Source: a virus
Taxonomy: Duplodnaviria; Heunggongvirae; Uroviricota; Caudoviricetes
DNA: 10,296 bases
Virus record (IMG/VR): IMGVR_UViG_2548876863_000020
Span: 1 to 10,296 of that record
Reading direction: 5' to 3' (one strand)
Shown here: positions 1 to 10,296 of the stretch, piece by piece
Position numbering within the stretch: position 1 is the stretch's first letter
Layout: every line of letters begins with the position of its first letter
Made by a program: the position numbers and the translations under genes
The notes under the pieces: model-generated
Told to the model about the DNA's origin: nothing
The model's input: the letters and a program-made list of their open reading frames with translations, nothing else
Databases searched by the model: none

Positions 1-201
1 TTACCCATTGGCGCGGCTTAAGAGCTTATTTTTGAATTCACAATGGTCACGATATAACCATCTTGCTCGCCCGTGGATAACTTTGGCTTTAGGCAGGTCT
101 CCGGACTTAATCCGGTCATAGATGAAGGTTTTACCGAAGCCAGTATCAGCCATGATGAATTTCAAATCAACCAGTGAATCAGGCTGTAGTTCGTGTTGCA
201 T
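1..201 (-). CDS. Excisionase-like / AlpA-family small DNA-binding protein (66 aa)
   Basis: Complete ORF, ATG at 201..199 with GGAGA 8 nt upstream, stop at window base 1. Motif IMADTGFGKTFIYDRIKSGDLPKAKVIHGRARW matches the winged-helix AlpA/Xis pattern (TG..K.TIY..I..G.FP..K.G.R..W). Sits at the distal end of the leftward operon where lambdoid phages carry xis next to int. Confidence 0.6.
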   Translation of the reverse strand: MQHELQPDSLVDLKFIMADTGFGKTFIYDRIKSGDLPKAKVIHGRARWLYRDHCEFKNKLLSRANG

Positions 202-242
202 GAGTGCTATCTCCGAATAGGGAATCGAACCTGCAAATCAGG

Positions 243-266
243 CAATAAAAAACCGCATTGATGCGG
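243..266 (-). terminator. Putative intrinsic terminator (minus strand)
   Basis: Minus-strand RNA CCGCA-UCAA-UGCGG followed by UUUUUUAUUG; 5-bp GC-rich stem plus U6 tract, between the 114-aa gene and xis. Confidence 0.4.
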
Positions 267-323
267 CGATGGTAGGTCTGGATATCTTGATAAATGAAAA
301 TGCCTCATCGAGTGTGAGGCGGG

Positions 324-668
324 TTAGTCCTTGCGTAGCTCGCTGATTCTTCTGTAAGTCTCTGGTGCTTTGTTCCCGTACGTCTTCATTTCAGACTTCA
401 ACAGAGCAACGAGTGAATCCCATTCGTTGAGGATTCCTTTGAATGCCGGAACGCGCTTTGCAACCTTGTCGAATGAATCTCTGATTTCTGGAATCTGCTC
501 AACAAGTGCAACGCATCGTCGGAAATCTGCTGCGTCATGTGGAGCGCCGAAGTGATGACCATAGATATTCTTTTTCAGTCCACATGCGATTGAGGCAATA
601 GTTGCGCTACTGATGCCGACATCGCCAGTCGATTGCCATTTCAAAACCTTCATAGCCAAATCTGACAT
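324..668 (-). CDS. Hypothetical protein (114 aa)
   Basis: ORF-track frame 324..695; start refined to ATG 668..666 (MSDLAMKVLKW...) because GGAG lies 8 nt upstream and the upstream extension would run through a terminator hairpin. No family recognised. Confidence 0.6.
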   Translation of the reverse strand: MSDLAMKVLKWQSTGDVGISSATIASIACGLKKNIYGHHFGAPHDAADFRRCVALVEQIPEIRDSFDKVAKRVPAFKGILNEWDSLVALLKSEMKTYGNKAPETYRRISELRKD

Positions 669-675
669 TTCTTGT

Positions 676-702
676 CTCCAATAAAAAACCGCCATCAGGC
701 GG
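676..702 (-). terminator. Putative intrinsic terminator (minus strand)
   Basis: Minus-strand RNA CCGCC-UGAU-GGCGG followed by UUUUUUAUUGG. The stop codon TGA of the 55-aa ORF lies in the loop. Confidence 0.5.
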
Positions 703-862
703 CTTGGTGTTCTTTCAGTTCTTCAATTCGAATATTGGTTACGTCTGCATGTGCTATCTGCGCCCATATCATCCAGTGGTTATAACAGTCGTTGATGTTC
801 TCTGCTTCGATAACCCTGTTGAATGGTTCTCCATTCCATTCACCTGTGACTCGGAAGTGCAT
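695..862 (-). CDS. Small hypothetical protein (55 aa), below the ORF-track size cutoff
   Basis: ATG 862..860 with GGAG 7 nt upstream; translates MHFRVTGEWNGEPFNRVIEAENINDCYNHWMIWAQIAHADVTNIRIEELKEHQAA; stop 697..695 inside the terminator hairpin. Confidence 0.4.
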   Translation of the reverse strand: MHFRVTGEWNGEPFNRVIEAENINDCYNHWMIWAQIAHADVTNIRIEELKEHQAA

Positions 863-870
863 TTATCATC

Positions 871-900
871 TCCATAAAACAAAACTCGCCGTAGCGAGTT
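871..900 (-). terminator. Putative intrinsic terminator (minus strand)
   Basis: Minus-strand RNA AACUCGC-UACG-GCGAGUU (7-bp stem) followed by UUGUUUUAUGG, about 43 nt downstream of the 63-aa ORF. Confidence 0.5.
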
Positions 901-942
901 CAGATAAAAGAAATCCATCAATTGGTTAGGGTTTTTGTAATT

Positions 943-1134
943 CTACGAATTATGTTGTTTTTTAGCTTCAGCTTTCCATTCATCAAAGGCAGTGTCTTTG
1001 TTCATGGTGCTGATATTGATCTTACGGTCAATATCATATACACGCCACTCACCGTTAGGCCTCTCTTCGCATCTAACTAAGTATGAATTGCCATTAATAT
1101 CTATGCGTCTGTCTATTTGCATGAACATTTTCAA
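943..1134 (-). CDS. Small hypothetical protein (about 61-63 aa)
   Basis: ORF-track frame. Start ambiguous: TTG 1134 has AGAGGA 8 nt upstream; in-frame ATGs at 1128 and 1122. No family recognised. Confidence 0.5.
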   Translation of the reverse strand: MKMFMQIDRRIDINGNSYLVRCEERPNGEWRVYDIDRKINISTMNKDTAFDEWKAEAKKQHNS

Positions 1135-1245
1135 TTTTCGAATCCTCTTTAATATGCATTTTTTGCTATTTCAGTAGTTTACTATTGATGAGGCGTTATT
1201 ATACACACTTCATTAATGCAAGCATCTTTATGCTATGCTACTAAT

Positions 1246-1527
1246 TTAGCAATTGATATTCACCTTTATCGCGTATACCTTTACCGGCTTATCACCGAAG
1301 TGGGGGTGTGTGATTGTTTTCACTTCATATCCTCCATACGGAACATCAATTCTGCGACTGGAGTCGTCGCGCTTCGGATATCCCTTTGTGATAATCAGGC
1401 GGTCATACTCCCGGAACATAATTCGCTTATTCCAATAGTCATTACACAGGCGATACTCTTCCGTTTTCTCTCCTCGAATCATGGCATCGAAGTATTCACC
1501 TTTGACGGCAAGTTGTAGGTTAGCCAC
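1246..1527 (-). CDS. ASCH/DUF3850-like (PUA-fold) protein, tentative (93 aa)
   Basis: GTG start 1527..1525 with AGGAGG 6 nt upstream; overlaps the upstream gene stop by 8 nt. N-terminal pattern L.L.VKGEYFDAMIRGEKTEEYR resembles ASCH/DUF3850 as recalled; not verified by search. Confidence 0.4.
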   Translation of the reverse strand: MANLQLAVKGEYFDAMIRGEKTEEYRLCNDYWNKRIMFREYDRLIITKGYPKRDDSSRRIDVPYGGYEVKTITHPHFGDKPVKVYAIKVNINC

Positions 1528-1822
1528 GGTTAACCTCCTGCGGAGTAGCCTTTACAAGCACTGGTGCAAATCCATCTTCATTAAGGTTATGAATATAGAC
1601 TTCTGTTCTCCTGCGCTCTTCAACGTTTAATATTGTTTCTGGATCATAAACCCATACTTTCATTCGACTATTCCATGAAGAAATCGCTTCAGATCTAGTT
1701 CGTTTTTCTGGTCCTTGGGCACCACATTTGCATGACACATAGCGCATTTTCCCTCTGATACTGAATGAGTATCCGATGTTAAGCACAGTGGAACCACAGA
1801 ATGGGCAGCGATATAGATTCAT
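1520..1822 (-). CDS. Zinc-ribbon protein, Lar-like restriction-alleviation family candidate (100 aa)
   Basis: ATG 1822..1820 with AGGTGG upstream and ATGA overlap with the upstream gene. N-terminal CPFCG...CKCG four-cysteine ribbon is the motif I associate with the Lar family; the C-terminal 50 aa is an unrecognised extension. Confidence 0.45.
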   Translation of the reverse strand: MNLYRCPFCGSTVLNIGYSFSIRGKMRYVSCKCGAQGPEKRTRSEAISSWNSRMKVWVYDPETILNVEERRRTEVYIHNLNEDGFAPVLVKATPQEVNRG

Positions 1823-2520
1823 AAATCATCCACCTTAGGCGCAGCTGAGACAGCAACATTCCAGAACTCAGAAAACATATTGTATGCACCAGATAGATTG
1901 GAAGTGGCATACCCTCCAAGCTCACTTCTAATCTGAACGGCTCTCATCATTTCCGGTGTTAACTCCTTCGGCACCATAACCCAACCATCCGGAGTTACCG
2001 GAGAGTTGCCATCCAGCGCGTTCAACTTGTAAGCCTGGCTTACAGGTTCGGCTTCCAGTTCTGCTATGCGCTTCTCTGATGCTTCAAGTAACGCCTGCTT
2101 ATCGCGTAGCGCTTCTTCCAGTTCAGCAACATGGCACTCACTATCAATAAGGTTGTTCTCTGCGGCTTCCAGCTCAACACGCAGCTTCCCTACCGTTAGC
2201 GCAATATCCTCGTTCTCCTGATCACGGTTTTTGATGTATTGCTGGTTTCTTTCCCGTTCATCCAGCAGTGCCAGCACGGTAGCCGGATTGGCTGCAGCGA
2301 TGAATTCAGCATTGGCCTGCTGTTCCATTTGGAAATCTTCATCGAAACCGCTTTCAGGATGCGCTCCTTCAATTCTGCAAATAGGAATATATCCAGCAAC
2401 TTCACGATGAATTAGCGCATCATCACCATCAAATCGGCTTTCTCCATATTCGAGCGACCACTCACCACACGTTGCTTTTTCTGCCGCTTCACGCAGTGCC
2501 TGATAGTTAATTTTGGTCAT
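1819..2520 (-). CDS. Ead/Ea22-like family protein (233 aa), tentative
   Basis: ATG 2520..2518 with GGGTGA upstream. N-terminal INYQALREAAEKAT and internal LLDERERNQQYIKNRDQENEDIALTVGKLRVELE coiled coil resemble lambda Ea22-like proteins as recalled. Confidence 0.5.
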   Translation of the reverse strand: MTKINYQALREAAEKATCGEWSLEYGESRFDGDDALIHREVAGYIPICRIEGAHPESGFDEDFQMEQQANAEFIAAANPATVLALLDERERNQQYIKNRDQENEDIALTVGKLRVELEAAENNLIDSECHVAELEEALRDKQALLEASEKRIAELEAEPVSQAYKLNALDGNSPVTPDGWVMVPKELTPEMMRAVQIRSELGGYATSNLSGAYNMFSEFWNVAVSAAPKVDDL

Positions 2521-2521
2521 A

Positions 2522-2821
2522 TCACATCACCCTGAAGCCGTTGCATTTACGTAAGAAATCGCAGATATAGCCCTTCATTTTTTCATGCCAATCTCGATCA
2601 TTCCCATTGCACCAACCATCAGGTGGAGTCCAGTTTTCTATCAGAGCAGCCATTTTCTTTGCTTTCGCCGGAGTAGCTGTTGCGGTATCGCAGTAATGAC
2701 GAGTGTCAACCAACGCATCCATACCATCGATATCAAGTACGCAAAACCATGTGTGATTCGGCATTTCAACAGATGGTATTTGTTGCCCACGTCGACGTTT
2801 ATCAATAAGACATACAGTCAC
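2522..2821 (-). CDS. Hypothetical Cys/His-rich protein (99 aa)
   Basis: ORF-track frame 2522..2854; start refined to GTG 2821..2819 because AAAGGAGG lies 6 nt upstream and it forms a GTGA overlap with the stop of the 210-aa gene. Confidence 0.55.
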   Translation of the reverse strand: MTVCLIDKRRRGQQIPSVEMPNHTWFCVLDIDGMDALVDTRHYCDTATATPAKAKKMAALIENWTPPDGWCNGNDRDWHEKMKGYICDFLRKCNGFRVM

Positions 2822-3450
2822 TGGTTGCCTCCTTTGCGAAGCTGTTCCGCCCATTCTTCAAGGGATTTCTCCGCATATTCACCAGACAGGCCATCAATCG
2901 GACGCGGTTCATTAGCCAACTCTTCTTTTGCTGACAAAATCATGCGTGTAACGTCGAAAACTTCACGCAAAGACTTATTGATAAATCCGTGATTGAACGC
3001 AGCAGCAAGACGGCTGGCGGCATAGTTAATCCCCTCGTTGCGTGCTTCCGCACGTACTTCAGCAAGGAAAGCGTCGGTGGCTGGGGTATTTTCCATTAGT
3101 TTTTTTGACGTTGACCAAAGCGCGGAAAGCCACTCTTTATCAAACCATTTATCCTTATGGTGAAACATTTCATCAACTGTCTGGTGGCAGCGGGATACCT
3201 CAAAAAGGCACCGCGCATTCTCCGCCGCCAGCGCTGAAAACTTCTCGTGTGCCAACTTAACAGCCGAATCAGCCTGCTTAATTGACTCAATCGCTCTCTG
3301 TTGGTCTTCGGACAGAGCCGAAATCTTGGCCTCCGCTTCAGCAAATTTACGCACCAGATATTCAGCGTTTGTTTCGTTAACCTTTAAATCTCGTGGAATG
3401 CATTTACCTTTCAGAAAACCATCCATCTCAATTAGTGTCATTTGTTTCAT
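2818..3450 (-). CDS. Hypothetical protein (about 210 aa), predicted helical/coiled-coil
   Basis: ORF-track frame 2818..3468 (GTG); ATG 3450..3448 preferred, with GGAG about 10 nt upstream. No family recognised. Confidence 0.6.
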
Positions 3451-3607
3451 TTTTTTCCACTCCGCCACATCGCATTCAGATATTTGTTGTCATTAACAGA
3501 ACCGAAACTCTTTCTCTTAAGCAATTCCTCTCTCGATGGCATTGGTTTTACGCGTTGGCGAATAATCATTTCTGCCGGAAGAATGCCGGGATTGTATGCA
3601 AGTCCTC

Positions 3608-3889
3608 TCATGATTTACTCTCCATGAACTGGTCAACAGCCATGCTAAGTGATACACCTAACGTCTCGATATGCTGCTGAATATCCTGTAGCGTCTGCGC
3701 CTGAGATAACAGGATTTCACGGTTGCATAACTCTTTAACCAGATGCTCAAACTTGCTGTAATAACCGATACGACTGAGCGTTTCTTTCCCTGCATTCTCG
3801 CCTTCTTTGATAATTCCTCTTTCGCTAAGAATCAGGTCGTGTTTGGTTCCGGTAATAACGTATTTTCCGAGGTCGATGTTTAGCTTCAT
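3608..3889 (-). CDS. Hypothetical protein (93 aa)
   Basis: ORF-track frame, ATG 3889..3887, same strand and tight spacing with neighbours; weak RBS. No family recognised. Confidence 0.55.
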
Positions 3890-3905
3890 TGTTAATTATT
3901 CCATG

Positions 3906-4220
3906 TTAATTTATTCGTATGCCTGCTCTTTCTTCATCGAGTTTTTTTAGCTTGTATCGCATAGCCCTTACTGAATAAATTGAGCGGCAGGTTGCAATTG
4001 CTATTTCTTCTGCGGAGAACTTACCGAAAAGTGATACTTCGGCTCTTGTCCAGCGTCTTCCACGAAGTCGGCTAACAATGTCAGCTCCAATCCTTGTTGC
4101 TTTCGCCATTACTGCTTTTTCAGTCCTTTCCAGTTTTTCAGCGATAACTTCAACTGGCATTGTTGCCGCTACTTCGCACAAGAAATCGACTTCCCATTTC
4201 TCCCATGGAGTCTTTTTCAT
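3906..4220 (-). CDS. Hypothetical protein (104 aa) with an internal tandem repeat, possible DNA-binding
   Basis: Two roughly 40-aa halves share a W..EV..F...S/P.EEIA...R pattern (PWEKWEVDFLCEV...VEVIAEKLERTEKAV versus RRWTRAEVSLFGKFSAEEIAIATCRSIYSV). Confidence 0.55.
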   Translation of the reverse strand: MKKTPWEKWEVDFLCEVAATMPVEVIAEKLERTEKAVMAKATRIGADIVSRLRGRRWTRAEVSLFGKFSAEEIAIATCRSIYSVRAMRYKLKKLDEERAGIRIN

Positions 4221-4231
4221 AGTCGATACCG

Positions 4232-4720
4232 TTATTTGATAAGAAGTGAAGGTTTCCCAACTTTGAGTTGAGCGCCGGGGATATTTATTCCTGCTTTTAG
4301 TTGGTGTTTGATTGCCAGTTTGTCGGCTTTAATTGTCGTTTCAAACTCAACGTATTCAGGAGGAAGGGCGCTTGAGTCGATGATTTCTACAGTTTCTGAC
4401 GGTTTGCGGATTGTTACTTGGTGAATACCTGCTCGAATCTTTTTCTTGCCAACCATTTCAAGCGATGACGCTATATACGCCATAATGCTGTCAATCTTAT
4501 TTTGAATTACTGCGGCTCGTTCATTCAGTGACTTTGCCTCGTCCTTGAGGCGTTCAGCATAACCAGATTCATTTTTAATAATGGCGAGAAGTTGCTCTAT
4601 TTTATCGGTAAATTCTCCTTCCATTCCTTCTATTGTGTCAGCAATCATCTCTGGCTCTAAATCTGAATCCATCAATTTTGCGTATTCATTGGCTATTTCA
4701 TATAGTTTGCTCACTGGCAA
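4232..4720 (-). CDS. Coiled-coil recombination-associated protein, possibly Sipho_Gp157-like (162 aa)
   Basis: ATG 4720..4718 with GGAGG 6 nt upstream; overlaps the recT 3' end by 23 nt. Size, predicted coiled coil and position next to recT fit Gp157-family proteins; assignment is from memory only. Confidence 0.4.
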   Translation of the reverse strand: MPVSKLYEIANEYAKLMDSDLEPEMIADTIEGMEGEFTDKIEQLLAIIKNESGYAERLKDEAKSLNERAAVIQNKIDSIMAYIASSLEMVGKKKIRAGIHQVTIRKPSETVEIIDSSALPPEYVEFETTIKADKLAIKHQLKAGINIPGAQLKVGKPSLLIK

Positions 4721-5600
4721 CCTCCAGTTTCGCTTTGCATTCTATGTAAATGGCTTGTACGTTCTGCTGCAATTTCATTCCAGATGTCAGGCGATATGCT
4801 TCTGCAAAATATCGCTTCAAATCATCCATGTTTTCTGCCTGAGCCATTTCATCACAAAGAAGTTGTGCTTTTTCCATTATTTCCTGCTGGCGTTTCCGTT
4901 CATCTTCGCGGATATCTTCCTCTGATTTGTGCGGCATAACTGGTTCCTGATGCATACCTTCATCTTCGTTAAGCAGGTGAATGGCATTATCCAGTCGCTG
5001 GGCTTTAGGCCAGTATTTGCTGGCGCGTTTAACTATGGTTTTACGCGCCATCTCTTCCCAGAATGTCTTCCACGGTCCATTCTTTGCCTTGCTCGTTGCT
5101 TCCACAGCTTTAATTTCTGCCAGACTCATTTCTTCAGTCAGGTAGTCACCATCTGCTGTTTTAACCGTGCAATAACCTCCAACAATAGAGCCTCGCTCAC
5201 CAAATGCGTTGTATTTGTGGGTTGGTGCTGAATCAAGGCCATTTGATTCATAGGTGTCGTTTGAGTACACCAGTTTGCATTGCCCCCACTTAATTGATCC
5301 TGTCGATTGCGCAAGATGAAGTAATCCCATGTAACTGATATCAAGGCACACCATGCCGTCGCGAGGAACCAGATAAGCAAGTTTGCTGGCCGGGTTTAAG
5401 GTGATGCCGATCGCCGCAACATTGATGATGGCGTTCTGTGCGCTGGTTGGATTTGCCAGTGCTGTTTTAGCCAGGTAATCGTTTTTCTGGAAATACTGAA
5501 TTGCAAACTGGCTTTCCTTAGCCCATGTCACCGTCTGTTCAGTCAATGCTCCGCAGAATAACTGCTCTTGCTGTTTAACGAATTCAACGATATTGCTCAT
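4698..5600 (-). CDS. recT: RecT-family single-strand annealing recombinase (300 aa)
   Basis: ATG 5600..5598 with GGAGA 6 nt upstream. Conserved segment NGPWKTFWEEMARKTIVKRASKYWP matches the RecT signature (compare Rac RecT NGPWVTHWEEMAKKTAIRRLFKYLP, recalled). Confidence 0.85.
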   Translation of the reverse strand: MSNIVEFVKQQEQLFCGALTEQTVTWAKESQFAIQYFQKNDYLAKTALANPTSAQNAIINVAAIGITLNPASKLAYLVPRDGMVCLDISYMGLLHLAQSTGSIKWGQCKLVYSNDTYESNGLDSAPTHKYNAFGERGSIVGGYCTVKTADGDYLTEEMSLAEIKAVEATSKAKNGPWKTFWEEMARKTIVKRASKYWPKAQRLDNAIHLLNEDEGMHQEPVMPHKSEEDIREDERKRQQEIMEKAQLLCDEMAQAENMDDLKRYFAEAYRLTSGMKLQQNVQAIYIECKAKLEVASEQTI

Positions 5601-5908
5601 GCAGCTTCTCCATAAATATGTCTGCGTTTGAATATTGCGAAGGCATATTCAGCCTTAACTCTTTCGGTTATTGCATCCCAGAACCATTCAGCGGCTTTTT
5701 CCTGATAGTTACAGTCATCATCTTCCAGCCAGTCGATAGCGTCCTTAGTGTGTTCATCTGGTTTATATGAGCGAAGCATTTCGCTTATTGGGTCGCAACG
5801 TTTGCAGAGGCGATCAACTTCACTGTTGATTCGCTCGTAATCTTCATCAGTAAAACTTGCGATTATTTGCGATATTTCACGCTTATCATTCAGAGTCAGA
5901 ATCATCAT
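5597..5908 (-). CDS. Hypothetical acidic protein (103 aa), immediately upstream of and coupled to recT
   Basis: ATG 5908..5906 with AGGAG upstream; ATGA overlap with the recT start. Occupies the slot that Gam/Abc-type RecBCD inhibitors take in lambda/P22; function inferred from position only. Confidence 0.6.
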   Translation of the reverse strand: MMILTLNDKREISQIIASFTDEDYERINSEVDRLCKRCDPISEMLRSYKPDEHTKDAIDWLEDDDCNYQEKAAEWFWDAITERVKAEYAFAIFKRRHIYGEAA

Positions 5909-5989
5909 CTTTCTCCTGTTCTTTGTGCTGATTGAGCATTTTGTTCATCTGACGAATGAATTCTTCGTCTGACCAGTTATCCGTAAAAC

Positions 5990-6160
5990 TCATGGACGGC
6001 CTTGTTGTTTCAAAATATCCCAAAGCTTTTCGAGCAAACTTTTCATTCTTGGTTGTTTAAAGTCTGCTCCGGTTAAAATATTTTTTCGTGAATGCTGTAC
6101 CGATAAAATCGGGTTGAAAGGGCGAACCGATGCCGCCCCTGCAATAGCGAACTGTTGCAT
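5990..6160 (-). CDS. cIII: cIII-like protein (56 aa)
   Basis: Internal ATG 6160..6158 of the 5990..6265 frame, with AAGGAG 7 nt upstream. MQQFAIAG... start and ...SLLEKLWDILKQQGRP end resemble lambda CIII (MQYAIAG...SLLERI...RLIDILNQPGVP, recalled). The 35 codons upstream in the track ORF lack an RBS and overlap a terminator. Confidence 0.5.
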   Translation of the reverse strand: MQQFAIAGAASVRPFNPILSVQHSRKNILTGADFKQPRMKSLLEKLWDILKQQGRP

Positions 6161-6220
6161 AGGATGCTCCTTCTGTTTGATTGCATAACGAAAACGCCTC
6201 GAGTGAAGCGTTATTGGTAT

Positions 6221-6250
6221 GCATATAAAAAGGCCCTCACACTGGAGGGC
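6221..6250 (-). terminator. Putative intrinsic terminator (minus strand) upstream of cIII
   Basis: Minus-strand RNA GCCCUC-CAGUGU-GAGGGC followed by CUUUUUAUAU. Confidence 0.5.
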
Positions 6251-6384
6251 AAAGAAGATTTCCAATAATCAGAACAAGTCGGCTCCTGTTTAGTTACGAG
6301 CGACATTGCTCCGTGTATTCACTCGTTGGAATGAATACACAGTGCAGTGTTTATTCTGTTGTTTATGCCAAAAATAAAGGCCGA

Positions 6385-7008
6385 CTATGCGGCTTCGGAA
6401 GGAAGTCCAATCATCTTATTCAAATCTTCTACCCGTAAAGCAGGAAGTGCTGTACTTGCTTTATCTGCTTCTTTTGGTAGCAATTCTTTGCTTTCAGGCC
6501 AAACTTCAATAAGTCGCTTAACTGTTGTGACTGAGTTCAAAGCAGCCCATACATTTGATTCGATATCCTTTTTCAAGGCTTCAAGGTTTTGTTGCAATGC
6601 GCAGATTTCATCAAACCTTTTTGTTATTTCGTGTTCTGCGTCAAACATGCATTTATCTTTAGTCGGAGTAGGGAGCAATATATCTTCTCCGTTGCCGTCT
6701 TTCCCATATGAATGCCATCCAACCCTTCTGCCAGATACAGTCAGATAAATCGAAGTAGAACGAACATCGCATGAGTAAAATGAACATCCCAGCTTTTCAA
6801 GTTCTTCACTTATAGCTACTAACTTGGATGATAACTGATCCACTTCCTCAGTTTTATTTTTACCGCCAAACGCAATAACTCTGGCGTCAAGTGCAAGCTG
6901 GTTCTTTAACTTTGTTACTTCTTCAAGTTCAGTGAAAACCCCAGACTTAATTAAAGCGTTACGAGCGATTTTCTCTTTCATTCTCGTAGTTAAGCGGATT
7001 GATGACAT
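6385..7008 (-). CDS. Hypothetical protein (207 aa)
   Basis: ORF-track frame 6385..7023 (TTG); ATG 7008..7006 preferred, with GAGAGGT upstream. Lies between ral-like and cIII-like. No family recognised. Confidence 0.65.
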   Translation of the reverse strand: MSSIRLTTRMKEKIARNALIKSGVFTELEEVTKLKNQLALDARVIAFGGKNKTEEVDQLSSKLVAISEELEKLGCSFYSCDVRSTSIYLTVSGRRVGWHSYGKDGNGEDILLPTPTKDKCMFDAEHEITKRFDEICALQQNLEALKKDIESNVWAALNSVTTVKRLIEVWPESKELLPKEADKASTALPALRVEDLNKMIGLPSEAA

Positions 7009-7021
7009 ATTAATACCTCTC

Positions 7022-7054
7022 AAATAAGAAAATAAAGGCCACCATCAGGCAGCC
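7022..7054 (-). terminator. Putative intrinsic terminator (minus strand) after ral-like gene
   Basis: Minus-strand RNA GGCUGCC-UGAU-GGUGGCC (7 bp including two G-U pairs) followed by UUUAUUUUCUUAUUU; the ral-like stop TGA is in the loop. Confidence 0.45.
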
Positions 7055-7245
7055 TTGTTGTTCTGTTTACCAAGTTCTCTGGCAATCATTGCCGTAGTTC
7101 GTATTGCCCATTTATCGACATATTTCCCATCCTCCATTACAGGAAGCATTTCTTCAGGCTTAACCATGCATTCCGATTGCAGCTTGCATCCATTGCATCG
7201 CTTGAATTGTCCACACCATTGATTTTTATCAATAGTCGTAGTCAT
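7045..7245 (-). CDS. ral: Ral-like restriction-alleviation protein (66 aa), cysteine-rich
   Basis: ATG 7245..7243. Sequence MTTTIDKNQWCGQFKRCNGCKLQSEC... matches my recollection of lambda Ral closely, and it lies downstream of N in the pL operon as ral does in lambda. Not verified by search. Confidence 0.5.
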   Translation of the reverse strand: MTTTIDKNQWCGQFKRCNGCKLQSECMVKPEEMLPVMEDGKYVDKWAIRTTAMIARELGKQNNKAA

Positions 7246-7323
7246 ACGGATAGTCCTGGTATTGTTCCATCACATCCTGCGGATGCTCTTCGAACTCTTC
7301 AAATTCTTCTTCCATATCTCACC

Positions 7324-7623
7324 TCAAATAAGTGGTTTGCTGCCTAATTTCATTTTCTGGCAACCAACACAAGTCACACCCATTTCACTGCGTGGCTTGC
7401 GGTAGTAAATACGGTTCTGTTTACGCTCGACTTCTTCTTTCTTCTTGCAGCAAAGGCTTCCTAGCGATGCTGCTTTGTCTGCTCTGACGCAACCAGAGAG
7501 CTTTAGCGCAATTTTTCGCGCCAGTCGCTGCTCTTGCATCGCCTGTTCACGTTGAGCCTGTCTGCGTGCTCTGCGGCGATTTCTGGCGTTATCGTCAGCC
7601 AGATATGTAATGACTACTGTCAT
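7324..7623 (-). CDS. N: Antitermination protein N (99 aa)
   Basis: ATG 7623..7621 with GGAGG 5 nt upstream (track ORF extends further with a non-ATG start). Arginine-rich motif NARNRRRARRQAQREQ near the N-terminus; C-terminus ERKQNRIYYRKPRSEMGVTCVGCQKMKLGSKPLI parallels lambda N (ERKNQRTWYSKPGERGITCSGRQKIKGKSIPLI, recalled). Confidence 0.85.
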   Translation of the reverse strand: MTVVITYLADDNARNRRRARRQAQREQAMQEQRLARKIALKLSGCVRADKAASLGSLCCKKKEEVERKQNRIYYRKPRSEMGVTCVGCQKMKLGSKPLI

Positions 7624-7678
7624 GTTGACCTCCGATGAAACAACTTTGGAATTGATAGTGATTGCAAAGTGGTTTCTG

Positions 7679-7707
7679 GCCCCTCGAACTGAGGGGCAGA
7701 AAGAGCA
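7679..7707 (-). promoter_or_regulatory. GC-rich hairpin with boxA-like flank in the N leader (function uncertain)
   Basis: Minus-strand RNA UGCUCUUUCU then GCCCCUC-AGUUC-GAGGGGC (7-bp perfect stem), about 55 nt upstream of the N start; no U tract after it, so not a classical terminator. Confidence 0.35.
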
Positions 7708-7936
7708 TCTCGCCACCTAATAGGTCGATGCTCGGATCGAGAGATTTAATTAACCTCGGTTTTGAAGTTATGCATTCACATAAATCCTCCTACCTCTTGT
7801 GCAGCTTTCTTGAATATGGTGGCGGCTGCATAACGCCTATGGAATTGACTTTGGCGGTGACGCGCCGGGTGCTTATCTTCCGGTTGCCGTCGTGCAGCTG
7901 CACTTCACGTCACCCCAAAGCCAACTACTCTTTGGT

Positions 7937-7978
7937 TCCCGCATTTCGGCGGGACAATCCCATCAATGTTAAAGAGCA
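7937..7978 (-). promoter_or_regulatory. nutL (boxA + boxB)
   Basis: Minus-strand RNA UGCUCUUUAAC (boxA-like; consensus CGCUCUUUA) followed after 14 nt by hairpin UCCCGC-CGAAAU-GCGGGA. The same boxA plus identical boxB occurs in the same transcript orientation downstream of cro. Confidence 0.7.
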
Positions 7979-8023
7979 TGCCAATCTGTTCCGTTTGGCT
8001 ACCAGCGTCCTGCTGATGGCTAA

Positions 8024-8052
8024 AGAATACTGTAGGTATTTTATTGTGTAAA
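8024..8052 (-). promoter_or_regulatory. pL candidate (-35 TTTACA, 17-nt spacer, -10 TATTCT on minus strand)
   Basis: Read on the minus strand: TTTACA (plus 8047-8052), spacer of 17, TATTCT (plus 8024-8029). Same -10 hexamer as the pR candidate; overlaps OL1, about 40 nt upstream of nutL. Confidence 0.45.
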
Positions 8053-8110
8053 TACCCAAGGTATTTATTTTTGGTGAAATAATGATAAGCAAATGAATAC
8101 AAAGGATATT
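8026..8110. promoter_or_regulatory. OL operator cluster (three 15-bp palindromic sites)
   Basis: AATAC-TGTAG-GTATT (8026-8040), AATAC-CCAAG-GTATT (8051-8065), AATAC-AAAGG-ATATT (8096-8110). Same AATAC-N5-GTATT motif as in the cI-cro intergenic region. Confidence 0.6.
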
Positions 8111-8197
8111 TATTTTTTTCGGTGTCTGCTTGTTCAGTGCTTTTTATGCGGGATATGTGAAGTGGATCCCGATAGCTATTGCTGCCGGGATTATGAG

Positions 8198-8566
8198 TTA
8201 GTCAGCGAAGGTTAAGACGAGAATTACCTTAATGATGTCTGCTACAACAGACACGGCCATAGATAAACCAAAGACGATCCAAGCCATAGAGATGTCTTCA
8301 CTACCATCGTATAGAGTTCCGTAATCACTGGTGTAAGGCGTAAATGTCGCGCCTTGATACAACAGGTATAAGCTTGAACCATAGAGGATAAATGCAGATA
8401 TCCCTTGTATTGCTATGATCACTAGAATCATGAAACGAGCTGATCTATGCGCCCAAGCCTGGCTTATTTTTTCTGATAGAGATTTCGCAATAAAAGCATG
8501 CGCTAAGCCGTAAATTGTCGAGATTGCCAACATCCCAAAAAAGCTTGCTATAGCGGTTCCAACCAT
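8198..8566 (-). CDS. Small integral membrane protein (about 122 aa, three predicted TM helices) co-transcribed downstream of cI
   Basis: ORF-track frame 8198..8587 (TTG overlapping the cI stop); ATG 8566..8564 with AAGGGG upstream is the more likely start. Three hydrophobic stretches of roughly 25 residues each. No terminator between it and cI. Confidence 0.65.
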   Translation of the reverse strand: MVGTAIASFFGMLAISTIYGLAHAFIAKSLSEKISQAWAHRSARFMILVIIAIQGISAFILYGSSLYLLYQGATFTPYTSDYGTLYDGSEDISMAWIVFGLSMAVSVVADIIKVILVLTFAD

Positions 8567-8583
8567 AAGCGCCCCTTGCGTGA

Positions 8584-9300
8584 TCAAACCAGCCTTAGTT
8601 TTGTCTCAATTGCAACGCCTATAATCTTGCAGTTTCCATTGATTGGCACGAGAGGCCATGCAGGGTTAAGTCCCTTGAGGTATTTATTTCCGCCGTCGAT
8701 TATCAGCTTCTTGAATGTTGCTTCGTTAGAGTCAGAAAGTTTTGCTATGACCAAGCTGCCGTTGATCGCCTCCCTTCCGGTATCGAAAAGAACGAATGTT
8801 CCCTCTGGAATGCTTAACCCAACCGGTGCCGTCATTGAATCACCTTCCACTTTAAGCCAGAACGCATTACCTTGAATATGCGCGTCAGACTCAAGCCAAA
8901 CATCTATGTCTTTAATGGTGTATGGTTCGCATGCTTCACACCACGAGCCAGCCTGGATACTGCTTAACACCGGATACCTCTTTCCTGCTCTGTATTCCCC
9001 TGCATACCTTACGTTGGCATCGCTCTTAAGGCTTTCTGCCTGTTCTGCAACCTTGGCAGCAATTGACTGGCTAAAATCAGCAATTGAGACTTGCAACAGT
9101 CGTGCAAAACCAGATGCAACCTCAACGTTTAGCGCGTTTCTGCCATTAAGATAATGCCCTACCGCTCCTTGGGTGATACCCAGTTCATCAGCGATTGAGT
9201 ATTGGGTTATTCCCAATTCTTTCTTTTTTGACTCATACAAAGCCTTAAGCCGCTTAGCGTCTTCGAGCTGTTCTGTCGTCAGTGATTTTTTATTTTCCAT
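8584..9300 (-). CDS. cI: CI-type prophage repressor (238 aa), HTH plus S24 autopeptidase domain
   Basis: Strong resemblance to lambda CI as recalled (LTTEQLEDAKRLKALYESKKKELG...). Ala-Gly cleavage site in IQAGSW, catalytic Ser in EGDSMTAP, Lys in TFKKLI. Divergent from cro with operators between them. Confidence 0.95.
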   Translation of the reverse strand: MENKKSLTTEQLEDAKRLKALYESKKKELGITQYSIADELGITQGAVGHYLNGRNALNVEVASGFARLLQVSIADFSQSIAAKVAEQAESLKSDANVRYAGEYRAGKRYPVLSSIQAGSWCEACEPYTIKDIDVWLESDAHIQGNAFWLKVEGDSMTAPVGLSIPEGTFVLFDTGREAINGSLVIAKLSDSNEATFKKLIIDGGNKYLKGLNPAWPLVPINGNCKIIGVAIETKLRLV

Positions 9301-9306
9301 AGCTTA

Positions 9307-9335
9307 ATTCTAATAGCTAAGGTACTTAAACTAAA
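9307..9335 (-). promoter_or_regulatory. pRM candidate, leaderless or near-leaderless cI transcript
   Basis: On the minus strand, TAGAAT (plus 9307-9312) ends 6 nt before the cI ATG and there is no Shine-Dalgarno, as for lambda pRM; the -35 is weak (TTTAGT). Confidence 0.35.
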
Positions 9336-9375
9336 AATACCCTAAGTATTGATTGCTTTGAATACCTGTAGTATT
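9312..9375. promoter_or_regulatory. OR operator cluster (OR3, OR2, OR1)
   Basis: AATAG-CTAAG-GTACT (9312-9326), AATAC-CCTAA-GTATT (9336-9350), AATAC-CTGTA-GTATT (9361-9375); centre-to-centre spacing 24-25 bp. Confidence 0.65.
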
Positions 9376-9377
9376 CT
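9349..9377 (+). promoter_or_regulatory. pR candidate (-35 TTGATT, 17-nt spacer, -10 TATTCT)
   Basis: -35 at 9349-9354 overlaps OR2; -10 at 9372-9377 overlaps OR1; about 30 nt upstream of the cro start. Confidence 0.5.
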
Positions 9378-9406
9378 TTGTTCATGGTTAATAACGGAGA
9401 GTGCAT

Positions 9407-9601
9407 ATGATTCGAATGACACTTGCCGATTACGCCAAAATCCATGGACAGGCTAAAGCAGCCAGTGACTTTGGTGTAATCCAGTGCGCTATCAGCAAGG
9501 CCATTCTGGCAGGCCGTAACATTATGGTTACGGTAAAGCCTGATGGCAGTGTGATTGGAGAGGAAGTTCGTCCTTTCCCAAGCAACAAGAAAAACAAATA
9601 G
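9407..9601 (+). CDS. cro: Cro repressor (64 aa)
   Basis: ATG 9407 with GGAGA 6 nt upstream (track ORF begins at GTG 9401). Resembles lambda Cro as recalled (ITLKDYA..FGQTK.A.DLGV.QSAINKAI.AGR...DGSV..EEV.PFPSNKK). Confidence 0.9.
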
Positions 9602-9607
9602 TAACAC

Positions 9608-9652
9608 CGCTCTTTAACAGTCATGGTCCTCATTCCCGCCGAAATGCGGGAA
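9608..9652 (+). promoter_or_regulatory. nutR (boxA + boxB)
   Basis: CGCTCTTTA at 9608-9616 (boxA consensus), then hairpin TTCCCGC-CGAAAT-GCGGGAA at 9633-9652, identical to the nutL boxB, immediately after the cro stop. Confidence 0.75.
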
Positions 9653-9658
9653 TACAAC

Positions 9659-9690
9659 GCGCACAAGTTGATGCGCATAACTTCTTATTA
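9659..9690 (+). terminator. tR1 candidate
   Basis: Hairpin GCGCA-caagttga-TGCGC followed by a moderately U-rich AUAACUUCUUAUU, between nutR and cII. Weak as an intrinsic terminator; could be Rho-dependent as in lambda. Confidence 0.3.
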
Positions 9691-9709
9691 GTTAAGGAAA
9701 TACTTACAT

Positions 9710-9988
9710 ATGCAACTTACAAGTACTCGCAAGAAAGCGAATGCAATTACAAGCAACATCCTGAATCGAATTGCTGTACGTGGTCAGCGAAAGGTTGCCG
9801 ACGCGTTAGGGATTAATGAATCGCAAATTTCGCGATGGAAAGACAGCTTCATCCCAAAAATGGGAATGCTTCTGGCTGTTCTTGAATGGGGTGTTGAAGA
9901 CGAGGAGTTGGCGGAACTGGCTAAGAAAGTAGCCAGAATGCTGACAAAAGAAAAAGCCCCGAAGAACGGCGAATTCTTCGAGGCCTGA
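9710..9988 (+). CDS. cII: CII transcriptional activator (92 aa)
   Basis: ATG 9710 with AAGGAAA upstream. Resembles lambda CII as recalled (KSQISRWK....[14 protein letters not shown]...A.LA..VA..LT). Confidence 0.9.
9944..9980 (-). terminator. oop-like antisense terminator inside the cII 3' end
   Basis: Minus-strand RNA CGAAGAA-UUCGCCG-UUCUUCG (7-bp stem) followed by GGGCUUUUUCUUUUG; position matches the lambda oop RNA terminator. Confidence 0.35.
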
Positions 9989-10022
9989 TGTAGAAAGACT
10001 GGATCAATCCACAGGAGTAATT

Positions 10023-10169
10023 ATGACAAAACAACTCAGTCCTTACCAGGACAAAATTCACAAACACATACTACGTGATCGCTTCCTGTCCAGCTTCAAG
10101 CAGCCTGGTCGATTCCGGGCTGAGTTGGAAAAAGTGAAGCTGATGCAGAAGGAGAAAGGTCATGAGTAA
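10023..10169 (+). CDS. Small hypothetical protein (48 aa), below the ORF-track cutoff
   Basis: ATG 10023 with AGGAG 6 nt upstream; translates [48 protein letters not shown]; stop 10167-10169. Confidence 0.4.
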
Positions 10170-10296
10170 TCTTGCAACCGTAACACATTTAAGGCCTTCA
10201 CAACGGCCTGTGGAGCGTCGTGTGGCAGAAGTTGAAGATGGTTATACTGAACCGCCCCGGGAATCCTGGAGACTAAACTCCCTGAGAAAGAGGTAA
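10162..10296 (+). CDS. Small ORF (44 aa) with an N-terminus reminiscent of replication protein O; ends at the window edge
   Basis: ATG 10162 with AGGAG upstream, overlapping the previous stop by 8 nt. [10 protein letters not shown]...[11 protein letters not shown] parallels lambda O MTNTAKILNF...RNVADLDDGYA (recalled); stop TAA at 10294-10296. Every forward frame has a stop in the last 60 nt. Confidence 0.4.

Follow-up and report, generated by a model that had tools for sequence, protein, structure and literature searches.

The pL operon of phage lambda is the paradigm of N/nut processive antitermination, in which polymerase is carried over a series of terminators (tL1, tL2a-d, and tL3). Experimental backing for tL2a reportedly goes back to Luk and Szybalski in 1983. 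Such backing is also cited in the preprint 10.1101/2024.10.31.621285, where this site, at which transcription of the early left operon terminates, corresponds to the 3′ end of LPR1/PreS, an sRNA of ~88 nt that is processed to ~68 nt, binds Hfq, and activates dnaN. Two other lambda sites, t4 and t5, flank orf55 in the exo-xis region and are, in lambda too, computational predictions only, made with ARNold (Bloch et al., 2014; PMC4195576, Table 4).

The window analyzed here, a stretch of 10,296 nt from a tailed phage (IMG/VR record IMGVR_UViG_2548876863_000020, positions 1 to 10,296), represents a pL operon of the lambdoid type. It carries N, nutL and nutR sites that match one another, and a pI region with the same sequence as in HK620. 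It also contains five minus-strand sites consisting of a hairpin followed by a U-tract, which are most probably (at roughly 85%) ordinary Rho-independent terminators of this early leftward operon. By sequence, none of the five is new: the same kind of signal is known, predicted, or annotated in lambda, HK620, and HK140, and the five-site finding is thus correct but ordinary.

The N system and promoters of the operon

The gene order follows lambda, with pL, nutL, and N preceding a long array of genes in one direction that includes several intrinsic terminators (Table 1). The array ends at xis, and int would lie beyond the window edge. Judged by sequence, the N system appears complete, comprising the N gene, nutL and nutR with identical boxB, and pL and pI regions identical to those of HK620. 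The specificity of N and boxB is predicted to be of the HK620 type and not of the lambda type. The N protein has an arginine-rich N-terminal stretch (NARNRRRARRQAQREQA) and matches Pfam N_peptide with an E-value of 8.4e-4, which is below the curated cutoff, while its DNA is 97% identical to the annotated N of phage 611R6 and 96% identical to HK620 N over the 207 nt that align (7432-7638). A promoter scan gave a match at 8052..8024, within pL; sigma-70-like matches were depleted overall (6 found versus 18.8 ± 3.6 expected).

The promoter pI is putative and takes its name from annotation, as 208-246 matches, at 100% identity, what the GenBank record of HK620 labels ‘promoter, phage integration’, together with the accompanying cII protein_bind feature. 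The putative site has the spacing TTGC-N5-TTGC, versus TTGC-N6-TTGC for the pRE site in the window. The first-pass annotation had allowed for internal promoters as an alternative to N, and the conserved, putatively cII-dependent pI agrees with this. At sites 2, 3, and 5, in contrast, the next start codon follows the stem at a distance of only 17-26 nt, leaving no room for a promoter.

Table 1. Features of the leftward operon, with hairpin folds (kcal/mol), z-scores, the number of 200 shuffles folding at least as well, and the terminator discriminant d.
Feature	Position	Strand	Match or description	Hairpin and following tract	Fold	z	Shuffles	d
pI-like promoter	208..246	minus	TTGCCTGATTTGC motif; upstream of xis-like gene (1-201)
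Site 1	243..267	minus	consensus scan: stem 267..252, tail TTTTTATTGC	GCCGCA-UCAA-UGCGGU, then UUUUUAUUG	-8.3	-1.8	12/200	8.9
Extra weaker hairpin	293..320 (stem 302-320)	minus	consensus scan: tail AUUUUCAUUU		-9.1	-3.9		-9.9
114-aa gene	324..668	minus	function unknown; phrog_1229, PHROGs E 2.8e-51
Site 2	676..705	minus	consensus scan: stem 705..686, tail TTTATTGGAG	AAGCCGCC-UGAU-GGCGGUUU, then UUUAUUGG	-13.4	-3.4	0/200	31.0
orf55 homologue (lambdap35)	695..862	minus	phrog_676, E 1.7e-39
Site 3	871..901	minus	consensus scan: stem 901..882, tail TGTTTTATGG	GAACUCGC-UACG-GCGAGUUU, then UGUUUUAUGG	-11.9	-3.8	0/200	15.7
tL2B counterpart	6183..6212 (stem 6193-6212)	minus	upstream of cIII	AACGCUUC-ACUC-GAGGCGUU, then UUCGUUAUG	-9.9
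Site 4	6221..6250	minus	consensus scan: stem 6250..6233, tail CTTTTTATAT	GCCCUC-CAGUGU-GAGGGC, then CUUUUUAUAU	-10.7	-2.1	6/200	12.7
PreS (LPR1) sRNA homologue, predicted	6227..6314	minus	approximate ends, 88 nt back from U-run
Weak hairpin	6372..6395	minus	Nmad5 stop codon UAG in loop	then CCUUUAUUUUUGG	-6.5	-0.3
Nmad5-domain gene	6385..7008	minus	PF18757, E 1.7e-69; phrog_1965
Site 5	7022..7056	minus	consensus scan: stem 7056..7035, tail TATTTTCTTA	AAGGCUGCC-UGAU-GGUGGCCUU, then UAUUUUCUUAUUU	-13.9	-3.9	0/200	19.0
N antiterminator gene	7324..7623	minus	99 aa; phrog_271, E 8.8e-37
nutL	7935..7978	minus	boxA UGCUCUUUAACA, boxB hairpin UCCCGCCGAAAUGCGGGAA; corresponds to HK620 ‘nutL’ feature
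pL promoter	8017..8052	minus	100% identical to HK620 ‘pL’ feature
nutR	9608..9652	plus	boxA core GCTCTTTAACA and boxB TCCCGCCGAAATGCGGGAA identical to those of nutL

Terminator-like sites of the window

Site anatomy, statistics, homology, and junction positions were observed directly. The ranges of the first-pass annotation (243-266, 676-702, 871-900, 6221-6250, and 7022-7054) coincide with the scanned stems plus U-tracts, and all five sites were recovered by consensus scan, folding, and discriminant, between genes and on the transcribed strand of the array. Its wording of ‘at least five’ is fair, given weaker extra minus-strand hairpins at 302-320, 6193-6212, and 6372-6395. The first of these, 3 nt past the stop codon that closes the 114-aa gene, is below the discriminant threshold, and the last folds no better than its shuffles. 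Each of the five sites folds as a single hairpin (-8.3 to -13.9 kcal/mol) with a stem of 5-9 bp, which is of the ordinary kind; stems of 12-15 bp are found in terminators resisting one processive antitermination system, a different one (PMC10325885). The energy of site 1 is only marginally better than that of its shuffles.

The terminator prediction proposed with the first-pass annotation was run with our own discriminant, which combines hairpin energy and T-tract in the style of d'Aubenton-Carafa. Over both strands of the whole window, only six sites score above zero, all of them minus-strand and none plus-strand, namely the five claimed sites and an oop-like site near cII (9956-9984). In 60 dinucleotide-preserving shuffles, we found 0.29 above-zero sites per strand, with a maximum of three. 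Lambda 27000-38500 served as positive control, in which the same discriminant also recovers the predicted t2-t5, and its sites match what we take to be the positions of tI, tL3, tL2a, tL2b, and tImm. Between int and N, lambda has eight minus-strand sites above zero, a density similar to that of the window.

Some lambda sites lack a counterpart. None was predicted for tL1 between N and ral, and from 6193 to 901, a span of 5.3 kb that in lambda includes tL2c, tL2d, and tL3, the discriminant gives no site above zero. The tL3 annotated in HK620 has no exact copy in the window, and the stretch taken as tL3-equivalent (3480-3540) shows no hairpin with T-run by reading and no scan site. No covariation support was found for the stems, which are nearly invariant among relatives that are 96-100% identical; the variants are single-sided or wobble changes only.

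Counterparts in lambda, HK620, and HK140

Site 4 is, by sequence, lambda tL2a and the 3′ module of PreS. The hairpin is identical to that of lambda (33933-33950), with 118/118 nt matching over the hairpin and 100 nt upstream, and the PreS stretch 6227-6314 is 100% identical to lambda; no Rfam family was found for PreS. The U-tract differs at its start (CUUUUUAUAU in the window versus GAUUUUUUAUC in lambda). Lambda tL2a is located between ral and ea10, and site 4 is likewise downstream of ral, upstream of cIII, and on the pL strand. The HK620 ‘tL2A’ feature is annotated at the same place with one loop base different. As ea10 is absent from the window, tL2a has tL2b as its neighbor, an arrangement shared with HK620 and HK140. 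The tL2b hairpin differs from the HK620 ‘tL2B’ feature in two loop bases and aligns to the ea10-cIII spacer of lambda, whose counterpart (33495-33510) scores d = 0.8. Among the lambda counterparts, only tL2a is experimentally backed; t4, t5, site 1, and the ral-end hairpin are predictions.

Sites 2 and 3 correspond by their sequence to the predicted lambda t5 and t4, respectively. Lambda 29102-29339 and window 679-916 are 95.8% identical, with the same hairpins, loops, and U-tracts, and in both phages the loop of t5 holds the orf55 stop codon (UGA, 695-697 in the window). The t4 stem is fully Watson-Crick in the window (GCGAG) but contains a U-G wobble in lambda (GCGGG). Lambda has a t3 hairpin just ahead of t4 that the window lacks, and in the window t5 is followed by the 114-aa gene instead of pI and xis. 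The site 2 hairpin is annotated as ‘rho-independent terminator’ in HK140 RefSeq. In the IMG/VR loci, orf55 is always bracketed by the t4 and t5 hairpins. Site 3, located 41 nt past the previous stop codon and 19 nt ahead of the orf55 start, is present in all 72 loci with an orf55 start anchor (8/80 loci are without the anchor), and its arms vary by wobble substitutions only, apart from two single-locus variants.

Site 5 holds the ral stop codon UGA (7045-7047) in its loop. The lambda version of this sequence, at the end of ral, folds at only -4.3 kcal/mol, making the window's version the stronger one, and both strong and weak variants occur in IMG/VR loci. Site 1 follows the stop codon of the 114-aa gene at a distance of 56 nt and has the pI region immediately beside it. 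Pairing is kept among its variants in relatives (C-G to U-G, G-U to G-C), with one variant degenerate.

Predicted masking by translation and a possible post-transcriptional role

The stop codons in the loops of sites 2 and 5 had not been noticed in the first-pass annotation. At tR2, shifting a stop codon that lay 28 bp upstream to 5 bp upstream lowers the efficiency from ~90% to under 10% (PMC4824070). Given this precedent and the position of their stop codons, translation of the upstream gene should mask sites 2 and 5 for the most part. Sites 1, 3, and 4 lie 41-134 nt past a stop codon, so termination would be unhindered there.

Such masking would also suit hairpins that act mainly after transcription, as 3′-end stabilizers or as 3′ modules that bind Hfq, in RNAs that, like PreS, are processed out of the read-through transcript of pL, rather than as gates of N-dependence. 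Site 4 corresponds to the Hfq-dependent PreS 3′ end in lambda, with the PreS body fully conserved here, and 243-323 (two hairpins and then a U-run) has the shape of a 3′UTR-derived sRNA. However, the sRNA 3′ end at tL2a is itself made by termination, and both roles are therefore compatible rather than exclusive. Moreover, in lambda RIL-seq the Hfq-enriched phage sRNAs are only LPR1, LPR2, and 6S, with none ending at t4 or t5 (10.1101/2024.10.31.621285), and three of the five sites are placed where termination would meet no ribosome. We consider a mainly post-transcriptional role rather unlikely.

Proposed cassette exchange at T-runs

Homology with relatives breaks in or beside T-runs, which was likewise missed in the first pass: it ends at 251-257 in 56/80 xis-carrying loci, at 679-686 in 70/80 orf55 loci, upstream of site 3 at 906-916 in 74/80 orf55 loci, and at 7029-7032 in 79/80 ral loci. 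Since the breaks fall there, we propose that each hairpin and T-run travels with its adjacent gene as one module, and the same hairpin sequences are conserved beside the same genes in many genomic contexts. In the window, the Nmad5 gene sits as an inserted cassette after the ral-end hairpin and before the PreS region; in lambda and HK140, the PreS region follows ral immediately. The 114-aa cassette is bracketed by related hairpins; HK620 lacks it and has one hairpin linking pI to the orf55-like 3′ end. Morons are units of promoter, gene, and terminator added to phage genomes (PMC3594210). Like them, the 114-aa and Nmad5 cassettes vary in their presence, and each has a terminator-like hairpin at its end, but they have no promoter of their own and, with the short gap from hairpin to start codon, would not be independent transcription units. 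The earlier partition of the operon into cassettes thus holds in the evolutionary sense and not in the transcriptional one.

A further reading is that the hairpins and T-runs persist mainly as recombination joints for lambdoid cassette exchange, with termination as a side effect or a relic of a former context. All four sites tested have their homology ends in or beside T-runs, and both window-specific cassettes are flanked by duplications, the 114-aa cassette by GCGGTTTTTTATTG (243-267 and 679-703) and the Nmad5 cassette by GGCCTTTATTTT (6372-6388 and 7029-7045), which duplicates the T-tract at the ral end. The T-run of tL2a is likewise the insertion point of ea10 in lambda, and the hairpins of site 1, t5, the ral end, and the Nmad5 end resemble one another. 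On the other hand, the junctions are confined to the short non-coding gap left after a stop codon and before the next ribosome-binding site, so the T-run position is largely forced and is not specific evidence, and 12-14-mers recurring by chance are no rarity in 10 kb. The full terminator anatomy is also kept intact and strand-specific (6 to 0), which fits selection for termination. We regard recombination as the main reason for their persistence as unlikely, slightly more so than a mainly post-transcriptional role.

Functionless chance hairpins beside T-rich ribosome-binding regions are highly implausible, even though the loose consensus scan also gives plus-strand matches inside genes and shuffles match the energies of sites 1 and 4 (Table 1), because the above-zero sites far exceed the shuffle rate and are all intergenic on the transcribed strand, their sequences are conserved beside the same genes across contexts, and one of them is the described termination site tL2a (10.1101/2024.10.31.621285).

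Proposed transcription along the operon

For the preferred reading as Rho-independent terminators, we infer termination itself, read-through by N, and ribosome masking from lambda biology. Polymerase would start at pL and transcribe nutL; once N is made, it would become termination-resistant and read through every hairpin to the xis-like gene. Without N, the genes N, orf28, and ral would be transcribed freely. The expectation that everything left of N depends on antitermination was therefore too strong, as the first predicted terminator comes only after orf28 and ral; the position of ral upstream of every predicted terminator had been overlooked. By analogy with lambda, N-dependence would apply to the genes beyond the terminators.

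The first barrier to unmodified polymerase would be the ral-end hairpin, masked while ral is translated, followed by tL2a and tL2b (6193-6250) in an untranslated spacer and, much further on, by t4 (882-901), t5 (686-705), and site 1 (252-267). This picture covers Rho-independent sites and is incomplete, because Rho-dependent terminators cannot be predicted. As the terminators would act in series, little unmodified transcription should reach xis. Directly after site 1, the cII-type pI may provide N-independent transcription for lysogenization. The tL2a hairpin would also provide PreS with its 3′ end, and gene cassettes have probably been swapped in and out of the operon at the T-runs.

Gene organization of the window

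By megablast, the window matched 623 phage records, foremost HK140, vB_EcoP-611R6, HK620 and Stx phages, with 94-98% identity in mosaic blocks. A gene map based on annotated relatives and profile searches identifies it as a lambdoid immunity region and early-left arm, the latter running leftward on the minus strand (see table). An ORF at 6057-6224 that might at first sight be taken for cIII was rejected, as the true cIII is the phrog_550 match; both tL2a and tL2b thus fall within the non-coding spacer.

Features of the window, with the five hairpin and U-tract sites given as stem positions
Feature	Position	Strand	Support or remark
cI	8584-9300
hkaS-like gene	8198-8587		after cI
pL	8017-8052	minus	100% identical to HK620 feature
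nutL	7935-7978	minus
N	7324-7623		phrog_271 'anti-termination protein N-like', E 8.8e-37
orf28-like ORF			after N
ral	7045-7245		Pfam Ral, E 6e-48
Site 5	7035-7056	minus	-13.9 kcal/mol; ral-end hairpin
Nmad5-domain gene (nucleotide modification associated domain 5)	6385-7008	minus	PF18757, E 1.7e-69
Non-coding spacer, 224 nt			between Nmad5 gene and cIII
Site 4	6233-6250	minus	-10.7 kcal/mol; counterpart of lambda tL2a
cIII	5990-6160		phrog_550, E 1e-22
RecT, Mu-Gam-like, Ea22-like, Lar-like and other genes			unbroken run from cIII to 63-aa ORF
63-aa ORF	943-1134		phrog_16329
Site 3	882-901	minus	-11.9 kcal/mol; counterpart of predicted lambda t4
lambda orf55 homologue	695-862
Site 2	686-705	minus	-13.4 kcal/mol; counterpart of predicted lambda t5
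114-aa gene	324-668		phrog_1229
Site 1	252-267	minus	-8.3 kcal/mol
pI	208-246	minus	100% conserved with HK620 pI sequence
HK620-type xis-like gene (hkaC)	1-201
nutR	9608-9652	plus
cII	9710-9988	plus

The N protein is recognized by its phrog_271 match and by an arginine-rich stretch (NARNRRRARRQAQREQA) in its translation, while Pfam N_peptide stayed below the cutoff (20.2 vs 27.9 bits). nutL and nutR have a common boxA (GCTCTTTAACA) and an identical boxB (TCCCGCCGAAATGCGGGAA) and match the nut features of HK620. Given these paired nut sites, the N/nut system looks intact. A 205-nt segment between nutL and the N start (7639-7843, minus) is found in HK140 but not in HK620. Within it, a boxA-like UGCUCUUU precedes a strong hairpin, CUGCCCCUC-AGUUC-GAGGGGCCAG (7678-7707, -18.9 kcal/mol, no U-tract). 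The segment might hold an additional element resembling nut or a target of RNase III in the leader of N.

Sigma-70-like promoter matches are depleted over the whole window (6 vs 18.8 +/- 3.6 in shuffles). Within the 110-nt non-coding gap that precedes the 63-aa ORF, a perfect TATAAT occurs at 1198-1203 (minus), some 65 nt upstream of the ORF; lacking an acceptable -35 element, it is at best a weak candidate for an internal promoter. The putative cII site at pI reads TTGC-N5-TTGC (TTGCCTGATTTGC), and the pRE site (9709-9745, minus) has the canonical N6 spacing (TTGCTTGTAATTGC).

Predicted intrinsic terminators on the minus strand

The first-pass annotation had reported five minus-strand sites with a hairpin and a U-tract (sites 1 to 5), and all of them are present. 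In a consensus scan, each has a U-rich tail behind its stem. RNA folding gives a single hairpin per site, G+C-rich and short-looped: the stems measure 5-9 bp and include 4-5 G-C pairs, and the loops have 4-6 nt. The loose scan returned 21 matches against 9.7 expected and so includes chance-level matches; the window was therefore rescored with a discriminant in the style of d'Aubenton-Carafa, which combines hairpin energy per length with T-tract quality. All five sites have T-tract scores of 4.2-4.8 and a positive discriminant score (d > 0). Over the whole window, d > 0 was reached at only six sites, namely sites 1 to 5 and an oop-like hairpin at 9956-9984. All six belong to the minus strand and the plus strand has none, compared to 0.29 per strand with a maximum of 3 in 60 dinucleotide-preserving shuffles. 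All positive-scoring sites lie between genes on the transcribed strand, above chance. The presence of the five sites is confirmed, far beyond chance.

No scoring hairpin outside the listed sites was reported by the discriminant scan of the window. Weaker minus-strand hairpins occur at 302-320, at 6193-6212 (the tL2B counterpart) and at 6372-6395, the last being no better than those in shuffles. No exact copy of the HK620-annotated tL1, tL2C, tL2D and tL3 was found in the window, and reading of 3480-3540, taken as the tL3 counterpart, revealed no hairpin with a T-run. Site 2 as a bidirectional terminator was discarded, given its poor plus-strand tail (CTTGGTGTTC).

Applied to lambda, the discriminant picks sites at the positions of tI, tL3, tL2a, tL2b and tImm and also recovers the predicted t2-t5. 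A literature search found no lambda term-seq data; an RNA 3' end at the U-tract is reported only for lambda tL2a/PreS (10.1101/2024.10.31.621285).

Two further minus-strand regions deserve mention. At 9945-9986, antisense to the cII 3' end, a strong terminator with a stem of 14 bp (-20 kcal/mol, d = 29.5) has the position and shape expected where an oop-like antisense RNA ends; a promoter that would drive such an RNA was not identified. After the 114-aa gene, region 243-323 combines the hairpins at 302-320 and 252-267 with an A/U-rich linker and a terminal U-run, an architecture typical of Hfq-binding sRNAs that derive from a 3'UTR, although this reading is speculative.

Counterparts in related phages

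The sites were placed by blastn against lambda, HK620, HK140 and 611R6 and from the aligned sequences. For four of the five, a direct counterpart exists in lambda, HK620 or HK140; three of these are annotated, predicted or experimentally defined, the fourth (the ral-end hairpin) being an unannotated, weaker lambda homologue. The orf55 homologue has sites 2 and 3 on either side, within a block 95.8% identical to lambda 29102-29339, where the same hairpins were predicted by ARNold as t5 and t4 (Bloch et al. 2014, PMC4195576, Table 4); site 2 is also annotated as 'rho-independent terminator' in the HK140 RefSeq record. Site 5 overlaps the ral stop codon and is much stronger than the lambda version of the sequence (-13.9 vs -4.3 kcal/mol), and both the weak and the strong variant circulate in related phages. 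Site 1 precedes the sequence annotated in HK620 as the cII-dependent integration promoter pI.

The minus-strand hairpins at 686-705, 7035-7056, 6372-6395 and 252-267 are alike (GCCGC/GCUGC, N4-6, GCGG/GGC, T-run), and sites 2 and 5 have GCCUGAUGG in common, with the stop codon in the loop. This likeness may mean that they share an ancestor or were copied repeatedly as cassettes were inserted. For each of orf55, ral and the xis-like gene, 80 IMG/VR loci were examined for covariation, together with 120 more loci retrieved by a degenerate pattern around site 2. No compensatory pairs were found in these loci, as their stems are nearly invariant, with only wobble or single-sided changes, and the relatives are 96-100% identical at the protein level.

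Site 4 and the PreS locus

The site 4 hairpin is identical to lambda 33933-33950, and together with the 100 nt upstream it matches lambda at 118 of 118 nt. The assignment of site 4 to lambda tL2a is reportedly backed by Luk and Szybalski (1983). Besides this work, the assignment rests on a statement in the preprint describing PreS (LPR1), an Hfq-dependent lambda sRNA, and on the HK620 GenBank record, which carries the tL2A label on the site 4 sequence and tL2B on the next hairpin.

PreS is about 88 nt long, is processed to about 68 nt, binds Hfq and activates dnaN, as shown in lambda only; it is conserved in lambdoid phages by a criterion of at least 92% identity and at most three gaps (10.1101/2024.10.31.621285). 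From this conservation and the 118-nt match, an intact PreS locus is placed in the window at roughly 6227-6314; site 4 would be at once the terminator and the 3' module of a PreS homologue. The order of ral, the Nmad5 gene, the PreS region and cIII places it downstream of ral in the pL operon, the Nmad5 insertion between ral and the PreS region being a difference from lambda. No Rfam family matched the window, searched over its full length at E <= 1; PreS has no family there, and the lambda cIII thermosensor does not match the divergent cIII of the window.

Cassettes and mosaic junctions

The first-pass annotation had the terminators partition the operon into cassettes, which is borne out in an evolutionary sense, since homology breaks in or beside the T-runs. 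Among the 80 orf55 loci, homology to the window stops at 679-686 in 70 and at 906-916 in 74; among the 80 ral loci it stops at 7029-7032 in 79, and among the 80 xis loci at 251-257 in 56. Behind the t5 hairpin and T-run, at least four unrelated sequences occur (lambda pI/xis, HK620 pI/xis, the 114-aa gene and another gene), and roughly a dozen different sequences lie upstream of t4 among the IMG/VR orf55 loci. Not one of the 80 ral loci from IMG/VR continued into the Nmad5 gene. Duplicated hairpin/T-run sequence lies on either side of the two cassettes (324-668 and 6385-7008) that are peculiar to the window, and the tL2a T-run of lambda is similarly the insertion point of ea10. These varied flanking contexts, together with the homology breaks, indicate that hairpin, T-run and gene travel as one module, with the mosaic joints in or beside the T-runs. 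The position of the joints is partly forced, as only few non-coding bases are available.

The 114-aa and Nmad5 cassettes resemble morons in their variable presence, being absent from HK620, lambda and most IMG/VR loci, and in having a hairpin at the end of each. Between the preceding stem and the next start codon there are only 17-26 nt, a gap with no promoter-like match and no room for a promoter, and such matches are depleted in the window; the moron explanation is therefore ruled out.

A more far-reaching reading, which we consider unlikely as a whole, is that the hairpin/T-run elements form a family of dual-use 'linkers' of roughly the form GCCGC-N4-6-GCGG-Tn, often with a stop codon in the loop. 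They would be preferred points at which lambdoid phages insert or swap early-left cassettes, perhaps with the phage itself supplying RecT-type annealing over 12-25 nt of common sequence. Several elements besides tL2a/PreS would be sources of 3'-derived regulatory RNAs, and the stop codon in the loop would make termination dependent on translation of the upstream gene.

Termination, translation and dependence on N

Multiple intrinsic terminators overridden by N are a known feature of the lambdoid pL operon. Under the standard lambda model, which we infer to apply here, polymerase from pL would undergo modification at nutL through N together with Nus factors of the host, after which it would read through all terminators; unmodified polymerase would be stopped at the terminators in series. 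Behind site 1, pI would offer an N-independent route to the integration genes. The stems of sites 1 to 5 are ordinary, unlike the long-stem terminators that resist another processive antitermination system (PMC10325885), a comparison that is only suggestive as it concerns a different system.

Sites 1, 3 and 4 are located downstream of the preceding stop codon, at distances of 56, 41 and 134 nt, respectively, and in sites 2 and 5, as in the weak 6372-6395 hairpin, the stop codon is within the loop. By analogy with tR2, where shifting the stop from a position 28 bp upstream to one 5 bp upstream lowered efficiency from ~90% to <10% (PMC4824070), this stop-in-loop arrangement would largely silence sites 2 and 5 during translation of orf55 and ral. 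The effective N-sensitive barriers would then be tL2a plus tL2b, t4 and site 1. No terminator is predicted between N and ral, hence ral should not need N. The earlier interpretation, that expression of everything left of N depends strongly on N, is the textbook one, partly overstated. Three points escaped it: site 4 corresponds to the PreS 3' module, translation would mask sites 2 and 5, and the elements behave as modules with mosaic junctions.

Significance for lambdoid prophages

As a discovery, these results carry little weight, the PreS locus, the masking and the module behaviour all being of known kinds. The T-run junctions and the stop codons in loops, neither new in principle, are a possible input to the study of how terminators shape phage mosaicism. 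For prophage annotation, the analysis is of use in pointing to an intact PreS locus, a complete N/nut system and an HK620-type pI, and the expression of the Nmad5-domain and phrog_1229 accessory cassettes is predicted to depend on read-through.

Follow-up and report, generated by a model that had tools for sequence, protein, structure and literature searches.

The gene ends at 676-720 and 7022-7066 of the window, i.e., the whole 10,296-nt stretch of Caudoviricetes DNA that was analysed, carry two hairpins (A and B) that are probably intrinsic terminators overcome by N antitermination and that would serve as conserved linkers for the exchange of single-gene cassettes. We regard them as a clear instance of a known principle and not as a new mechanism. 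The window is partly HK620-like and contains genes for N, cI, cro, cII, cIII, RecT, and xis. A and B can be understood as putative Rho-independent terminators in the pL (leftward early) operon of a lambdoid prophage; each forms the 3' end of a small accessory gene, whose last two alanines are encoded by the 5' arm (GCN GCC). The elements at both sites are the following:

Terminator A, 676-705, minus strand: 5' arm GCCGCC at 703-698, loop TGAT at 697-694, 3' arm GGCGG at 693-689.
orf55, 695-862, minus strand: gene for a putative accessory protein of 55 aa that ends in EHQAA-stop, homologue of lambda lambdap35 (phrog_676).
Terminator B, 7022-7056, minus strand: AAGGCTGCC, loop TGAT and GGTGGCCTT, then TTTATTTT.
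ral, 7045-7245, minus strand: restriction-alleviation gene (PF11058, E = 6e-48; phrog_1055) for 66 aa that end in NNKAA-stop.
N-like antiterminator gene, 7324-7716, minus strand: phrog_271 (E = 9e-38), with a weak match to PF25694; it defines the operon of the two putative terminators.

In terminator A, the 3' arm is followed by a T6 tract (688-683) and then by ATTGGAG, the RBS of the next ORF, whereas the 5' arm corresponds to the last two Ala codons of orf55, whose stop TGA (697-695) lies inside the loop. In terminator B, the 5' part (AAGGCTGCC) supplies the last Lys-Ala-Ala codons of ral, and the stop (7047-7045) lies in the TGAT loop. The sequence-only reading had proposed that both genes end in (Q/K)AA-stop with the TGA in the terminator loop, and this is what we found: both finish in Ala-Ala-TGA, with the TGA as bases 1-3 of the tetraloop. 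The U-rich tract is directly 3' of the stem in A (T6) and in B (TTTATTTT), on the minus strand and at the gene ends. The predicted RNA hairpins have energies of -13.0 kcal/mol for A (z = -2.8 against shuffles) and -13.9 kcal/mol for B (z = -3.6, with 0 of 200 shuffles as good); with a third one, C (-8.3 kcal/mol), all three hairpins that had been called terminators are terminator-like, each being followed by a T-run. The GenBank record of HK140 labels element A as a rho-independent terminator, which is a prediction of its annotators. The stem of A varies little among 100 contexts, which include one double change that keeps the pairing (GCCTCC..GGAGG) as well as the uncompensated intermediate. 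The lambda allele of terminator B is degenerate (-4.3 kcal/mol), suggesting that termination at this position is not universally required. The two genes were correctly taken as unrelated: orf55 and Ral give a BLASTP E value of 0.94 and share no Pfam or PHROG family, so protein homology was rejected as the source of their common 3' end.

The minus-strand sequences compared are AACTGAAAGAACACCAAGCCGCCTGATGGCGGTTTTTTATTGGAG (720-676) and ACAGAACAACAAGGCTGCCTGATGGTGGCCTTTATTTTCTTATTT (7066-7022). Their near-identity over about 26 bp, as first claimed, was confirmed by pairwise alignment, with 22 of 26 columns identical and a single 1-nt gap. Within the hairpin core, GC[C/T]GCC TGAT GG[C/T]GG, 13 of the 15 positions are identical and both differences are transitions that keep the pairing through G.U. 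The upstream AGAACAnCAAG part does not share a reading frame between the two genes and is not significant alone (P = 0.17 against shuffles and 0.14 against 42-mers of the window), so we rejected a similarity reaching into coding DNA (P about 0.15), and the specific A-B signal is therefore the 15-nt core. Whether this signal exceeds the likeness of generic terminators was answered only in part. Within the window, no other site matches A better than B does; its score of 19, which C equals, was attained by only 1 of 60 random 10.3-kb sequences. However, 0.76% of the pairs formed by 71 non-redundant natural terminator-like regions score at least 19, the next-best match of A in this comparison scoring 17, and about 0.2-0.35 pairs of this grade are expected given the 8-10 minus-strand terminators of the window. 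Taken by itself, the A-B resemblance is borderline.

No A/B hybrid junction, ral-xis joint, or joint of ral with a 114-aa ORF found downstream of orf55 appeared in 80 + 80 + 80 loci, and scans for hybrid hairpins arising from A x B crossing-over returned only point variants, the hairpin family F described below, and chance matches in coding DNA. In lambdoid contexts, exact hairpin A always accompanies orf55 and never stands behind another gene, and the exact window form of B was found behind genes other than ral only as chance matches in GC-rich coding DNA. Outside orf55, exact A occurs in about 8 contexts, a total that fits chance for an 18-mer in a collection of that size. Two of these contexts, in unrelated phages, look like real terminators and precede a tail-sheath-like gene. 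The proposal that A and B are duplicates of one self-moving element was thus not borne out, A being tied to orf55 and B to ral. Bridging variants do exist, i.e., an orf55 hairpin with GGTGG (A', loci L326 and L329) and a ral hairpin with GGCGGCC (locus L312). The A-B likeness is a family resemblance of linkers and not the product of a recent duplication or exchange between the two sites. It may come from common descent, since an orf55 homologue carries a ral-type hairpin.

The pairs of hairpins that bracket cassettes in the window are A/C, B/G, and D/A, and not A/B. The first pair comprises the following elements:

Terminator C, 243-267, minus strand: GCCGCA TCAA TGCGGT, then a T-run and ATTG.
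14-nt direct repeat GCGGTTTTTTATTG, copy 1, 679-692, read on the minus strand: exact match to 243-256.
14-nt direct repeat GCGGTTTTTTATTG, copy 2, 243-256, read on the minus strand.
114-aa ORF, 324-668, minus strand: phrog_1229, ATG at 668-666 behind GGAG, payload of a 436-nt cassette.
Extra hairpin, 302-320, minus strand: directly past the stop of the 114-aa ORF, -9.1 kcal/mol.
cII-binding box TTGC-N5-TTGC of the integration promoter pI, 233-245, minus strand: position transferred from the GenBank annotation of HK620.

The observation that a third terminator at 243-266 shares a flank with A proved exact, since CAATAAAAAACCGC is found at both 243-256 and 679-692. The two copies of this 14-mer have a period of 436 nt; phages without the 114-aa ORF contain a single copy, with orf55 joined directly to the xis module, and the homology of HK140 and HK630 to the window begins at 679. 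The 14-mer common to A and C is a real shared junction. The T-run of C adjoins the cII box, which overlaps the last 3 nt of copy 2, and the alternative xis modules found after C across phages are those found after hairpin A. The true start of the 114-aa ORF is at 668 and not at 695.

A second pair surrounds orf55:

Terminator D, 869-901, minus strand: GAACTCGC TACG GCGAGTT, then TTTGTTTTATGGAGA, -11.9 kcal/mol.

The sequence TTTTATGGAGA (879-869) recurs imperfectly as TTTTATTGGAGA (686-675), a repeat of 11-12 nt, and the D/A pair thus brackets the orf55 cassette. In agreement with this arrangement, the 114-aa ORF is preceded by hairpin A in 41 of 78 loci, and in the other 37 it is joined straight to D, without orf55 and hairpin A.

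The third pair lies behind ral:

Hairpin G, 6371-6393, minus strand: GCCG CATAGT CGGC, weak here, with the stop TAG (6387-6385) in the loop.
Nmad5-family gene, 6385-7023, minus strand: PF18757 (E = 1.8e-69), payload of a 658-nt cassette behind ral.
12-nt direct repeat GGCCTTTATTTT, copy 1, 7029-7040, read on the minus strand: 3' arm and T-run of B.
12-nt direct repeat GGCCTTTATTTT, copy 2, 6382-6371: within hairpin G, at a period of 658 nt.

Nmad5 also ends in EAA-stop with its stop codon in the loop of hairpin G, and TGGCATAAACAACAGAATAAACACTGC, which follows copy 2 in the window, directly follows the ral hairpin in 54 of 80 ral loci. The window therefore carries three promoterless cassettes (Nmad5, orf55, and the 114-aa ORF) between direct repeats of 11-14 nt. 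These repeats (14, 12, and 11-12 nt) are built of terminator 3' arm, T-run, and RBS, and the cassettes that they bracket are precisely absent from other phages. No sigma-70-like promoter was found upstream of orf55, the 114-aa ORF, or Nmad5, and the whole window contains 6 promoter-like sites against 18.8 expected from shuffles.

The comparison with other phages supports the view that both hairpins are mosaic junctions. Hairpin A was collected in 100 distinct contexts, with an identical 15-mer in 86 of them, and is followed by four classes of downstream modules (44, 25, 24, and 7 contexts) that diverge inside the T-run; the hybrid junctions downstream of A are of the T-run/cII-box type and fall within shared bases. 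Hairpin B was found in 58 distinct contexts, 33 of which continue with lambda-type sequence, while the other 25 depart mostly 6-12 nt (T-run) or 24 nt (RBS) past the hairpin and lead to at least 8 different genes. The idea of a mosaic-junction module was upheld insofar as homology with other phages passes through each hairpin and breaks in or just past the T-run, but no recombinant between A and B exists among these loci. Among 834 internal HSP ends, breakpoints peak at 670-689 (100 endpoints), 910-919 (78), 7020-7029 (73), 6380-6389 (51), and 230-299 (about 60), a histogram biased towards these sites because orf55, ral, the 114-aa ORF, or the hairpins themselves served as anchors in retrieving the related loci and because IMG/VR is redundant. 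Breakpoints are also found at the hairpin-free gene boundaries 1520-1549 and 7340-7349.

A ral-type hairpin, in the variants B, F, and G, is present downstream of N in many lambdoid phages. The family F hairpin is GGCTGCC TGAT GGCGGCC (GGCTGCCTGATGGCGGCC), from which B differs by one C-to-T change, and it sits 86-1133 nt past the N stop in 11 loci; the GenBank record of mEp234 calls it a rho-independent terminator, again a prediction of the annotators. F ends at least six mutually unrelated protein groups (E >= 0.24 in an all-against-all BLASTP) in-frame as AA-stop, namely Ral, an orf55 homologue (phrog_676, E = 8.5e-19), phrog_2471, phrog_2260, and proteins of 58 and 163 aa. Hairpin G, which is allelic to F, ends 18 protein clusters in 112 loci, 10 of them in-frame as AA-stop. 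One and the same gene is paired with F or with G depending on the phage, and the genes downstream of F and G are varied. Hence the claim that the module is common to unrelated genes holds for the ral-type hairpins F and G, but not for the exact window forms, A being exclusive to orf55 in lambdoid phages and B to ral. A REP- or MITE-like mobile repeat, with many dispersed copies in both orientations, was rejected: each locus of 5-15 kb has one linker copy, which invariably points along transcription and closes a gene at its 3' side. Pairs of linker hairpins, separated by 247-660 nt, occur in 38 loci.

Judging from the sequence, transcription without N would stop at the hairpins, B being the terminator-like hairpin that comes first after the N-like gene (268 nt past its stop) and A and C presumably the last ones before pI-xis-int. 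With N, the polymerase would read through, and extra terminators would therefore cost the phage nothing. The hairpins would thus be the constant edges of exchangeable promoterless cassettes with the structure RBS, ORF, hairpin, and T-run, each slot having its own look-alike linker family (B, F, and G downstream of N; A, C, and E upstream of pI-xis). Cassettes may be gained, lost, or replaced via the bases common to the linkers, i.e., the 3' arm, the T-run, and the RBS or cII box, in events that would leave direct repeats of 11-14 nt; the data give no direction (insertion or deletion). The recombination could proceed by phage RecT/Red-type annealing, by short-homology recombination, or by slippage at the hairpins. 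For efficient action, Red and RecA need longer homologies than 11-14 nt, which counts against the linker explanation. Recombination between short sequences by RecET and Red has precedent (PMC2327257).

Several other explanations have to be weighed against exchange through linkers. A and B might be copies of a single portable module (K/Q-Ala-Ala-stop, hairpin, and T-run) moved between genes, by common descent or gene conversion, a reading that we consider possible but rather less probable. It would account for the bridging variants, for the gapless alignment of A and F by inspection (about 19 of 23 positions), for the 53%-identical orf55 homologue of locus L297 that ends in the exact F hairpin, for the AA-, AAS-, AAN-, and AAH-stop tails that recur in diverged Ral and orf55 homologues, and for the many unrelated genes ended by F and G. 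However, the A-B score lies in the upper tail of natural terminator pairs with an upstream part that is not significant, A never follows another gene in lambdoid contexts, and neither an A/B hybrid junction nor a ral-xis joint was found. Moreover, the orf55 orthologue of Klebsiella keeps the stem and the T-run but has CACTGA instead of TGAT as its loop, and an AA end is present in only 2 of 8 distant orf55 relatives. The identical 18-mer of F with its T-run also occurs in Clostridiales, Ruminococcus, Bdellovibrio, and Pontibacter, in a scan of genome contigs that serves as a control only, being swamped by chance matches in high-GC genomes; hairpin identity alone is thus weak evidence of descent. 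The last result fits as well the unlikely alternative of coincidence plus selection, in which ordinary independent terminators stand where random illegitimate joints survived between genes and hairpins have no role in recombination. The natural-terminator null and the breakpoints at hairpin-free boundaries point in the same direction, and the selection-only model has an established place in the literature (PMC3233612, PMC3945230); as the former source summarises it, random joints among which selection keeps those with intact genes (the Juhala/Hendrix model) would also end up between genes. Nevertheless, coincidence hardly explains that the exact 14-nt and 12-nt repeats bracketing cassettes include bases without a terminator role (the ATTG of copy 1 of the 14-nt repeat being a vestige of the cII box), that hybrid junctions fall within shared bases, that the same imperfect hairpin with a T.G wobble occupies a constant map position after unrelated genes, at least six for F and 18 for G, and that different genes are fused in-frame to the same Ala-Ala-stop.

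The remaining readings assign a different role to the shared end. It is very unlikely that the selected feature is the protein tail, i.e., a C-terminal Ala-Ala resembling the end of the ssrA tag and marking proteins for turnover by ClpXP or Tsp, with the hairpin being secondary. A terminal Ala-Ala is important for recognition by ClpX, AA-stop ends occur in six families at F and 10 at G, and AA or AAx persists in the diverged Ral and orf55 homologues. Nonetheless, 8 of the 18 G-linked genes and several F-linked ones stop 3-9 nt ahead of the hairpin and have no AA tail, the Ral proteins of Proteus and Providencia end in HS, the residue preceding AA is K, Q, or E where the ssrA tag has L, and a GC-rich stem read in one of its three frames simply yields GCN GCC. 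Even less credible is that the hairpins are the 3' ends of small RNAs derived from 3'-UTRs, their likeness reflecting a shared seed or Hfq-binding module. Terminator-ended prophage sRNAs are common in pathogenic E. coli (bioRxiv 10.64898/2026.05.13.724894), and tandem hairpins lie behind the 114-aa ORF, but the whole window gave no match to an Rfam family at E <= 1, no promoter-like site was found upstream of A or B, and the conserved part consists of the stem and the T-run with no single-stranded seed. Finally, the hairpin linkers could be a lambdoid equivalent of the T4 PeSLs that lacks promoters and constitutes a dedicated recombinogenic plug-and-play system serving antiterminated operons, with recombination via hairpin-stalled replication or via annealing by a phage RecT/Erf/Red recombinase; we find this distinctly improbable. 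If it were true, capture would equip an ORF in a single step with an in-frame Lys/Gln-Ala-Ala-stop, a terminator, and the RBS of the following gene, and the common Ala-Ala end would give any plugged-in accessory protein a protease-dependent short life.

Exchange of cassettes through terminator linkers, which remains our preferred explanation, can be compared with several known systems. The lambda terminators tL1, tL2a-d, and tL3 were reportedly described by Luk and Szybalski in 1982-83 as intrinsic terminators along the pL operon that are overridden by N. The window keeps, at 6250-6233, the homologue of the lambda hairpin before ea10/cIII. As far as could be established, A and B are absent from the named lambda terminators, and our literature search for named terminators at their positions found nothing usable. 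In lambda itself, the B position is degenerate, as mentioned above, and the A element lies 40 nt ahead of xis, unannotated in NC_001416.

The closest analogues are the lambdoid boundary sequences and the T4 PeSLs. Boundary or linker sequences were described by Susskind and Botstein (1978) and, for HK620, by Clark et al. (2001) (PMC3233612, PMC2327257); as summarised there, they are short, intergenic, and conserved between phages whose flanking genes differ, as the linkers here are, and they were proposed, in the same phage group, to target homologous recombination for module exchange. The difference is that the linker here is a terminator hairpin with its T-run and an RBS or cII box, and that it overlaps the last codons of the upstream gene, so that unrelated proteins acquire the same Ala-Ala end. 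PeSLs of T4-type phages are repeated regulatory motifs of about 50 nt with a functional terminator stem-loop (PMC2839356, PMC4122927). As here, they bracket small non-essential ORFs, and recombination between motifs inserts, deletes, or replaces single genes. PeSLs, however, contain a strong sigma-70 early promoter and are present in many copies per genome, in hyperplastic regions, whereas the lambdoid linkers have no promoter, 1-2 copies per slot, N antitermination for the downstream genes, and a coding overlap; mini-circles have been demonstrated for PeSLs. Morons (Juhala et al., 2000; Hendrix et al., 2000) are likewise accessory genes with their own terminator placed between conserved genes, but morons carry a promoter of their own and are expressed from the prophage, whereas the cassettes here have no promoter-like site and are embedded in the pL operon. 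In the recent mosaicism papers that we consulted, there is no mention of terminators.

These findings leave the current picture of phage biology unchanged. They bear on the old dispute on how lambdoid phages combine a fixed gene order with free swapping, i.e., through short conserved linkers or through random joints filtered by selection. The locus offers base-resolved material for the linker view, with its three single-gene cassettes within 10 kb between repeats of 11-14 nt, and one hairpin family that forms the end, often in-frame, of a dozen or more unrelated genes sharing a map position. It also suggests a reason why terminators would be tolerated as linkers, i.e., that N antitermination removes their cost. 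For annotation, it means that the KAA or QAA tail common to many small proteins has its reasons at the DNA level and not in homology.

The window comprises the early-left arm and immunity region of an HK620/HK140/Sf6-like lambdoid prophage, whose genes lie almost all on the minus strand:

cII and cro, plus strand
8584-9300, cI-like repressor gene
7324-7716, N-like antiterminator gene
7229-7318, minus strand, small, very acidic orf28-like ORF (MEEEFEEFEEHPQDVMEQYQDYPYDYDY) between N and ral
7045-7245, ral
6385-7023, minus strand, Nmad5-family ('nucleotide modification associated domain 5') gene (PF18757, E = 1.8e-69)
6057-6224, cIII
4698-5600, RecT recombinase gene
between the RecT gene and orf55, ea-type genes
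695-862, orf55
324-668, minus strand, 114-aa ORF (phrog_1229, full-length match)
1-201, xis-like gene

None of the phage records or complete E. coli genomes compared carries the intact window, the best cover being 63% and 73%, respectively, and therefore the window is itself a mosaic. Over positions 1-10296, sigma-70-like promoter sites are depleted (6 versus 18.8 +/- 3.6 in shuffles) and terminator-like sites are enriched (21 versus 9.7 +/- 2.9).

On the minus strand, orf55 ends in CAC CAA GCC GCC TGA, within hairpin A, which pairs GCCGCC (703-698) with GGCGG (693-689) around a TGAT loop (697-694) and is followed by T6 and ATTGGAG. The ral gene ends in AAC AAG GCT GCC TGA, within hairpin B, which pairs AAGGCTGCC with GGTGGCCTT around the same loop and is followed by TTTATTTT. 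The predicted RNA hairpin energies (-13.0 kcal/mol for A and -13.9 kcal/mol for B) are far beyond those of shuffled controls. A sequence-only reading had described these 3' ends as near-identical, with (Q/K)AA-stop termini, the TGA in the loop and a flank in common with a third terminator (C), and its observations were largely confirmed: both termini and loops are present, the alignment of A and B matches in 22 of 26 columns with one gap, and the exact 14-mer GCGGTTTTTTATTG occurs at 243-256, in C, and at 679-692. A mechanically called ORF (324-695), whose ATG overlaps the orf55 stop (TGATG; 693-695), would run through the terminator. The 114-aa ORF probably starts instead at the ATG at 668-666, preceded by GGAG, and hairpin A is therefore intergenic on its 3' side.

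The likeness of A and B, judged by alignment score, appears to exceed chance only marginally. The best non-self match of A within the window is B, tied with C, and one in 60 random windows scored as high. A reference set of 71 non-redundant natural terminator-like regions was drawn from about 1 Mb of DNA, most of it lambdoid; 0.76% of all its pairs scored at least 19, the score of A-B, and the runner-up match of A scored 17. The A-rich coding part is read in different frames in orf55 and ral and its similarity is not significant (P = 0.14-0.17). The two proteins are unrelated by BLASTP (E = 0.94). The remaining signal is confined to the hairpin core, where 13 of 15 nt agree and both differences are transitions that keep G.U pairing.

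Hairpin A is the fixed edge of a mosaic joint. Its 15-mer is identical in 86 of 100 distinct orf55 3' contexts from IMG/VR; one locus carries a compensated double change (GCCTCC..GGAGG) and another the uncompensated intermediate of that change. Four classes of module lie downstream (lambda-type xis, HK620/TorI-type xis, AlpA-type xis and the 114-aa ORF), splitting within the T-run or just past it, with hybrid junctions present (TTTTTTCTTGCCTGATTTG, TTTTTTCTTGCCTGGAG); the lambda, HK140 and window sequences diverge immediately after GGCGGTTT. Since TTTTTTATTGCCTGATTTGCAGG lies directly behind A in many phages and behind C in the window, the window has a 436-nt cassette, formed by the 114-aa ORF, an extra hairpin (320-302) and the 5' part of hairpin C, which is flanked by the 14-nt direct repeat and is precisely missing from other phages. 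The pI cII box (cII site at 233-245, per the HK620 annotation) begins with the ATTG that closes the repeat. The first copy of the repeat therefore carries a vestige of this promoter element at a place where it serves no function, which favours a recombinational origin over a convergent one. Of 78 loci with the 114-aa ORF, 41 have it behind A and 37 behind hairpin D (901-882, which in the window lies upstream of orf55), the latter joined within TTTTAT(T)GGAGA; orf55 and hairpin A are therefore a present-or-absent cassette.

Around terminator C, the T-run leads straight into the cII box (TTGC-N5-TTGC; 233-256, minus strand, box per the HK620 annotation), so that terminator and cII-activated promoter pI have bases in common; lambda-type xis modules likewise start with a T-run and TTGCGTGTAATTGC. 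The tandem hairpins behind the 114-aa ORF (320-302 and 267-252, minus strand), ending in a T-run, look like a small RNA of about 70 nt; no Rfam family matched anywhere in the window at E <= 1. Exact hairpin A with its T-run was also seen in three unrelated phage contigs (L166, L171 and L189; e.g., L189 2427-2444). It stands there behind AACACC, as in orf55, with a proline/glutamate-repeat ORF on one side and a 513-aa tail-sheath-like gene on the other.

Hairpin B is one member of a wider hairpin family. A scan for a hypothetical A/B hybrid turned up hairpin F (GGCTGCC TGAT GGCGGCC plus T-run), one C-to-T change from B, behind many different genes. Six mutually unrelated protein families (BLASTP E >= 0.24) read in-frame into F and end in AA-stop: Ral, a 55-aa orf55 homologue (phrog_676, E = 8.5e-19), phrog_2471 (83 aa), phrog_2260 (208 aa), a 58-aa protein and a 163-aa protein; further genes at F stop just ahead of it. 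In 11 loci mapped by tblastn, F lies 86-1133 nt downstream of the N stop, and in the window B, 268 nt after N, is the first terminator-like hairpin there. In the GenBank record of mEp234, F is marked as a rho-independent terminator that comes after gp34 and lies downstream of both pL and N. The ral-end hairpin is polymorphic (L003 6388-6410, i.e., lambda 34087-34110, versus window 7035-7056): 39 of 58 distinct ral 3' contexts have the window allele and 13 the lambda type (TGATAG loop region). Lambda's own hairpin, AAAGCTGCCTGATAGTGGCC, is predicted at -4.3 kcal/mol, no better than shuffles, versus -13.9 kcal/mol for the window allele. Downstream of B, 33 of the 58 contexts are lambda-like and 25 diverge, mostly at the T-run (6-12 nt past the hairpin) or the RBS (24 nt), into at least 8 different genes.

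Several loci add to this picture of F. In L296 (426-560), only the last ~20 nt of ral remain ahead of F, within a 37-aa ORF ending in KKLNKAA-stop; this ral remnant shows that left-hand joints can fall within the upstream gene. In some phages F directly follows the orf28-like homologue and ral is absent. In L297 (4560-4790) an orf55 homologue immediately after N ends in F without a T-run, a 16-nt direct repeat, GCATTCCCTTAATTT(G/A)AG, lies on either side of this cassette, and the next gene (57 aa) ends in QAA-stop with TAG in a hairpin loop. A second look-alike terminator family (ACCCGGCC...GCCGGGTTTTCTTTT; e.g., ..AACCCGGCCTCAGCGCCGGGTTTTCTTTT..) stands behind differing upstream sequences in the fetched lambdoid loci, and terminator families may therefore be general in these genomes.

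The Nmad5 gene, whose last codons are GAA GCC GCA TAG, terminates inside a weak hairpin, G (6393-6380); GGCCTTTATTTT and then TGGCATAAACAACAGAATAAACACTGC come next. Of 80 ral loci, 54 have TGGCATAAACAACAGAATAAACACTGC directly behind the ral hairpin, and Nmad5 is therefore a 658-nt cassette between 12-nt repeats of GGCCTTTATTTT (7040-7029 and 6382-6371). Across 112 loci, G stands at the end of 18 protein clusters, of which 10 run in-frame into (K/E/Q)AA-stop, including a Ral homologue and the phrog_2471 gene, which elsewhere has F. Two linker hairpins lie 247-660 nt apart in 38 loci. Nmad5, as an inserted cassette, directly follows the anti-restriction gene ral, with which it may make up a small counter-defence cluster.

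Internal alignment ends (834) from BLAST comparisons of the window with 224 unique related loci, a sample biased by anchoring on these very genes, pile up at 670-689 (100; T-run of A), 910-919 (78; T-run of the terminator upstream of D), 7020-7029 (73; T-run of B), 6220-6229 (62; tL2-like hairpin region), 230-299 (~60; C) and 6380-6389 (51; G), with smaller peaks also at hairpin-free boundaries.

The interpretation of these gene ends as a portable junction module used in mosaic recombination is partly supported: both hairpins are mosaic edges, and hairpins of the ral type are common to unrelated genes, but no A/B joint was found. We consider common descent of A and B possible, at an even chance or somewhat below. 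Bridging variants speak for it, namely an A' form containing GGTGG and a ral gene that ends in exact F. So do the L297 orf55 homologue, which carries the exact F hairpin in the N-proximal slot as a cassette between its own repeats, and the tails AA, AAS, AAN and AAH, which recur among diverged homologues of Ral and orf55. However, stem and T-run are conserved in the Klebsiella orf55 orthologue but its loop is CACTGA, and only 2 of 8 distant orf55 relatives have the AA end. Moreover, identical F hairpins with T-runs occur in Clostridiales, Ruminococcus, Bdellovibrio and Pontibacter, and thus in very large collections exactly identical hairpins can have independent origins.

Regarding function, pL transcripts made without N would end at these hairpins, B gating the delayed-early genes and A and C protecting pI-xis-int from read-through, and N-modified polymerase would pass over them. 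Such tolerance would allow the operon to collect promoterless cassettes that come with a terminator or borrow one. The most likely substrate for exchange is the short sequence that all linkers share for functional reasons (3' arm, T-run, RBS or cII box), the candidate routes being the phage's own single-strand-annealing recombinase (RecT in the window) or slipped mispairing at hairpins. RecET and Red work on very short or diverged homology (PMC2327257). A model in which selection alone yields the mosaic joints is still tenable. The cassettes are not morons, as they have no promoter, and REP- or MITE-like repeats were rejected as an identity for the linker hairpins.

The hairpin linkers fit the proposal that lambdoid phages carry conserved boundary sequences (Susskind and Botstein; Clark et al., 2001, as summarised in PMC3233612 and PMC2327257). 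In T4-type phages, ORFans are shuffled by PeSL promoter-terminator cassettes (PMC2839356; PMC4122927), which are a close parallel, although the linkers described here have no promoter and overlap the gene end. G7C-like phages have a terminator-like stem-loop at a swap boundary (bioRxiv 10.1101/542787). The locus is a well-resolved case of the known boundary-sequence principle.

Follow-up and report, generated by a model that had tools for sequence, protein, structure and literature searches.

The window analysed here, a stretch of 10,296 nucleotides taken from IMG/VR virus record IMGVR_UViG_2548876863_000020, is the immunity and early-left (pL) region of a P22/HK620-like lambdoid prophage, as judged by comparison of its open reading frames (ORFs), profile matches and annotations. 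The closest phage records, HK140, vB_EcoP-611R6 and relatives of HK620, match it as a mosaic, with 35-63% coverage at 94-98% identity. Read along the minus strand, the gene order is cI, N, Ral, Nmad5, RecT, a run of further genes, Ead/Ea22, Lar-like, ASCH-like, small ORFs and xis. A first-pass annotation had singled out the Lar-like, ASCH-like and Ral genes, and its coordinates for all three proved correct. The features that bear on their interpretation are these:

8584-9300, minus strand: cI-like repressor gene
7324-7716, minus strand: ORF for an N-like antiterminator
7045-7245, minus strand: ral, a lambda-type restriction-alleviation gene of 66 aa, placed by the Pfam Ral profile and by identity to lambda Ral
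6385-7023, minus strand: Nmad5 gene (Pfam, 234 bits)
4698-5600, minus strand: RecT gene
Between RecT and DUF7739, minus strand: gene for a Gp157-like protein, then several small ORFs
2522-2854, minus strand: DUF7739 gene
1819-2520, minus strand: Ead/Ea22-like gene, directly upstream of the Lar-like gene (Pfam Ead_Ea22, 122 bits)
1520-1822, minus strand: Lar-like gene, ATG start, 100 aa (PF14354, TIGR03655)
1661-1816, minus strand: core of the Lar zinc ribbon, aa 3-54, with C6xxC9 ... C31xC33 and then EAISSWNSR (both curated HMMs)
1544-1660, minus strand: orphan C-terminal domain of the Lar-like protein, aa 55-93, predicted beta-alpha-beta
1520-1543, minus strand: shared module junction ccgcaggaggttaaccGTGGCTAA, which encodes the Lar tail PQEVNRG* and holds the Shine-Dalgarno sequence and GTG start of the ASCH-like gene
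1246-1527, minus strand: ASCH-like gene, GTG start, 93 aa, a stand-alone minimal ASCH fold by predicted structure and motif
1450-1473, minus strand: ASCH motif G19-E-K21-T-E-E24-Y-R26 (GxKxxExR), matching the definition in PMC6803910
882-901, minus strand: first terminator-like hairpin after the Lar-like and ASCH-like genes (pattern scan only)
324-1134, minus strand: three small conserved ORFs of 63, 55 and 123 aa (phrog_16329, phrog_676 and phrog_1229)
1-201, minus strand: TorI/Xis-like gene

The stop codon of the Ead/Ea22-like gene, which usually precedes the Lar-like gene in related loci, overlaps the Lar-like start as ATGA (ATG at 1822). A simple pattern scan found no terminator-like hairpin on the minus strand between ~6193 and 901, and the Lar-like and ASCH-like genes would therefore be read within a long N-antiterminated transcript. 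Over the whole window, sigma-70 promoter-like sites were fewer than in shuffled sequence (6 versus 18.8 +/- 3.6), and terminator-like hairpins were more numerous (21 versus 9.7 +/- 2.9). The three small ORFs 3' of the ASCH-like gene are independently present or absent among related loci. Directly 3' of Ral, the Nmad5 gene ("nucleotide modification associated domain 5") accompanies the Lar-like gene in only two of 40 loci (L145 and L148). A 129-aa hydrophobic ORF (8198-8587, minus strand) overlaps the cI-like repressor gene and lies immediately downstream of it, in a slot that is often occupied by prophage exclusion genes. PADLOC, run on ten proteins of the cluster, matched no defence-system model.

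Of 5426 complete E. coli genomes, 3171 match the Lar-ASCH region in whole or in part, and the PGAP annotation of many E. coli genomes already lists the two products as "Lar family restriction alleviation protein" and "ASCH domain-containing protein". In the best E. coli match (NZ_AP042519.1, positions 7100-8373; 99.9% identity), annotation marks the Lar-like and Ead/Ea22 genes as partial pseudogenes, and IS66 and IS3 elements lie on the flanks of the region; this prophage copy is therefore decaying.

The first-pass annotation had assigned the product of 1520-1822 to the Lar family from its cysteine motifs, C6-P-F-C9-G and C31-K-C33-G, and curated models bear this out. Residues 2-54 scored 35.7 bits against Pfam Lar_restr_allev (PF14354; cutoff 28.6) and 58.7 bits against TIGR03655 anti_R_Lar (cutoff 39.6). 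In an alignment of Rac Lar with the orthologues of the window protein, C6, P7, F8, C9, E45, A46, W50, N51 and R53 are invariant, and C31 and C33 are conserved within the Lar-like subfamily; the protein thus has the four-cysteine Lar ribbon and the EA(I/L)xxWNxR motif. By its sequence it is a clear Lar-family member, to which a function can be transferred only by homology. PDB sequence searches with the Lar-like protein gave no meaningful match.

A role in restriction alleviation is suggested by 34% identity over 53 aa to a single characterised protein, Lar/RalR of the Rac prophage (E. coli K-12 b1348, 64 aa). The activity that names the family, EcoKI-type restriction alleviation with enhanced modification, is documented for Rac Lar alone (King and Murray 1995, as cited in PMC4041452); the same protein was subsequently described as a DNase toxin as well (PMC4041452). 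Our search of the literature on "Lar-like" phage proteins returned genome-annotation papers, and no experiments on these proteins were found. Rac Lar and the window protein share the CPFCG core and the EA(I/L)xxWNxR motif, and both genes occupy the distal part of an early-left operon, with recombination genes on one side and xis/int on the other. The two differ in length (64 versus 100 aa, the longer protein carrying a conserved orphan domain of ~40 aa), in the second zinc knuckle (CxxC in Rac Lar, CxC in the window protein) and in the gene that follows, which is the unrelated rcbA in Rac and the ASCH-like gene in the window.

What lies behind the ribbon had been described as an unrecognised C-terminal extension of 50 aa. 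The extension, of 47 aa, does fall outside the Pfam and NCBIfam models, but residues 55-100 are covered by the PHROG 599 profile and the last seven codons belong to the junction with the next gene. The pattern W..YDPET...ERRRT..YI..L..DGF.P is kept in all orthologues of 66-100% identity, and structure prediction, at moderate confidence, made this stretch a small beta-alpha-beta unit. The 100-aa form is rare: 12 protein clusters contain it, all of them from Escherichia and Enterobacter. We conclude that the C-terminal ~40 aa are a real, conserved orphan domain restricted to a small enterobacterial subfamily, and that the final seven residues, PQEVNRG, are module junction and stand outside that domain. 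The last 24 Lar-like residues also turned up in a 74-aa chimeric ORF (P0012), behind the N-terminus of lambda N (Pfam N36); this chimera implies a deletion of several kb spanning the early-left operon in some defective prophage.

Assignment of the 93-aa product of 1246-1527 required structure as well as sequence. Against Pfam ASCH (PF04266) it scored 15.7 bits, below the gathering cutoff of 21.2, and 25 of 76 relatives matched the same model, all of them sub-threshold (best E 0.002). DUF3850 (PF12961) did not match the window protein at E<=0.1 and matched one of the 76 relatives, at E 0.019. No NCBIfam model matched, and PDB searches with the protein and with an ASCH profile gave nothing meaningful; in PGAP the protein is called "ASCH domain-containing". 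An AlphaFold model based on the 76 homologues was confident (pLDDT 85.6). Its top Foldseek matches were the ASCH proteins 3IUW, PH0355, PF0470, YqfB and ZmASCH, with YTH and EVE readers next in rank. The best match, 3IUW of E. faecalis, is presumably a DUF3850 representative. The other ASCH proteins that the window protein resembles include P. horikoshii PH0355, E. coli YqfB and human EOLA1; identity to solved ASCH structures is only 13-20%, and at 93 aa the protein is shorter than most of them.

The signature GxKxxExR, located by definition in the alpha1-beta2 region of ASCH proteins (PMC6803910), lies in the window protein at the residue numbers of EOLA1. All 76 homologues keep E24 and R26, and conservation of G19 and K21 is at least 90%. 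In EOLA1 and YqfB, both ac4C deacylases, K21, E/T24 and R26 make up the catalytic pocket, and R26A is inactive (bioRxiv 10.64898/2026.08.01.741249). A threonine nucleophile of the YqfB type was considered and rejected, as position 24 is a glutamate, which gives the pocket triad of the TRIP4/EOLA1 type. We therefore accept an ASCH/PUA-like fold for this protein as a prediction; the assignment rests on fold and motif because the sequence score falls short of the Pfam cutoff. The ASCH part of the earlier ASCH/DUF3850-like description stands on those terms; a DUF3850 relationship is at most tentative. Profile searches, which the first-pass annotation had proposed as a check, thus placed Lar and Ral in their families and left ASCH below threshold. 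Both the Lar-like and the ASCH-like ORF are, on their conservation, real genes and not chance ORFs, because the ASCH-like protein matches phrog_625 at E 3.8e-50 and has 627 protein clusters and the Lar-like protein has 12.

Ral is the simplest of the three genes to place. Its product matched Pfam Ral (PF11058) with 160.7 bits over residues 1-66 of 66 and is 98.5% identical to lambda Ral, so that by profile it is a clear member of that family. The gene has the length of lambda ral and the same place just downstream of N, as had been noted, and is followed in the window by the Nmad5 gene. That two restriction-alleviation-like genes share one operon is true, but it is neither unusual nor new. The long-published phage Sf6 carries both: gene 35 is Ral, 97% identical to that of the window, and gp20, annotated as "Lar-like restriction alleviation protein", is the same 100-aa protein behind Ead/Ea22, with 96.7% DNA identity over the shared region. 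Among loci with enough upstream sequence, Ral was found alongside the Lar-like gene in three of 33; the two genes assort independently.

We then asked what joins the Lar-like and ASCH-like genes. Their overlap is 8 nt, as first described, and reads GTGGCTAA (1520-1527), with the GTG start of the ASCH-like gene at 1525-1527. Relatives have ATG or GTG at this very position, which confirms the start. A strong Shine-Dalgarno sequence, AGGAGG, lies inside the Lar-like gene at 1534-1539, six bases upstream of the overlap. Such an arrangement speaks for the idea that the zinc ribbon and the ASCH/PUA-fold protein are translationally coupled as one modification-sensing anti-defence unit. However, the ASCH-like gene uses the same junction and the same overlap with upstream genes that are unrelated to Lar. 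Identical ccgcaggaggttaaccGTGGCTAA DNA with the 8-nt overlap was found behind Ead/Ea22-DUF551 fusions, the Lar-like gene and two orphan ORFs, and behind DUF4752 genes a variant, aaggaggaaggtcGTGGCTAA, makes the same 8-nt overlap. The overlap is thus a generic junction, common to at least four unrelated kinds of upstream gene. The ASCH-like gene carries its own 5' junction, comprising ribosome-binding site and start codon, and this junction supplies the final 6-7 codons of any gene that precedes it. Translational coupling and the 8-nt overlap therefore stem from the junction rather than from a partnership between Lar and ASCH. It follows, too, why Ead/Ea22-DUF551 fusions, the Lar-like protein and two orphan proteins, otherwise unrelated, end in a common QEVN(R/H)G tail: the tail is the junction that contains the ribosome-binding site of the ASCH-like gene. 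An 8-nt overlap also joins ralR (lar) of the K-12 Rac prophage to its downstream gene rcbA (positions 2734-2741 of that locus); the downstream genes of the two loci are unrelated.

Sf6 provides a direct view of the junction after loss of the downstream gene. In the Sf6 record the junction is kept together with ~40 nt of the 5' end of the ASCH-like gene (~2490-2530, corresponding to 1490-1527 of the window), after which the sequence diverges; the Lar-like gp20 is intact. Nine IMG/VR loci are in the same state, with the junction and ~40 nt of ASCH sequence following the Lar stop codon. This ~40-nt stretch is what an internal deletion has left of the ASCH-like gene. ASCH was lost in Sf6 while Lar remained intact, and the ASCH-like gene is therefore dispensable for retention of the Lar-like gene.

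Short conserved stretches at gene borders are a familiar feature of these phages. The Sf6 record annotates "boundary sequences" (bsq2 and bsq3) in its early region. Clark et al. in 2001 and Casjens et al. in 2004 are said to have regarded such sequences as sites of module exchange in these phages. The junction described here resembles them as a short conserved stretch at a gene junction, common to otherwise unrelated neighbours, that marks module exchange. Unlike bsq2 and bsq3, it is absent from the set annotated in Sf6, and it falls within the last codons of the gene that precedes it.

We compared related loci to assess whether the two genes travel together. Close relatives in IMG/VR numbered 494 for the ASCH-like gene and 40 for the Lar-like form. 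Seeding with Lar recovered the ASCH-like gene in 17 of the 40 loci, 13 of them adjacent with the 8-nt overlap and four with a DUF4752 gene between; the 13 adjacent cases count in favour of a coupled pair, but in all 17 the Lar copies are at least 93% identical. Seeding with ASCH recovered the Lar-like gene in four of 80 loci, these being the 80 most similar of the 494 and not a random sample, and at most ~3% of the 494 can hold this Lar-like gene. The pair was found in none of nine diverged Lar orthologues (66-69% identity). Likewise, a Lar zinc-ribbon HMM found no Lar ribbon within 2.5 kb of the ASCH gene in any of 12 species-representative genomes (Brenneria, Citrobacter, Kluyvera, Enterobacter and others) whose ASCH homologues are 67-86% identical. 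Adjacency is seen only among near-identical DNA segments, and a conserved two-gene functional unit, which should show itself among diverged orthologues, is not supported by these sequence comparisons.

Neighbours on either side were equally varied. At least eight different things were found downstream of the Lar-like gene. Upstream of the ASCH-like gene lay Ead/Ea22-DUF551 fusions (31 loci), DUF4752 genes (29), DksA/TraR zinc-finger genes (11), the Lar-like gene (2) and several orphan ORFs. The idea that the other upstream neighbours are cryptic Lar relatives was rejected: the Lar zinc-ribbon HMM detected the four known loci only, and Pfam puts the other neighbours in different families.

More distant Lar-family genes were surveyed in 37 loci with ribbon identities of 33-70%. 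Their 107 neighbouring ORFs fell into 34 Pfam families, none of which occurred more than twice. A sub-threshold ASCH-like ORF lay within 1 kb of the Lar gene in two of the 37, a count that stands without a background rate. In one (L223) an ORF of 178 aa (1948-2481) is directly upstream of the Lar-family gene; in the other (L193) an ORF of 159 aa (3362-3838) is the second gene downstream. The contigs are unrelated, and gene order and ASCH subtype differ between them. We regard this proximity as a weak residual hint.

Taken together, these findings describe ordinary mosaicism of lambdoid phages, which public genome annotations already record. We consider it likely that Ral, the Lar-like gene and the ASCH-like gene are separate, shuffled accessory genes of a P22/HK620-like lambdoid prophage, each with a presumed role of its own. 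The three would have been assembled by recombination at short conserved gene-boundary sequences, and not as a functional unit. As in lambda, Ral would promote methylation of unmodified DNA by type IA enzymes via HsdM. Homology to Rac Lar suggests that the Lar-like protein is, most likely, a second small zinc-ribbon protein that modulates type I restriction-modification enzymes, and its orphan C-terminal domain may give it a target range different from that of Ral. For the ASCH-like protein, which keeps the K21/E24/R26 pocket of the N4-acylcytidine deacylases, the most likely role is binding, and probably hydrolysis, of a modified cytosine-type nucleoside or flipped-out base, with no dependence on the Lar-like protein.

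The last of these roles has the most serious competitor. Instead of being a deacylase-type hydrolase, the ASCH-like protein could be a non-catalytic reader of modified bases, or it could bind RNA or act as a ribonuclease in the manner of ZmASCH. The PUA, YTH and EVE relatives that follow the ASCH matches in fold searches are readers, ZmASCH is a ribonuclease according to work cited in PMC6803910, some sources name relatives "RNA-binding protein", and murine EOLA1 is reported to be inactive on free ac4C (bioRxiv 10.64898/2026.08.01.741249). However, the residues needed for catalysis by YqfB and EOLA1 are invariant or nearly so at K21, E24 and R26, and a protein of this size has neither an extra nucleic-acid-binding surface nor a partner domain. 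On balance we hold the reader or ribonuclease role to be unlikely, and favour a deacylase-type hydrolase.

For the Lar-like protein there was a possibility that it is a DNase toxin of the RalR type, part of a type I toxin-antitoxin pair, rather than an anti-restriction factor. Rac Lar/RalR, the only characterised member of the family, is toxic and cleaves DNA non-specifically, and the small RNA RalA, whose gene lies opposite the one downstream of ralR, controls it (PMC4041452); the zinc-ribbon core is common to RalR and the Lar-like protein. Yet within the window we found no ralA-like sequence, no complementarity of at least 13 nt to the Lar-like mRNA and no match to any Rfam family. Moreover, the gene belongs to a lytic operon that is under repressor control and depends on N, it has no promoter-like site of its own close by, and its product has only 34% identity to RalR and an extra domain. 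A toxin role is improbable, and an anti-restriction role for the Lar-like protein remains our preferred reading.

Another reading combines several of these elements: the orphan domain of the Lar-like protein would target defence beyond the reach of Ral, the ASCH-like protein would act as a deacylase or modified-cytosine reader in counter-defence or salvage, and the two would be loosely linked. We give this combination little credence. If the orphan domain did act on another restriction or defence system, this would explain why phages such as Sf6 and that of the window carry both Ral and a Lar-like gene; if the combination as a whole were true, the ASCH-like genes at two of 37 distant Lar loci would reflect a loose functional link.

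The combined anti-defence unit of Lar ribbon and PUA-fold protein proposed in the first-pass annotation is, finally, very improbable and is set aside: reports of ASCH domains beside archaeal type I restriction-modification systems (PMC7641849) and the two distant Lar loci lend it some appeal, but gene order differs between those two, and the co-occurrence counts, the Sf6 deletion and the generic junction all speak against it.

As a discovery, the locus carries little weight, since annotations of many E. coli genomes and of classic phages already give the three genes these names. What is mildly new is confined to the orphan C-terminal domain of the Lar subfamily and to a junction that gives unrelated proteins a common tail. 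The 93-aa phage ASCH protein is very common. For lambdoid early operons generally, the locus carries two cautions: an overlap between two genes can reflect a recombination junction rather than coupling in function, and a C-terminal tail common to unrelated proteins can be the ribosome-binding site of the next gene.

Follow-up and report, generated by a model that had tools for sequence, protein, structure and literature searches.

The stretch between positions 2522 and 4220 of the window (the whole 10,296-nucleotide DNA analysed here) is best read as a mosaic of 'ea' or exo-xis accessory genes transcribed from pL: five single-gene cassettes that are exchangeable independently of one another, with one of them, the gene for a 104-aa helix-turn-helix (HTH) protein, tied to the neighbouring recombination module. 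We hold this reading with a probability of about three in four. The source is a lambdoid, lambda/P22-like E. coli prophage, and all five genes fall into phage gene families that are already on record, the same genes having been published under DUF names.

Results

Five genes within a longer packed operon

ORF reading and PGAP annotation agree on five small minus-strand early genes in this stretch (Table 1). Four of them, with reading frames of 99, 210, 93 and 104 aa, had been listed in an earlier, sequence-only reading of this DNA and are confirmed by both approaches; the fifth, of 54 aa, had been overlooked. For an E. coli prophage that is 100% identical, PGAP makes the same gene calls, including the starts of the 99-aa and 210-aa genes. 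The former starts at a GTG, with an alternative 110-aa reading from an upstream ATG at 2854, and most of its homologues are 99 aa long; the latter starts at an ATG, with an alternative 216-aa reading from a GTG at 3468. The same genes occur at 94-99% identity in the published phages HK140, Sf6, mEpX1 and Gally.

Table 1. Genes and junctions of the block and its immediate surroundings (positions in the window).
Feature	Position	Strand	Basis or remark
RecT (recombination module, context)	4698-5600	-	Pfam RecT, E 2.6e-33
Sipho_Gp157/Mu-Gam-like protein (recombination module, context)	4232-4714	-	Pfam Sipho_Gp157, E 1.5e-36
Recombination module RecT + Gp157	4232-5600	-	Context of the 104-aa gene
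104-aa tandem two-repeat HTH protein (predicted)	3906-4220	-	ORF and PGAP call; promoter-proximal gene of the block
93-aa DUF5405 protein (Sf6 gp24 / P2 Orf83 family)	3608-3889	-	Pfam PF17399 and phrog_154
ATGA start/stop overlap	3608-3611	-	93-aa gene stop and 54-aa gene start; direct sequence reading
54-aa basic DUF2737 protein (P22 Orf56 / HK97 gp38 / Sf6 gp23 family)	3447-3611	-	Pfam PF10930 and PGAP call
ATGA start/stop overlap	3447-3450	-	54-aa gene stop and 210-aa gene start; direct sequence reading
210-aa EaE-family protein (P22 EaE / HK97 gp37 family)	2818-3450	-	Homology to P22 EaE, and phrog_614
GTGA start/stop overlap	2818-2821	-	210-aa gene stop and 99-aa gene start, preceded by AAGGAGG; direct sequence reading, confirming the earlier claim
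99-aa DUF7739 protein (Sf6 gp22 / HK620-CUS-3 HkaH family)	2522-2821	-	Pfam PF24881 and phrog_1239
Ead/Ea22-like gene	1819-2520	-	Pfam Ead_Ea22, E 2.7e-35; 38% identity to lambda Ea22

The accessory position in the pL operon that the sequence-only reading had assigned to the block is borne out, the block lying between the recombination module and the Ead/Ea22-Lar-xis genes of a lambdoid prophage, in the order xis ... Lar, Ead/Ea22, five-gene block, Gp157, RecT ... Ral, N, cI, cro, cII. Tight coupling is no hallmark of the block: the packing spans p103/RecT through Lar/ASCH, all junctions from RecT to ASCH being overlaps or gaps of 1-16 nt. At the distal end of the block the Ead/Ea22-like gene starts 1 nt downstream of the DUF7739 gene, and the same tightly packed operon goes on. 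No terminator- or promoter-like site was found on the coding (minus) strand from about 6190 to 905, and an Rfam search of the window gave no match. We propose that pL would drive a single transcription unit comprising the five genes, chained by ATGA and GTGA overlaps, and the genes around them.

Families of the four distal genes

The sequence-only reading had assigned none of the genes to a family. This does not hold: DUF7739, DUF5405, DUF2737 and EaE-family assignments can be made, and PHROG profiles match all of these. An NCBIfam search returned nothing useful, and a PDB sequence search with four of the block proteins nothing below E 0.05.

The 93-aa protein matches Pfam PF17399 (DUF5405; 25.5 bits, cut-off 21.6) and phrog_154 (E 5e-31), and 160 phage records contain the family, P2-like, P22-like and N4-like phages among them. 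Its AlphaFold2 model (pLDDT 91.7) comprises four strands and a helical hairpin and yields 19 structure matches in BFVD at E < 1e-3, none of them with a characterised function; the best are DUF5405 proteins (TM 0.76-0.86). One BFVD match bears the label 'replication initiation protein'. PHROG applies this label to DUF5405 as well; we found no sequence basis for it, and it probably spread from P2 orf83, which adjoins gene A.

The 54-aa protein matches Pfam PF10930 (DUF2737) at 100.4 bits (cut-off 25, E 5e-29) and is 72% identical to P22 Orf56. The 210-aa protein shares 44% identity with P22 EaE in its C-terminal 86 aa (E 4e-22) and, over its full length, 50% with phage Gally EaE; identity to HK140 gp36 is 38%. 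It matches phrog_614 (E 6e-90), and separate PHROGs cover its N- and C-terminal parts. The earlier reading had predicted this protein to be helical, with which weak matches of coiled-coil type agree; the longer N-terminal half is probably a coiled coil.

The 99-aa protein matches Pfam PF24881 (DUF7739) at 74.1 bits (cut-off 27, E 1.4e-20; residues 13-104 of the 110-aa reading), a domain also present in its homologues, and phrog_1239 (E 4e-55), with relatives in 21 phage records. Its earlier description as Cys/His-rich is true of its composition (6 Cys, 3 His); of the cysteines only C93 is invariant in 19 homologues, across which no conserved metal-binding motif was found. A zinc-finger or metal-binding reading of this protein was rejected on the grounds that five of the six cysteines are not conserved.

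The genes assort one by one

The sequence-only reading had suggested that the coupled genes make up a multi-component unit, in a region that in lambdoid phages typically carries anti-defence or host-takeover functions; the products would then cooperate in a single system of that kind. In its favour, three junctions of the block are start/stop overlaps and counter-defence genes are known from such regions, with Ral and Lar lying within the same operon; accessory regions have been described as enriched in counter-defence genes (bioRxiv 10.1101/2023.04.06.535777). A single system would have its genes travel together, and this is not what we see. We took 65 viral contigs with the 104-aa gene as anchor: 33 of them carry DUF5405, 36 an EaE-like gene (median identity 44%) and 13 DUF7739; these three variable genes occur in all eight combinations of presence and absence. 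The most constant member is DUF2737, found at all 65 loci, and all four downstream genes occur together on only 3 of the 65 contigs. When anchored on DUF7739 instead, 80 contigs hold the 104-aa gene in 15 cases, DUF5405 in 11 and the EaE-like gene in 43. Of 5,426 complete E. coli genomes, just one covers at least 80% of the block; no phage record does. With the genes assorting independently and the full set this rare, the claim of a multi-component unit fails.

Other observations point in the same direction. Overlaps of the same type are the usual junction throughout this operon, also for genes with assigned families, and join unrelated neighbours, for example RecT, Lar and ASCH; DUF5405 is found on its own in P2-like, N4-like and other phages; and the PADLOC defence models gave no match at E <= 0.1 with the five proteins and their neighbours. 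We therefore regard cooperation within one such system as very improbable. Peptides of the block proteins did not occur in the supplementary files of two screens of phage accessory genes, and a search of a paper library under the three DUF names gave one passing mention of DUF2737.

Under the preferred reading of exchangeable cassettes, the DUF5405, DUF2737, EaE-family and DUF7739 products would be small soluble proteins with a putative host-directed role, each probably acting by itself against a target in the host or in a competitor; that they act alone we infer solely from their independent inheritance. An anti-defence or host-takeover role is conceivable at most for individual genes, and the constant DUF2737 gene could cooperate with whatever lies upstream of it.

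The 104-aa gene and its relatives follow recombination modules of many kinds

The promoter-proximal gene belongs to the recombination module and is inherited with RecT-Gp157. It lies directly downstream of Gp157 at 80 of 80 and 78 of 78 loci. These anchored samples are large, but with 94-100% identity to the query they reflect recent common descent. The association extends to more distant relatives (46-63% identity) and is seen in every informative case at 60 further viral and 9 genomic loci. These relatives directly follow lambda Gam-Bet-Exo, RecT plus Exo-like and RecT plus YqaJ modules, and also ERF with a small ORF, DUF3799 with a 189-aa protein, and Gam with a 167-aa protein and YqaJ. Taken together, the gene or a relative stands immediately 3' of the last recombination gene at all of the roughly 200 informative loci, behind at least six module types. 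Alternatively, the linkage could be purely positional and without function, as for a gene that is kept at one junction of an operon with conserved gene order.

Tandem helix-turn-helix repeats

The sequence-only reading had noted an internal tandem repeat in the 104-aa protein, and hhalign of the two halves and the AlphaFold2 model, with its two bundles, confirm it. With the family profile, half 1 aligns to half 2 over 40 columns at E 1.6e-4, and 152-aa relatives bear a third repeat (repeat 2 against repeat 3, E 3.9e-11). BLASTP with the separate halves gave no match, the repeat being visible only with family profiles. The model (pLDDT 78) consists of two three-helix bundles with a low-confidence linker between them, and 9 of 12 family members match Pfam Sigma70_r4_2 (best E 1.4e-7). 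Against the PDB, every top Foldseek match of the model is a bipartite HTH DNA binder, though at E >= 0.1, and we take this search as a qualitative 'bipartite HTH' signal and no more; the weakness of the whole-chain matches is explained by the mutual orientation of the two bundles, which is not fixed. As judged from profiles and model, the protein is thus built of two tandem HTH repeats of the Myb/GcrA-N-terminal type (sigma-70 region 4-like). It most likely binds DNA, and would most likely have an accessory or regulatory part in the early programme of recombination and DNA metabolism.

A counterpart of P22 Abc1?

In P22, the slot behind erf holds the HTH protein Abc1, together with Abc2; here it is occupied by the double-HTH protein. 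Both proteins measure about 100 aa, contain two HTH units, the second of them Myb/sigma-70-r4-like, and are encoded directly downstream of a recombinase module. Abc1 (94 aa) itself matches Sigma70_r4_2 (27 bits) and, weakly, Myb_DNA-binding. The 104-aa protein could accordingly be a functional Abc1 counterpart, that is, a recombination accessory that neutralises or redirects host RecBCD or protects DNA ends, in concert with the Gam-like Gp157. Besides slot, size and build, three observations are in favour of this: the gene family follows at least six kinds of recombination module; the gene and Abc2 exclude each other in one slot (15 and 44 of 80 loci, respectively, none with both); and the family profile aligns marginally with the second HTH unit of Abc1 (E 4.8e-4 over 40 columns, 32% probability). 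The copy in phage Gally has also been annotated as Abc1-like by its authors.

However, BLASTP detects no similarity between the 104-aa protein and Abc1, and hhalign of the pair reaches E 8.8e-4 with a probability of only 23%, leaving the two comparisons at 23-32%. Unlike P22 Abc1, the 104-aa gene has no adjacent Abc2 (PF11043), of which none exists in the window, and a homology search of the 104-aa protein against Abc2 found none. Moreover, nuclease inhibition is not what one would readily expect of an HTH protein, and the activity of Abc1 is itself poorly defined, the protein having been called a poorly characterised HTH protein beside abc2 (bioRxiv 10.1101/2023.04.06.535777). We consider such a role unlikely. 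For the label 'Anti-RecBCD protein 1', under which the gene circulates, we found no sequence support.

Possible GcrA-type repeats, and methyltransferases beside relatives

The repeat unit, W-x3-E ... (I/V)A-x3-R(S/T)-x3-V, is homologous to the HTH of phage MissC gp39 (family profile in hhalign: probability 97%, E 1.3e-10). MissC gp39 passes the thresholds of Pfam Myb_DNA-bind_6 and of Pfam GcrA, the latter over positions 2-52 of PF07750, the N-terminal HTH part (31.7 bits, cut-off 26.9). GcrA consists of an N-terminal HTH, a long linker and a C-terminal sigma-70-binding domain, the HTH conferring methylation-dependent DNA binding (PMC4647560). In the three-repeat subfamily, whose members resemble R1R2R3 Myb arrays, the next gene usually encodes a DNA methyltransferase (Dam family at about half of 51 loci, N6_N4_Mtase at others), with the stop of the HTH gene overlapping the methyltransferase start at the genomic loci, and in HK639 a one-repeat ORF immediately precedes a methyltransferase gene.

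These observations would fit a GcrA-like, methylation-sensitive regulator that reads host Dam sites or, in relatives, the sites of the adjacent phage methyltransferase, and so tunes early phage or host transcription. On the other hand, none of 12 family members matches Pfam GcrA directly, the window contains no methyltransferase, and adjacency to one may be mere gene order. GcrA has a single HTH, as opposed to tandem repeats, and the chain of the 104-aa protein stops behind its second bundle, at residue 104, and lacks the sigma-70-binding domain that takes GcrA to promoters. We judge this regulator role to be decidedly doubtful.

Discussion

For the most part, this block is of little import: mosaic and dispensable accessory genes of the early-left operon, of which it is a typical example, occur in every P22-like or lambda-like phage. 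What our analysis contributes is a corrected record, with five genes, assigned families and no conserved metal site, and one modest comparative-genomic lead: only the 104-aa gene is mildly noteworthy. A double-HTH gene that always stands behind a recombination module, whatever its type, offers a concrete and cheap hypothesis on the role of an Abc1-like gene. More speculatively, its family may represent unrecognised small tandem Myb/GcrA-type HTH proteins that are a conserved, required accessory of phage recombination modules, possibly as directors or licensers that read methylation or DNA ends, and that form a distant, broader version of P22 Abc1. In such a scenario, which we think improbable, members of the family would sit at the 3' end of non-homologous modules of at least six types, the three-repeat form being coupled to a phage adenine methyltransferase.

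The closest known counterpart of the block as a whole is the 'ea' region of P22 (erf-abc1-abc2-orf56-eaE-...-eaD...), with which it shares operon position and gene order. The recombination module differs, being Erf in P22 and RecT-Gp157 here, and P22 EaE is about 45 aa shorter than its homologue in the block. Further counterparts are genes 21-25 of Sf6, whose gp22, gp23 and gp24 are homologues at 94-95% identity, the hka genes of HK620 and CUS-3, and gp37 and gp38 of HK97; exchange of one gene at a time is common to all of these regions and the block. In lambda and the Stx phages, the same slot, from the recombination genes to xis, is filled by the exo-xis region (orf60a, orf63, orf61, orf73, ea22, ea8.5), which is likewise transcribed early from pL. 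Its genes are dispensable, of largely unknown function, and affect the decision between lysis and lysogeny (PMC3824215, PMC8614690). The five block proteins gave no BLASTP or tblastn match better than E ~0.06 to lambda orf60a, orf61, orf63 or ea8.5; it is the neighbouring Ead gene that has its homologue there, in lambda Ea22.

Gene content and layout of the early region

The window corresponds to the early region of an E. coli lambdoid prophage. All four ORFs that a sequence-only reading had placed in the flagged block are present at their positions, but a fifth gene had been overlooked, a 54-aa ORF between the 93-aa and 210-aa genes, recognised by PGAP, by Pfam and by homology to P22 Orf56. 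The block comprises five early genes that share one orientation, are closely packed and have no terminator-like site in between. Three 4-base start/stop overlaps are seen in the sequence (ATGA at 3611-3608, ATGA at 3450-3447 and GTGA at 2821-2818, the last already proposed from the sequence), and gaps of 11, 16 and 1 nt separate Gp157 from the 104-aa gene, the 104-aa from the 93-aa gene and the 99-aa gene from Ead, respectively. PGAP starts agree (GTG for the 99-aa and ATG for the 210-aa gene), and the 99-aa protein has the same length as most of its homologues. Tight packing is not peculiar to the block: overlaps likewise occur at RecT/Gp157, Ead/Lar and Lar/ASCH. On the coding strand from about 6190 to 905 no terminator-like or promoter-like site was detected, and Rfam gave no match.

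Features of the window, from the promoter end of the minus-strand series
Feature	Position	Strand	Remark
cro, cII		+	
cI	8584-9300	-	promoter end of the minus-strand series
129-aa predicted membrane protein, phrog_6534	8198-8587	-	directly downstream of cI
N-like protein		-	between the 129-aa protein and Ral
Ral	7045-7245	-	98% identical to lambda Ral
Nmad5 (PGAP name)	6385-7023	-	207/212 aa; between Ral and the 103-aa protein
103-aa protein, phrog_3486	5597-5908	-	precedes RecT, ATGA overlap
RecT	4698-5600	-	
Sipho_Gp157/Mu-Gam-like protein (Gp157)	4232-4714	-	
104-aa protein	3906-4220	-	block
93-aa protein, DUF5405	3608-3889	-	block
54-aa protein, DUF2737	3447-3611	-	block
210-aa protein, EaE-like	2818-3450	-	block
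99-aa protein, DUF7739	2522-2821	-	block
Ead/Ea22	1819-2520	-	downstream of the block
Lar, PF14354	1520-1822	-	
ASCH protein, then several small ORFs		-	between Lar and xis
xis	1-201	-	

The operon also holds the known anti-restriction genes Lar and Ral, together with the ASCH-domain protein (Lar and ASCH within 1246-1822), and therefore carries counter-defence genes, though not demonstrably in the flagged block. The 129-aa membrane protein, to which the sequence-only reading had also pointed, lies next to cI, a position that suggests a lysogen-expressed gene, for example for superinfection exclusion. The Nmad5 gene, labelled 'Nmad5 family putative nucleotide modification protein' by PGAP in the matching prophage, matches phrog_1965 but no NCBIfam model, and is found in some related contigs only. 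The 103-aa protein has a homologue (52% identity) that also precedes a DUF3799-type module (locus L089); its small gene, too, may be module-linked.

The whole window occurs in none of 5,426 complete E. coli genomes. The best match, in bovine strain OkiPb01684 (NZ_AP042519.1, locus L004), covers 73% of the window at 99.9% identity and includes the flagged stretch at 100% identity; it is a prophage remnant, interrupted by IS66 and IS3, in which Lar and Ead are truncated and the immunity region is replaced. The window represents an intact version of this prophage, one that the 5,426 genomes lack.

The block proteins belong to catalogued families

None of the block proteins had been assigned to a family from the sequence; all five nevertheless belong to catalogued ones, by Pfam, PHROG or BLAST-level homology. 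The 99-aa protein is a DUF7739 member (74 bits; phrog_1239) and equals Sf6 gp22 and HK620/CUS-3 HkaH. It had been described as Cys/His-rich, a feature that is not conserved: C93 alone is invariant in 19 homologues, and a metal site is therefore unlikely. The 210-aa protein belongs to the EaE family, being 50% identical to phage Gally EaE over its whole length, 44% identical to P22 EaE in its C-terminal 86 residues (E 4e-22) and 38% identical to HK140 gp36, itself annotated as similar to HK97 gp37. The basic 54-aa protein is a DUF2737 family protein according to PGAP (Pfam E 5e-29; 72% identity to P22 Orf56), and the 93-aa protein is DUF5405 (phrog_154), equalling Sf6 gp24 and P2 Orf83. The 104-aa protein falls into phrog_11492/phrog_323 and has no Pfam family of its own. 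PDB sequence searches with four of the five proteins gave nothing below E 0.05, and for none of the five did we find a match among PADLOC defence models or among lambda exo-xis proteins. The block genes occur at 94-99% identity in the published phages HK140, Sf6, mEpX1 and Gally, with DUF or PHROG identifiers, and the region is of a textbook type; the block is therefore an already known kind of sequence.

In the confident AlphaFold2 model of DUF5405 (pLDDT 91.7), a helical hairpin follows a sheet of four strands. This fold has no PDB counterpart but matches 19 predicted viral structures (BFVD) at E < 1e-3, including Bacillus, Lactobacillus and Cellulophaga phage proteins; proteins with this fold, some 90-100 aa long, come from these phages, from Providencia phages and from others. 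None of the 19 has a characterised function, and one is labelled 'replication initiation protein'. DUF5405 is a small, phage-specific fold of wide distribution, none of whose members is characterised. We found no basis for the same PHROG label on DUF5405; the label may have spread from the gene's proximity to gene A in P2.

Independent assortment of the block genes

The tight coupling had been taken to indicate a multi-component unit, possibly for anti-defence or host takeover. No phage record spans as much as 80% of 2400-4300, although parts of it occur in 256; among the 5,426 complete genomes, 2,199 carry parts and a single one the whole block. With the 104-aa gene as anchor, we collected 80 viral contigs and scored its neighbours by tblastn. 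Sixty-five of them extend 2.5 kb or more downstream; among these, DUF2737 was present in 65, EaE-like in 36, DUF5405 in 33 and DUF7739 in 13, with all four together in only three; DUF5405, EaE-like and DUF7739 appeared in all eight combinations of presence and absence, and no pair exceeded expectation. Anchoring on DUF7739 instead (80 contigs at 94-99% identity) recovered the 104-aa gene in 15, DUF5405 in 11 and EaE-like in 43. DUF5405 also stands alone in P2-like phages (beside orf82 and gene A), N4-like podophages and a large Morganella myophage. Given the rarity of the full set and this independent assortment, a single multi-component system is highly improbable. The block genes are single-gene cassettes swapped at gene boundaries, independent inheritance being shown for four of the five. 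Such one-gene mosaic exchange is the well-known pattern of the P22 'ea' and lambda exo-xis regions. The genes of these regions have been described as dispensable, with functions that are largely unknown (PMC3824215, PMC8614690).

The DUF2737 gene is the sole invariant member downstream of the recombination module, and Erf-type phages have it too, behind Abc2; its importance may exceed that of the variable genes nearby.

A tandem helix-turn-helix gene behind recombination modules

The order RecT, Gp157, 104-aa gene is kept in 80/80 contigs anchored on the 104-aa gene and in 78/78 anchored on Gp157, while the downstream genes vary. Since the sequences within these samples are near-identical, we added relatives of 46-63% identity (9 genomic and 60 further viral loci). 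In every informative locus among them, the 104-aa gene comes immediately after the final gene of a recombination module, and these modules are of six kinds or more: lambda Gam-Bet-Exo; RecT with a lambda-Exo-like protein; RecT with Gp157; RecT with YqaJ; ERF with a small ORF; and DUF3799 with a 189-aa protein, or Gam with a 167-aa protein and YqaJ. In the DUF7739-anchored contigs, this slot is taken in 44 cases by P22-type Abc2, following Erf, and in 15 by the 104-aa gene, following Gp157; the two never occur together. The 104-aa gene is inherited with the recombination module.

The internal repeat noticed in the 104-aa protein is borne out by family-profile analysis, with the pattern W-x3-E ... 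(I/V)A-x3-R(S/T)-x3-V, and a third repeat is present in some relatives of 151-155 aa. Of 12 family members, nine match Pfam Sigma70_r4_2 (best E 1.4e-7), and others match homeodomain-like HTH_23. In the AlphaFold2 model (pLDDT 78), a floppy linker connects two three-helix bundles, and the model's weak whole-chain Foldseek matches are all bipartite HTH DNA binders (Cbp1, DUX4, Pax6, Myb R2R3, Tc3/Mos1). The protein, which is basic (net charge +7), is a tandem helix-turn-helix protein. Its family profile also matches Streptococcus phage MissC gp39 (E 1.3e-10, 97% probability), which itself scores above the Pfam thresholds for Myb_DNA-bind_6 and for GcrA, in the latter case over the N-terminal HTH part (positions 2-52); the repeats are therefore probably of the Myb/GcrA-N-terminal type. 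GcrA, however, binds sigma-70 through a C-terminal domain (PMC4647560) that the 104-aa protein lacks, and the latter is therefore not a GcrA.

Three-repeat relatives (about 152 aa; loci L088, L092, L095, L096, L097 and L180-L230) are usually followed by a DNA adenine methyltransferase gene. Immediately downstream lies a Dam-family gene (PF05869) in about half of 51 viral loci; several others have an N6_N4_Mtase at that place. The genomic loci examined show a stop/start overlap between the two genes, and in phage HK639 (L268) a one-repeat 55-aa ORF lies just before the methyltransferase. Together with the GcrA-type HTH, these neighbours suggest a link between the family and adenine methylation. 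The window itself holds no methyltransferase, and it is distinctly unlikely that the 104-aa protein reads methylation.

Discussion

We favour, at a probability of roughly 0.75, independent accessory cassettes joined to a module-linked HTH gene. The block genes would be expressed from pL, early in lytic growth; four of the proteins may act singly on host or rival-phage targets, while the 104-aa protein would bind DNA and serve the programme of recombination or early DNA metabolism, a part also presumed for Abc1. The one lead is this tandem-HTH gene, placed invariantly after recombination modules of unrelated types.

The label 'Anti-RecBCD protein 1' on the phage Gally homologue is without sequence support. 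BLASTP finds no similarity between the 104-aa family and P22 Abc1, and profile-profile comparison gives a marginal one (E 4.8e-4), so that the 104-aa protein is at most a putative Abc1 homologue; a RecBCD-related role like that of Abc1, to which architecture and position would point, seems unlikely. In the literature, Abc1 itself figures as an HTH protein that is poorly characterised and sets off a cell-death response encoded by P4 (bioRxiv 10.1101/2023.04.06.535777). The 104-aa protein is Abc1-like in architecture and position: Abc1, with 94 aa and a Sigma70_r4_2/Myb-like HTH, directly follows erf, just as the 104-aa gene follows its module.

Follow-up and report, generated by a model that had tools for sequence, protein, structure and literature searches.

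A RecT Recombination Module Without a Recognized Exonuclease and a Candidate Divergent Lambda Gam-Type Protein Encoded Upstream of recT

The 10,296-nucleotide stretch of Caudoviricetes DNA analyzed here (hereafter the window) carries a recombination (Rec) gene block in which recT is present and no exonuclease gene was recognized, and in which the gene directly upstream of recT encodes an acidic 102-aa protein with the predicted fold of lambda Gam. In lambda, Gam is the well-known protein that blocks the RecBCD nuclease of the host. The balance of the evidence leans toward the explanation that this is an HK140-type Rec block from a lambdoid (lambda-like) E. coli prophage, with RecT and without a nuclease gene, in which the 102-aa protein would block RecBCD in the manner of Gam. 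A role of this protein as an anti-RecBCD factor of a divergent lambda-Gam type is plausible given its predicted fold, a short motif, its size and charge, the slot of its gene, and the presence of a true Gam in its place in phage Dewey, and the guess of the initial annotation that it may counteract RecBCD is supported by the same features as a candidate function.

Organization of the Rec Module

The leftward early operon, from N (7324-7716) to xis (1-201), apparently lies entirely inside the window and includes further anti-defense genes, namely Ral and a Lar-like gene. The Rec module would be transcribed leftwards from pL. Its upstream boundary is marked by a cIII-like gene, past which the genes follow in the order of a 35-aa Arf/gp33-like peptide, the 102-aa acidic protein, RecT, Sipho_Gp157, and a small Abc1/Mu gp9-like protein, with overlaps or gaps of no more than 11 nt between them. 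The tight packing and partial overlap of these genes suggest translational coupling, and no terminator-like site was found on the coding strand between 3906 and 6023. There are no Chi sites in the window against 0.19 expected, the window being too short for this count to be informative.

The cIII-like gene (5990..6160, minus strand; 56 aa from an internal ATG) matches phrog_550 ("CIII anti-termination", E 4e-22) over residues 36-91 of the long cIII ORF, and a 171-nt cIII is annotated at the corresponding place in the HK140 record. The stop of this gene (TGA) and the start (ATG) of the 35-aa ORF (5886..5993, minus strand) overlap in the sequence CCATGAGT. The 35-aa ORF matches phrog_17766 (E 1.1e-15) and phrog_2123 (E 3.8e-10), its residues 1-16 (MSFTDNWSDEEFIRQM) are identical to HK75 gp33 (BLASTP E 2e-12, 16/21 identical), and it weakly resembles the N-terminus of P22 Arf (BLASTP E 0.005). 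In the phages HK542, mEp235, and PhiR12, the match to the window starts only at ~5944 and extends rightwards, and the 35-aa ORF is probably a chimera that arose at a mosaic junction. HK75 gp33 is a trigger of OLD and has been proposed to manipulate RecBCD (bioRxiv 10.64898/2026.07.10.737580).

At the other end of the module lies a gene that the initial annotation had overlooked (3906..4220, minus strand), which encodes a 104-aa protein with two HTH-like repeats and matches phrog_11492 (E 7.8e-23) and phrog_323 (E 3e-19). The latter family also takes in P22 Abc1 (E 1.3e-23) and Mu gp9 (E 5.2e-29). Pairwise BLASTP searches matched the repeats to Mu gp9 (E 1e-4) and found nothing against P22 Abc1, while the record of phage Gally labels the protein "Anti-RecBCD protein 1, similar to P22 Abc1". 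Mu gp9 is encoded by the gene adjoining Mu gam, and this pair resembles the window in that a small phrog_323 protein adjoins a "Mu Gam-like" protein. In Mu, however, the gene order is reversed, RecT is absent, and Gam belongs to phrog_491/PF07352, whereas the protein of the window belongs to phrog_253/PF05565.

RecT and a Layout Without a Recognized Exonuclease

The 300-aa protein encoded at 4698..5600 (minus strand) is a member of the RecT family of single-strand annealing proteins, with its annealing function assigned from the profile match. It matches PF03837 (E 2.6e-33; 115.7 bits against a cut-off of 24) from residues 31 to 214 and profile positions 5 to 186 of 198, as well as phrog_148 (E 1.5e-91) and TIGR00616 (76.8 against a cut-off of 52.65). 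The scores for PF03837 and TIGR00616 are both above the curated cut-offs, and the identification of RecT in the initial annotation is therefore borne out.

Pfam and PHROG scans of the 20 ORFs from N to xis gave no matches to Exo, YqaJ, RecE, PD-(D/E)XK, DnaQ, or HNH nucleases. As positive controls for the scan, the RecE-like neighbors in SEN22 and phiEt88 matched DUF3799. As initially annotated, neither neighbor of recT is a RecE, lambda Exo, or YqaJ nuclease by these profiles, and no exonuclease was recognized elsewhere in the operon among the same 20 ORFs; none was recognized either in the early-right region of HK140, a complete relative. The phage thus appears to encode no exonuclease, as judged by profile. 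A cryptic exonuclease could be concealed in an uncharacterized protein of the PL operon (e.g., the 216-aa phrog_614 protein, the 212-aa Nmad5 protein, or the DUF7739 protein) or in the C-terminal domain of Gp157, since six or seven proteins of the operon have no assigned function, among them those encoded at 2818-3468, 2522-2854, 1246-1527, 324-695, and 6385-7023 (Nmad5), and relatives carry an exonuclease at precisely the position of Gp157, but we consider this very improbable.

A RecT layout without an exonuclease is already known and catalogued. In a survey of lambdoid Rec modules (Zheng, Casjens, Davidson, Amundsen & Smith, 2025, Genome Res; PMC12315714), 84/246 modules have no nuclease, HK140 is listed with SAP-4/RecT and MuGam and with neither nuclease nor SSB, and the 46 phages of the P22 class have an annealing protein along with an anti-RecBCD gene but lack a nuclease. 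The initial view of a RecT module without a nuclease holds, but its framing as a missing partner was overstated because this type of module (HK140; P22 class) has been published. There is no substantive difference between HK140 and the window, which agree in gene content and gene order at ~94% DNA identity, with the 103-aa protein being 100% identical. The main text of the survey, as far as accessible, does not count HK140 gp42 (the 103-aa gene) or the 104-aa gene as members of the module (Zheng et al., 2025; PMC12315714). Besides HK140, the phages mEpX1, Gally, and Kapi1 carry the four-gene block, as do 266 of the 5,426 complete E. coli genomes.

The arf-erf-abc1-abc2 module of P22 is similar to that of the window in being free of a nuclease, in the small accessory genes that surround the annealing protein, and in carrying a phrog_323 (Abc1-family) gene downstream of it, with an Arf-like peptide on the upstream side. 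The window differs in having RecT instead of Erf and no Abc2 (phrog_656 is absent among the scanned ORFs), while P22 has neither Gp157 nor a Gam-fold protein.

A Predicted Gam Fold Upstream of recT

The acidic protein is encoded on the minus strand at 5597..5908 when read from the first ATG (103 aa; pI 4.65, net charge -9), and its stop (TGA) and the ATG of recT overlap as ATGA (...GCATGAGC...). The homologs start at the second ATG (5905), which gives 102 aa (5597..5905). The initial description of an acidic protein joined to recT by an ATGA overlap is accordingly accurate except for the start, for which the homologs favor 102 aa. The protein has no Pfam or NCBIfam match, is labeled "unknown function" in PHROGs, and is unannotated in every database searched.

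Structure prediction, which had been suggested with the initial annotation, gave an all-helical AF2 model with a pLDDT of 92.2, for which lambda GamS (PDB 2UUZ) was the closest fold and single best structural match; the predicted structure has the GamS fold. Profile-profile comparison of the family with Gam (hhalign) aligned HTKDAIDWLEDDDCNYQEKAAEWFW colinearly against ASKNAISKAFDDDVEFQERAAEFIR with a local score of 22.4, which exceeded 200 out of 200 column shuffles (mean 11.1, maximum 17.5), at a probability of just 18% and with only 25 confident columns. The aligned region includes a colinear motif common to both proteins, DDDxxYQE (DDDxxFQE-type). A weak, full-length, colinear profile match was also found to phi80 GamL, and one of 200 shuffles reached its score. 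The 36 members of the family have 97-110 aa, a pI of 4.4-5.5, and a net charge of -4 to -14, compared to 97-100 aa, 4.6-4.9, and -7 to -12 for the GamS family, and the size (~100 aa) and strong acidity expected of a Gam-type DNA mimic are thus present throughout. In these respects, the 102-aa protein is similar to lambda Gam (GamS, PDB 2UUZ; RecBCD complex, 5MBV), which is an acidic, all-helical protein of ~100 aa with the same type of motif.

The two proteins differ in having no HMM-level sequence similarity. The lambda Gam profile (PF06064) did not match the 102-aa protein even at E values up to 10, and the Pfam searches for Gam and Abc2 proposed with the initial annotation returned no match for the 103-aa version. 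The family profile did not retrieve 2UUZ from the PDB sequences, and the link to Gam is therefore invisible to HMMER. Sequence searches of the 103-aa, 162-aa, and 104-aa proteins against PDB chains gave nothing significant, a Foldseek search of BFVD with the 103-aa model found one family member only and no Gam, and family membership was not confirmed for Edno5, a hint at Foldseek rank 22. [quoted passage not shown] This helix is the part of Gam that enters and plugs the RecB channel. GamL of phi80/Lula (phrog_1050) is an earlier example of a protein that has the Gam fold with a very different sequence and is encoded before a RecT (SAP-4) gene, although it belongs to another PHROG family, retains the lambda Gam N-terminus, and occurs in a phage that also carries Exo and the Mog antitoxin.

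Two P22 identities were considered and rejected. Against Abc2, BLASTP gave E 2.9 for the 103-aa protein and no alignment for the 93-aa protein, with no phrog_656 match among the scanned ORFs of the window, and direct BLASTP found no similarity between the 103-aa protein and Arf.

Genomic Position of the 102-aa Family

The gene of the 102-aa family is the first of the recombination module and lies directly before the recombination genes in 11 of 11 informative contexts. A tblastn search with the family consensus added only phiEt88. All 11 place it in the Gam-like slot, i.e., past cIII/kil and directly before annealing or nuclease genes, and lambda gam is likewise located past cIII and directly upstream of the annealing-protein gene. 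The initial annotation had put the 103-aa protein where lambda Gam or P22 Abc sit; the comparison with lambda is correct, but abc1 and abc2 of P22 are located downstream of erf, and the gene upstream of erf is arf.

The correspondence to the arf slot, directly upstream of the annealing protein, raises the alternative that the 102-aa protein is an Arf-like accessory factor of recombination, which stimulates or loads the annealing protein or nuclease encoded next, and that its likeness to Gam reflects a generic small helical fold. The stop/start overlap that couples the gene to whichever recombination gene comes next would fit such a role, as would the absence of HMM-level similarity to Gam and of the Gam N-terminal helix sequence. 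However, the genes that follow vary among contexts (RecT and Gp157, RecT and Exo/YqaJ, RecE and RecT, RecE and an SSB-like protein, or a RecE-like protein), and these partners, which include RecT, a RecE-like PD-(D/E)XK nuclease, and a 281-aa protein without a Pfam match, are unrelated to each other, which speaks against a dedicated protein-protein contact and points to a target in the host. Moreover, the 102-aa protein has no similarity to Arf and is preceded by a separate Arf/gp33-like ORF, and the accessory role accounts poorly for GamS as the single best fold match and for the shared DDDxxFQE-type motif. Phage Dewey is also at odds with it, as it encodes a genuine lambda Gam (PF06064, E 1.5e-50) in the slot of the 102-aa protein, before a RecT-Gp157-104aa block that is ~91% identical to the window over the matched DNA pieces. 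We therefore regard an accessory role as unlikely and favor a divergent Gam-type protein.

Sipho_Gp157 and the Proposed Mechanism

The gene downstream of recT encodes a Sipho_Gp157 protein (annotated as "Mu Gam-like end protection") on the minus strand, at 4232..4714 from a GTG (160 aa) or 4232-4720 from a TTG (162 aa). The profile check proposed with the initial annotation gave a clear match to PF05565 (E 1.5e-36; 126.3 bits against a cut-off of 28.6; residues 5-162, full profile 1-162 of 162), the protein also matches phrog_253 (E 3.7e-53), and its homologs carry the name "siphovirus Gp157 family protein". The TTG at 4720 directly abuts the GGAGG, while the GTG at 4714 is located 6 nt past it and gives the length of nearly all 120 homologs among the matches listed. 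With this GTG as its start, the gene shares 17 nt with the recT 3' end, stop included. The AF2 model (pLDDT 79.8) consists of a 68-residue helix (residues 21-88) followed by strands in residues 92-159 that form a small C-terminal beta domain. Of the 162-aa coiled-coil protein described initially, the long helix and the overlap with the recT 3' end are retained, the helix making "coiled-coil" a fair description, but the start is likely the GTG and the Sipho_Gp157 identity had been missed.

The link between Gp157 and Mu Gam is weak by sequence comparison. The match to PF07352 (Phage_Mu_Gam) scored 16.4 bits, below the cut-off of 28.3 (E 0.0089), yet was colinear over positions 30-147 of 149. Comparison with the single Mu Gam sequence by hhalign was marginal and varied with the alignment chosen (P 0.048; 2/150 shuffles reached the score), and a search of the PDB with the Gp157 family profile found nothing.

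In the favored explanation, the 102-aa protein would act, probably in dimeric form, as a DNA mimic that, like lambda Gam, fills the DNA-end site of RecBCD in the host, and linear phage DNA would be spared. Gp157 would bind or protect double-strand ends, and RecT would anneal ssDNA that is either exposed at replication forks or made by host nucleases. A point against this explanation is that the module would contain two anti-RecBCD functions if Gp157 were also an anti-RecBCD end-binder, a combination that the survey reports for three phages only (Zheng et al., 2025; PMC12315714).

Alternatively, Gp157 may itself be the functional anti-RecBCD element, following the classification of Zheng et al., and the 102-aa mimic may target another host DNA enzyme, such as SbcCD, MukBEF, a restriction system, or a defense nuclease. 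Gp157 is annotated as Mu Gam-like, and its HK140 copy is called MuGam in the survey (Zheng et al., 2025; PMC12315714). In addition, acidic DNA mimics can be multi-target, with T7 gp5.9 listed in the literature as an inhibitor of both RecBCD and MukBEF, the sequence of the Gam plug is not conserved in the family, and the operon holds the anti-defense genes Ral and Lar-like. On the other hand, a Gam-type protein and Gp157 recurrently occur together, as in Dewey and in HK639 with GamL and MuGam (Zheng et al., 2025; PMC12315714), which indicates that the two are not simply redundant. Furthermore, the 102-aa homolog is the only candidate anti-RecBCD gene adjoining the recombinase in SEN22, ENT47670, Midgardsormr38, and phiEt88. 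Together with the weak link between Gp157 and Mu Gam in the tests above, these observations make a division of roles of this kind improbable in our view, and we retain the 102-aa protein as the candidate RecBCD inhibitor.

Implications

The useful result of this analysis is that an unannotated family of genes for ~100-aa proteins probably represents a divergent lambda-Gam type. If true, it would be an extra sequence type beside the four known anti-RecBCD types in lambdoid phages, and the tally of Rec modules "lacking" a RecBCD inhibitor would shift, as SEN22, for example, is listed without one. A broader and quite unlikely possibility is that the module handles DNA ends independently of a nuclease: the Gam-fold protein would neutralize or re-program RecBCD, and a Ku/Mu-Gam-like Gp157, encoded at the position of Exo in relatives, would capture ends and pass them to RecT, thereby replacing the exonuclease rather than adding another block on RecBCD. 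In that case, the 102-aa family would be a third, unrecognized Gam-like lineage of DNA mimics, which supplies the anti-RecBCD function to modules scored without one, such as that of SEN22.

If the anti-RecBCD role is correct, the 102-aa family would also be a likely trigger of defenses that sense RecBCD inhibition or end-binding proteins, such as retron Ec48, P2 OLD, and Gabija. For recombineering, RecT, the Gam-like protein, and Gp157 together represent a compact candidate cassette.

Early-left operon of the prophage

The window covers the immunity genes and early-left part of a prophage of the lambdoid type from E. coli; its top genomic match is E. coli OkiPb01684 (99.9% identity across 73% of the window). 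A cI-type repressor gene (8584–9300, − strand) has cro-like and cII-like genes (+ strand) to its right. The pL operon runs leftward on the − strand in the order N-like gene (7324–7716), Ral (7045–7245; PF11058, E = 6e-48), the 212-aa Nmad5 (6385–7023; PF18757, E = 1.8e-69), cIII (5990–6160), the recombination block, Ea22-like and other 'ea' genes, a Lar-like gene (1520–1822; PF14354, E = 1e-8), and an AlpA/Xis-type gene (1–201). Ral and the Lar-like protein place two restriction-alleviation genes in one pL operon. Mutation of nmad5 allows Dhillonvirus phages to escape the Tmn defence system (PMC11846954). Between cI and N, a gene for a 129-aa predicted membrane protein (8198–8587, − strand; phrog_6534, 'unknown function') occupies the position of lambda rexAB or sieB-type exclusion genes, and HK140 carries a related hypothetical gene there.

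A RecT module without an exonuclease

The RecT identification was confirmed (4698–5600, − strand; Pfam RecT, E = 2.6e-33; TIGR00616 score above the cut-off), as was the coupling of the acidic ORF upstream, which ends in ...GAAGCTGCATGAGC with its TGA overlapping the recT ATG. From cIII to position 3906 the genes are tightly coupled: two pairs overlap by ATGA, two share a longer overlap, and one pair is separated by 11 nt. No terminator-like site was found on the coding strand of the block. No exonuclease was recognised next to recT or elsewhere in the operon: when 20 of its ORFs were scanned against Pfam and PHROGs, none matched Exo, YqaJ, RecE, DnaQ, or HNH nucleases. An improbable rival explanation is that one of the remaining operon proteins is a cryptic nuclease. 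In the related phage Louie (PQ850616.1), an annotated HNH endonuclease gene lies within the stretch matching the RecT/Gp157/104-aa block, and this annotation suggests that the block tolerates insertions.

The layout described in the initial annotation is real, with corrected start codons for the 102-aa and Gp157 genes, and an 'orphan RecT' of this kind is an ordinary arrangement that has been published before. HK140, mEpX1, Gally, Kapi1, and others carry the same block at 92–98% identity, and among 5,426 complete E. coli genomes, 266 contain 80% or more of it. In the early-right region of HK140, NinB, RusA, and HNH genes are present, and Exo, RecE, and YqaJ were not found. Zheng et al. (2025; PMC12315714) enter HK140 as a nuclease-less combination of RecT and MuGam and find no nuclease in 84 of 246 Rec modules. 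The missing exonuclease thus marks a documented module type and is no anomaly.

The Gp157 and 104-aa genes

The gene downstream of recT (4232–4714, − strand) had been regarded as encoding an anonymous coiled-coil protein. Its overlap with recT (17 nt) and its long helix stand, but the product belongs to the Sipho_Gp157 family (full-length PF05565 match, E = 1.5e-36; phrog_253, 'Mu Gam-like end protection', E = 3.7e-53). Translation most likely starts at GTG 4714, 6 nt after GGAGG, giving 160 aa, the length of nearly all listed homologues. In the AF2 model (pLDDT 79.8), a helix of 68 residues leads into a small beta domain, with no apparent nuclease fold. We file the gene as Gp157; 'Mu Gam-like end binder' is an annotation from the literature.

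The following 104-aa protein (3906–4220, − strand) belongs to phrog_323, which also holds P22 Abc1 and Mu gp9. It matches Mu gp9 (E = 1e-4) via a duplicated HTH-like motif, and pairwise BLASTP gave no match to P22 Abc1. Mu gp9 adjoins Mu gam (phage Mu region L017, 5482–6325). The order differs, gp9 then Gam in Mu and Gp157 then the 104-aa protein in the window (3906–4714, − strand), but both pair a phrog_323 protein with a 'Mu Gam-like' protein, which suggests a conserved two-gene unit.

The 102-aa protein family

Homologues of the 103-aa ORF upstream of recT (pI 4.65, net charge −9) begin at its second ATG, which yields a 102-aa protein (5597–5905, − strand). Neither Pfam nor NCBIfam gave a match to the protein, and its PHROG is phrog_3486 ('unknown function'). 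Across 1.84 billion representative proteins, an exhaustive profile search returned just 54 matches, most of them stand-alone proteins of ~100 aa. In every informative context the gene is the first of a recombination module, usually after cIII and with a stop/start overlap with whichever gene comes next. The module consists of RecT and Gp157 in this window and the HK140 type, RecT with Exo or YqaJ in ENT47670, Midgardsormr38, P0054, and P0046, a RecE-like protein with RecT in phiEt88, a RecE-like, an SSB-like, and a phrog_323 protein in SEN22, and, on one short contig, just a RecE-like gene.

In two metagenome contigs (L014, 4001–5638; L015, 3778–5415), a 105-aa member precedes a 281-aa protein and Sipho_Gp157. 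The 281-aa protein matches 'exonuclease' PHROGs (phrog_2489, phrog_7838), with no Pfam nuclease domain and no recognisable annealing protein in its module; it could belong to the 'RecE-2' type, lacking a nuclease, of Zheng et al. (PMC12315714). SEN22 is classed there as a module type without an anti-RecBCD gene or an annealing protein (Zheng et al., 2025). In the Salmonella phage SEN22 region (L005, 4501–6513), a copy of the putative Gam-fold gene (103 aa; 96% identity) lies directly upstream of the RecE-like nuclease, with the phrog_323 protein downstream.

The proposal that this protein is an anti-RecBCD factor gained real computational support. AF2, run on an alignment of 36 sequences, gave a confident model with five helices (pLDDT 92.2, pTM 0.78). 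In a profile-profile comparison with the lambda Gam alignment, residues 53–77 (HTKDAIDWLEDDDCNYQEKAAEWFW) gave a colinear local match to Gam 57–81 (ASKNAISKAFDDDVEFQERAAEFIR; P = 0.0013), with a score of 22.4 that none of 200 column shuffles reached (mean 11.1, sd 2.0, maximum 17.5), and a relaxed alignment is colinear across 83 columns. The phi80 GamL gave a weaker full-length match, whose score was reached by 1 of 200 shuffles. The protein matches GamS in length and charge, and Dewey carries a bona fide lambda Gam in the same slot, before a homologous RecT-Gp157-104aa block (~91% identity to that of the window across matched DNA pieces).

On the other hand, HMMER-level searches gave no link between the family and Gam, and the family has no conserved copy of the N-terminal helix sequence common to lambda Gam and GamL, the helix that in Gam plugs the RecB 3'-ssDNA channel (PMC5218532). 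Foldseek against BFVD found no Gam. We consider Gam-fold homology likely, and actual RecBCD inhibition somewhat favoured. In nearly all members of the family alignment, the long last helix is followed by a conserved C-terminal E-[AV]-A tail; the tail has low AF2 confidence (pLDDT ~52) and could be a short docking motif.

Possible roles within the module

Lambda GamS mimics DNA as a dimer that places its acidic surface in the RecBCD duplex-binding site and its N-terminal helix in the RecB ssDNA channel (PMC5218532). The 102-aa protein would block RecBCD in the same general way, while Gp157 would bind or protect DNA ends and RecT would anneal ssDNA exposed at forks or made by host nucleases. Zheng et al. 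(PMC12315714) divide anti-RecBCD proteins into four types, namely Gam, GamL, Abc2, and MuGam. With Gp157 matching a 'Mu Gam-like' family, a less likely rival reading is that Gp157 is the real anti-RecBCD factor and that the 102-aa protein mimics DNA to act on some other enzyme of the host.

In the proposed mechanism, the Abc1/gp9-like 104-aa protein and a 35-aa peptide would be accessories. The 35-aa ORF (5886–5993, − strand) lies between cIII and the 102-aa gene, and an ATGA overlap couples it to the stop codon of cIII. Its residues 1–16 are identical to HK75 gp33, which triggers P2 OLD and is proposed as a new RecBCD manipulator (July 2026 preprint, bioRxiv 10.64898/2026.07.10.737580), and it weakly resembles the P22 Arf N-terminus (FSDEEFI). 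Because a mosaic junction at ~5944 falls inside it, this ORF may be a chimera. A further, less likely reading is that the 102-aa protein itself assists the recombinase in the manner of Arf.

No description of the 102-aa family was found in searchable papers, and it carries no annotation in Pfam, NCBIfam, PHROGs, or those E. coli genome records that were checked. It is this family and its context, rather than the nuclease-less RecT layout, where the finding adds something.

What the first reader, a model, noticed from the sequence alone, without database searches (positions are those of the whole stretch)
6385..7008. Unassigned 207-aa protein between ral-like and cIII-like genes
This slot holds accessory genes in lambdoid phages (Ea10 in lambda, gene 17 in P22). 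The 207-aa protein shows no SSB-like features and no recognisable motif. It is bracketed by intrinsic terminators on both sides (7022-7054 and 6221-6250), so it behaves as a discrete N-dependent cassette.
Basis: inference. Interest (0 to 1): 0.45.

Follow-up and report, generated by a model that had tools for sequence, protein, structure and literature searches.

The report
Nmad5-family phage gene, function unknown
The "unassigned" 207-aa protein is a real gene of the already named but biochemically uncharacterised phage family Nmad5. It is a mobile, dispensable early gene of lambda-like prophages and looks like a binding or adaptor protein rather than the "nucleotide modification" enzyme its name suggests.

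Summary
The ORF at 6385-7008 (minus strand, 207 aa) is real. It has a GAGAGG ribosome site and is under purifying selection (median dN/dS 0.27).

It is not unassigned. It matches Pfam PF18757 (Nmad5) end to end (E 1.7e-69) and PHROG 1965. Copies 94-99.7% identical occur in 211 of 5,426 complete E. coli genomes, where RefSeq already names them Nmad5, and in phages mEp235, HK542 and the Stx1a/Stx2a phages.

The family is large (2,329 clusters at 50% identity) and made of stand-alone proteins of about 200 aa. Its function is untested.

AlphaFold gives a confident helical bundle with a beta-hairpin (pLDDT 88) that has no solved structural relative. The conserved residues do not look catalytic. The strongest conservation is a C-terminal peptide, LNxxIGLP, in a flexible tail.

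The two flanking hairpins are real but are not the gene's own. The upstream one belongs to the ral module. The downstream one is lambda tL2a, the 3' end of the PreS sRNA. In about 65 of 80 relatives the gene directly abuts N.

Best guess, at low confidence: a non-enzymatic early accessory factor acting on DNA replication, recombination or host interference.

Known family, modest interest.

The parts
6385..7008 (-). Coding sequence of the 207-aa Nmad5-family protein (stop codon TAG at 6385-6387)
   Evidence: ORF and translation. Pfam PF18757 full length, E 1.7e-69. PHROG 1965, E 3.7e-82. dN/dS 0.27. AlphaFold pLDDT 85.6 and 87.9.
7009..7028 (-). 20-nt leader CTTATTTGAGAGGTATTAAT that travels with the gene. 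It holds the Shine-Dalgarno GAGAGG (7016-7021). Its first 9 nt (CTTATTTGA) are identical to the last codons and stop of the phage-21-type N gene.
   Evidence: The same leader occurs in all 80 related loci whatever lies upstream. The same 9-mer ends N in this window at 7324-7332.
7025..7056 (-). Hairpin plus U-tract that spans the ral stop codon. It belongs to the ral module, not to the Nmad5 module.
   Evidence: Scan. Fold -15.6 kcal/mol, z -3.75. Present in lambda after ral. Absent upstream of the gene in about 65 of 80 relatives.
7029..7040 (-). Right copy of the 12-bp direct repeat GGCCTTTATTTT that flanks the insertion relative to lambda
   Evidence: Read from the sequence. Lambda homology ends and resumes at these repeats.
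6371..6382 (-). Left copy of the 12-bp direct repeat GGCCTTTATTTT, just after the stop codon. The stub does not fold into a terminator.
   Evidence: Sequence. Fold of 6362-6410 gives z -0.34.
6223..6370 (-). Lambda-like ral-ea10 intergenic segment: homologue of the PreS/LPR1 sRNA locus, ending in the tL2a hairpin (6233-6250). It is a neighbour and an independent element.
   Evidence: 97% identity to lambda 33,923-34,087. PreS and tL2a placed between ea10 and ral in bioRxiv 10.1101/2024.10.31.621285. Found downstream of the gene in 73 of 80 loci.
7045..7245 (-). ral (restriction alleviation), the upstream neighbour
   Evidence: Pfam Ral E 6.3e-48. 97% nucleotide identity to lambda.
5990..6160 (-). 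cIII-like gene (56 aa), the downstream neighbour
   Evidence: PHROG 550 'CIII' E 1e-22. Weak pairwise similarity to lambda CIII.
7324..7716 (-). N antiterminator gene (phage-21-type C-terminus; the true start is probably internal). It is the gene that directly precedes Nmad5 in most relatives.
   Evidence: ORF. C-terminal ...KMKLGSKPLI* is identical to the sequence abutting Nmad5 in most loci.

Best explanation
Shown:
- The ORF encodes a stand-alone member of the Nmad5 family (Pfam PF18757, PHROG 1965).
- In this prophage it is a 646-bp module carrying only its own ribosome-binding leader. It is inserted in the T-run behind ral and transcribed leftward from pL.
- It is dispensable and exchangeable among lambdoid phages.

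Inferred, with lower confidence:
- The protein is not an enzyme.
- It is an early-expressed helical-bundle plus beta-hairpin protein that works by binding. It uses a nearly invariant C-terminal peptide (LPAxxVxxLNxxIGLP, within 1-12 residues of the C-terminus in 149 of 156 non-redundant members) held on a flexible tail, together with a conserved TxK(K/R)LxxxWPExxELLP surface.
- Its partner belongs to phage or host DNA replication, recombination or nucleotide metabolism.
- It helps the phage in early DNA transactions or host takeover.
- The name 'nucleotide modification protein' reflects where some relatives sit, not a demonstrated activity.
For: Identity:
- Full-length Pfam and PHROG matches.
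- All family-invariant positions are present.
- RefSeq uses the same name.

Real gene:
- dN/dS 0.27.

Module and expression:
- Breakpoints against lambda and mEp235 with 12-bp and 9-bp junction repeats.
- No promoter-like site before the gene.
- pL-like site at 8052-8024.

Dispensable:
- IS629-like disruption in the Stx2a phages.
- A Dhillonvirus nmad5 deletion is viable (PMC11846954).

Non-enzymatic:
- Across 156 members below 60% mutual identity, positions conserved at 92% or more are I14, A18, R43, G48, G93, T162, L166, W170, P171, E172, L176, P178, L196, N197 and G201. There is no conserved His/Asp/Cys/Ser/Lys cluster.
- The 5-NedU pathway of phage M6 was rebuilt step by step from purified enzymes, and the M6 proteins named in the passages read are gp51-gp55. 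The word Nmad5 does not occur in that paper. The Nmad5 gene sits next to that cluster in M6-like phages.

Tail as docking peptide:
- It is the most conserved segment, yet has pLDDT about 46-57 in both models. It always lies next to the C-terminus.

Replication and recombination theme in distant relatives:
- PolA-DUF6378-ThyX-Nmad5-PD-(D/E)XK-like protein-primase-AAA_24 in N4-like phages.
- PolA...Nmad5-RNase T-like exonuclease-PurZ cluster.
- Nmad5 overlapping PolA in phage Scuro.
- Nmad5 plus RusA in Dhillonvirus.
- The pL operon with RecT, YqaJ, 3'-5' exonuclease or SSB in temperate phages at 34-47% identity.

Functional surface:
- The Tmn-escape substitution K216E/K296E aligns with R165, between the conserved K164 and invariant L166.
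Against: - No partner has been identified and no binding has been shown.
- Gene neighbourhoods are heterogeneous. Vibrio phage P23 has the gene among structural genes, and L092 and L093 are uninformative.
- Absence of an obvious catalytic set does not exclude an unusual enzyme or an obligatory subunit of one.
- Conserved basic residues (R5, K21, R43, K164) could instead bind a nucleotide or DNA.
- The family is patchy even within N4-like phages; E. coli phage N4 itself did not appear among the listed hits. That pattern fits an accessory or counter-defence role as well as a replication role.
Confidence: 0.4

Rival explanations
1. Counter-defence protein. Nmad5 binds and neutralises, or hides the phage from, a host immune or nuclease system, as its neighbour Ral does for type I restriction.
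For: - It sits in an operon with two restriction-alleviation genes, Ral and Lar.
- Elsewhere it lies beside DNA-protective modification clusters and methyltransferases.
- It is a stand-alone, mobile, dispensable gene with binder-like features.
- A point mutation in a Dhillonvirus homologue lets the phage escape Tmn (PMC11846954).
Against: - Deleting Dhillonvirus nmad5 left Tmn sensitivity unchanged, so the wild-type protein is neither the sole trigger nor an inhibitor of Tmn.
- The family is unusually uniform for an anti-defence protein: about 200 aa, with invariant positions across phages of Proteobacteria and a cyanophage.
- Its position inside the replication module of N4-like phages is fixed.
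- It is not an acidic DNA mimic: pI 5.9, family median 7.6.
Confidence: 0.25
2. The family name is right. Nmad5 is an enzyme or an obligatory subunit of a nucleotide or DNA base-modification pathway, and here it would modify phage DNA or the nucleotide pool.
For: - The name and Pfam family derive from modification-gene neighbourhoods (Iyer et al. 2013, cited as ref. 29 in PMC11846954).
- The gene is adjacent to the thymidine-hypermodification cluster of M6/YuA-like phages, to the PurZ/DatZ Z-base cluster, to ThyX, and to dUTPase or DUF4406.
Against: - No modification gene is present in the 10.3-kb window, which covers the pL operon from pL down to the xis-proximal end.
- No catalytic-type conservation and no enzyme-like fold match.
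- The M6 pathway was reconstituted from purified enzymes, and Nmad5 is not mentioned in that paper.
- Many carriers (lambdoid phages, Dhillonvirus) have no associated modification cluster nearby.
Confidence: 0.1
3. Prophage-encoded defence or superinfection-exclusion moron that protects the lysogen.
For: The N-to-cIII region of lambdoid phages carries exclusion genes such as sieB (lambda annotation). The gene is mobile and accessory.
Against: - No PADLOC model matches.
- It lies in the repressor-controlled pL operon without a promoter of its own, so it should be silent in a lysogen.
- Homologues sit in the replication modules of strictly lytic phages.
Confidence: 0.05

Closest known systems
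Nmad5 family (Pfam PF18757; PHROG 1965), e.g. mEp235_037, HK542 and Stx1a-phage homologues
   Same: Same gene: 94-99.7% identity, same length, and in most cases the same place right after N and before the PreS/tL2a element.
   Different: In this window a ral module (about 300 bp) is interposed between N and the gene, and ea10 is absent.
Nmad5 of Dhillonvirus phages SM_A8 and SM_S22 (Tmn-escape locus, PMC11846954)
   Same: True family member (about 30% identity). N-terminal RLT..I..N and C-terminal T.KKLI..WPE...P....LN..CGIP motifs are shared. It is non-essential.
   Different: 254 aa, with a large insertion in the beta region. It sits with RusA inside the head-gene block rather than in a pL operon. 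The experimental link to Tmn has not been tested for the lambdoid protein.
Nmad5 genes of M6/YuA-like, Z-genome and N4-like lytic phages
   Same: Same domain, size and conserved C-terminal peptide.
   Different: They are embedded in DNA polymerase, nucleotide-metabolism or base-modification clusters. No such genes accompany the window copy.
Lambda Ea10 and P22 gene 17
   Same: Accessory genes between N/ral and cIII in the pL operon. Lambda annotation; the P22 gene order is from memory.
   Different: No sequence similarity to Ea10. Ea10 lies on the other side of PreS/tL2a and coexists with Nmad5 in 13 of 80 loci. P22 gp17 was not compared.
Ral (lambda restriction alleviation)
   Same: Adjacent small early pL gene, plausibly also a host-interference function.
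   Different: Unrelated sequence and family.

Membership tests
Nmad5 (Pfam PF18757) | Full-length match to the family HMM above the curated threshold | tested here: met
   234.5 bits against a cut-off of 27; residues 4-203 match profile positions 1-206 of 206. All 49 diverse relatives also match.
Nmad5 (Pfam PF18757) | Stand-alone single-domain protein of about 200 aa | tested here: met
   207 aa. The best 150 representatives are mostly 188-229 aa with a single matched stretch; a handful of shorter fragments (95-182 aa) also appear.
Nmad5 (Pfam PF18757) | Family-invariant positions (A18, G48, G93, L166, W170-P171-E172, L176, P178, L196-N197, G201) | tested here: met
   All are present in the window protein.
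Nmad5 (Pfam PF18757) | Genomic linkage to nucleotide or base-modification genes (the basis of the family name) | tested here: not met
   No such gene was found in the window by Pfam or PHROG scans of the ORFs. This is a contextual feature, not a sequence criterion.
Nmad5 (Pfam PF18757) | A defined biochemical activity | not testable with these tools
   None is described in the held literature. Four papers mention Nmad5.
SSB / Ea10-like occupant of the slot | Sequence similarity to lambda Ea10 or an OB-fold | tested here: not met
   BLASTP E 0.5 against Ea10. The model is helical with one beta-hairpin.
Known anti-phage defence systems (PADLOC-DB) | Match to any defence-protein model | tested here: not met
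   0 families at E up to 1.
DNA-mimic anti-restriction proteins (Ocr/ArdA-like) | Strongly acidic protein | tested here: not met
   pI 5.9; family median 7.6, range 5.0-9.8. No fold match.
Sliding-clamp-binding proteins (C-terminal Qxx[LI]x[LF] peptide; consensus recalled from memory) | C-terminal clamp-binding peptide and binding to DnaN | tested here: inconclusive
   The tail motif N197-x-x-[IVL]-G-[LI]-P fits the hydrophobic pattern (compare Pol IV QLVLGL, from memory) and lies 1-12 residues from the C-terminus in the 149 of 156 members that carry it. However, Asn is invariant where clamp binders have Gln. Binding is not testable here.

The most novel reading that the evidence does not exclude
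Nmad5 proteins are a pan-phage family of non-enzymatic adaptors. Their invariant C-terminal LNxxIGLP peptide docks onto a conserved bacterial replisome or recombination component. The beta sliding clamp is the most concrete candidate, because the peptide resembles the Pol IV-type clamp-binding motif. In lambdoid phages the gene also sits directly upstream of PreS, the sRNA reported to raise dnaN expression. Under this reading the family redirects or throttles host DNA synthesis early in infection. That would also fit the reported difficulty of cloning the Dhillonvirus homologue.
Probability: 0.1. Interest if true: 0.65.

Novelty: already known. Interest (0 to 1): 0.28.

Why it matters
As a finding it closes a question. 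The gene is not an orphan. It belongs to a named family that RefSeq already annotates, so the window adds no new kind of element.

What remains interesting is the family itself:
- It comprises thousands of sequence clusters in temperate and lytic phages of Proteobacteria, plus at least one cyanophage (Pam3).
- It has a confidently predicted fold with no solved relative.
- It has an invariant C-terminal peptide.
- It has one genetic link to the Tmn defence system.
- Its name implies an enzymology for which I found no support.

The lambdoid copies (mEp235, HK542) are in easily manipulated K-12 phages. They would be a convenient system for finding out what Nmad5 does.

Tried and rejected
- NCBIfam, PADLOC and PDB sequence searches with the single protein and with a 49-sequence profile gave nothing significant.
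- The afdb50 library was not available.
- A second AlphaFold run with a deeper 75-sequence alignment did not dock the C-terminal tail.
- The DefensePredictor 'NMAD' defence system looked like a lead but turned out to be Nmad2 (PF18753), not Nmad5.
- The Iyer et al. 2013 paper that defined the family is not held.
- Literature on mEp235 and on ea10/ral gave no functional data for this gene.
- Rfam found no RNA family in the window.
- The search for related loci with the diverse alignment failed for lack of a conserved stretch. With the closer alignment it returned only relatives at 94% identity or more.
- The idea that Ea10 and Nmad5 are alternative occupants of one slot was rejected, because they coexist.
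- The idea that the short stub after the stop codon is a terminator was rejected (z -0.34).

Full report
**1. The observation**

The minus strand carries an ATG-to-TAG ORF of 207 codons at 6385-7008. GAGAGG lies 7 nt upstream of the ATG (7016-7021).

- Upstream in transcription is Ral (7045-7245; Pfam Ral E 6e-48).
- Downstream is a 56-aa cIII homologue (5990-6160; PHROG 550 E 1e-22). It has only weak pairwise similarity to lambda CIII.

The wider window is a lambdoid immunity and early-left region:
- cII, cro and a cI-type repressor.
- A pL-like site at 8052-8024.
- A phage-21-type N, then ral and the target gene.
- cIII, a 103-aa unknown, RecT, Gp157, several unknowns, Ead/Ea22 and Lar.

- 7056 to 7035, -15.6 kcal/mol, z -3.75, followed by UUUAUUUU.
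- 6250 to 6233, -10.7 kcal/mol, z -2.7, followed by CUUUUU.

The ORF is a real gene. Among 63 intact close homologues there are 49 different alleles, with median pairwise dN/dS 0.27.

**2. It is not unassigned**

- The protein matches Pfam PF18757, 'Nucleotide modification associated domain 5' (Nmad5), from end to end (E 1.7e-69, 234.5 bits, cut-off 27). It also matches PHROG 1965, which has unknown function.
- NCBI names the close homologues 'Nmad5 family putative nucleotide modification protein'.
- The gene is present at 90-99.7% nucleotide identity in 211 of 5,426 complete E. coli genomes.
- It is present at 95-98% in phages HK542, HK244, mEp235, Kapi1 and the Stx1a phages. It is present in disrupted form in the Stx2a phages.
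- An exhaustive profile search finds 2,329 clusters (50% identity) with E up to 0.001. The best 150 are almost all single-domain proteins of about 190-230 aa.
- The name goes back to a comparative-genomics paper (Iyer et al. 2013, cited in PMC11846954). I could not read that paper.

**3. Anatomy of the locus**

Compared with lambda, window 7029-7340 is ral and its surroundings (97% identity). Window 6223-6388 is the lambda segment that in lambda follows ral directly (97%). The gene plus a 20-nt leader therefore sits as an insertion in the T-run behind the ral hairpin. It is flanked by a 12-bp direct repeat GGCCTTTATTTT (6371-6382 and 7029-7040). Lambda ea10 is missing, and homology resumes at the cIII start.

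Compared with mEp235, homology runs from the cIII leader through the gene to exactly 7028. It then jumps to the 3' end of N.

In 80 related viral contigs the leader CTTATTTGAGAGGAATTAAT is constant. Its first nine bases are the last codons and stop of a phage-21-type N:
- About 65 of 80 loci have N (...KMKLGSKPLI*) directly abutting the gene.
- 9 of 80 have the ral arrangement seen here.
- 6 of 80 keep only a remnant of the N 3' end.

So the upstream 'terminator' is a property of the ral module. In most relatives the gene would be co-transcribed with N and would not depend on antitermination.

The downstream hairpin is lambda tL2a. The conserved segment before it is the locus of the Hfq-dependent sRNA LPR1/PreS, reported to up-regulate dnaN (bioRxiv 10.1101/2024.10.31.621285). 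This segment follows the gene in 73 of 80 loci.

Ea10, where present (13 of 80 loci, and the Stx2a phages), lies beyond PreS. Ea10 and Nmad5 occupy neighbouring sub-slots, not one slot.

In the Stx2a-phage records that hit (47-48), the gene is split near codons 34-37 by an IS3-family element with IS629-like OrfA and OrfB. This is a natural knock-out.

**4. The protein**

Two AlphaFold runs (30 and 75 sequences) agree, with mean pLDDT 85.6 and 87.9 and pTM 0.70 and 0.74. The model has:
- Three N-terminal helices (8-22, 24-47, 50-72).
- A beta-hairpin region (86-100 plus short strands to about 122).
- A long helix (127-158).
- Three short helices carrying the WPE motif (163-183).
- A low-confidence tail (182-207) with one short helix (193-200).

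Among 156 family members below 60% mutual identity, the positions conserved at 92% or more are I14, A18, R43, G48, G93, T162, L166, W170, P171, E172, L176, P178, L196, N197 (100%) and G201. This set has no His/Asp/Cys/Ser/Lys constellation of the kind expected for a nucleotide-modifying enzyme.

The most conserved stretch is T-x-K-x-L-L-x-x-W-P-E-x-x-E-L-L-P ... L-P-A-x5-L-N-x-x-I-G-L-P. The final motif was found in 149 of the 156 members and there lies 1-12 residues from the C-terminus.

The protein is neither strongly acidic nor strongly basic (pI 5.9; family median 7.6).

**5. Context of distant relatives**

| Phage group | Gene order around Nmad5 |
|---|---|
| N4-like phages (three loci) | DNA polymerase A - DUF6378 - ThyX - Nmad5 - 316-328-aa protein (faint PD-(D/E)XK hit in one locus) - primase - AAA_24 |
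| YuA/M6-like Pseudomonas phages | Between the thymidine-hypermodification genes and thymidylate synthase/PolA |
| Acinetobacter phage Scuro | Overlaps the start of PolA |
| Dhillonviruses | Two-gene unit with RusA |
| More divergent temperate phages (34-47% identity) | Again early in the repressor-proximal leftward operon, with RecT/YqaJ, a 3'-5' exonuclease, SSB or methyltransferases further along |

Some contexts are uninformative.

The common theme is early DNA replication, recombination and nucleotide metabolism rather than base modification as such. The window itself has no modification gene.

In the one modification cluster next to an Nmad5 gene that has been dissected biochemically (phage M6), the pathway steps were rebuilt from purified enzymes. 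The M6 proteins named in the passages read are gp51-gp55, and the paper does not mention Nmad5.

**6. Experimental hooks in the literature**

All come from PMC11846954:
- In Dhillonviruses, escape from the Tmn defence system maps to K216E (SM_A8) or K296E (SM_S22) in nmad5.
- The gene can be deleted, and the deletion does not change Tmn sensitivity.
- Attempts to clone the gene failed, apparently because it is toxic.

I aligned these proteins with the window protein. They are true but divergent family members (about 30% identity). The 80-residue numbering offset comes from a longer annotated start in SM_S22. The substituted lysine corresponds to R165, between the conserved K164 and invariant L166.

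**7. Interpretation**

Identity as an Nmad5-family gene is essentially certain.

For mechanism, I favour a non-enzymatic early accessory protein that acts through protein (or DNA) contacts in phage or host DNA transactions, docking through its C-terminal peptide (confidence about 0.4). This reading fits the conservation pattern, the fold, the flexible conserved tail, the gene neighbourhoods, dispensability and the M6 reconstitution.

The rivals are:
- A counter-defence binder (0.25). For: neighbours Ral and Lar, proximity to DNA-protection clusters, and the Tmn genetics. Against: the deletion result and the family's uniformity.
- A genuine modification enzyme or subunit (0.1).
- A lysogen-protecting exclusion gene (0.05). 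Against: no PADLOC hit, no own promoter, and presence in lytic phages.

A speculative lead is that the tail N-x-x-[IVL]-G-L-P resembles the Pol IV-type beta-clamp-binding peptide QLVLGL (recalled from memory, not tested). The gene also sits next to PreS, which is reported to raise dnaN expression. However, the invariant Asn in place of the canonical Gln argues for caution.

**8. Verdict**

However:
- It is already a named and annotated family member.
- Its 'own' terminators belong to its neighbours (ral and PreS/tL2a).
- Ea10 is a neighbour rather than an alternative.

Novelty: already known. Interest is modest, and rests on the unresolved function of a very widespread phage family.

Noticed in passing
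window 6223-6370 (-), hairpin 6233-6250: This segment is 97% identical to the lambda ral-ea10 intergenic region. It is the homologue of the Hfq-dependent sRNA PreS/LPR1, ending in terminator tL2a. It follows the Nmad5 gene in 73 of 80 related loci. Rfam has no model that hits it.
   Followed up: partly
L099 (Stx2a phage Stx2_716, LC616058.1) 1630-3450: In the Stx2a-converting phage records that hit (47-48), the Nmad5 gene is split near codons 34-37 by an IS3-family insertion with IS629-like OrfA (108 aa) and OrfB (296 aa). Ea10 follows PreS in the same phages.
   Followed up: partly
window 8198-8587 (-): A 129-aa ORF with several hydrophobic, membrane-like segments lies immediately downstream of the cI-type repressor, in the position of lambda rexAB. 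PHROG 6534, unknown function. It is a candidate lysogen-expressed exclusion or defence gene.
   Followed up: no
window 5597-5908 (-): A 103-aa acidic protein of unknown function (PHROG 3486, no Pfam) lies between cIII and RecT, where lambda has kil and gam.
   Followed up: no
window 4232-5600 (-): A RecT recombinase is followed by a Siphovirus Gp157-family protein. No exonuclease partner was detected anywhere in the window.
   Followed up: no
window 1520-1822 (-) and 7045-7245 (-): The same leftward operon carries two restriction-alleviation genes, Lar (Pfam E 1e-8) and Ral.
   Followed up: no
window 7021-7029 and 7324-7332 (-); 6371-6382 and 7029-7040 (-): Module junctions coincide with short direct repeats. 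CTTATTTGA (the end of N) flanks the ral module. GGCCTTTATTTT flanks the Nmad5 module relative to lambda. This is consistent with mosaic exchange at microhomologies.
   Followed up: yes
L101 (phage SM_S22, PP627283) 1506-2510: The annotated Nmad5 start in SM_S22 adds 80 N-terminal residues that are absent from SM_A8 and EP23 and that overlap the scaffolding gene on the other strand. It is probably an over-extended start. This explains the K296 versus K216 numbering in PMC11846954.
   Followed up: partly
window 6193-6212 (-): A third terminator-like hairpin (-9.9 kcal/mol, z -3.3) lies just upstream of cIII. It is at the position I recall for lambda tL2b. The region shows 79% identity to lambda 33,443-33,522.
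   Followed up: partly

Follow-up and report, generated by a model that had tools for sequence, protein, structure and literature searches.

Several described systems come close to the locus analysed here. Stp of phage T4, a peptide of about 26 aa, has the type Ic restriction enzyme EcoprrI as its target and is not known to be acidic. Ocr and ArdA, each with more than 100 residues, fold into mimics of an extended piece of B-DNA. Ocr of T7 and ArdA of ColIb-P9 are both strongly acidic, are encoded by mobile elements, are the first products to be made when these enter a cell, and work against EcoKI (PMC9410887). In the lambda gene table, Kil is given as a 'host cell division inhibitory peptide' and CIII as a 'protease FtsH-inhibitory lysogeny factor' (PMC10695390). 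Acidic sequences have also been described as acting on the ribosome that translates them. Acidic residues within the first 30 aa cause pausing that is relieved by EttA and is transmitted to a co-translated downstream gene, as in aceB-aceA (PMC11282234), and EttA and YbiT counteract the intrinsic destabilisation that poly-acidic sequence brings about in the ribosome during early elongation (PMC11162784).

The window, by which we mean the whole stretch of 10,296 nt that was analysed (positions 1 to 10,296 of IMG/VR record IMGVR_UViG_2548876863_000020), is as a whole a mosaic akin to HK140, HK620 and similar phages. The ORF listing gives, on the minus strand at 7229..7315, an ORF of 28 aa, MEEEFEEFEEHPQDVMEQYQDYPYDYDY, that starts with an ATG at 7315..7313 and has its stop codon at 7231..7229. 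This ORF, orf28, and its neighbours are as follows.

7229..7315, minus strand: orf28 (homologue of lambdap47), an acidic micro-protein gene, from lambda/DE3 identity, PHROG 16060 and coding-type substitutions
7319..7325, minus strand: Shine-Dalgarno sequence of orf28, GAGGTGA, 3 nt 5' of the ATG, from the sequence
7324..7623, minus strand: N-type antiterminator gene of the kind found in phage 21, 99 aa when read from the ATG at 7623, from DNA identity and a weak Pfam match
7045..7245, minus strand: ral, antirestriction protein Ral, 66 aa, from Pfam PF11058 (E 6e-48)
7254..7257, minus strand: AGGA within orf28 (codons Q20-D21), 8 nt 5' of the ral ATG, from the sequence, with CAGGAy kept in homologues
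7025..7056, minus strand: terminator-like hairpin with T-run, ral stop codon included, from a hairpin search (hairpin 7056..7035, then the T-run)

The peptide has 8 Glu and 4 Asp and neither Lys nor Arg, and in its N-terminus, MEEEFEEFEE..., 7 of the 9 residues after Met are acidic. It tops acidity among all 183 ORFs of at least 20 aa in the window, with 43% D/E as against 27% for the runner-up. As many as 101 of these ORFs are 20-40 aa long, and in just five of them, orf28 included, are an ATG and an SD-like sequence both present. A length of 28 codons is by itself unremarkable for an ORF in this window; the real test is conservation, and orf28 passes it. The first-pass annotation had placed the ORF at 7229-7315 with its ATG at 7315, had seen a GAGGTGA 5' of this ATG that overlaps the N stop, and had counted 12 acidic residues out of 28. 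The ORF listing, the sequence and the translation bear this out, and the TGA of the N-type gene (7326..7324) falls within the Shine-Dalgarno sequence of orf28 (7325..7319). It had also described the orf28 stop as overlapping the ral start. The two ORFs do overlap, by 17 nt and in different frames, but the orf28 stop does not lie on the ral start codon (7245..7243); it lies 11 nt downstream. The description of the ORF as unannotated was mistaken, because it is a CDS in the lambda (J02459), DE3 and UAB_Phi20 records, is listed in the CRISPRi table of lambda (PMC10695390) and constitutes PHROG 16060; only pipeline annotations omit it.

The window peptide is 100% identical to lambda orf28 (lambdap47; AAA96576.1; J02459 complement 34271..34357). 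The record of phage DE3 labels the identical peptide "orf28; similar to lambdap47", and that of Salmonella phage UAB_Phi20 labels orf28 "similar to bacteriophage lambda lambdap47". In hmmscan, residues 1-28 align to profile positions 1-28 of 28 of PHROG 16060 (phrog_16060) with an E of 7.1e-19, and this full-profile match comes together with the early-left position after N and the end 17 nt within ral that go with membership of the lambda orf28 family. Lambda has the same peptide, the same Shine-Dalgarno sequence, the same position in the pL operon and the same 17-nt overlap (orf28 34271..34357, ral 34087..34287), and differs in having sieB between N and orf28. On this sequence match the window ORF is almost certainly lambda orf28. 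Of 5426 complete E. coli genomes, 883 (about one in six) contain the orf28 sequence, and RefSeq/NCBI annotation skips it; its length of 87 nt may be below the reach of the gene callers in these pipelines. As an ORF, orf28 is already known, and it is a "known unknown" and not a discovery. The lambda CRISPRi essentiality table has lambdap47/orf28 as a non-essential hypothetical protein, and its knock-down in lambda gave no plaque phenotype in a host that lacks type I restriction (PMC10695390). A deletion of orf28-ral leaves lambda viable (PMC2327257). The searchable literature holds no assignment of function to orf28, and the peptide sequence was not found in full text. No similarity to the peptide or to its region was found in Pfam, NCBIfam, PADLOC, PDB sequences or Rfam, and a query of two concatenated orf28 variants returned only family members, with spurious N-terminal extensions, and no host protein as a candidate for mimicry. 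No relative of Ral with a solved structure was found.

The N gene of the window has about 97% DNA identity to N of phage 21, DE3 and lambda imm21, while its protein matches Pfam N_peptide weakly (E 8e-4, under the gathering score). The gene order, with orf28 directly after N, is that of the phage 21/DE3/CUS-3 type, whereas lambda and P22 have sieB, which is read from the other strand, between N and orf28. By megablast the N-orf28-ral block was matched in lambdoid and P22-like phages. Within orf28, the AGGA at 7254..7257 is likely to be the Shine-Dalgarno sequence of ral itself. The terminator-like hairpin 3' of ral is also present in lambda.

The first-pass annotation had allowed that this ORF may equally be a non-coding spacer, and had proposed conservation of the reading frame in related phages as a check. 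In that case a chance ORF would be conserved through the signals that overlap it, namely, the stop codon of N together with the ribosome-binding site and start codon of ral. The abundance of short ORFs in the window, the openness of GAA/GAG-rich sequence on several frames, and the lack of a CRISPRi phenotype (PMC10695390) agree with this. The check was run, with homologous regions first gathered through Ral and not through orf28 so as to avoid circularity. The frame of orf28 is intact, with occasional single substitutions only, in 83 of 83 Ral loci, of which 80 were taken from the viral collection and one each from the records of lambda, DE3 and CUS-3; many of these loci are closely related, so that locus counts do not equal independent events. 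Salmonella P22-like phages, in which ral is about 83-86% identical in DNA, also carry orf28. Divergent Ral proteins (63-80% identity) were traced to their contigs, and orf28 was present at 7 of 10. It is also present in Providencia and Kluyvera genomes. A scan of genome contigs with the Ral alignment mostly found lambda DNA contamination in unrelated taxa, and two loci were informative. The genera in which homologues were found through Ral are E. coli, Salmonella, Cronobacter, Proteus, Providencia, Pantoea, Erwinia and Kluyvera. The orf28 copies found in this way code for 22-28 aa, all their indels are in frame, each has an SD-like purine run 5' of its start, which holds for every divergent homologue, and each ends within ral.

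In the set found through Ral, the minimum numbers of changes at codon positions 1, 2 and 3 were 7:8:36 in codons 2-23, which lie outside the ral overlap. The summed pairwise pN/pS was 0.16, whereas reading the same columns in the two other sense frames gave 5.8 and 1.26; these values come from simple pairwise counting in short sequences with saturated synonymous sites and no phylogeny. In an extended set of 77 unique orf28 sequences the changes were 5:8:33 by codon position (binomial p = 1e-7); since this set was found partly by a motif pattern, it would be circular to read anything into the invariance of its motif residues. For both proline codons all four synonymous codons are used, and the amino acid replacements are mainly E/D and Y/F/H exchanges. 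Antisense coding was considered separately and ruled out. The richness of the sense strand in GAA/GAG keeps two antisense frames open, with pN/pS values of 1.8 and 3.5, and in the third frame every sequence has 2-5 stops. The reading as a spacer is contradicted by the excess of third-position changes with the low pN/pS, by indels that are in frame only, by conservative E/D and Y/F substitutions across eight genera, by the strong Shine-Dalgarno sequence in every homologue, and by the maintenance of orf28 after loss of ral that is described below. We therefore reject it as extremely unlikely; the frame is conserved, free of the stops and frame-breaking indels that would be expected of a spacer, and the substitution pattern is of the coding type. 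Judged from these comparisons, orf28 is with high confidence a real protein-coding gene under purifying selection in at least eight enterobacterial genera, and it would be translated in vivo. Since it has no Lys or Arg, tryptic proteomics would miss the peptide.

Scans of viral and metagenome collections with orf28 DNA patterns gave five arrangements of the locus.

Arrangement A, the common form: N, optionally sieB, then orf28, ral and the hairpin
Arrangement B, Lar-linked: orf28 overlaps the 3' end of a 77-aa Lar-family gene, ral is missing, and the hairpin follows immediately after the stop
Arrangement C, stand-alone: orf28 after N or other small genes, then the hairpin (L249, L266, L270, L268, L275, L284)
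Arrangement D: ral without orf28
Arrangement E: orf28 intact and ral with an out-of-frame internal deletion, in 10 E. coli prophage contigs

The Lar-family gene of arrangement B matches PF14354 (36.6 bits, with a gathering score of 28.6), TIGR03655 and a PHROG annotated "Lar-like". This arrangement was found in at least nine viral contigs, and the metagenome scan added similar contigs that are partly the same sequences. Since the link to Lar is confined to this single, closely related lineage, it counts as one evolutionary event. In one type of arrangement D an unrelated 66-aa ORF replaces orf28 and overlaps the start of ral by ATGA. In another case, Kluyvera georgiana, the GTG of ral lies directly on the Shine-Dalgarno sequence and start of orf28 in the sister locus, so that the same Shine-Dalgarno sequence drives ral. 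The hairpin that follows orf28 directly in the ral-less loci is of the same family as the one 3' of ral, which suggests that ral was cleanly excised in those lineages and that orf28 would be part of the promoter-proximal section of the leftward operon. As read from these loci, orf28 and ral are separable in both directions.

These arrangements bear on the possibility that orf28 is a dedicated partner of Ral and Lar, both of which are small and Cys-rich, binding them as a chaperone, cofactor or antidote and doing nothing by itself. In this direction point the tight linkage to ral, with a translational overlap of the two in most loci, and the overlap of orf28 with the 3' end of a Lar-family gene in a different lineage; there are also orf28-Ral fusion ORFs in assemblies (P0001, P0011) and a 56-aa variant (P0128) upstream of ral in which an N-terminal extension with CxxC...HxC is fused to the orf28 motif. 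However, orf28 is kept under purifying selection in loci with no adjacent Ral or Lar (L249, L268, L275, L284) and is kept where ral is a pseudogene, and Ral in turn occurs without orf28. Moreover, phages of the lambda and P22 types share an identical orf28 although the identity between their Ral proteins is only about 72%. When the natural fusion P0011 was modelled with AlphaFold2, its orf28 segment had a pLDDT below 50 and no docking on Ral was predicted, which is a weak test given the shallow alignment and no PAE. A dedicated partner of Ral or Lar is thus very unlikely.

In loci that lack ral, the last five codons of orf28 are free of overlap, and changes in them are 1:3:7 by codon position with a pN/pS of 0.13. 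The only swaps in this tail are of aromatic for aromatic and acidic for acidic residues. In the remainder of orf28 in these loci the changes are 1:1:16 and the pN/pS is 0.07. The former ATG of ral is not conserved there (TAT becomes TAC or TTT). Since purifying selection persists in the ral-less loci, the orf28 peptide is selected in its own right. At the amino acid level, purifying selection would also be seen in conserved leader or arrest peptides of the TnaC, SecM and MgtL type, and so the selection signal alone cannot separate action in trans from action in cis.

The main rival to a peptide that acts in trans is a cis-acting leader, in which the act of translation matters and not the free peptide; orf28 would then be an attenuator or arrest peptide comparable to MgtL and TnaC. 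The acidic run would make elongation prone to pause or abort, dependent on EttA or YbiT and on the Mg2+/energy state, and this would tune the overlapping ral by coupling or, in the ral-less loci, formation of the terminator hairpin. The MgtL leader and the EttA/YbiT motifs are like orf28 in that an Asp/Glu run lies within the first 30 codons and a short ORF lies upstream of a coupled gene (PMC11282234, PMC11162784). The 17-nt overlap with ral is in line with coupling, as is the position of the orf28 stop, since a coupling leader is expected to stop at or just after the downstream start. The N-terminal acidic residues of orf28 include the two or more consecutive ones within the first 30 codons that mark the EttA/IRD class (PMC11282234). 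An intrinsic-terminator-like hairpin is found in the ral-less loci, either right after the stop or about 18 nt downstream depending on the hairpin family, peptides of 22-30 aa fit the ribosomal exit tunnel, and where orf28 is absent ral can be coupled to a different upstream ORF through the ATGA overlap.

Other features do not sit well with a leader. A coupling leader is expected to decay once the downstream gene is lost, but the ral-deleted, Lar-linked and stand-alone loci all keep orf28 under selection. Further, ral has its own AGGA 8 nt before its ATG. What is best conserved is the C-terminal motif and not the length-variable acidic run. For the EttA/YbiT motifs 2-3 acidic residues are enough, and nothing conserved is required at the C-terminus; orf28, unlike these, has a conserved motif of 14-17 residues and survives without a coupled downstream gene. 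Between the HP of the motif and the stop, the spacing differs by 2-3 codons among homologues (L106, L118, L246, L182), which is awkward for arrest at the stop. In the minimum free energy fold (z = -2.3) the start of orf28 pairs with the start of ral, but at the wobble position of Pro23, halfway along this helix, each of the four bases occurs, which leaves the pairing unsupported by covariation, and the region has no Rfam match. Given this evidence, a cis-acting leader is a serious rival, though less likely than not.

The peptides of the orf28 family are 22-30 residues long and consist of a poly-Glu/Asp N-terminus of variable length, with Phe or Ile interruptions, followed by the conserved motif F-[DE]-E-H-P-x-D-x-M-x-Q-Y-Q-D-Y-P-[YF]-[DE]-[YFH]-D-[YF]. 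The acidic run is the least conserved part, its length varying by 1-4 codons, and the C-terminal motif is the best conserved. Positions 13, 15 and 17 are variable and alternate with the conserved D14, M16 and Q18, a pattern that would fit an extended peptide touching a partner by one face. AlphaFold2, run on the peptide alone (P0109) with a small family alignment, gave a mostly coil model with a pLDDT of 66 and a pTM of 0.13, which is consistent with a disordered peptide that would fold upon binding. Mimicry of the C-terminal tail of SSB, which would call for an acidic run and an invariant aromatic or hydrophobic end residue with its carboxylate free, was considered and ruled out because the terminal residue is not conserved; the last residue of orf28 can be Y, F, H, N, S or D, and the length of the tail differs by 2-3 residues.

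These properties allow orf28 to be set against the systems described at the outset. The first-pass annotation had remarked that acidic micro-proteins can be DNA mimics or inhibitors. With Ocr and ArdA it shares acidity, but it is only 28 residues long, is modelled mostly as coil and has no Pfam or PDB match. A DNA mimic of this kind has a folded, elongated domain with a DNA-like array of carboxylates, and the low pLDDT and pTM of the orf28 model do not indicate such a domain. Going by the model, a classical mimic of the Ocr/ArdA type is unlikely, and our best guess is an inhibitory, decoy-type micro-protein. Stp of T4 is likewise a very small early phage peptide and is tied to a type I enzyme, and orf28 adjoins two unrelated genes for alleviation of type I restriction, those of Ral and Lar. 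There is no detectable similarity between Stp and orf28. Kil and CIII of lambda are like orf28 in being short, non-essential early-left products of the same operon, although orf28 has no sequence similarity to them, is shorter and is extremely acidic. By this analogy we think that Kil and CIII represent the functional class that orf28 may most resemble.

We propose, with moderate confidence, that orf28 codes for a trans-acting micro-protein of the Kil/CIII class that would bind and block a conserved host protein. The peptide would be translated from its own strong Shine-Dalgarno sequence on the early pL transcript, directly after N in the phage-21-type arrangement. It would be intrinsically disordered and strongly anionic, with a net charge of about -12, and would fold onto a basic surface of a host protein conserved in Enterobacterales, the C-terminal motif and the anionic tail together blocking or decoying that surface. 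It would be made early alongside restriction alleviation, provided by Ral in lambda, 21 and P22 and by Lar in another lineage, without depending on either. That orf28 acts in trans at all is, in our judgement, evenly balanced.

The neighbourhood of orf28 holds two unrelated restriction-alleviation families, Ral and Lar, which hints at the type I restriction pathway.

As to the identity of the target, a link to type I restriction-modification is speculative and we consider it rather unlikely, because the association with Lar is one event and this region of lambdoid phages is rich in accessory genes. A broader proposal, which we regard as unlikely, is that orf28 is the founding member of a family of anionic phage micro-proteins of 22-30 residues, independent and mobile anti-defence or host-takeover effectors that are made from the first transcript of lambdoid phages and cooperate with Ral and Lar but are separable from them. 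Such an effector might bind HsdM, HsdR or another conserved nucleic-acid-binding host protein. If this is the case, then orf28 would be among the smallest phage counter-defence proteins and would have gone unstudied in the best-known phage.

The figures for purifying selection on orf28, its separability from ral and its association with a Lar-family gene appear to be unrecorded in the searchable literature. Even in lambda, the temperate phage that serves as the reference for all others, orf28 carries the label 'hypothetical'; it is skipped by most annotation pipelines, and it illustrates how micro-proteins without Lys or Arg evade both gene callers and tryptic proteomics. It is a concrete and cheap experimental target. 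Should orf28 turn out to work in cis alone, as a leader, then it would show that phages too can use pausing by an acidic nascent chain for control. Beyond this, orf28 bears on how temperate phages handle type I restriction or other early barriers in the host.

The gene for the 28-aa acidic micro-protein, orf28, is found next to a second restriction-alleviation gene in some metagenomic contigs, in the following layout:
L152, 3632..3865, minus strand: Lar-family (PF14354) restriction-alleviation gene, directly upstream of the orf28 homologue.
L207, L218, L251, L253, L259, L261, L262, L264, L277-L283 and L286: further contigs with the same Lar-orf28 layout.
This adjacency occurs in one lineage of lambdoid metagenomic contigs, in which the TGA stop of the Lar gene falls within the Shine-Dalgarno (SD) sequence of orf28 (GGGAGGTGA), the same stop-in-SD junction that joins N and orf28 in the window. 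Downstream of the terminator hairpin in this lineage there is a hydrophobic ORF of 28 aa.

In lambda (L001, about 459-485), the 3' end of a 21-type N gene is present in degenerate form just upstream of orf28, reading AATCCACTATTTAAGGTGA versus AAACCACTTATTTGAGGTGA in the window (7316-7345). The end of lambda's own N lies about 680 nt further upstream of this copy and has a different sequence, ATTCCTCTTATCTAG. The comparison suggests either that N and orf28 were separated by insertion of the sieB segment or that there is a mosaic joint at this place. In the copy of the lambda record J02459 used here, the orf28 CDS (L001 372..458, that is 34271..34357) is labelled with the product 'ral(restriction alleviation;66)', just like the real ral CDS, an annotation slip that masks orf28 in keyword searches.

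DNA identical to lambda ral/orf28 was also found in genome contigs L084-L102, L104, L105 and L107, from assemblies of Pseudoxanthomonas, Nocardioides, Shewanella, Paenibacillus, Bradyrhizobium, Enterococcus and others. These contigs are either short or about 48.5 kb, many at roughly 1x coverage, and their presence in unrelated taxa is almost certainly due to contamination of the assemblies with lambda DNA.

The orf28 and ral genes also occur in altered forms, among them:
L135, L137, L138, L141, L184, L202, L222, L230, L238 and L240 (viral contigs): ral allele whose internal deletion is out of frame.
L271/L272, 2501..2671: 56-aa orf28 variant P0128, a longer ORF that has the conserved motif DDFDEHPADDMGQYQDYPYDYDY as its C-terminal tail.
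In the deletion allele, the affected stretch corresponds to about 7100-7205 of the window, ...QWCGQ is fused to ...WAIRTT, the product is MTTTIDKNQWCGQYERRQ* and the join apparently lies at a GGnCAAT microhomology. The allele recurs in E. coli prophage contigs whose flanks differ, with orf28 still intact upstream. The N-terminal segment of P0128 has a CxxC...HxC pattern, and its ORF keeps the 17-nt overlap with ral. Predicted proteins in public assemblies that fuse the orf28 N-terminus to Ral (P0001, with 76 member sequences, P0005, P0011 and P0099) arise by a frameshift or a small deletion where the two genes overlap, and may be real variants or else assembly errors.

The end of ral carries one further feature:
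Window 7025..7056, minus strand: terminator-like hairpin with the ral stop codon in its loop.
Where ral is absent, homologous hairpins are directly 3' of orf28. The lambda sRNA PreS/LPR1 has been reported between ral and ea10 (PMC12197685); in the window, however, the gene downstream of ral is a 212-aa ORF (6385..7023) different from ea10.

Some loci have ral and no orf28. In Citrobacter-type prophages (L112, L113 and L123; about 604..804) its place is taken by an unrelated 66-aa ORF (MAKITFGFCGAEKAHAVQKGIRAAGFRTINTSDEHGFYVHV...), which is coupled to ral by an ATGA overlap and has no Pfam match on record. In Kluyvera georgiana (L124/L125, about 780-830), compared with L106, the micro-ORF is cleanly absent, and the GTG start of ral is placed directly on GAGGTGAGATGTG, which in Kluyvera genomosp. 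1 provides the SD and start of the micro-ORF. The Kluyvera pair is a natural experiment which shows that the orf28 initiation region is in use.

Follow-up and report, generated by a model that had tools for sequence, protein, structure and literature searches.

A degenerate second leader unit may form a conserved RNA domain upstream of N in a subset of lambdoid phages

Lytic development of lambdoid phages has N as its first switch, and the leader of lambda N is the textbook example of transcriptional control coupled to translational control. At the nut site of H-19B, a "reducer" stem-loop reportedly lies in the boxA-boxB spacer, where pairing is said to matter and sequence to be unimportant (Neely & Friedman 2000). 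In the lambda leader, two arms, GGCUUUGGGGUGUGUG directly 3′ of boxB and CACACACCACCAAAGC directly 5′ of the N Shine-Dalgarno sequence (SD), form what we take to be the stem cleaved by RNase III (+88/+197), with cleavage relieving N autorepression (Steege 1987; Kameyama 1991; Wilson 1997, 2002). The boxA consensus is GYTCTTTAANA (Baniulyte et al. 2017, PMC5725501).

We analyzed a stretch of viral DNA of 10,296 nt (IMGVR_UViG_2548876863_000020:1-10296; the window), in which a P22-like/lambdoid prophage has its immunity and early-left region; the minus strand carries the leftward operon. It encodes cI (8584-9300; HTH and peptidase S24), cro (about 9401-9601), cII (9710-9988; Pfam Phage_CII), and, on the minus strand, a 99-aa N protein (7324-7623) whose AUG at 7623 is preceded by the SD GGAGG (7633-7629). 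HK620, HK140, and CUS-3 have N proteins that are nearly identical to this one over its N-terminal half, in which the arginine-rich motif NARNRRRARRQAQ lies. OL repeats and a pL-like promoter span 8117-8024; the promoter itself (minus strand, 8024-8052; TTTACA, 17-nt spacer, TATTCT) lies inside the operator repeats, and pL and OL1-3 are annotated at the corresponding place in HK620. A promoter and terminator scan of 7300-8200 called pL only: no internal promoter was found in this interval, and an independent sRNA gene or an antisense RNA could be discarded on the same scan. A 129-codon ORF runs on the plus strand (7662-8051), opposite the N leader, and in some E. coli genomes PGAP lists it as a hypothetical protein; indels of 1-2 nt interrupt it from allele to allele, and it is almost certainly spurious.

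Two complete nut sites are present. On the minus strand, nutL (7938-7978) consists of boxA UGCUCUUUAACA (7978-7967), a 13-nt spacer, and boxB CCCGCCGAAAUGCGGG (7953-7938); on the plus strand, nutR (9608-9650) has boxA CGCUCUUUAACA (9608-9619), a 15-nt spacer, and, at 9635-9650, a boxB identical to that of nutL. Both boxA sequences match the consensus at 10/10 positions. The nutL sequence is exactly the one annotated as nutL in HK620, and its boxA is the sole boxA annotated in HK140.

An earlier note on this DNA had pointed to a second boxA-like sequence followed by a perfect 7-bp GC hairpin, about 55 nt before the N start codon and with no U tract after it, and each part of that description was borne out. 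On the minus strand, UGCUCUUUCU (7698-7707) is followed directly on its 3′ side by GCCCCUC-AGUUC-GAGGGGC (7679-7697), here called Hd, in the context ...gcgagaTGCTCTTTCT GCCCCTC AGTTC GAGGGGC cagaaacc.... A repeat finder placed the arms at 7679-7685 and 7691-7697, with 100% complementarity and a 5-nt loop, and 55 nt separate the 3′ end of the hairpin (7679) from the N AUG (7623). The site is the second of its kind, the perfect boxA being TGCTCTTTAACA at 7978-7967, and the 9-mer ATGCTCTTT occurs exactly at both 7708-7700 and 7979-7971. Hd as an intrinsic terminator was rejected: neither strand has a U tract after it, and the terminator scan did not pick it out. The hairpin can be extended to 7702-7673, giving 12 bp with a bulged C7678, in which UUUCU (7702-7698) pairs with AGAAA (7677-7673).

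Taken by itself, this feature is only marginally beyond chance. GCTCTTT alone is not enriched in the window (4 found, 2.5 expected), and when the window is shuffled with its dinucleotides kept, about 5% of the shuffles contain a perfect 7-bp hairpin with at least six G-C pairs. The case for more than chance comes mainly from conservation of the hairpin, through compensatory substitutions, in about 80 related loci. Covariance models of Rfam 15 gave zero matches at gathering thresholds in the window and only noise (E > 5) in 7550-8100, and nothing specific to the element was found in the literature on nutL, the N leader, HK620, and the sequences themselves. It is unannotated in HK140 and CUS-3.

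Comparison with HK620 places the second site in a leader cassette of 206 nt (minus strand, 7638-7843). HK620 joins ...CACCGCCAAAGUCAAU straight to CAUCGGAGGUCAACAUG, and the window carries 206 extra nt (7843-7638) in between; the cassette is absent from lambda as well. Among 50,697 phage records it occurs only in HK140 and CUS-3, and it is carried by 159 of 5,426 complete E. coli genomes (about 3%), including ATCC 11775, S88, and UTI89. Its presence is also polymorphic among P22-type leaders, where Cronobacter phage ENT47670 has the flanks only. Since HK620 and most relatives do without it, the cassette is dispensable, and any effect would be modulatory. The direct repeats that flank it (CCAAAGUCAAUUCC and AUUCCAAAGUUG) represent the CCAAAG motif, and in one allele (L007) its 3′ edge reads CCAAAGUCAAUCAUCGG, as at the HK620 junction; recombination between the repeats would therefore explain its gain and loss. 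A mobile element of the MITE type was considered and rejected: direct repeats are present, but no terminal inverted repeats were seen on reading the ends by eye. A coding cassette was rejected as well. The ORFs annotated in it are inconsistent between records (HK140_048; an opposite-strand PGAP hypothetical protein) and are split by 1-2-nt indels between alleles, which rules out coding; allele B has lost a 9-codon ORF that follows a start-stop block, described below, and not one ORF is conserved.

About 80 loci, representing four or five alleles, came out of scans that used an invariant 18-mer and patterns related to it, and all the alleles carry the boxA-like sequence and the GC hairpin. Allele A (the window and HK140) and allele B (CUS-3 and most E. 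coli) differ at about half of the central positions, with AGGAGGAUUUAUGUGAAU, UUAAUUAAAU, CGAGCA, AUGCUCUU, CCCC...GGGG, and the last hairpin as common islands. Allele C precedes a P22-type N and has GCGCUGACAAAGCGC as its nutL boxB, allele D precedes a third N type with a GAAAA-loop boxB, and allele E (L196) precedes an HK620-type N. Within the phage collection, allele C was not found in P22 or other sequenced Salmonella phages. A metagenome scan added zero new alleles, and genome contigs scanned with the invariant 18-mer gave chance matches only, in Firmicutes and other unrelated genomes; looser hairpin patterns in viral contigs also gave chance matches, the exception being allele E, which was new.

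Several loci have features of their own. In L046 (IMGVR_UViG_2558309087_000002), an extra 66-codon ORF (MSSRISNEQKDRLCRLLSEFGV...) lies between the cassette and N, so that the first gene served by the cassette SD there is another one. A GC-rich viral contig with no relation to the window (L133; IMGVR_UViG_3300037787_000044, about 3852-3880) contains GCGCUCUUUCUGCCCCCGCC-UCU-GGCGGGGGCAGAAACC, closely like GCUCUUUCUGCCCC...GGGGCCAGAAACC of the window; this likeness is probably a coincidence. The island UUAAUUAAAU (minus strand, 7741-7750), which contains the 8-bp palindrome TTAATTAA and supplies stop codons in two frames right after the start-stop block, is invariant in alleles A-D and replaced in allele E.

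Is the second site a nut site, as the earlier note had suggested it might be? The architecture speaks for the suggestion: boxA-like sequence, hairpin, CUUUG/CAAAG stem, and SD-AUG follow one another in an order that mirrors a lambda-type nutL leader. A working nut, in contrast, is not supported. Set against GYUCUUUAANA or the lambda-type CGCUCUUA, GCUCUUUCUGC matches at 7/10 positions and is wrong at A8, A9, and A11, in its 3′ half, and the allele B counterpart GCUCUUCCAUC also scores 7/10. Where a single-stranded spacer of about 8-15 nt would be expected, there are 2 nt, compared with 13 in nutL and 15 in nutR. Hd is unrelated to CCCGCCGAAAUGCGGG, the hairpin that is common to nutL and nutR and cognate to the N motif, and its loop is free to vary: we found seven versions (AGUUC, AAUUC, AUGUC, ACAUA, UAUAU, UUAU, and UAAUU), three of them among near-identical allele A sequences. 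Furthermore, GAUGCUCUUUCU-GCCCCUC...GAGGGGC precedes an HK620-type N, a P22-type N (GNAKTRRHERRRKLAIERD, boxB GCGCUGACAAAGCGC), and a third N type with a GAAAA-loop boxB. Accompanied by three different N arginine-rich motifs, Hd does not track N specificity, as boxB must. In HK620, whose N has the same motif, nutL is annotated at the upstream site, and the cassette is missing altogether. To judge from these comparisons, the second site looks like a degenerate copy of nut and not like a working N-binding site. It is probably nut-like in descent. Local alignment of the 3′ half of the cassette with nutL regions recovered only the 9-mer in common (z = 2.3 against the nutL of the window; not significant against lambda), so the argument for descent from nut is drawn from architecture and not from sequence.

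We examined the fold of the cassette with RNAalifold on 41 distinct sequences, which predicted the helices Ha, Hc, Hd, and He, with 99.4% of the cells in these helices paired. Ha (minus strand, 7800-7830) is a hairpin whose arms, UGCAGC/GCUGCA, are invariant and whose loop varies. Hc (minus strand, 7703-7733) is a helix, GAGCAUC/GAUGCUC, around a small variable hairpin. He (minus strand, 7637-7676) is a 16-rung AU-rich hairpin, GAAACCACUUUGCAAU/AUUCCAAAGUUGUUUC, that ends 3 nt before the N SD. The 5′ end of He overlaps AGAAA (7677-7673) of the alternative Hd extension, and He and the extended Hd cannot both form fully. An anti-SD closing helix, AUCUCUCGAU/AUCGGAGGU, appears in the minimum free energy structure of the window; as a conserved feature it was rejected, being weak in allele B and absent in C.

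Changes on both sides of a pair number 6 in these helices, compared with 0-2 in slid controls, a count matched by 4/500 shuffles; they reflect few events, the independent lineages being effectively the four or five alleles. In Hd, the pairs of allele A are G-C, four C-G, U-A, and C-G, and those of allele B are U-A, four C-G, G-C, U-G, and C-G, so that the allele B stem, CCCCGUC/GGCGGGG, contains both a G-C to U-A and a U-A to G-C swap. The extension covaries too, as UUUCU/AGAAA, UUCC/GGAA, or UUUCU/AGAGA. A compensatory change in Hc, from GAGCAUC/GAUGCUC to GAACAUC/GAUGUUC, is found in L066 and L196 (alleles D and E), and He of allele C has an unrelated sequence with the same fold shape. The Hc-Hd-He domain (97 nt) has a predicted energy of -36.6 kcal/mol (z = -4.7). 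Among allele A sequences, 6 of the 8 variants hit unpaired bases even though 60/97 nt (62%) are paired (binomial p ~0.04). In Hd, the stem would thus appear to have been under selection and the loop not, which suggests that evolution kept the element as a folded RNA. Overall, the substitution patterns show Hc, Hd, and He to be a conserved, non-coding RNA domain of three predicted hairpins immediately 5′ of the N SD, distinct from the cognate nut.

These patterns bear on two readings that deny the domain an RNA function. The cassette could be a neutral relic, recombination debris of stacked leaders that is recent enough to seem conserved and has no function. It is optional and a minority form (3 phage records; 159/5426 E. 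coli genomes), it contains obvious fossils of N starts (the start-stop block; L066), and its independent alleles are few. A relic would nevertheless have to account for alleles A and B, which differ at about half of the positions in the centre and keep the same three hairpins with compensatory pairs, for allele C, which swapped He for a different sequence of the same shape, for the 18-nt start-stop block, near-invariant (one substitution, in L196) beside diverged sequence, and for variants within alleles that avoid paired bases. We consider a relic unlikely, though a contender to be taken seriously. Alternatively, the element could work as DNA, either as a boundary sequence, promoting the exchange of modules, or as a palindrome to which a protein binds. 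In CUS-3 the whole cI-N intergenic region is labeled as boundary sequence bsq5, and the CCAAAG repeats appear to mediate gain and loss of the cassette. Recombination inside the cassette would, however, part nutL from the N to which it is cognate, repeated operator-like motifs are absent, and the G-U wobbles (U-G in allele B; C-G to U-G in L023) keep pairing at the RNA level only. A DNA-level role is, in our judgment, very improbable.

The predicted fold also splits the boxA-like decamer: GAUGCUC (7709-7703) is the 3′ arm of Hc and UUUCU (7702-7698) the 5′ arm of the Hd extension. The probability of being unpaired is 0.05-0.45 for its bases and 0.39-0.64 for those of the true boxA, a soft prediction that varies with the assumed end of the transcript. 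This matters for the possibility that the second site is a functional nut-like or Nus-loading site, with the boxA-like core recruiting NusB/S10 and the hairpin perhaps N or NusA; the outcome would be reinforced antitermination or, as for suhB and lambda NUTL, repression of N translation by tethering the RNA to RNA polymerase. The predicted pairing of the bases, supported by compensatory change, argues against it, as do the wrong A8, A9, and A11 of GYTCTTTAANA, to which allele B adds the lack of U7. At hisG, one mismatch at a critical boxA position abolished binding (PMC5725501). The 2-nt spacer (13-15 nt at the real sites), a hairpin unrelated to the boxB of nutL and nutR with an unconstrained loop, the company of three N specificities, and the ability of HK620 to function without the cassette point the same way. 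On the other side, GCUCUUU fits the boxA consensus over positions 1-7, the nutL boxA has an identical AUGCUCUUU, and the site lies about 75 nt 5′ of the N SD, within reach of boxA-mediated repression, which can work from more than 50 nt (PMC5725501). Moreover, the 5-bp core GAGCA/UGCUC together with AUGCUCUU is nearly invariant across diverged alleles, where flanks are ~50% diverged, and the sole change seen in the boxA core (C to U) hits the only degenerate position of the consensus, giving a GUUCUUU that still fits GYUCUUU. It is this pattern that keeps a Nus site in play; it could reflect sequence-specific recognition, for example by a weak NusB/S10 site, rather than mere pairing. On balance we think a functional Nus site improbable.

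The earlier note offered an RNase III or translational control structure, like that of the lambda N leader, as the other option. Here it was right about the neighborhood and not about the helix. When the lambda leader (NC_001416) is aligned to that of the window, the lambda arms GGCUUUGGGGUGUGUG and CACACACCACCAAAGC correspond to window positions 7922-7906 and 7865-7847, respectively, the window arms GGCUUUGGGG.../...CACCNCCAAAG aligning with the lambda leader. They would form a long-range stem (minus strand, 7847-7922) with 5′ arm GGCUUUGGGGUGACGUG (7922-7906) and 3′ arm GCGCGUCACCGCCAAAGUC (7865-7847), of 20 bp with one bulge (z = -4.5). Abundant compensatory changes maintain it in ten leader types (for example, GGGGUGACG/CGUCACCGCC, GGGAUUGGAUG/CAUCCAAUCGCC, and GGGGUGUGGUGA/UCACCACACCACC). 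By this alignment, the long-range stem, and not Hd, is the homologue of the lambda N-leader control structure, and it would be the best RNase III candidate in the leader, with He as the second. In lambda and HK620 the stem adjoins the SD; in the window the cassette lies between them. He recreates a local CUUUG/CCAAAG stem in the CCAAAG-N(12-14)-SD geometry found in lambda, as a miniature copy of the processing stem. Immediately after boxB, a local hairpin (minus strand, 7915-7935; CCAAAG-AGUAGUUGG-CUUUGG) competes with the long-range stem for CUUUGG; lambda has the same arrangement (CAAAGC-AGAAG-GCUUUG), which covaries in P22-type leaders (CCAAAC...GUUUGG).

Hd could still be the processing site of the N leader in its own right. 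It sits between nutL and the N SD, in a position that resembles the lambda site, and its UUUCU/AGAAA extension brings the stem to 12 bp. RNase III substrates are normally around 20 bp, and the G-C-rich core of Hd has 7; even with the extension and its bulge, it falls short of an extended duplex of roughly two helical turns. The arms homologous to those cleaved in lambda lie elsewhere, upstream at 7922-7906/7865-7847 and partly in He, and a better local candidate adjoins Hd in He itself, with 16 rungs, AU-rich sequence, and the CC-AAAG motif of the lambda cleavage region. Processing at Hd therefore seems to us a very poor prospect.

The 5′ half of the cassette gives a clue to its origin. It contains a near-invariant block of 18 nt (minus strand, 7774-7791; AGGAGGAUUUAUGUGAAU), a strong SD followed by AUG-UGA, which shows one substitution (A to G, in L196) while its flanks are ~50% diverged. 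This half aligns with the 3′ arm of the lambda stem, the SD, and the first N codons (ACAGGAGAAUCCAGAUGGAUGCACAA and ACAGGAGGAUUUAUGUGAAUGCAUAA; z = 4.7, reached in 1/1000 shuffles), and for that reason we read SD-AUG-UGA as probably the retained fossil of a region where a lambda-like N was initiated. In the 3′ half, the parts follow one another as in a complete miniature leader, namely boxA-like sequence, hairpin, CUUUG arm, short loop, CCAAAG arm, SD, and N; going by this order, the boxA-like sequence and Hd would occupy the boxA/boxB position of a second, degenerate leader unit. In L066 (IMGVR_UViG_3300034682_000410), a further stacked fossil lies 3′ of the cassette, the HK620-type GGAGGUCAACAUGACA (SD and AUGACA), followed by CACCAAAG / CACCAAAGUUCAACC, a new SD, and a different real N (MTRRTAFTGSSAGRRRERRAALQ...); the nutL boxB of this locus has a lambda-like GAAAA loop, with no obvious boxA seen upstream.

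The explanation we favor, with about even confidence, is that the cassette is a degenerate second leader unit in tandem, kept as structural 5′-UTR RNA that tunes N expression. It would stand between the real nutL with its processing stem and the N ribosome-binding site, and the cassette probably arose through recombination at the "..CCAAAG.." repeats, a motif whose normal place is immediately 5′ of the N SD. A single event of this kind could have left a fossil lambda-type N start, today SD-AUG-UGA. The former boxA bases would then have been reused as helix arms in Hc and the Hd extension, with loss of nut action, and Hd may have been kept solely as a stable stem whose loop could vary. Hc, Hd, and He would form a compact domain ending 3 nt before the N SD, most likely with a cis-acting, post-transcriptional role in folding, processing, or stability of the 5′ UTR of N mRNA. 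RNase III might act on the upstream long-range stem, on He, or on both, with Hd as a rigid GC clamp that holds the neighboring helices in register and possibly caps the 3′ end of the leader fragment after cleavage. That the unit arose by stacking, and that it affects the translation, processing, or stability of N mRNA, is inferred; the role is argued from position and conservation.

A bolder version treats the cassette as a regulatory device, in which the boxA core is masked in Hc and becomes exposed in one conformer or co-transcriptionally, and a ribosome loaded at SD-AUG-UGA remodels the domain. If so, N translation would be controlled in a Nus factor- or ribosome-dependent way, or the long leader protected from Rho; such control would be independent of N-boxB recognition and thus portable between phages of different N specificity. 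We rate such a device as a long shot. The interest of the locus lies first in an unannotated, structured N-leader cassette in a subset of P22-like/lambdoid phages and prophages, including the K1 capsule-modifying CUS-3 and ExPEC/APEC prophages. The cassette apparently grew at a hot spot of recombination, where 3′ ends of leaders and starts of N were stacked, and it offers a concrete view of how mosaic regulatory regions of phages evolve. If it tunes N dosage, the induction dynamics of these prophages could be affected, with a significance that is likely modest. For annotation, a boxA plus hairpin motif should be called nut only after a check against nutR and the N motif type.

Among described systems, the element belongs with the lambdoid N-leader control RNAs; it matches no Rfam family and, in the literature searched, no published element, and in CUS-3 its region is labeled only as bsq5. 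Like the lambdoid nut (lambda nutL; HK620 nutL, AF335538), it presents a boxA-like sequence and then a G-C stem-loop on the pL transcript 5′ of N. The Hd stem GCCCCUC/GAGGGGC is similar to the lambda boxB stem GCCCU/AGGGC, and what comes after it, a CUUUG/CAAAG stem and then SD-AUG, also agrees with a lambda-type leader. Unlike the nut sites, the second site lacks the 3′ half of boxA, has a 2-nt spacer, and has boxA-like bases that are predicted to be paired, and the loop of Hd is not GNRA-like, varies freely, and has no tie to the phage's own boxB or to the N motif type. A second parallel comes from lambda, with the RNase III hairpin of its N leader and the translational autoregulation of N (Kameyama 1991; Wilson 1997, 2002): a structured leader between nutL and the SD, of which the window has both a stem homologue and, in He, a miniature abutting the SD in the same CCAAAG-N(12-14)-SD arrangement. 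The difference is that Hd is neither of these stems, that the 206-nt cassette parts the lambda-type stem from the SD, and that cleavage in the window is a prediction only.

[quoted passage not shown] 2017, PMC5725501) is comparable in that a boxA-like core lies in a 5′ UTR less than about 100 nt from the start codon. The second site, however, is off consensus at 3/10 positions, is predicted to be paired (0.05-0.45 unpaired), lies about 75 nt from the SD, and does not qualify as a repressor of the suhB type. The H-19B reducer is likewise an extra nut-associated stem-loop, with the difference that it lies between a functional boxA and boxB, whereas Hd comes after a degenerate boxA and lies some 270 nt 3′ of the real nut. 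Finally, the boundary sequences of lambdoid phages (Clark et al. 2001, for HK620; bsq5 in CUS-3) resemble the cassette in its location within the bsq5 region and in gain and loss that apparently occur at short conserved repeats. Theirs is a concept of recombination at the DNA level, whereas the evidence from the cassette points to selection on RNA helices.

Follow-up and report, generated by a model that had tools for sequence, protein, structure and literature searches.

An 80-nt element lying between nutL and N (7845-7924, - strand) was analysed in a window of 10,296 nt, the whole stretch of DNA under study, taken from IMG/VR record IMGVR_UViG_2548876863_000020. The element is probably an RNA element of the pL transcript (- strand) that constitutes the counterpart of the RNase III-sensitive N-leader hairpin of lambda, topped by a separate, portable junction motif. 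Confidence in the structure and the homology is high; it is moderate for RNase III processing of the helix, which is argued by analogy with lambda, and low for any specific role of the junction. The known part of the element is the lambdoid N-leader RNase III helix and the new part is an uncatalogued apical motif.

Position and fold of the element

The window comes from a lambdoid prophage with immunity of the HK620 type and covers its immunity and early-left region, in which genes lie mostly on the - strand (Table 1). Identity across the locus is 96% to HK140, 89% to CUS-3 and, with one large gap set aside, 98-99% to HK620. In the HK620 record pL, OL1-3 and nutL are annotated, and pL, nutL and N were placed in the window through the HK620 and phage 21 annotations combined with direct sequence identity. 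The pL transcript starts at ~8017 (the A of AUCAGCAGGACGC), a start sequence common to lambda, the annotated phage 21 start site and the window. An identical copy of the nutL boxB is observed at nutR downstream of cro (9634-9651, + strand), indicating that it is the cognate N site, and the N product gives a weak Pfam N_peptide match. The element occupies +94 to +173 of the pL transcript, with nutL (7937-7978) on one side and the N start codon (AUG 7623) on the other. The sequence-only reading had likewise placed it in the pL leader between nutL and N, in agreement with the HK620 and phage 21 annotations and the promoter scan, but had taken the leader to be roughly 200 nt long when its actual length is 394 nt. 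Elsewhere in the region, a 129-aa ORF between cI and pL (8198-8587, - strand) is the positional homologue of HK620 hkaS, belongs to no Pfam family and occupies the place of rexAB in lambda.

Table 1. Features of the early-left region, of the element and of the insertion downstream of it (positions in the window)
Feature	Position	Strand	Basis and remarks
Cro	9401-9601	+	Pfam and annotated relatives
CI-type repressor	8584-9300	-	Pfam and annotated relatives
pL promoter, TTTACA-17-TATTCT	8024-8052	-	Promoter scan; identical to HK620-annotated pL
nutL	7937-7978	-	boxA UGCUCUUUAACA 7967-7978; boxB hairpin UCCCGCCGAAAUGCGGGA 7937-7954; matches HK620-annotated nutL
Lower basal helix, 5' arm UUGGCUUUGG	7915-7924	-	Pairs with 7845-7854; folds, inverted repeat, conservation, pair counts; same sequence at base of lambda N-leader hairpin
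Upper basal helix (P1), 5' arm GGUGACGUG	7906-7914	-	Position of lambda GGUGUGUG; double compensatory changes in 6 of 9 P1 pairs
J1/2, AAGUGCA	7899-7905	-	Unpaired, near-invariant, AAUUGCA in most relatives; alignment, invariant columns
P2 hairpin, GCUG-CACGA-CGGC	7886-7898	-	RNAalifold, variant table, pair counts (GCU/GGC to GUC/GAC)
P3 hairpin, CCGG-AAGAUAAGCAC-CCGG	7865-7883	-	Loop holds inner G-C and U-A pairs, bulged A, tetraloop AAGC
P1, 3' arm CGCGUCACC	7856-7864	-	Folds, pair counts
Bulged G (7855) and lower helix 3' arm CCAAAGUCAA	7845-7855	-	Conservation, pair counts; bulge position conserved, A in most phages, G here
AGGAGG and AUG-UGA (strong Shine-Dalgarno, start-stop)	7776-7791	-	In insertion
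Hairpin GAGCAUC/GAUGCUC	7703-7733	-	Overlaps boxA-like UGCUCUUUC (7699-7707)
Hairpin GCCCCUC-AGUUC-GAGGGGC	7679-7697	-	7 bp, pentaloop; consensus fold
Stem GAAACCACUUUG/CAAAGUUGUUUC	7637-7676	-	Abuts N Shine-Dalgarno; consensus fold
N with ribosome-binding site GGAGG (7629-7633) and AUG (7621-7623)	7324-7633	-	Annotated N in HK620, HK140 and CUS-3
Ral	7045-7245	-	Pfam and annotated relatives

The element folds into a 19-bp basal helix with one bulged base and a three-way junction on top. The arms of the helix lie at 7845-7864 and 7904-7924, UUGGCUUUGG-GGUGACGUG (7924-7906) pairing with CGCGUCACC-G-CCAAAGUCAA (7864-7845) around the bulged G at 7855, and form a long, near-perfect dsRNA of about two turns. 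An 84-nt segment has a minimum free energy of -40.6 kcal/mol compared with a shuffle mean of -25.5 (z = -4.81), none of 200 shuffles being as stable. The same helix is recovered on folding the whole leader (418 nt folded) and also appears in the folds of phage 21 and HK620.

Parts of this fold had been detected in the sequence-only reading, which gave exact coordinates for GGTGACG (7856-7862) and its partner CGTCACC (7908-7914), for the two enclosed CCGG copies (7865-7868 and 7880-7883) and for a 12-mer palindrome, GTGCAGCTGCAC (7892-7903). These repeats are present as described; however, the extent assigned to the palindromic element, 7856-7914, was too narrow, as the helix spans 7845-7924. 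The perfect 12-bp palindrome, moreover, is not the conserved hairpin. The conserved pairing is that of P2 (GCUG/CGGC), which overlaps the palindrome and with which the latter competes by offering a 4-bp hairpin, GUGC-AGCU-GCAC; P2 is kept in relatives without the palindrome, as members with GUC...GAC still form it. A pseudoknot between GUGC of J1/2 and GCAC of the P3 loop was considered and rejected, comprising 3-4 bp and showing no covariation. An upstream CCAAAG (7930-7935, - strand) can also pair with CUUUGG of the 5' arm (7915-7920), rivalling the downstream CCAAAG, and an equivalent alternative pairing of different sequence (CCAGAAC/GUUUUGG) is observed in phage 21. The upstream pairing may represent a co-transcriptional folding intermediate.

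ORFs of spurious appearance overlie the element, namely a 129-aa + strand ORF (7662-8051), short - strand ORFs and HK140_048. None of them produces a Pfam hit or is conserved across the HK620 deletion form and, as had been noted from the sequence, no credible ORF spans the element. Database 'hypothetical proteins' drawn across the leader (HK140_048, FIG00644188; L001 1677-1802; L007 357-572) are similarly unconserved and without a Pfam hit. Several of them are probably annotation artefacts on a structured RNA.

The basal helix and its lambda counterpart

Covariation in the basal helix was assessed by scanning IMG/VR for the conserved 5' arm, which yielded >100 loci. Arms were anchored by sequence only and not by complementarity, as the 10 nt after TTGGCTTTGG and the 11 nt before CCWAAGYYAA, and the 47 distinct arm combinations obtained, together with lambda and phage 21, constitute an alignment of 49 distinct rows. 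In this alignment 95.6% of cells are paired, compared with 26-46% when the partner columns are slid, and 136 cells carry double compensatory changes; the observed values were not reached in any of 500 shuffles. Nearly all variants pair in register when one bulged base is allowed and pairing is absent without it. Wobble pairs are distributed asymmetrically, with 52 G-U against 4 A-C, indicating that selection acts on the pL-sense RNA and not on duplex DNA or terminal inverted repeats. The suggestion that the element is a structured RNA, one of several options raised in the sequence-only reading, is strongly supported by the covariation and by the strand on which the wobble asymmetry falls. The interior enclosed by the arms is clearly mosaic, ranging from ~40 to >250 nt, that of the window being among the shortest. 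In most relatives the 3' arm ends 5-8 nt before the N Shine-Dalgarno.

A helix equivalent to that of the window is observed at the same place in lambda, downstream of an identical transcript start, as GGCUUUGG-GGUGUGUG...CACACACC-A-CCAAAGCU, and in phage 21 as GUGGUUUUGG-GGAUGGCGCG...CGCGUCAUGC-G-CCAAAGCCAC, where 5 nt separate its end from the annotated N ribosome-binding site. In the window the helix base reads UUGGCUUUGGGGUG.../...CACCGCCAAAGUCAA, and in lambda GGCUUUGGGGUG.../...CACCACCAAAGCU. The lambda structure at this place is the RNase III-sensitive hairpin of the N leader and, judged by sequence, the basal helix is homologous to it, a relationship to which the sequence-only reading made no reference. 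The two leaders share the transcript start, the order pL, boxA-boxB, long helix and N, a near-identical helix base (GGCUUUGG-GGUG.../...CACC-N-CCAAAGY) and a single bulge at the same position. They differ in that the interiors are unrelated, lambda having an irregular hairpin of ~80 nt that gives no match to the junction model described below, and in that the window helix lies 206 nt further from the N ribosome-binding site. Thus, while the 3' end of the helix is found directly before the N Shine-Dalgarno in HK620, phage 21 and most relatives, this is not the case in the window, where a 206-nt insertion intervenes.

In lambda, RNase III reportedly cuts at +88/89 and +197/198, positions which, counted on the lambda sequence, fall where the lower half of the helix meets the upper. 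By homology, cuts in the window would be predicted at the corresponding boundary, near 7915/7914 and 7853/7852. The basal helix would present about two turns of dsRNA to host RNase III and could bring the nutL-bound antitermination complex and the downstream leader together, and cleavage would separate nutL from the N message and hence modulate N synthesis. It is through N synthesis from the lambda N leader that host growth state, read via RNase III levels, enters the lysis-lysogeny decision. Covariation of the helix in dozens of lambdoid phages with unrelated N proteins suggests that the N-leader control point is general.

Cleavage by RNase III, with a resulting rise in N synthesis, is known for lambda only, and the predictions are in keeping with published statements on that phage. 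The lambda N leader is named as an RNase III target in a statement of PMC5371410 that cites Steege 1987, and N mRNA is described as positively regulated by RNase III in one of PMC9032294 that cites Kameyama 1991. The stretch from NutL to the N Shine-Dalgarno is called highly structured, and of importance for N autorepression by N and Nus factors, in a statement of PMC5725501 that cites Wilson 1997 and 2002. The arrangement further resembles the rrn leader-trailer helix with boxC, the RNase III site flanking 16S rRNA, in which a long helix of RNase III type likewise begins, with its 5' strand, within ~15-20 nt after a boxA antitermination signal and in which pairing outweighs sequence (PMC10250234). 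The rrn strands, however, lie ~1.7 kb apart around 16S rRNA, whereas a 41-nt junction is enclosed here, and the rrn helix and the window helix share no sequence homology.

The three-way-junction motif and its contexts

The apical part of the element is a compact member of a covariation-supported three-way-junction motif that has no Rfam entry. Relatives were identified with two independent patterns, one constraining the P3 loop and the other only J1/2 and P2. The motif consists of a P1 of 9 bp, J1/2 of sequence AA(U/G)UGCA, a P2 of 3-4 bp with a C..GA loop, a J2/3 of AA and then P3, which joins the 3' strand of P1 directly. P3 itself contains 4-5 bp, an unpaired AA, a G-C pair, a bulged A, a U-A pair and an NAGC tetraloop. 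Across 38 distinct cores, 94.1% of cells are paired compared with 32-51% when slid, and 113 cells carry double changes. P3 is paired in 100% of cells in these cores, its stem occurring as CCGG/CCGG, UCGAG/CUCGA, GCCG/CGGC or CCAG/CUGG and its inner pair switching between U-A and C-G, and the loop consensus AAGAYNAGCRC also arose in the set that was not selected on the loop.

The resulting covariance model, R1 (P1-AAUUGCA-P2-AA-P3(AAGAYNAGCRC)-P1', with covarying helices), detects a single copy in the window (7853-7915, - strand) at 77 bits and E = 3e-19, a score to be read with the window-type sequence being in the training set. Phage epsilon34 was left out of training, and its copy, located between the annotated PL and an N-like gene, scores 78 bits. 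Scores of 69-85 bits are obtained in 68 of 100 IMG/VR loci, while the best score in the control, 0.75 Mb of unrelated bacterial DNA made up of chance matches to a loose TGCAG-N14-24-AGATAAGCAC pattern, is 14.8 bits. No R1 match is found in lambda or in HK022 24-33 kb. Rfam 15 gives no hit in the window, matches at E up to 10 being at chance level, nor does it recognise the motif in any of 28 related loci or at the P1-like locus; P1 C4 antisense RNA, YrlA and ribozyme or riboswitch families were rejected, as none of them gave an Rfam match. The motif was not found in Rfam or in the searchable literature.

The motif is present in lambda-like, P22-like and P1-like phages and is encountered in several contexts. 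In Class A, the extended CUUUGG/CCAAAG helix carries the junction, a Shine-Dalgarno and AUG lie 17-36 nt further downstream, and what follows is either a small acidic ORF or an N gene of the HK620, phage 21 or P22-like type. The motif is therefore not tied to one N specificity. In Class B, the extended helix is absent, a boxA-like sequence, AGUGCUCUUUUC, abuts P1 and an intrinsic terminator lies 30-45 nt downstream, a layout resembling that of a nut site followed by a terminator. At one such locus (L329 2330-2460) and ~30 other IMG/VR loci, the motif is followed by a conserved spacer, CCCACAUUGCUGUGUAGUCUUUGG, together with a strong intrinsic terminator. In P1-like phages, compact and expanded copies occur downstream of tRNA genes and antisense to plp. 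Phage RCS47 (P1-like; L442 2240-2575) has, past tRNA-Asn and tRNA-Thr, an unannotated tRNA-like sequence at ~2243-2318 with AGGGUUCGAAUCCCU, after which an expanded and then a compact junction copy (2513-2574) are observed on the strand opposite the annotated plp. About one third of distinct N-leader interiors carry the compact form or the expanded form, GAAUGCGCAGGCUGAUGCG...GCCGG-AGNUCAGCAC-CGGC. In some other phages (IMG/VR loci L028 691-760, L058 473-599 and L130) the interior of the N-leader helix is a tRNA-like element whose T loop is GGUUCGAUUCC; a tRNA is called by ARAGORN in the first and by Rfam in the second, and the upper helix doubles as acceptor stem. This range of interiors suggests that different RNA-processing cassettes are interchangeable inside the N-leader helix, and the exchange of three-way junctions, expanded versions and tRNA-like elements within the same helix provides a natural test of the role of the interior.

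As its invariant unpaired bases are unexplained by RNase III recognition and as it also occurs without the extended helix, after a boxA-like sequence and before a terminator, the junction probably has a function of its own beyond providing dsRNA for RNase III. The invariant junction and loop bases imply a specific fold or partner. Since several unrelated N proteins accompany the motif, and since it also occurs where N is missing, any partner is probably a host factor. Invariant unpaired bases, proximity to boxA-like sequences and terminators and absence from Rfam make the motif a candidate new cis-acting signal in phage early transcription or RNA processing. We tentatively suggest, at somewhat less than even weight, that the junction is an undescribed but widespread RNA family of temperate enterobacterial phages (lambda-, P22-, P1- and Sasha-like) having its own function in early transcripts, for example as a module that binds a host factor or RNA polymerase and works with boxA on termination or processing, and that N leaders have mounted this junction on an RNase III helix.

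Another reading, in which the junction is itself a transcription-elongation signal, appears unlikely. The junction would then be a nut- or put-like RNA to which RNA polymerase, Nus factors or another host protein binds and which suppresses terminators downstream of it, and the helix would only present it. The layout in many viral contigs, with the motif directly after boxA-like AGUGCUCUUUUC and an intrinsic terminator 30-45 nt on, is the same as that of nutR-tR1, the invariant unpaired bases are suggestive of a specific partner, and occurrence of the motif with at least three N types and without N would make any such partner a host factor. However, a canonical boxA-boxB nutL, cognate with nutR, is already present upstream in the window, and the boxA core is not strictly kept in the boxA-like flank of several members, which reads for instance AGUACUCUUUUC or GGAUACUCUCCG. 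As with nut boxB, the position of the motif in one class of contexts is directly after a boxA-like sequence. BoxB, however, is a hairpin (5-7 bp, loop of 5-6 nt) that N reads through its arginine-rich motif, whereas the three-way junction of the window measures 62 nt and is a motif that accompanies several N types and also occurs where N is missing. Comparison with HK022 put leads in the same direction. Put is also a structured RNA of ~70 nt with conserved bulges located just downstream of lambdoid early promoters (PMC9378689), but it consists of two stem-loops in a V shape without a closing helix (PMC9378689), and R1 finds nothing in the HK022 put regions, so that the element does not belong with put.

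The neighbourhood of tRNA genes and tRNA-like elements raises a further alternative, which we regard as quite improbable: the element would be a processing cassette of tRNA-like or RNase P type, or else a stable small RNA would be excised from the leader with the element as its precursor. P3 stacks on P1 without a linker, as the acceptor and T arms of tRNA do, an N-CCA follows the 3' arm (G-CCA here and A-CCA in lambda), other phages enclose a true tRNA-like element in the same helix (those called by ARAGORN and Rfam above) and the motif lies just downstream of tRNA genes in P1-like phages. Yet neither ARAGORN nor Rfam detects a tRNA in the window, the 11-nt P3 loop is not a T loop and the CCA is base-paired within the lower helix; in addition, the literature attributes processing of the lambda leader to RNase III.

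The palindrome and the insertion before N

The sequence-only reading also allowed for a protein-binding DNA site or a recombination scar. In its general form this alternative holds that the inverted repeats and the palindrome, with its PvuII site (CAGCTG), are a site for a dimeric protein or 'boundary sequences' promoting recombination between mosaic modules. The entire N-cI interval is indeed annotated as boundary sequence in CUS-3, conserved arms surround highly variable interiors, the helix has an insertion precisely at its 3' end, and window-type and phage 21-type sequences each retain a 12-mer palindrome (GTGCAGCTGCAC and TTGCAGCTGCAA, respectively). The variable halves of the arms, however, co-vary with the G-U excess given above, as expected of an RNA read from one strand and not of a DNA site or of terminal inverted repeats, and the palindrome is missing in most motif members, which have UUGCAGUCC... 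in its place. Nor did the search for further copies of the 12-mer that had been proposed reveal a repeat: the window holds a single copy, and 74 of 200 shuffles yield at least one match at 2 mismatches. The palindrome was therefore rejected as the key feature, being statistically ordinary and absent from most members of the motif; it is conservation and covariation in relatives, and not the palindrome, that place the element beyond chance. A DNA-level function is thus needless to account for the element, is disfavoured as its primary explanation and is considered very improbable. A transcription attenuator or intrinsic terminator, for which a strong GC-rich helix in a 5' leader might speak, is essentially refuted by the sequence and scarcely credible, as no U-run follows the helix on the transcribed strand, where the sequence is CACCGCCAAAGUCAAUUCC and the 3' flank GCCAAAGUCAAUUCC, and the terminator scan found none on the - strand. 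The reading of the element as an N-leader RNase III helix carrying a junction is preferred.

Alignment with HK620 defines the insertion as 206 nt (7638-7843, - strand). It begins precisely where the 3' arm of the helix ends, separates that arm from the N ribosome-binding site and is shared by the window, HK140 and CUS-3. It lies just downstream of the palindromic element, has the appearance of a mosaic junction and went unmentioned in the sequence-only reading. The arrangement without the insertion is conserved in Erwinia, Yersinia and Hafnia phages as well as HK620. The insertion is observed in 3 phage records and in 163 of 5426 E. coli genomes, in three sequence types, the nutL-helix region being present in 520, and is also joined to other helix interiors and to another N type (the L014 lineage). 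The insertion is an independent mosaic module.

Should the helix upstream of it be cleaved by RNase III in the window, the N message would keep a structured leader of ~220 nt. Because the insertion parts the helix from the N ribosome-binding site, the geometry described for N autorepression in lambda may not apply in the window and the lambda logic may be modified.

Diverged direct repeats, CCAAAGTCAAT and CCAAAGTTGTTT, border the insertion. Between the 3' arm of the helix and the N Shine-Dalgarno, where the window carries its insertion, other IMG/VR loci (L026, L102 and L117) have an inserted small hydrophobic ORF, MLDIMTNPILGGLVTTFAICFGFTIWSEVDDWMWERKNK, and this position appears to be an insertion hot spot.

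Follow-up and report, generated by a model that had tools for sequence, protein, structure and literature searches.

Paired boxA-boxB units in an HK620-type immunity region and their predicted place as a fourth class of N-boxB pairing

Antitermination by N of bacteriophage lambda, which acts with the host factors NusA, NusB, NusE and NusG at nut sites, is the system on which the mechanism considered here is modelled. Lambda boxB carries a pentaloop (GAAGA or GAAAA) that adopts a GNRA-like fold with one extruded base. Phage HK620 has an annotated record (AF335538), reportedly from Clark et al. in 2001, which lists nutL, nutR, pL, pR, OL1-3, OR1-3 and tR1. The same nut sites are present in HK140, HK630, mEpX2, CUS-3, IME10, N7, ECP1 and some Stx phages, with boxA elements annotated in HK140, HK630 and mEpX2. 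For phage phi21 there is an NMR structure of the N-boxB complex (PDB 1NYB), reportedly that of Cilley and Williamson in 2003. In this structure four bases of the boxB hexaloop CUAACC adopt a GNRA-like fold, next to a non-canonical C-C pair (PMC12550061).

The stretch of viral DNA analysed here (10,296 bases; hereafter the window) is, judging from its similarity to phage records, an immunity region of the HK620/HK140/mEpX2 type. In a megablast search, positions 7300-10000 of the window were 97-99% identical to HK140, HZ41, vB_EcoP-611R6, HK620, HK630 and mEpX2. HK620 has the same cI, cro and operators and is identical to the window from boxA through boxB at both of its annotated features nutL and nutR, the base before nutL boxA being T in the window and G in HK620. 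This identity supports the original prediction that the two units are nutL and nutR. As such they are already known: they duplicate the 2001 annotation of HK620 and are common in E. coli prophages (a 63-nt nutR segment occurs in 501 of 5,426 complete E. coli genomes, ~9%), so that, as textbook nut sites already in a GenBank record, they add little to the annotation of the window. The two units consist of the following elements.

7967-7978, minus strand: nutL boxA, UGCUCUUUAACA, of the long P22/phi21 type as against lambda's CGCUCUUA
7955-7966, minus strand: nutL boxA-boxB spacer, UUGAUGGGAUUG, resembling the nutL spacers of phi21 and P22
7937-7954, minus strand: nutL boxB, with UCCCGC at 7954-7949, the CGAAAU loop at 7948-7943 and GCGGGA at 7942-7937
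9608-9619, plus strand: nutR boxA, CGCUCUUUAACA
9620-9633, plus strand: nutR spacer, GUCAUGGUCCUCAU, whose final two bases are able to lengthen the boxB stem
9634-9651, plus strand: nutR boxB, with stem strands at 9634-9639 and 9646-9651 and the CGAAAU loop at 9640-9645

The composite pattern GCTCTTTAAC-N(5-30)-TCCCGCCGAAATGCGGGA has two exact matches in the window: the minus-strand copy spans 7937-7977 and the plus-strand copy 9609-9651. No match appeared in 200 shuffles that preserved the dinucleotides, and none is expected by chance. Exact GCTCTTTAAC occurs in the window at nutL and nutR only, and the 18-nt boxB hairpin finds the same two matches only, even with three mismatches allowed. 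TCCCGC-CGAAAT-GCGGGA follows GCTCTTTAAC after 13 nt at nutL and 15 nt at nutR, and both copies are transcript-oriented. The same boxA-boxB unit thus lies downstream of both early promoters, as had been claimed, and it does so in exactly two copies. The coordinates originally given for nutL hold, while those for nutR (9608-9652) had to be corrected to 9609-9651, or 9608-9653 with flanking bases.

Folding of the isolated hairpins, which had been put forward as a check, gave stable structures at both sites: -10.5 kcal/mol for nutL boxB (z -3.1) and -12.5 kcal/mol for nutR boxB (z -3.9), with 0 of 200 shuffles as stable in either case. The stem is 6 bp long at nutL and 8 bp at nutR, where two additional A-U pairs extend it to 9632-9653, and the loop is CGAAAU at both. 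Rfam, searched with the entire window at E values up to 1, returned no match and hence no nut or boxB family. Stable, G+C-rich hairpins of this kind might act without N, as intrinsic terminators, RNase III sites or transcript stabilisers, and the N leader holds another large hairpin that is a possible processing site. We consider such N-independent action extremely unlikely, because a boxA stands at a fixed distance before each hairpin and a 6-bp stem is too short for RNase III. A terminator role was rejected, since neither hairpin is followed by a U-run (flanks GGGAACCAAAG and GGGAAUACAAC) and the terminator scan flagged neither.

Both units lie in early transcription units, for which we found the following elements.

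8024-8052, minus strand: pL, with a -35 element TTTACA (8052-8047), a 17-nt spacer and a -10 element TATTCT (8029-8024), from a promoter scan
8026-8040, 8051-8065 and 8096-8110: OL operators (AATAC-N5-GTATT, the last with one mismatch), overlapping pL; HK620 annotates OL1-OL3
9336-9350 and 9361-9375, plus strand: OR operators, from a search for the AATAC-N5-GTATT repeat
9349-9354 and 9372-9377, plus strand: -35 element TTGATT and -10 element TATTCT of pR, separated by a 17-nt spacer, read from the sequence and matching pR of HK620
8584-9300, minus strand: cI
9407-9601, plus strand: cro (Pfam Cro, E = 3.6e-26), cro also in HK620
9659-9676, plus strand: hairpin GCGCA...UGCGC after nutR, where HK620 annotates tR1
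9710-9988, plus strand: cII (Pfam Phage_CII, E = 1.8e-42)
7045-7245, minus strand: ral, from Pfam
7035-7056, minus strand: candidate tL terminator, an intrinsic-terminator-like hairpin with a T-run at the end of ral, from a terminator scan

The pL of the window corresponds to the one annotated in HK620. Its transcript start, ATCAGCAGGACGC, is the same as that of lambda pL, and because of this homology we place the start at ~8017, which puts the beginning of nutL boxA ~41 nt downstream, in agreement with the ~40 nt predicted from the pL candidate. On the right, nutR does follow cro immediately, with boxA 7 nt past the cro stop codon (9599-9601). The AATAC-N5-GTATT operator repeats, of which the window has five against 0.32 expected, overlap both early promoters; the pR hexamers score below the threshold of the promoter scan. 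The right-hand tR1 candidate is a weak hairpin, and tR1 may be Rho-dependent, a mode invisible in sequence. At the same position after nutR the phi21 locus (~1089-1115 of L205, minus strand) has a longer hairpin of other sequence, which suggests that a structural element between nutR and cII is conserved in the window and phi21.

Two further features of this region were seen in passing. An ORF for a hydrophobic membrane protein of 129 aa (8198-8587, minus strand) lies between cI and OL, where lambda has rexAB; HK620 carries a homologue, hkaS, a gene without an assigned function. The other is a strong hairpin resembling a terminator, with a T-run (9954-9986, minus strand), at the 3' end of cII, where lambda and P22 have their oop RNA terminator.

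Downstream of nutL lie the N gene and its leader.

7324-7623, minus strand: N antiterminator gene, 99 aa, by homology to N of phi21, lambda and P22
7640-7845, minus strand: 206 nt inserted into the N leader after its large hairpin and before the ribosome-binding site of N, a segment that neither HK620 nor phi21 has
7846-7923, minus strand: a large conserved hairpin of the N leader, starting GGCUUUGGGGUGACG (-37.8 kcal/mol, z -3.9)

Residues 1-33 of N, the putative boxB-specifying segment, are encoded at 7525-7623, and the arginine-rich motif (ARM) spans approximately residues 11-33, NARNRRRARRQAQREQAMQEQRL. It can be aligned with its counterparts in N of lambda, P22 and phi21, and this alignment bears out the claim that it differs from that of lambda. 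As lambdoid N/nut systems have it, window N is a small basic protein and the first product of the pL operon; N by itself is intrinsically disordered. The Pfam model N_peptide scored 20.2 bits on window N, below its gathering score of 27.9 bits, so that the protein was assigned to the N family by aligning it directly with the N proteins of phi21, lambda and P22. Its C-terminus is matched by lambda N of PDB 6GOV (E = 0.0016; lambda N residues 75-110), and its identity with phi21 N is 68% overall. HK620 N is identical to window N over residues 1-56, whereas the C-terminus is of phi21 type in the window (99 aa) and of H-19B/P22 type in HK620 (90 aa). Residues 58 and 88 of window N are Cys, as against Arg in most close relatives (LCCKKKEE/LRCKKAEE and VGCQKMK/VGRQKMK); residue 88 falls within the C-terminal segment aligned to the RNA-polymerase-binding end of lambda N.

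The leader hairpin, just past nutL boxB, begins with GGCUUUGGGGUG, a motif that also follows lambda boxB and has related forms downstream of boxB in phi21 and P22. Its phi21 homologue (2304-2385 of L205) has a like structure despite base changes, and the hairpin may correspond to the structure for RNase III processing or for N autoregulation in the lambda N leader. The HK620 leader lacks the 206-nt insertion, and the distance from boxB to the AUG is accordingly 313 nt in the window versus 107 nt in HK620. HK140 (91.8% identity), whose record has a hypothetical ORF of 41 aa running across it, and CUS-3, for half its length, were the only phage records that contained the insertion. Distances from boxA to N of 148, 183, 235, ~355, 372, 399, 442 and 468 nt in IMG/VR indicate that the N leader is an insertion hot spot. 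The insertion might alter N expression.

To see how ARM and boxB are associated, we compared nine genomes: lambda, HK542, P22, Stx2a_EH1965, Cronobacter phage ENT47670, phi21 (imm21 in DE3), mEpX1, HK620 and the window. Four types of ARM correspond to four types of boxB.

lambda ARM: boxB GCCCU-GAAGA/GAAAA-AGGGC, in lambda and HK542
P22 ARM: boxB GCGCU-GACAA-AGCGC (nutL) and CCGC-CGACAAC-GCGG (nutR), in P22, Stx2a_EH1965 and ENT47670
phi21 ARM: boxB with the loop CUAACC, in phi21 and mEpX1
ARM within NARNRRRARRQAQREQ: boxB UCCCGC-CGAAAU-GCGGGA, in the window and HK620

The correspondence is one-to-one in all nine phages, irrespective of the type of N C-terminus. The nut sites of lambda, P22 and phi21, alignment with which had been suggested as a check, share the boxA-boxB layout with the window, each having its own type of boxB. 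In mEpX1 (3872-4548 of its locus) the phi21-type N is directly followed by a gene annotated as 'Nun-like transcription termination factor', and the mEp235 record has the same pair of products; in mEpX1 the antiterminator and the Nun-like exclusion factor are thus encoded by neighbouring genes.

The association extends well beyond these genomes. At least 120 IMG/VR loci carry the exact boxB. Where both copies were captured, nutL and nutR are ~1155, 1231, ~1696, 1740, 2009, 2291, 2862, 2968 or 2990 bp apart; these lengths of the immunity region, at least nine, indicate many different immunity modules. The ORF after nutL in the exact-boxB loci always encodes this HK620-type ARM, joined to at least four different C-termini, the exceptions being a few mis-called ORFs and truncated loci. 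In the reverse direction, 80 IMG/VR loci were retrieved by the N protein; a recognisable boxA lies upstream in 72, and all 72 have an HK620-type boxB. Altogether, exact boxB and HK620-type ARM are paired in more than 170 IMG/VR loci, with no mixed pair among them, and the pairing is seen also in diverged relatives. One IMG/VR locus (L095) has an intact nutL and, ~1.1 kb away, a nutR broken inside boxB (TTCCCGCCG|TGAACCGCCCC); the break probably marks a deletion or a joint left by recombination, in what would be a defective prophage.

Comparison with phi21 shows the same coupling within one backbone. From the pL transcript start through boxA, phi21 is identical to the window; both boxBs are wholly different; past boxB the leader is again ~80% identical. 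Phi21 N has 99 aa like window N and is ~92% identical over residues 34-99, whereas the segment with the ARM, residues 1-33, has been exchanged for another (NARNRRRARRQAQREQ in the window, TAKSRYKARRAELIAERR in phi21). Only boxB-L, boxB-R and the ARM have thus been exchanged in a shared phi21 backbone, which fits the prediction of a cognate specificity pair. In a related case, an IMG/VR locus (L005) has the cro end and boxA of phi21 type (imm21) followed at nutR by a spacer and boxB of window type, and carries window-type boxB at both nut sites. The idea of a distinct N-boxB specificity pair is thereby strengthened at the level of sequence, and the HK620-type ARM and boxB can be regarded as a predicted fourth class of cognate pairing beside those of lambda, P22 and phi21.

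The sites might instead be genuine nut sites that form no separate specificity class, with N of lambda or P22 type also using this boxB and the ARM differences reflecting neutral drift. The GAAA core of the loop is common to lambda nutR, the ARM core xA(R/K/Q)xRR(R/H)xRR is common to all four types, and Cocozaki et al. in 2008 reportedly found overlapping boxB requirements of lambda and P22 N, with some GNRA-like hexaloops moderately active. We nevertheless think this unlikely, given the strict coupling in the nine phages, the absence of mixed pairs from the >170 loci and the joint replacement of both boxBs and the ARM in the phi21-related backbone; moreover, the window loop is not closed by U-A as it is in lambda and P22 nutL, and the window ARM has nothing equivalent to lambda Trp18. 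Partial cross-recognition of this boxB by N of lambda or P22 type is possible.

Diverged relatives, which we reached through IMG/VR loci with only one exact boxB, allowed the conservation of the hairpin itself to be examined. Two permissive IMG/VR patterns (boxA, variable gap, CGAAAT loop) gave mostly chance matches in unrelated metagenomes. We retained only those matches whose spacer was nut-like, whose stem was paired and whose surroundings included N or cII, and dismissed seven hairpin classes as chance occurrences. The diverged nut hairpins differ in their stems but are invariant in the CGAAAU loop and the C-G pair that closes it, and NRRRx(R/K)R is retained as the core of the diverged ARMs (for example MTIVMTILASDNARNRRRAKRAAERE). 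The diverged stems are as follows.

GCUCCCAC/GUCGGAGC
UCUCCGC/GCGGGGA
UUCCCGC/GCGGGGA
UGGCCUAC/GUAGGCUG, from loci L270 and L274, in a putative nut context

We aligned 21 distinct nut hairpins, in which pairing extends to 87.5% of cells, compared with 35-58% in slid registers. Both sides change in five of the eight base pairs, and the observed covariation score was reached in 0 of 500 shuffles; the alignment holds one row for the putative L270/L274 hairpin, and without it four of the five double-change pairs stay. L270 (~335-380) and L274 themselves have a boxA, a similar spacer and the CGAAAU loop on a wholly different stem, and within 1 kb downstream both have AT-rich sequence and no recognisable N gene. 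A variant nutR was also found in Tatumella and Cedecea genomes (genome contig scan; 3 species only).

These data bear on whether the conserved blocks act as DNA, in the manner of boundary sequences or recombination linkers that join mosaic modules, and would be kept for favouring the exchange of modules rather than for any action of the RNA hairpin. The CUS-3 record labels its nutL region 'bsq5; boundary sequence', and homology between phages of different immunity type begins exactly at boxA. A DNA linker, however, needs neither compensatory stem changes under an invariant asymmetric loop nor transcript orientation at both sites and co-variation with the ARM, and we give this explanation next to no weight. 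A linker role may be a by-product of the conservation and so no true alternative.

The nut sites of the window exist, are conserved and co-vary with the ARM of N. We put at about 0.9 the probability that the units are nutL and nutR of a lambdoid prophage with HK620-type immunity, serving antitermination through N-ARM/boxB pairing of a fourth class; a linker, an N-independent hairpin or a non-distinct specificity each fits worse. RNA polymerase starting from pL or pR would transcribe boxA and then boxB. The boxA RNA (GCUCUUUAACA, which we take to be an rrn-type boxA) would be bound by host NusB/NusE, and the boxB RNA would fold into a stem of 6-8 bp capped by the CGAAAU loop. The ARM at the N-terminus of the phage's own N, encoded just after nutL, would then bind boxB, and the lambda/phi21-like C-terminal part of N would engage NusA and RNA polymerase. 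The elongation complex would thereby become resistant to terminators: on the left, N-modified polymerase would have to read through the candidate tL after ral, and on the right it would pass the tR1 candidate that precedes cII, which would be the first gene to need read-through past nutR and tR1 for its expression. We infer N binding, Nus dependence and read-through from the relationship to the known systems. The motif after both early promoters had been taken as strong support for N-dependent antitermination, and homology, the HK620 annotation and the position of the N gene after nutL all point the same way.

The six-nucleotide loop had been singled out as unlike that of lambda. CGAAAU does differ from GAAGA/GAAAA, although a boxB hexaloop as such is not new, as the CUAACC loop of phi21 illustrates. 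By analogy with the phi21 loop, C-GAAA-U probably forms a genuine GAAA tetraloop of the GNRA type, set on a non-canonical C.U pair. The pairing could then represent a fourth mode of ARM-RNA recognition, in which an arginine-rich helix without the stacking residue Trp18 of lambda reads a C.U-closed GAAA tetraloop, fully orthogonal to the modes of lambda, P22 and phi21; we hold this tentatively, at slightly less than even odds. A full-text literature search with the boxB sequence string returned irrelevant papers only, and a search of the available literature for experimental, binding or structural studies of the HK620-type N-boxB pair found none, so that this fourth class appears so far to be without biochemical characterisation. 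If the recognition mode is indeed orthogonal, the pair would offer synthetic biology a ready-made fourth peptide-RNA tether. It would also be a natural intermediate for studying the switching of ARM-RNA specificity, given its phi21 backbone, the lambda-like core of its loop and a hexaloop frame like that of phi21. The pair could further show how boxB and ARM exchange jointly at two separated nut sites in lambdoid mosaic evolution. What the locus can still offer is comparative: a pair that would make up a fourth specificity class found in nature, its hexaloop centred on GAAA.

Lambda has the same architecture as the window (pL-nutL-N and pR-cro-nutR-cII), shares the loop core G-A-A-A and the ARM core RRRxRR, and has a homologous N C-terminus. 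It differs in its boxA, which is CGCUCUUA instead of the long form GCUCUUUAACA, and in its shorter boxA-boxB spacer. A lambda-type boxB has a GNRNA pentaloop, a U-A closing pair and a 5-bp stem; in the window the loop is of six nucleotides, with C and U where lambda has the U-A pair, and the ARM has Ala or Met at the position of lambda Trp18.

P22 has the same boxA as the window (GCUCUUUA), a similar nutL spacer and a similar start of N (MTVITY, compared with MTVVITY in the window). At P22 nutR, non-pairing pyrimidines (C...C) flank the GACAA GNRA-like loop, as C and U flank the loop of the window. The boxB of P22 gp24 (N), however, has the pentaloop GACAA where the window has CGAAAU, and the second half of the ARM is QAQREQAMQ in P22 and RKLAIERDT in the window.

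The boxB of phi21 resembles that of the window in having a six-nucleotide loop whose terminal pyrimidines form no Watson-Crick pair. The stem sequences are unrelated, and the phi21 type is characterised by the loop CUAACC and the ARM GTAKSRYKARRAELIAERR, whereas the window has the core GAAA in place of UAAC and a different ARM. With an ARM of the form ...DNARNRRRA(R/K)R... and a C-G-closed CGAAAU loop at both nut sites, the window fits the HK620-type pairing and matches HK620 exactly.

Follow-up and report, generated by a model that had tools for sequence, protein, structure and literature searches.

Genes that follow cI in lambdoid prophages and are co-transcribed with the repressor, such as rexAB, bstA, hex and stk, usually specify exclusion or abortive infection (Abi). 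The literature describes the slot between cI and N as a hotspot for lysogen-expressed accessory and defence genes, in line with the initial annotation, which named it a hotspot for phage-defence cargo (PMC3564112, PMC8585504, PMC7067206). Lysogen functions with new mechanisms have repeatedly come from this slot (Rex, Nun, Stk, Hex, BstA). In the window considered here, the whole stretch of 10,296 nucleotides that was analysed, it is occupied by one small ORF, which raises the question of what that ORF does for the prophage. Judged from its sequence, the ORF is hkaS of coliphage HK620 (AAK28867; phrog_6534), annotated as 'unknown' since 2001 although it is present in model phages. Its product, a predicted three-pass membrane protein encoded constantly just behind HK620-type cI, is a reasonable candidate for a protein that, expressed in the lysogen, excludes phages or tunes the switch.

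Identity and start site of hkaS

Residues 8-129 of the 129-aa form of the ORF covered positions 1-122 of the 122 positions of profile phrog_6534. This was the sole PHROG match at E <= 0.1, and no PHROG with a known exclusion function was retrieved. Identity to hkaS of HK620 and to HK140_049 was 97.5-99 % (97.5 % to HK620 HkaS). These two and the orthologues of mEpX2 and HK630 represent the same gene, 122 aa long and located between cI and tIMM/OL3. Since all of these copies are annotated 'unknown' or 'hypothetical', membership supplied a name without a function.

The other searches returned the phrog_6534 family only, and no characterised relative of any kind was matched. No Pfam family scored above cut-off and RexB was not matched at E <= 0.1; a hit to TssN (E = 0.031; 14 bits, the cut-off being 30) was discarded as a chance likeness of hydrophobic segments. 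No match was found in NCBIfam, among the PADLOC-DB 2.0 defence models (0 families at E <= 1), in a sequence-profile search of the PDB (none at E <= 10) or in a fold search of BFVD (none with E <= 0.001, and no informative fold relative). A word-indexed search gave 12 clusters, all of the same family, while an exhaustive profile search of 1.84 billion representative proteins gave one 122-aa cluster and a 44-aa fragment, which amounts to one family. In the literature on hkaS, phrog_6534, the carrier phages and lambdoid exclusion, no functional study was found. As sequence or fold homology to known exclusion proteins was lacking, the function of HkaS can be argued from position and protein class only; for a single 122-residue protein devoid of relatives, any phenotype would define a new family and a very small, tractable effector.

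The ORF listing gave the 129-aa version (8198..8587, minus strand), which starts from a TTG that shares its last two bases with the cI stop codon (8584-8586). Every homologue aligned from the methionine at 8566, which yields 122 aa. The seven-codon extension from the TTG was broken by in-frame stops in the Salmonella (L003) and Hafnia (L009) lineages, and all four diverged lineages displayed a Shine-Dalgarno sequence (AAGGGG here, AAGGA elsewhere) 5-7 nt before the ATG. The conserved ATG, the interrupted extension and the retained Shine-Dalgarno sequence together place the start 17 nt past the cI stop, with no overlap. The start at or overlapping the cI stop, as first described, consequently applies to the TTG form and not to the conserved one. 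Across all loci compared, the gap between the two genes was 17-20 nt.

Organization of the immunity region

The gene order was lambda-like, cII-cro-OR-cI-ORF-OL/pL-nutL-N (Table 1), and the cI of the window was 99.6 % identical to that of HK620. As initially proposed, hkaS occupies the slot used by lambda for rexAB: it is the second cistron behind cI and precedes OL, pL, nutL and N, the last of which forms the downstream boundary of the slot. The absence of a RexA-like partner was also confirmed, no gene being present between cI and hkaS, and OL3 following hkaS by ~90 nt. No minus-strand terminator was detected between cI and hkaS, in agreement with the earlier description; a scan of positions 7600-9450 matched the plus strand only. 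The operator pattern search gave 11 matches against 2.6 expected. The N reading frame started with an ATG at 7623 and, as read from the sequence, was preceded by GGAGGT.

Table 1. Features of the cI-hkaS immunity region, with positions in the window.
Feature	Position	Strand	Basis and remarks
Antiterminator N	7324..7623	-	phrog_271 E = 9e-38; arginine-rich motif; first pL-operon gene
nutL boxA (GCTCTTTAA)	7969..7977	-	Invariant block in lineage alignment; annotated in HK620, HK140, mEpX2
pL, -35 TTTACA / -10 TATTCT	8052..8024	-	Promoter scan and HK620 annotation; kept in all lineages
OL1 8027-8039, OL2 8052-8064, OL3 8097-8109	8024..8109	-	Pattern search and HK620 annotation; conserved in all lineages
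Stem-loop 3' of hkaS	8166..8191	-	Begins 9 nt past hkaS stop; RNAfold; without U tract
hkaS CDS (122 aa + stop)	8198..8566	-	Predicted three-pass inner-membrane protein; phrog_6534 E = 3.6e-79; conserved ATG
hkaS Shine-Dalgarno AAGGGG	8572..8577	-	5 nt 5' of ATG, within the 17-nt cI-hkaS spacer; read from sequence
Alternative TTG start of hkaS	8587	-	Non-conserved
cI repressor, 238 aa	8584..9300	-	HTH_3 + Peptidase_S24 (Pfam E = 5e-24 and 8e-10); first cistron
Candidate pRM -10 hexamer TAGAAT	9307..9312	-	6 nt 5' of cI ATG; inferred from sequence
OR operators	9311..9376	.	ATAC-N5-GTAT at 9337-9349 and 9362-9374; degenerate OR3 ~9311-9327; positions transferred from HK620
cro	9407..9601	+	Pfam Cro E = 3.6e-26; divergent from cI; start borrowed from HK620 cro

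From this arrangement, hkaS would be the second and last cistron of a pRM-cI-hkaS maintenance operon in an HK620-type lambdoid module. In the lysogen, CI bound at OR would drive pRM, the message would be read through the 17-nt spacer, and hkaS would be translated from its own Shine-Dalgarno sequence. The cI gene was not preceded by such a sequence; TAGAAT, if it acts as the pRM -10 hexamer, would leave the cI-hkaS mRNA with little or no leader, as in lambda. Since this hexamer fell under the threshold of the promoter scan, its assignment is an unconfirmed candidate. The transcript would end just ahead of OL3, at the hairpin or at tIMM. A hairpin followed the hkaS stop in every diverged lineage, its sequence differing between them, and that of the window is likely the 3' end or a stabiliser of the immunity transcript; tIMM, according to the annotation of the HK620 authors, is located somewhat further downstream and overlaps OL3. 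The layout resembles that of lambda rexB, an inner-membrane protein gene 3' of cI that is transcribed from pRM with a transcript ending at tIMM before OL (10.1101/2021.04.19.439022). It also resembles that of bstA in BTP1-like prophages, which lies directly 3' of cI, presumably shares its promoter, and whose association with the repressor locus is conserved (PMC8585504); HkaS differs in being a 122-aa membrane protein without a PADLOC match.

Predicted membrane topology and conserved residues

The three transmembrane helices mentioned in the initial annotation were recovered by hydropathy and structure prediction. Hydropathy (Kyte-Doolittle, 19-residue window) exceeded 1.6 in three peaks (residues 1-27, 42-68 and 91-122). 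The AlphaFold2 model, built from only eight sequences, had a mean pLDDT of 89.6 and contained three long helices, 2-29, 41-73 and 89-121; residues 31-38 formed an additional short helix, and loop 2 contained a small beta hairpin. Loop 1 was basic and loop 2 acidic, a charge distribution which suggests an N-out/C-in orientation; with three helices, the termini lie on opposite sides of the membrane. HkaS is accordingly predicted to be a three-pass inner-membrane protein whose periplasmic N-terminus is short. The predicted cytoplasmic loop was basic and highly conserved (K-I-S-Q-A-W-x-H-R-x-A-R-F), and the predicted periplasmic loop, which carries the small hairpin, was acidic and more variable. 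Invariant polar residues were located within helices (Q54, S65, S106, D110 and K113), those of helix 3 forming an S106-D110-K113 stripe, and the C-terminal ILVLTFAD was invariant as well. Neither a soluble domain nor a partner gene was present.

The reading preferred here is that HkaS on its own blocks superinfection by heteroimmune phages at the cytoplasmic membrane, where it would disturb either the entry of their DNA or a step that they carry out at the membrane. It is tentative, with a probability of roughly 0.3. It draws on the precedent of the slot and on the observation that small prophage inner-membrane proteins of known function are mostly blockers of DNA entry, SieA for example (PMC10461980). 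Like P22 SieA, T4 Imm and HK97 gp15, HkaS is small, lacks a soluble domain and would act alone at the inner membrane, where its location is predicted (PMC10461980, PMC11436027). No sequence similarity to HkaS was observed for any of the three, and their genes lie elsewhere in the respective genomes.

The absence of both a sensor domain and a partner gene disfavours a two-component Abi system. Membrane-disrupting effectors are nevertheless common among Abi systems, and HkaS might be a solitary effector, its oligomers forming a latent pore or proton leak. This would be opened by something that the infecting phage does at the membrane, for instance by the insertion of a holin or by the injection conduit, and the cell would die before phage release. 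This proposal appeared rather improbable. The slot and the expression logic are shared with rexB, and the invariant polar residues within helices would suit a channel of this type, the Asp/Lys stripe of helix 3 lining the pore as was proposed for the acidic residue of RexB helix 3; a charged residue within the third membrane helix is indeed common to both proteins. The two were however unrelated in sequence (hhalign probability 0.6 %; no Pfam RexB match), RexB has four helices and both termini in the cytoplasm in contrast to the three helices of HkaS, and hkaS is found without a rexA gene or a pLIT-type arrangement. An infection-sensing cytoplasmic domain and a PADLOC or Pfam match were likewise missing. 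The predicted N-out/C-in three-helix topology may be compared with that of class I holins, but HkaS ends in ...LTFAD rather than in a charged tail of holin type, shows no Met-Lys-Met type dual start, and is encoded in the immunity operon and not in an endolysin-adjacent lysis cassette.

Distribution and linkage to cI

In E. coli, hkaS was found in 147 places in 146 genomes, with the same counts for its cI type; this immunity type was present in ~2.7 % of complete E. coli genomes. Among viral contigs, the gene followed an HK620-type cI in 79 out of 79 testable cases, and the same arrangement recurred in lineages from Salmonella, Hafnia and metagenomes whose identity was as low as 52 %. Carriers included HK620, HK140, HK630 and mEpX2, which plate on laboratory strains, and Stx2c phages. 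The module, and hkaS with it, spans podoviruses, HK97-like and lambda-like siphoviruses and Stx phages. The family was detected only inside this prophage immunity module. More distant cI relatives displayed another content of the slot: hex in 434, whose cI is the nearest characterised relative (52 % identical), two other ORFs in BHUENT3, and none in OS31 and mEp213 (cI 51-71 % identical).

This distribution weighs on the exclusion reading in two ways. The module crosses virion types, so hkaS is matched to no single entry machinery, whereas SieA, Imm and gp15 have targets that fit the entry apparatus of related phages. In addition, hkaS is retained strictly one-to-one with a single type of cI, which exceeds what would be expected of swappable defence cargo. 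In the one lysogen study found, three virulent phages were not excluded after adsorption by a Hf4s lysogen; as hkaS of Hf4s is, in the available sequence, frameshifted in an A6 run, this result is uninformative on HkaS.

The same linkage favours a role in the lysogenic switch, in which HkaS would act on its own repressor from the membrane and adjust how readily spontaneous or SOS induction occurs; CI could be tethered or shielded by the conserved cytoplasmic loop together with the C-terminus. Although unlikely in absolute terms, switch tuning is a serious alternative to defence because Hex, in the nearest characterised immunity region, does both: it blocks RecA-stimulated cleavage of the repressor and excludes P22 (PMC3564112). 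Hex, also present in Sf101, is similarly the second cistron of a pRM-cI-X arrangement and of comparable size (134 aa). Beyond this likeness the two proteins differ: they were unrelated in sequence (hhalign probability 0.06 %), Hex has a signal-like segment at its N-terminus, the rest of the protein being hydrophilic, and is not polytopic, and hex overlaps the cI stop while hkaS begins 17 nt later.

In lambda, RexB and RexA bind CI and bias the transition from lysogeny to lysis. The interaction of RexB, itself an integral membrane protein, with CI was observed in two-hybrid assays (10.1101/2021.04.19.439022) and adds to the argument for switch tuning, as does the location of the best-conserved part of HkaS on its cytoplasmic face, next to a cI which is itself very conserved. 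The cytoplasmic surface is however small (~17 loop residues and a tail of 2-3 residues), homology to RexB is lacking as it is to Hex, and the linkage may simply reflect a 17-nt spacer without room for recombination joints. OS31 and mEp213 moreover do without any slot gene, and Hf4s lysogenises despite its frameshifted hkaS (10.1101/2021.06.09.447823). A stronger form, in which HkaS would be an integral third component of the switch, a membrane anchor or shield of its cognate CI that sets the induction threshold from the membrane, has stayed with this repressor while synonymous sites became saturated, and is not cargo at all, is doubtful. Phage exclusion would then be a side effect, as was argued for Hex and RexA/RexB. 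The strict co-inheritance of hkaS and repressor offers a clean test of whether 'accessory' genes serve defence or the switch.

Selection and divergence

Synonymous divergence of hkaS equalled that of cI: dS between the window and Hafnia-type loci was 0.72 for hkaS and 0.76 for cI, and both were saturated against Salmonella-type loci. Together with the one-to-one linkage found in every data set, this does not support the moron acquisition first suggested, and a recent one was rejected; hkaS is an old, fixed part of the immunity module and not recent cargo. The equal dS also counts in favour of switch tuning. The AT-richness that had prompted the suggestion was real (42.0 % GC in hkaS, 45.7 % in cI), but the gap was small and fell inside the normal range of the window (34-51 %).

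The ratio dN/dS was 0.13 for hkaS, with a range of 0.13-0.2, and 0.03 for cI, indicating that hkaS is under purifying selection weaker than that acting on cI. None of the 80 copies from viral contigs contained an internal stop; they displayed 18 synonymous and 20 conservative non-synonymous segregating sites, an excess of non-synonymous polymorphism relative to divergence. In comparisons with the Salmonella and metagenome lineages, the cytoplasmic loop was the region of lowest pN in three out of three cases (0.16-0.25) and the periplasmic loop that of highest pN in two out of three (0.49-0.50). The divergence of the latter would fit an outward-facing specificity surface and thereby membrane-level exclusion. 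Against this, the periplasmic loop hardly differed between the E. coli type and the Hafnia type (pN 0.04), the polymorphisms were conservative and non-synonymous divergence was not in excess; the idea of an arms race was abandoned.

Purifying selection without an arms-race signature would also be compatible with a lysogenic-conversion factor, retained because the lysogen benefits from altered host physiology (stress, bacteriocin or antibiotic tolerance, or transporter regulation), and constitutive expression in the lysogen is expected from the operon anatomy. Regulation of transporters or sensors is a task of many small membrane proteins in bacteria, and the immunity proteins of pore-forming colicins are among the three-helix proteins of ~100-115 aa. 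A Pfam scan of HkaS, however, revealed neither a colicin-immunity match nor homology to any such family, and confinement to this one module speaks against a conversion factor, which was judged quite unlikely.

The weaker selection, the frameshift in Hf4s and the want of a known domain could finally point to a non-functional or mis-called hydrophobic frame hitch-hiking beside cI. This is very improbable: frame, 122-aa length, start and Shine-Dalgarno sequence were kept at 52 % identity with saturated dS, and the structure prediction was confident though derived from so few sequences. The phrog_6534 match, a dN/dS well below 1 and the lack of internal stops establish hkaS as a genuine gene rather than a chance ORF. 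Should it prove to be without a phenotype, it would be another conserved prophage ORFan.

Additional features of the window

Rfam and tRNA scans over the whole window gave no matches. The plus-strand ORF 8093..8215, annotated as a gene in Hf4s, falls in a stretch unconserved between lineages and was considered spurious. Two operator-like sites within hkaS, one perfect (8357-8369) and one with a single mismatch (8398-8410), were envisaged as CI looping sites. In the Salmonella and metagenome lineages, different synonymous codons were used and both sites were lost, while only the one-mismatch site recurred in the Hafnia type; the two were treated as chance occurrences. At the 3' end of cI, an sRNA, svsR, was reported in prophage NC-SV (PMC12803456), for which integration was reported at icd, a locus also used by e14.

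Linkage and descent of hkaS

The hkaS family is very small: at 90% identity it forms 12 clusters, with members in E. coli, Hafnia, Salmonella and metagenomes, and a profile search of 1.84 billion representative proteins matched a single 50% cluster and a 44-residue fragment. It was present in 146 of 5,426 complete E. coli genomes (147 places), and HK620-type cI was likewise found in 146 of them, at 147 places. All 80 loci retained from IMG/VR contained an intact hkaS, with cI directly upstream in each of the 79 extending far enough. Diverged homologues (83%, 61% and 52% identity) each lay right behind a cI of 86-96% identity and faced the same operators; their N, replication and recombination genes differed. 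Linkage between hkaS and cI was complete across the sets examined.

Compared with the Hafnia type, the window gave a dS of 0.72 in hkaS and 0.76 in cI (against the other lineages, both genes were saturated); dN/dS was 0.13 and 0.03, respectively. Segregating sites within the E. coli clade numbered 18 synonymous and 20 non-synonymous in hkaS, where every non-synonymous change was conservative and stop codons were absent; cI displayed 32 synonymous versus four non-synonymous sites. Equal dS, full linkage, dN/dS and polymorphism counts together argue that hkaS is an old, co-inherited, selected and fast-evolving partner of the HK620-type repressor. The moron acquisition proposed in the initial annotation is contradicted by this linkage and shared dS; hkaS is no recent AT-rich insertion. 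hkaS is indeed richer in AT than cI (GC 42.0% vs 45.7%), but the difference falls inside the window's usual scatter.

Genomic setting

The window comes from a lambdoid prophage, of which it covered the early-left arm and the immunity region. Its minus strand carried an xis-like gene, several ORFs without assigned role, Lar-like, Gp157/Gam-like, RecT and cIII genes, a 212-aa gene without assigned role, ral, N, pL/OL, hkaS and cI; cro, cII and the beginning of the replication genes were on the plus strand. Over the 1.7 kb surrounding hkaS, the immunity regions of coliphages HK140, mEpX2, HK620, HK630 and Hf4s and of some Stx2c phages matched the window at 98-99% identity. The HK620 record names the ORF hkaS, product 'unknown', and places it with cI to one side and the group tIMM, OL3-OL1, pL and nutL to the other. 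A segment of about 140 nt in the nutL-N interval was shared with HK140, where a 41-aa ORF (HK140_048) is annotated within it, and was missing in HK620, mEpX2 and the other carriers; the mosaic joint is found immediately downstream of the immunity module.

More distant cI relatives carried other cargo between cI and N: hex in 434 and Sf101 (cI about 52% identity), two unrelated ORFs in Enterobacter phage BHUENT3 (65%), and nothing in Serratia phage OS31 (71%) and mEp213 (51%). Published accounts likewise treat the interval as a mosaic hotspot in which accessory genes expressed by lysogens are found (PMC8585504, PMC7067206). At the BHUENT3 locus (L097, 2170-2886), the repressor is closely related to HK620-type cI in its C-terminal domain; the two small genes behind it, a further uncharacterised cargo pair, encode a 127-aa protein containing Cys pairs and a 109-aa protein whose coiled-coil-like body ends in a C-terminal membrane helix.

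Coordinates of features in the window
Feature	Position	Strand	Basis or remark
hkaS ORF	8198..8587	-	ORF listing
hkaS, conserved form	8198..8566	-	122 aa, ATG at 8566
Hairpin	8166-8191
OR sites	9337 and 9362, degenerate OR3 near 9311-9327		pattern search
OL sites	8027, 8052, 8097		pattern search
pL	8052..8024		promoter scan
Operator-like sites in hkaS	8357-8369, 8398-8410		41 bp apart
Counterpart of Hf4s deletion	about 8467-8472		L016 about 975-980
40-aa ORF	8093-8215	+
nutL-N stretch	about 7700-7845
Lambda-type ral	7045-7245	-	phrog_1055, E = 7e-49
212-aa ORF	6385-7023	-	phrog_1965, E = 4e-82
Lar-like gene	1520-1822	-	phrog_599

Reading frame and transcription

The ORF initially annotated was recovered and adjoins cI; its conserved ATG lies 17 nt past the cI stop codon (17-20 nt in other loci), without the proposed overlap. 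All alignments to homologues, down to 52% identity, began at this Met, every lineage displayed a Shine-Dalgarno sequence (AAGGGG or AAGGA) before it, and the upstream TTG extension contained in-frame stop codons in two lineages. As also claimed, no terminator separates the two genes as far as a terminator scan of the minus strand shows.

Operators with half-sites ATAC-N5-GTAT (11 matches vs 2.6 expected) occurred on both sides of the two-gene unit. cI lacked a Shine-Dalgarno sequence, and a TAGAAT hexamer lying 6 nt before its ATG would fit a pRM transcript without a leader, as in lambda, the candidate hexamer pair being under the threshold of the promoter scan. Nine nucleotides past the hkaS stop codon starts a stable hairpin. 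Salmonella, Hafnia and metagenome lineages displayed hairpins of unrelated sequence at the equivalent place, which suggests that a role as 3' end or terminator has been conserved, despite the absence of a U tract in all of them and in the window.

Two CI-operator-like sites within hkaS, one perfect and encoding the invariant Y-L-L-Y, the other with a single mismatch, are probably due to chance: synonymous codon choice removed both in Salmonella and metagenome lineages, and only the mismatched one recurred in the Hafnia type. The plus-strand ORF beginning within OL3 and overlapping the hkaS 3' end, whose counterpart is listed as a gene in Hf4s, is probably spurious, since the underlying stretch varies between lineages.

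Predicted protein and possible functions

The three membrane helices initially proposed were recovered as hydropathy segments (residues 1-27, 42-68 and 91-122) and in a confident AlphaFold2 hairpin bundle (pLDDT 89.6), in which loop 1 contains a short amphipathic helix and loop 2 a small beta hairpin. As loop 1 is basic (K28, K33, H40, R41, R44) and loop 2 acidic (D81, D87, E90, D91), the positive-inside rule predicts an N-out/C-in protein. Conservation was highest in the cytoplasmic loop and the C-terminal ILVLTFAD, one face of helix 3 was invariant (W96, F99, S106, D110, K113, V117), and the periplasmic loop was most diverged in both comparisons including the metagenome lineage. The main protein polymorphism lay at residues 93-94, where helix 3 meets the periplasm and two common alleles, ...DISMAW... 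(as in the window) and ...DITVAW..., segregate among E. coli and IMG/VR copies; the TV form occurred in 34 of 80 viral contigs, 32 of them with the commonest protein variant.

HkaS matched nothing in Pfam, NCBIfam or PADLOC and had no relatives among PDB sequences; fold searches returned generic helix bundles only. Profile comparison found it unrelated to Hex and RexB, the latter having four helices instead of three, and no RexA accompanied it, as had been noted. Three marks of holins were absent as well: their genomic surroundings, a charged tail and a dual start.

The gene, catalogued by name in 2001, is functionally uncharacterised, and our literature search found no experiment on it. The initial observation was correct, and its defence reading is a reasonable hypothesis without homology support. 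Judged by position, expression logic and protein class, the role ranked first for HkaS is that it may, on its own, block heteroimmune superinfection at the membrane (probability about 0.3), a reading weakened by independence from virion type and by the lack of any arms-race signature. Rather doubtful is a Hex/RexB-like modulator of the repressor switch, which would best account for the strict linkage to cI and the conserved cytoplasmic face; that face is, however, very small, and some cI relatives lack any partner gene. A solitary Abi pore is somewhat less likely still, and a host-physiology conversion factor the least likely of these.

In the only lysogen study found for a carrier phage, Hf4s lysogens showed no post-adsorption exclusion of three virulent phages. 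In Hf4s (MT833387), however, one nucleotide is deleted from an A6 run of hkaS, causing a frameshift at codon 32-33 and truncating the annotated gene to 77 aa, yet this temperate phage lysogenises stably. The deletion may reflect a genuine loss, a tract prone to slippage or a sequencing error in the homopolymer; if real, hkaS is dispensable for lysogeny, and nothing further follows. hkaS is a good and cheap experimental target, not a surprise.

Other early-left genes

The 212-aa ORF that separates cIII from ral in the pL operon, roughly at the sieB place of HK140 and lambda imm434, matched only a phrog of unassigned function, with no PADLOC and no significant NCBIfam match, and is therefore another uncharacterised early-left gene. 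The same operon carried two different restriction-alleviation genes, one Lar-like and one of the lambda ral type.
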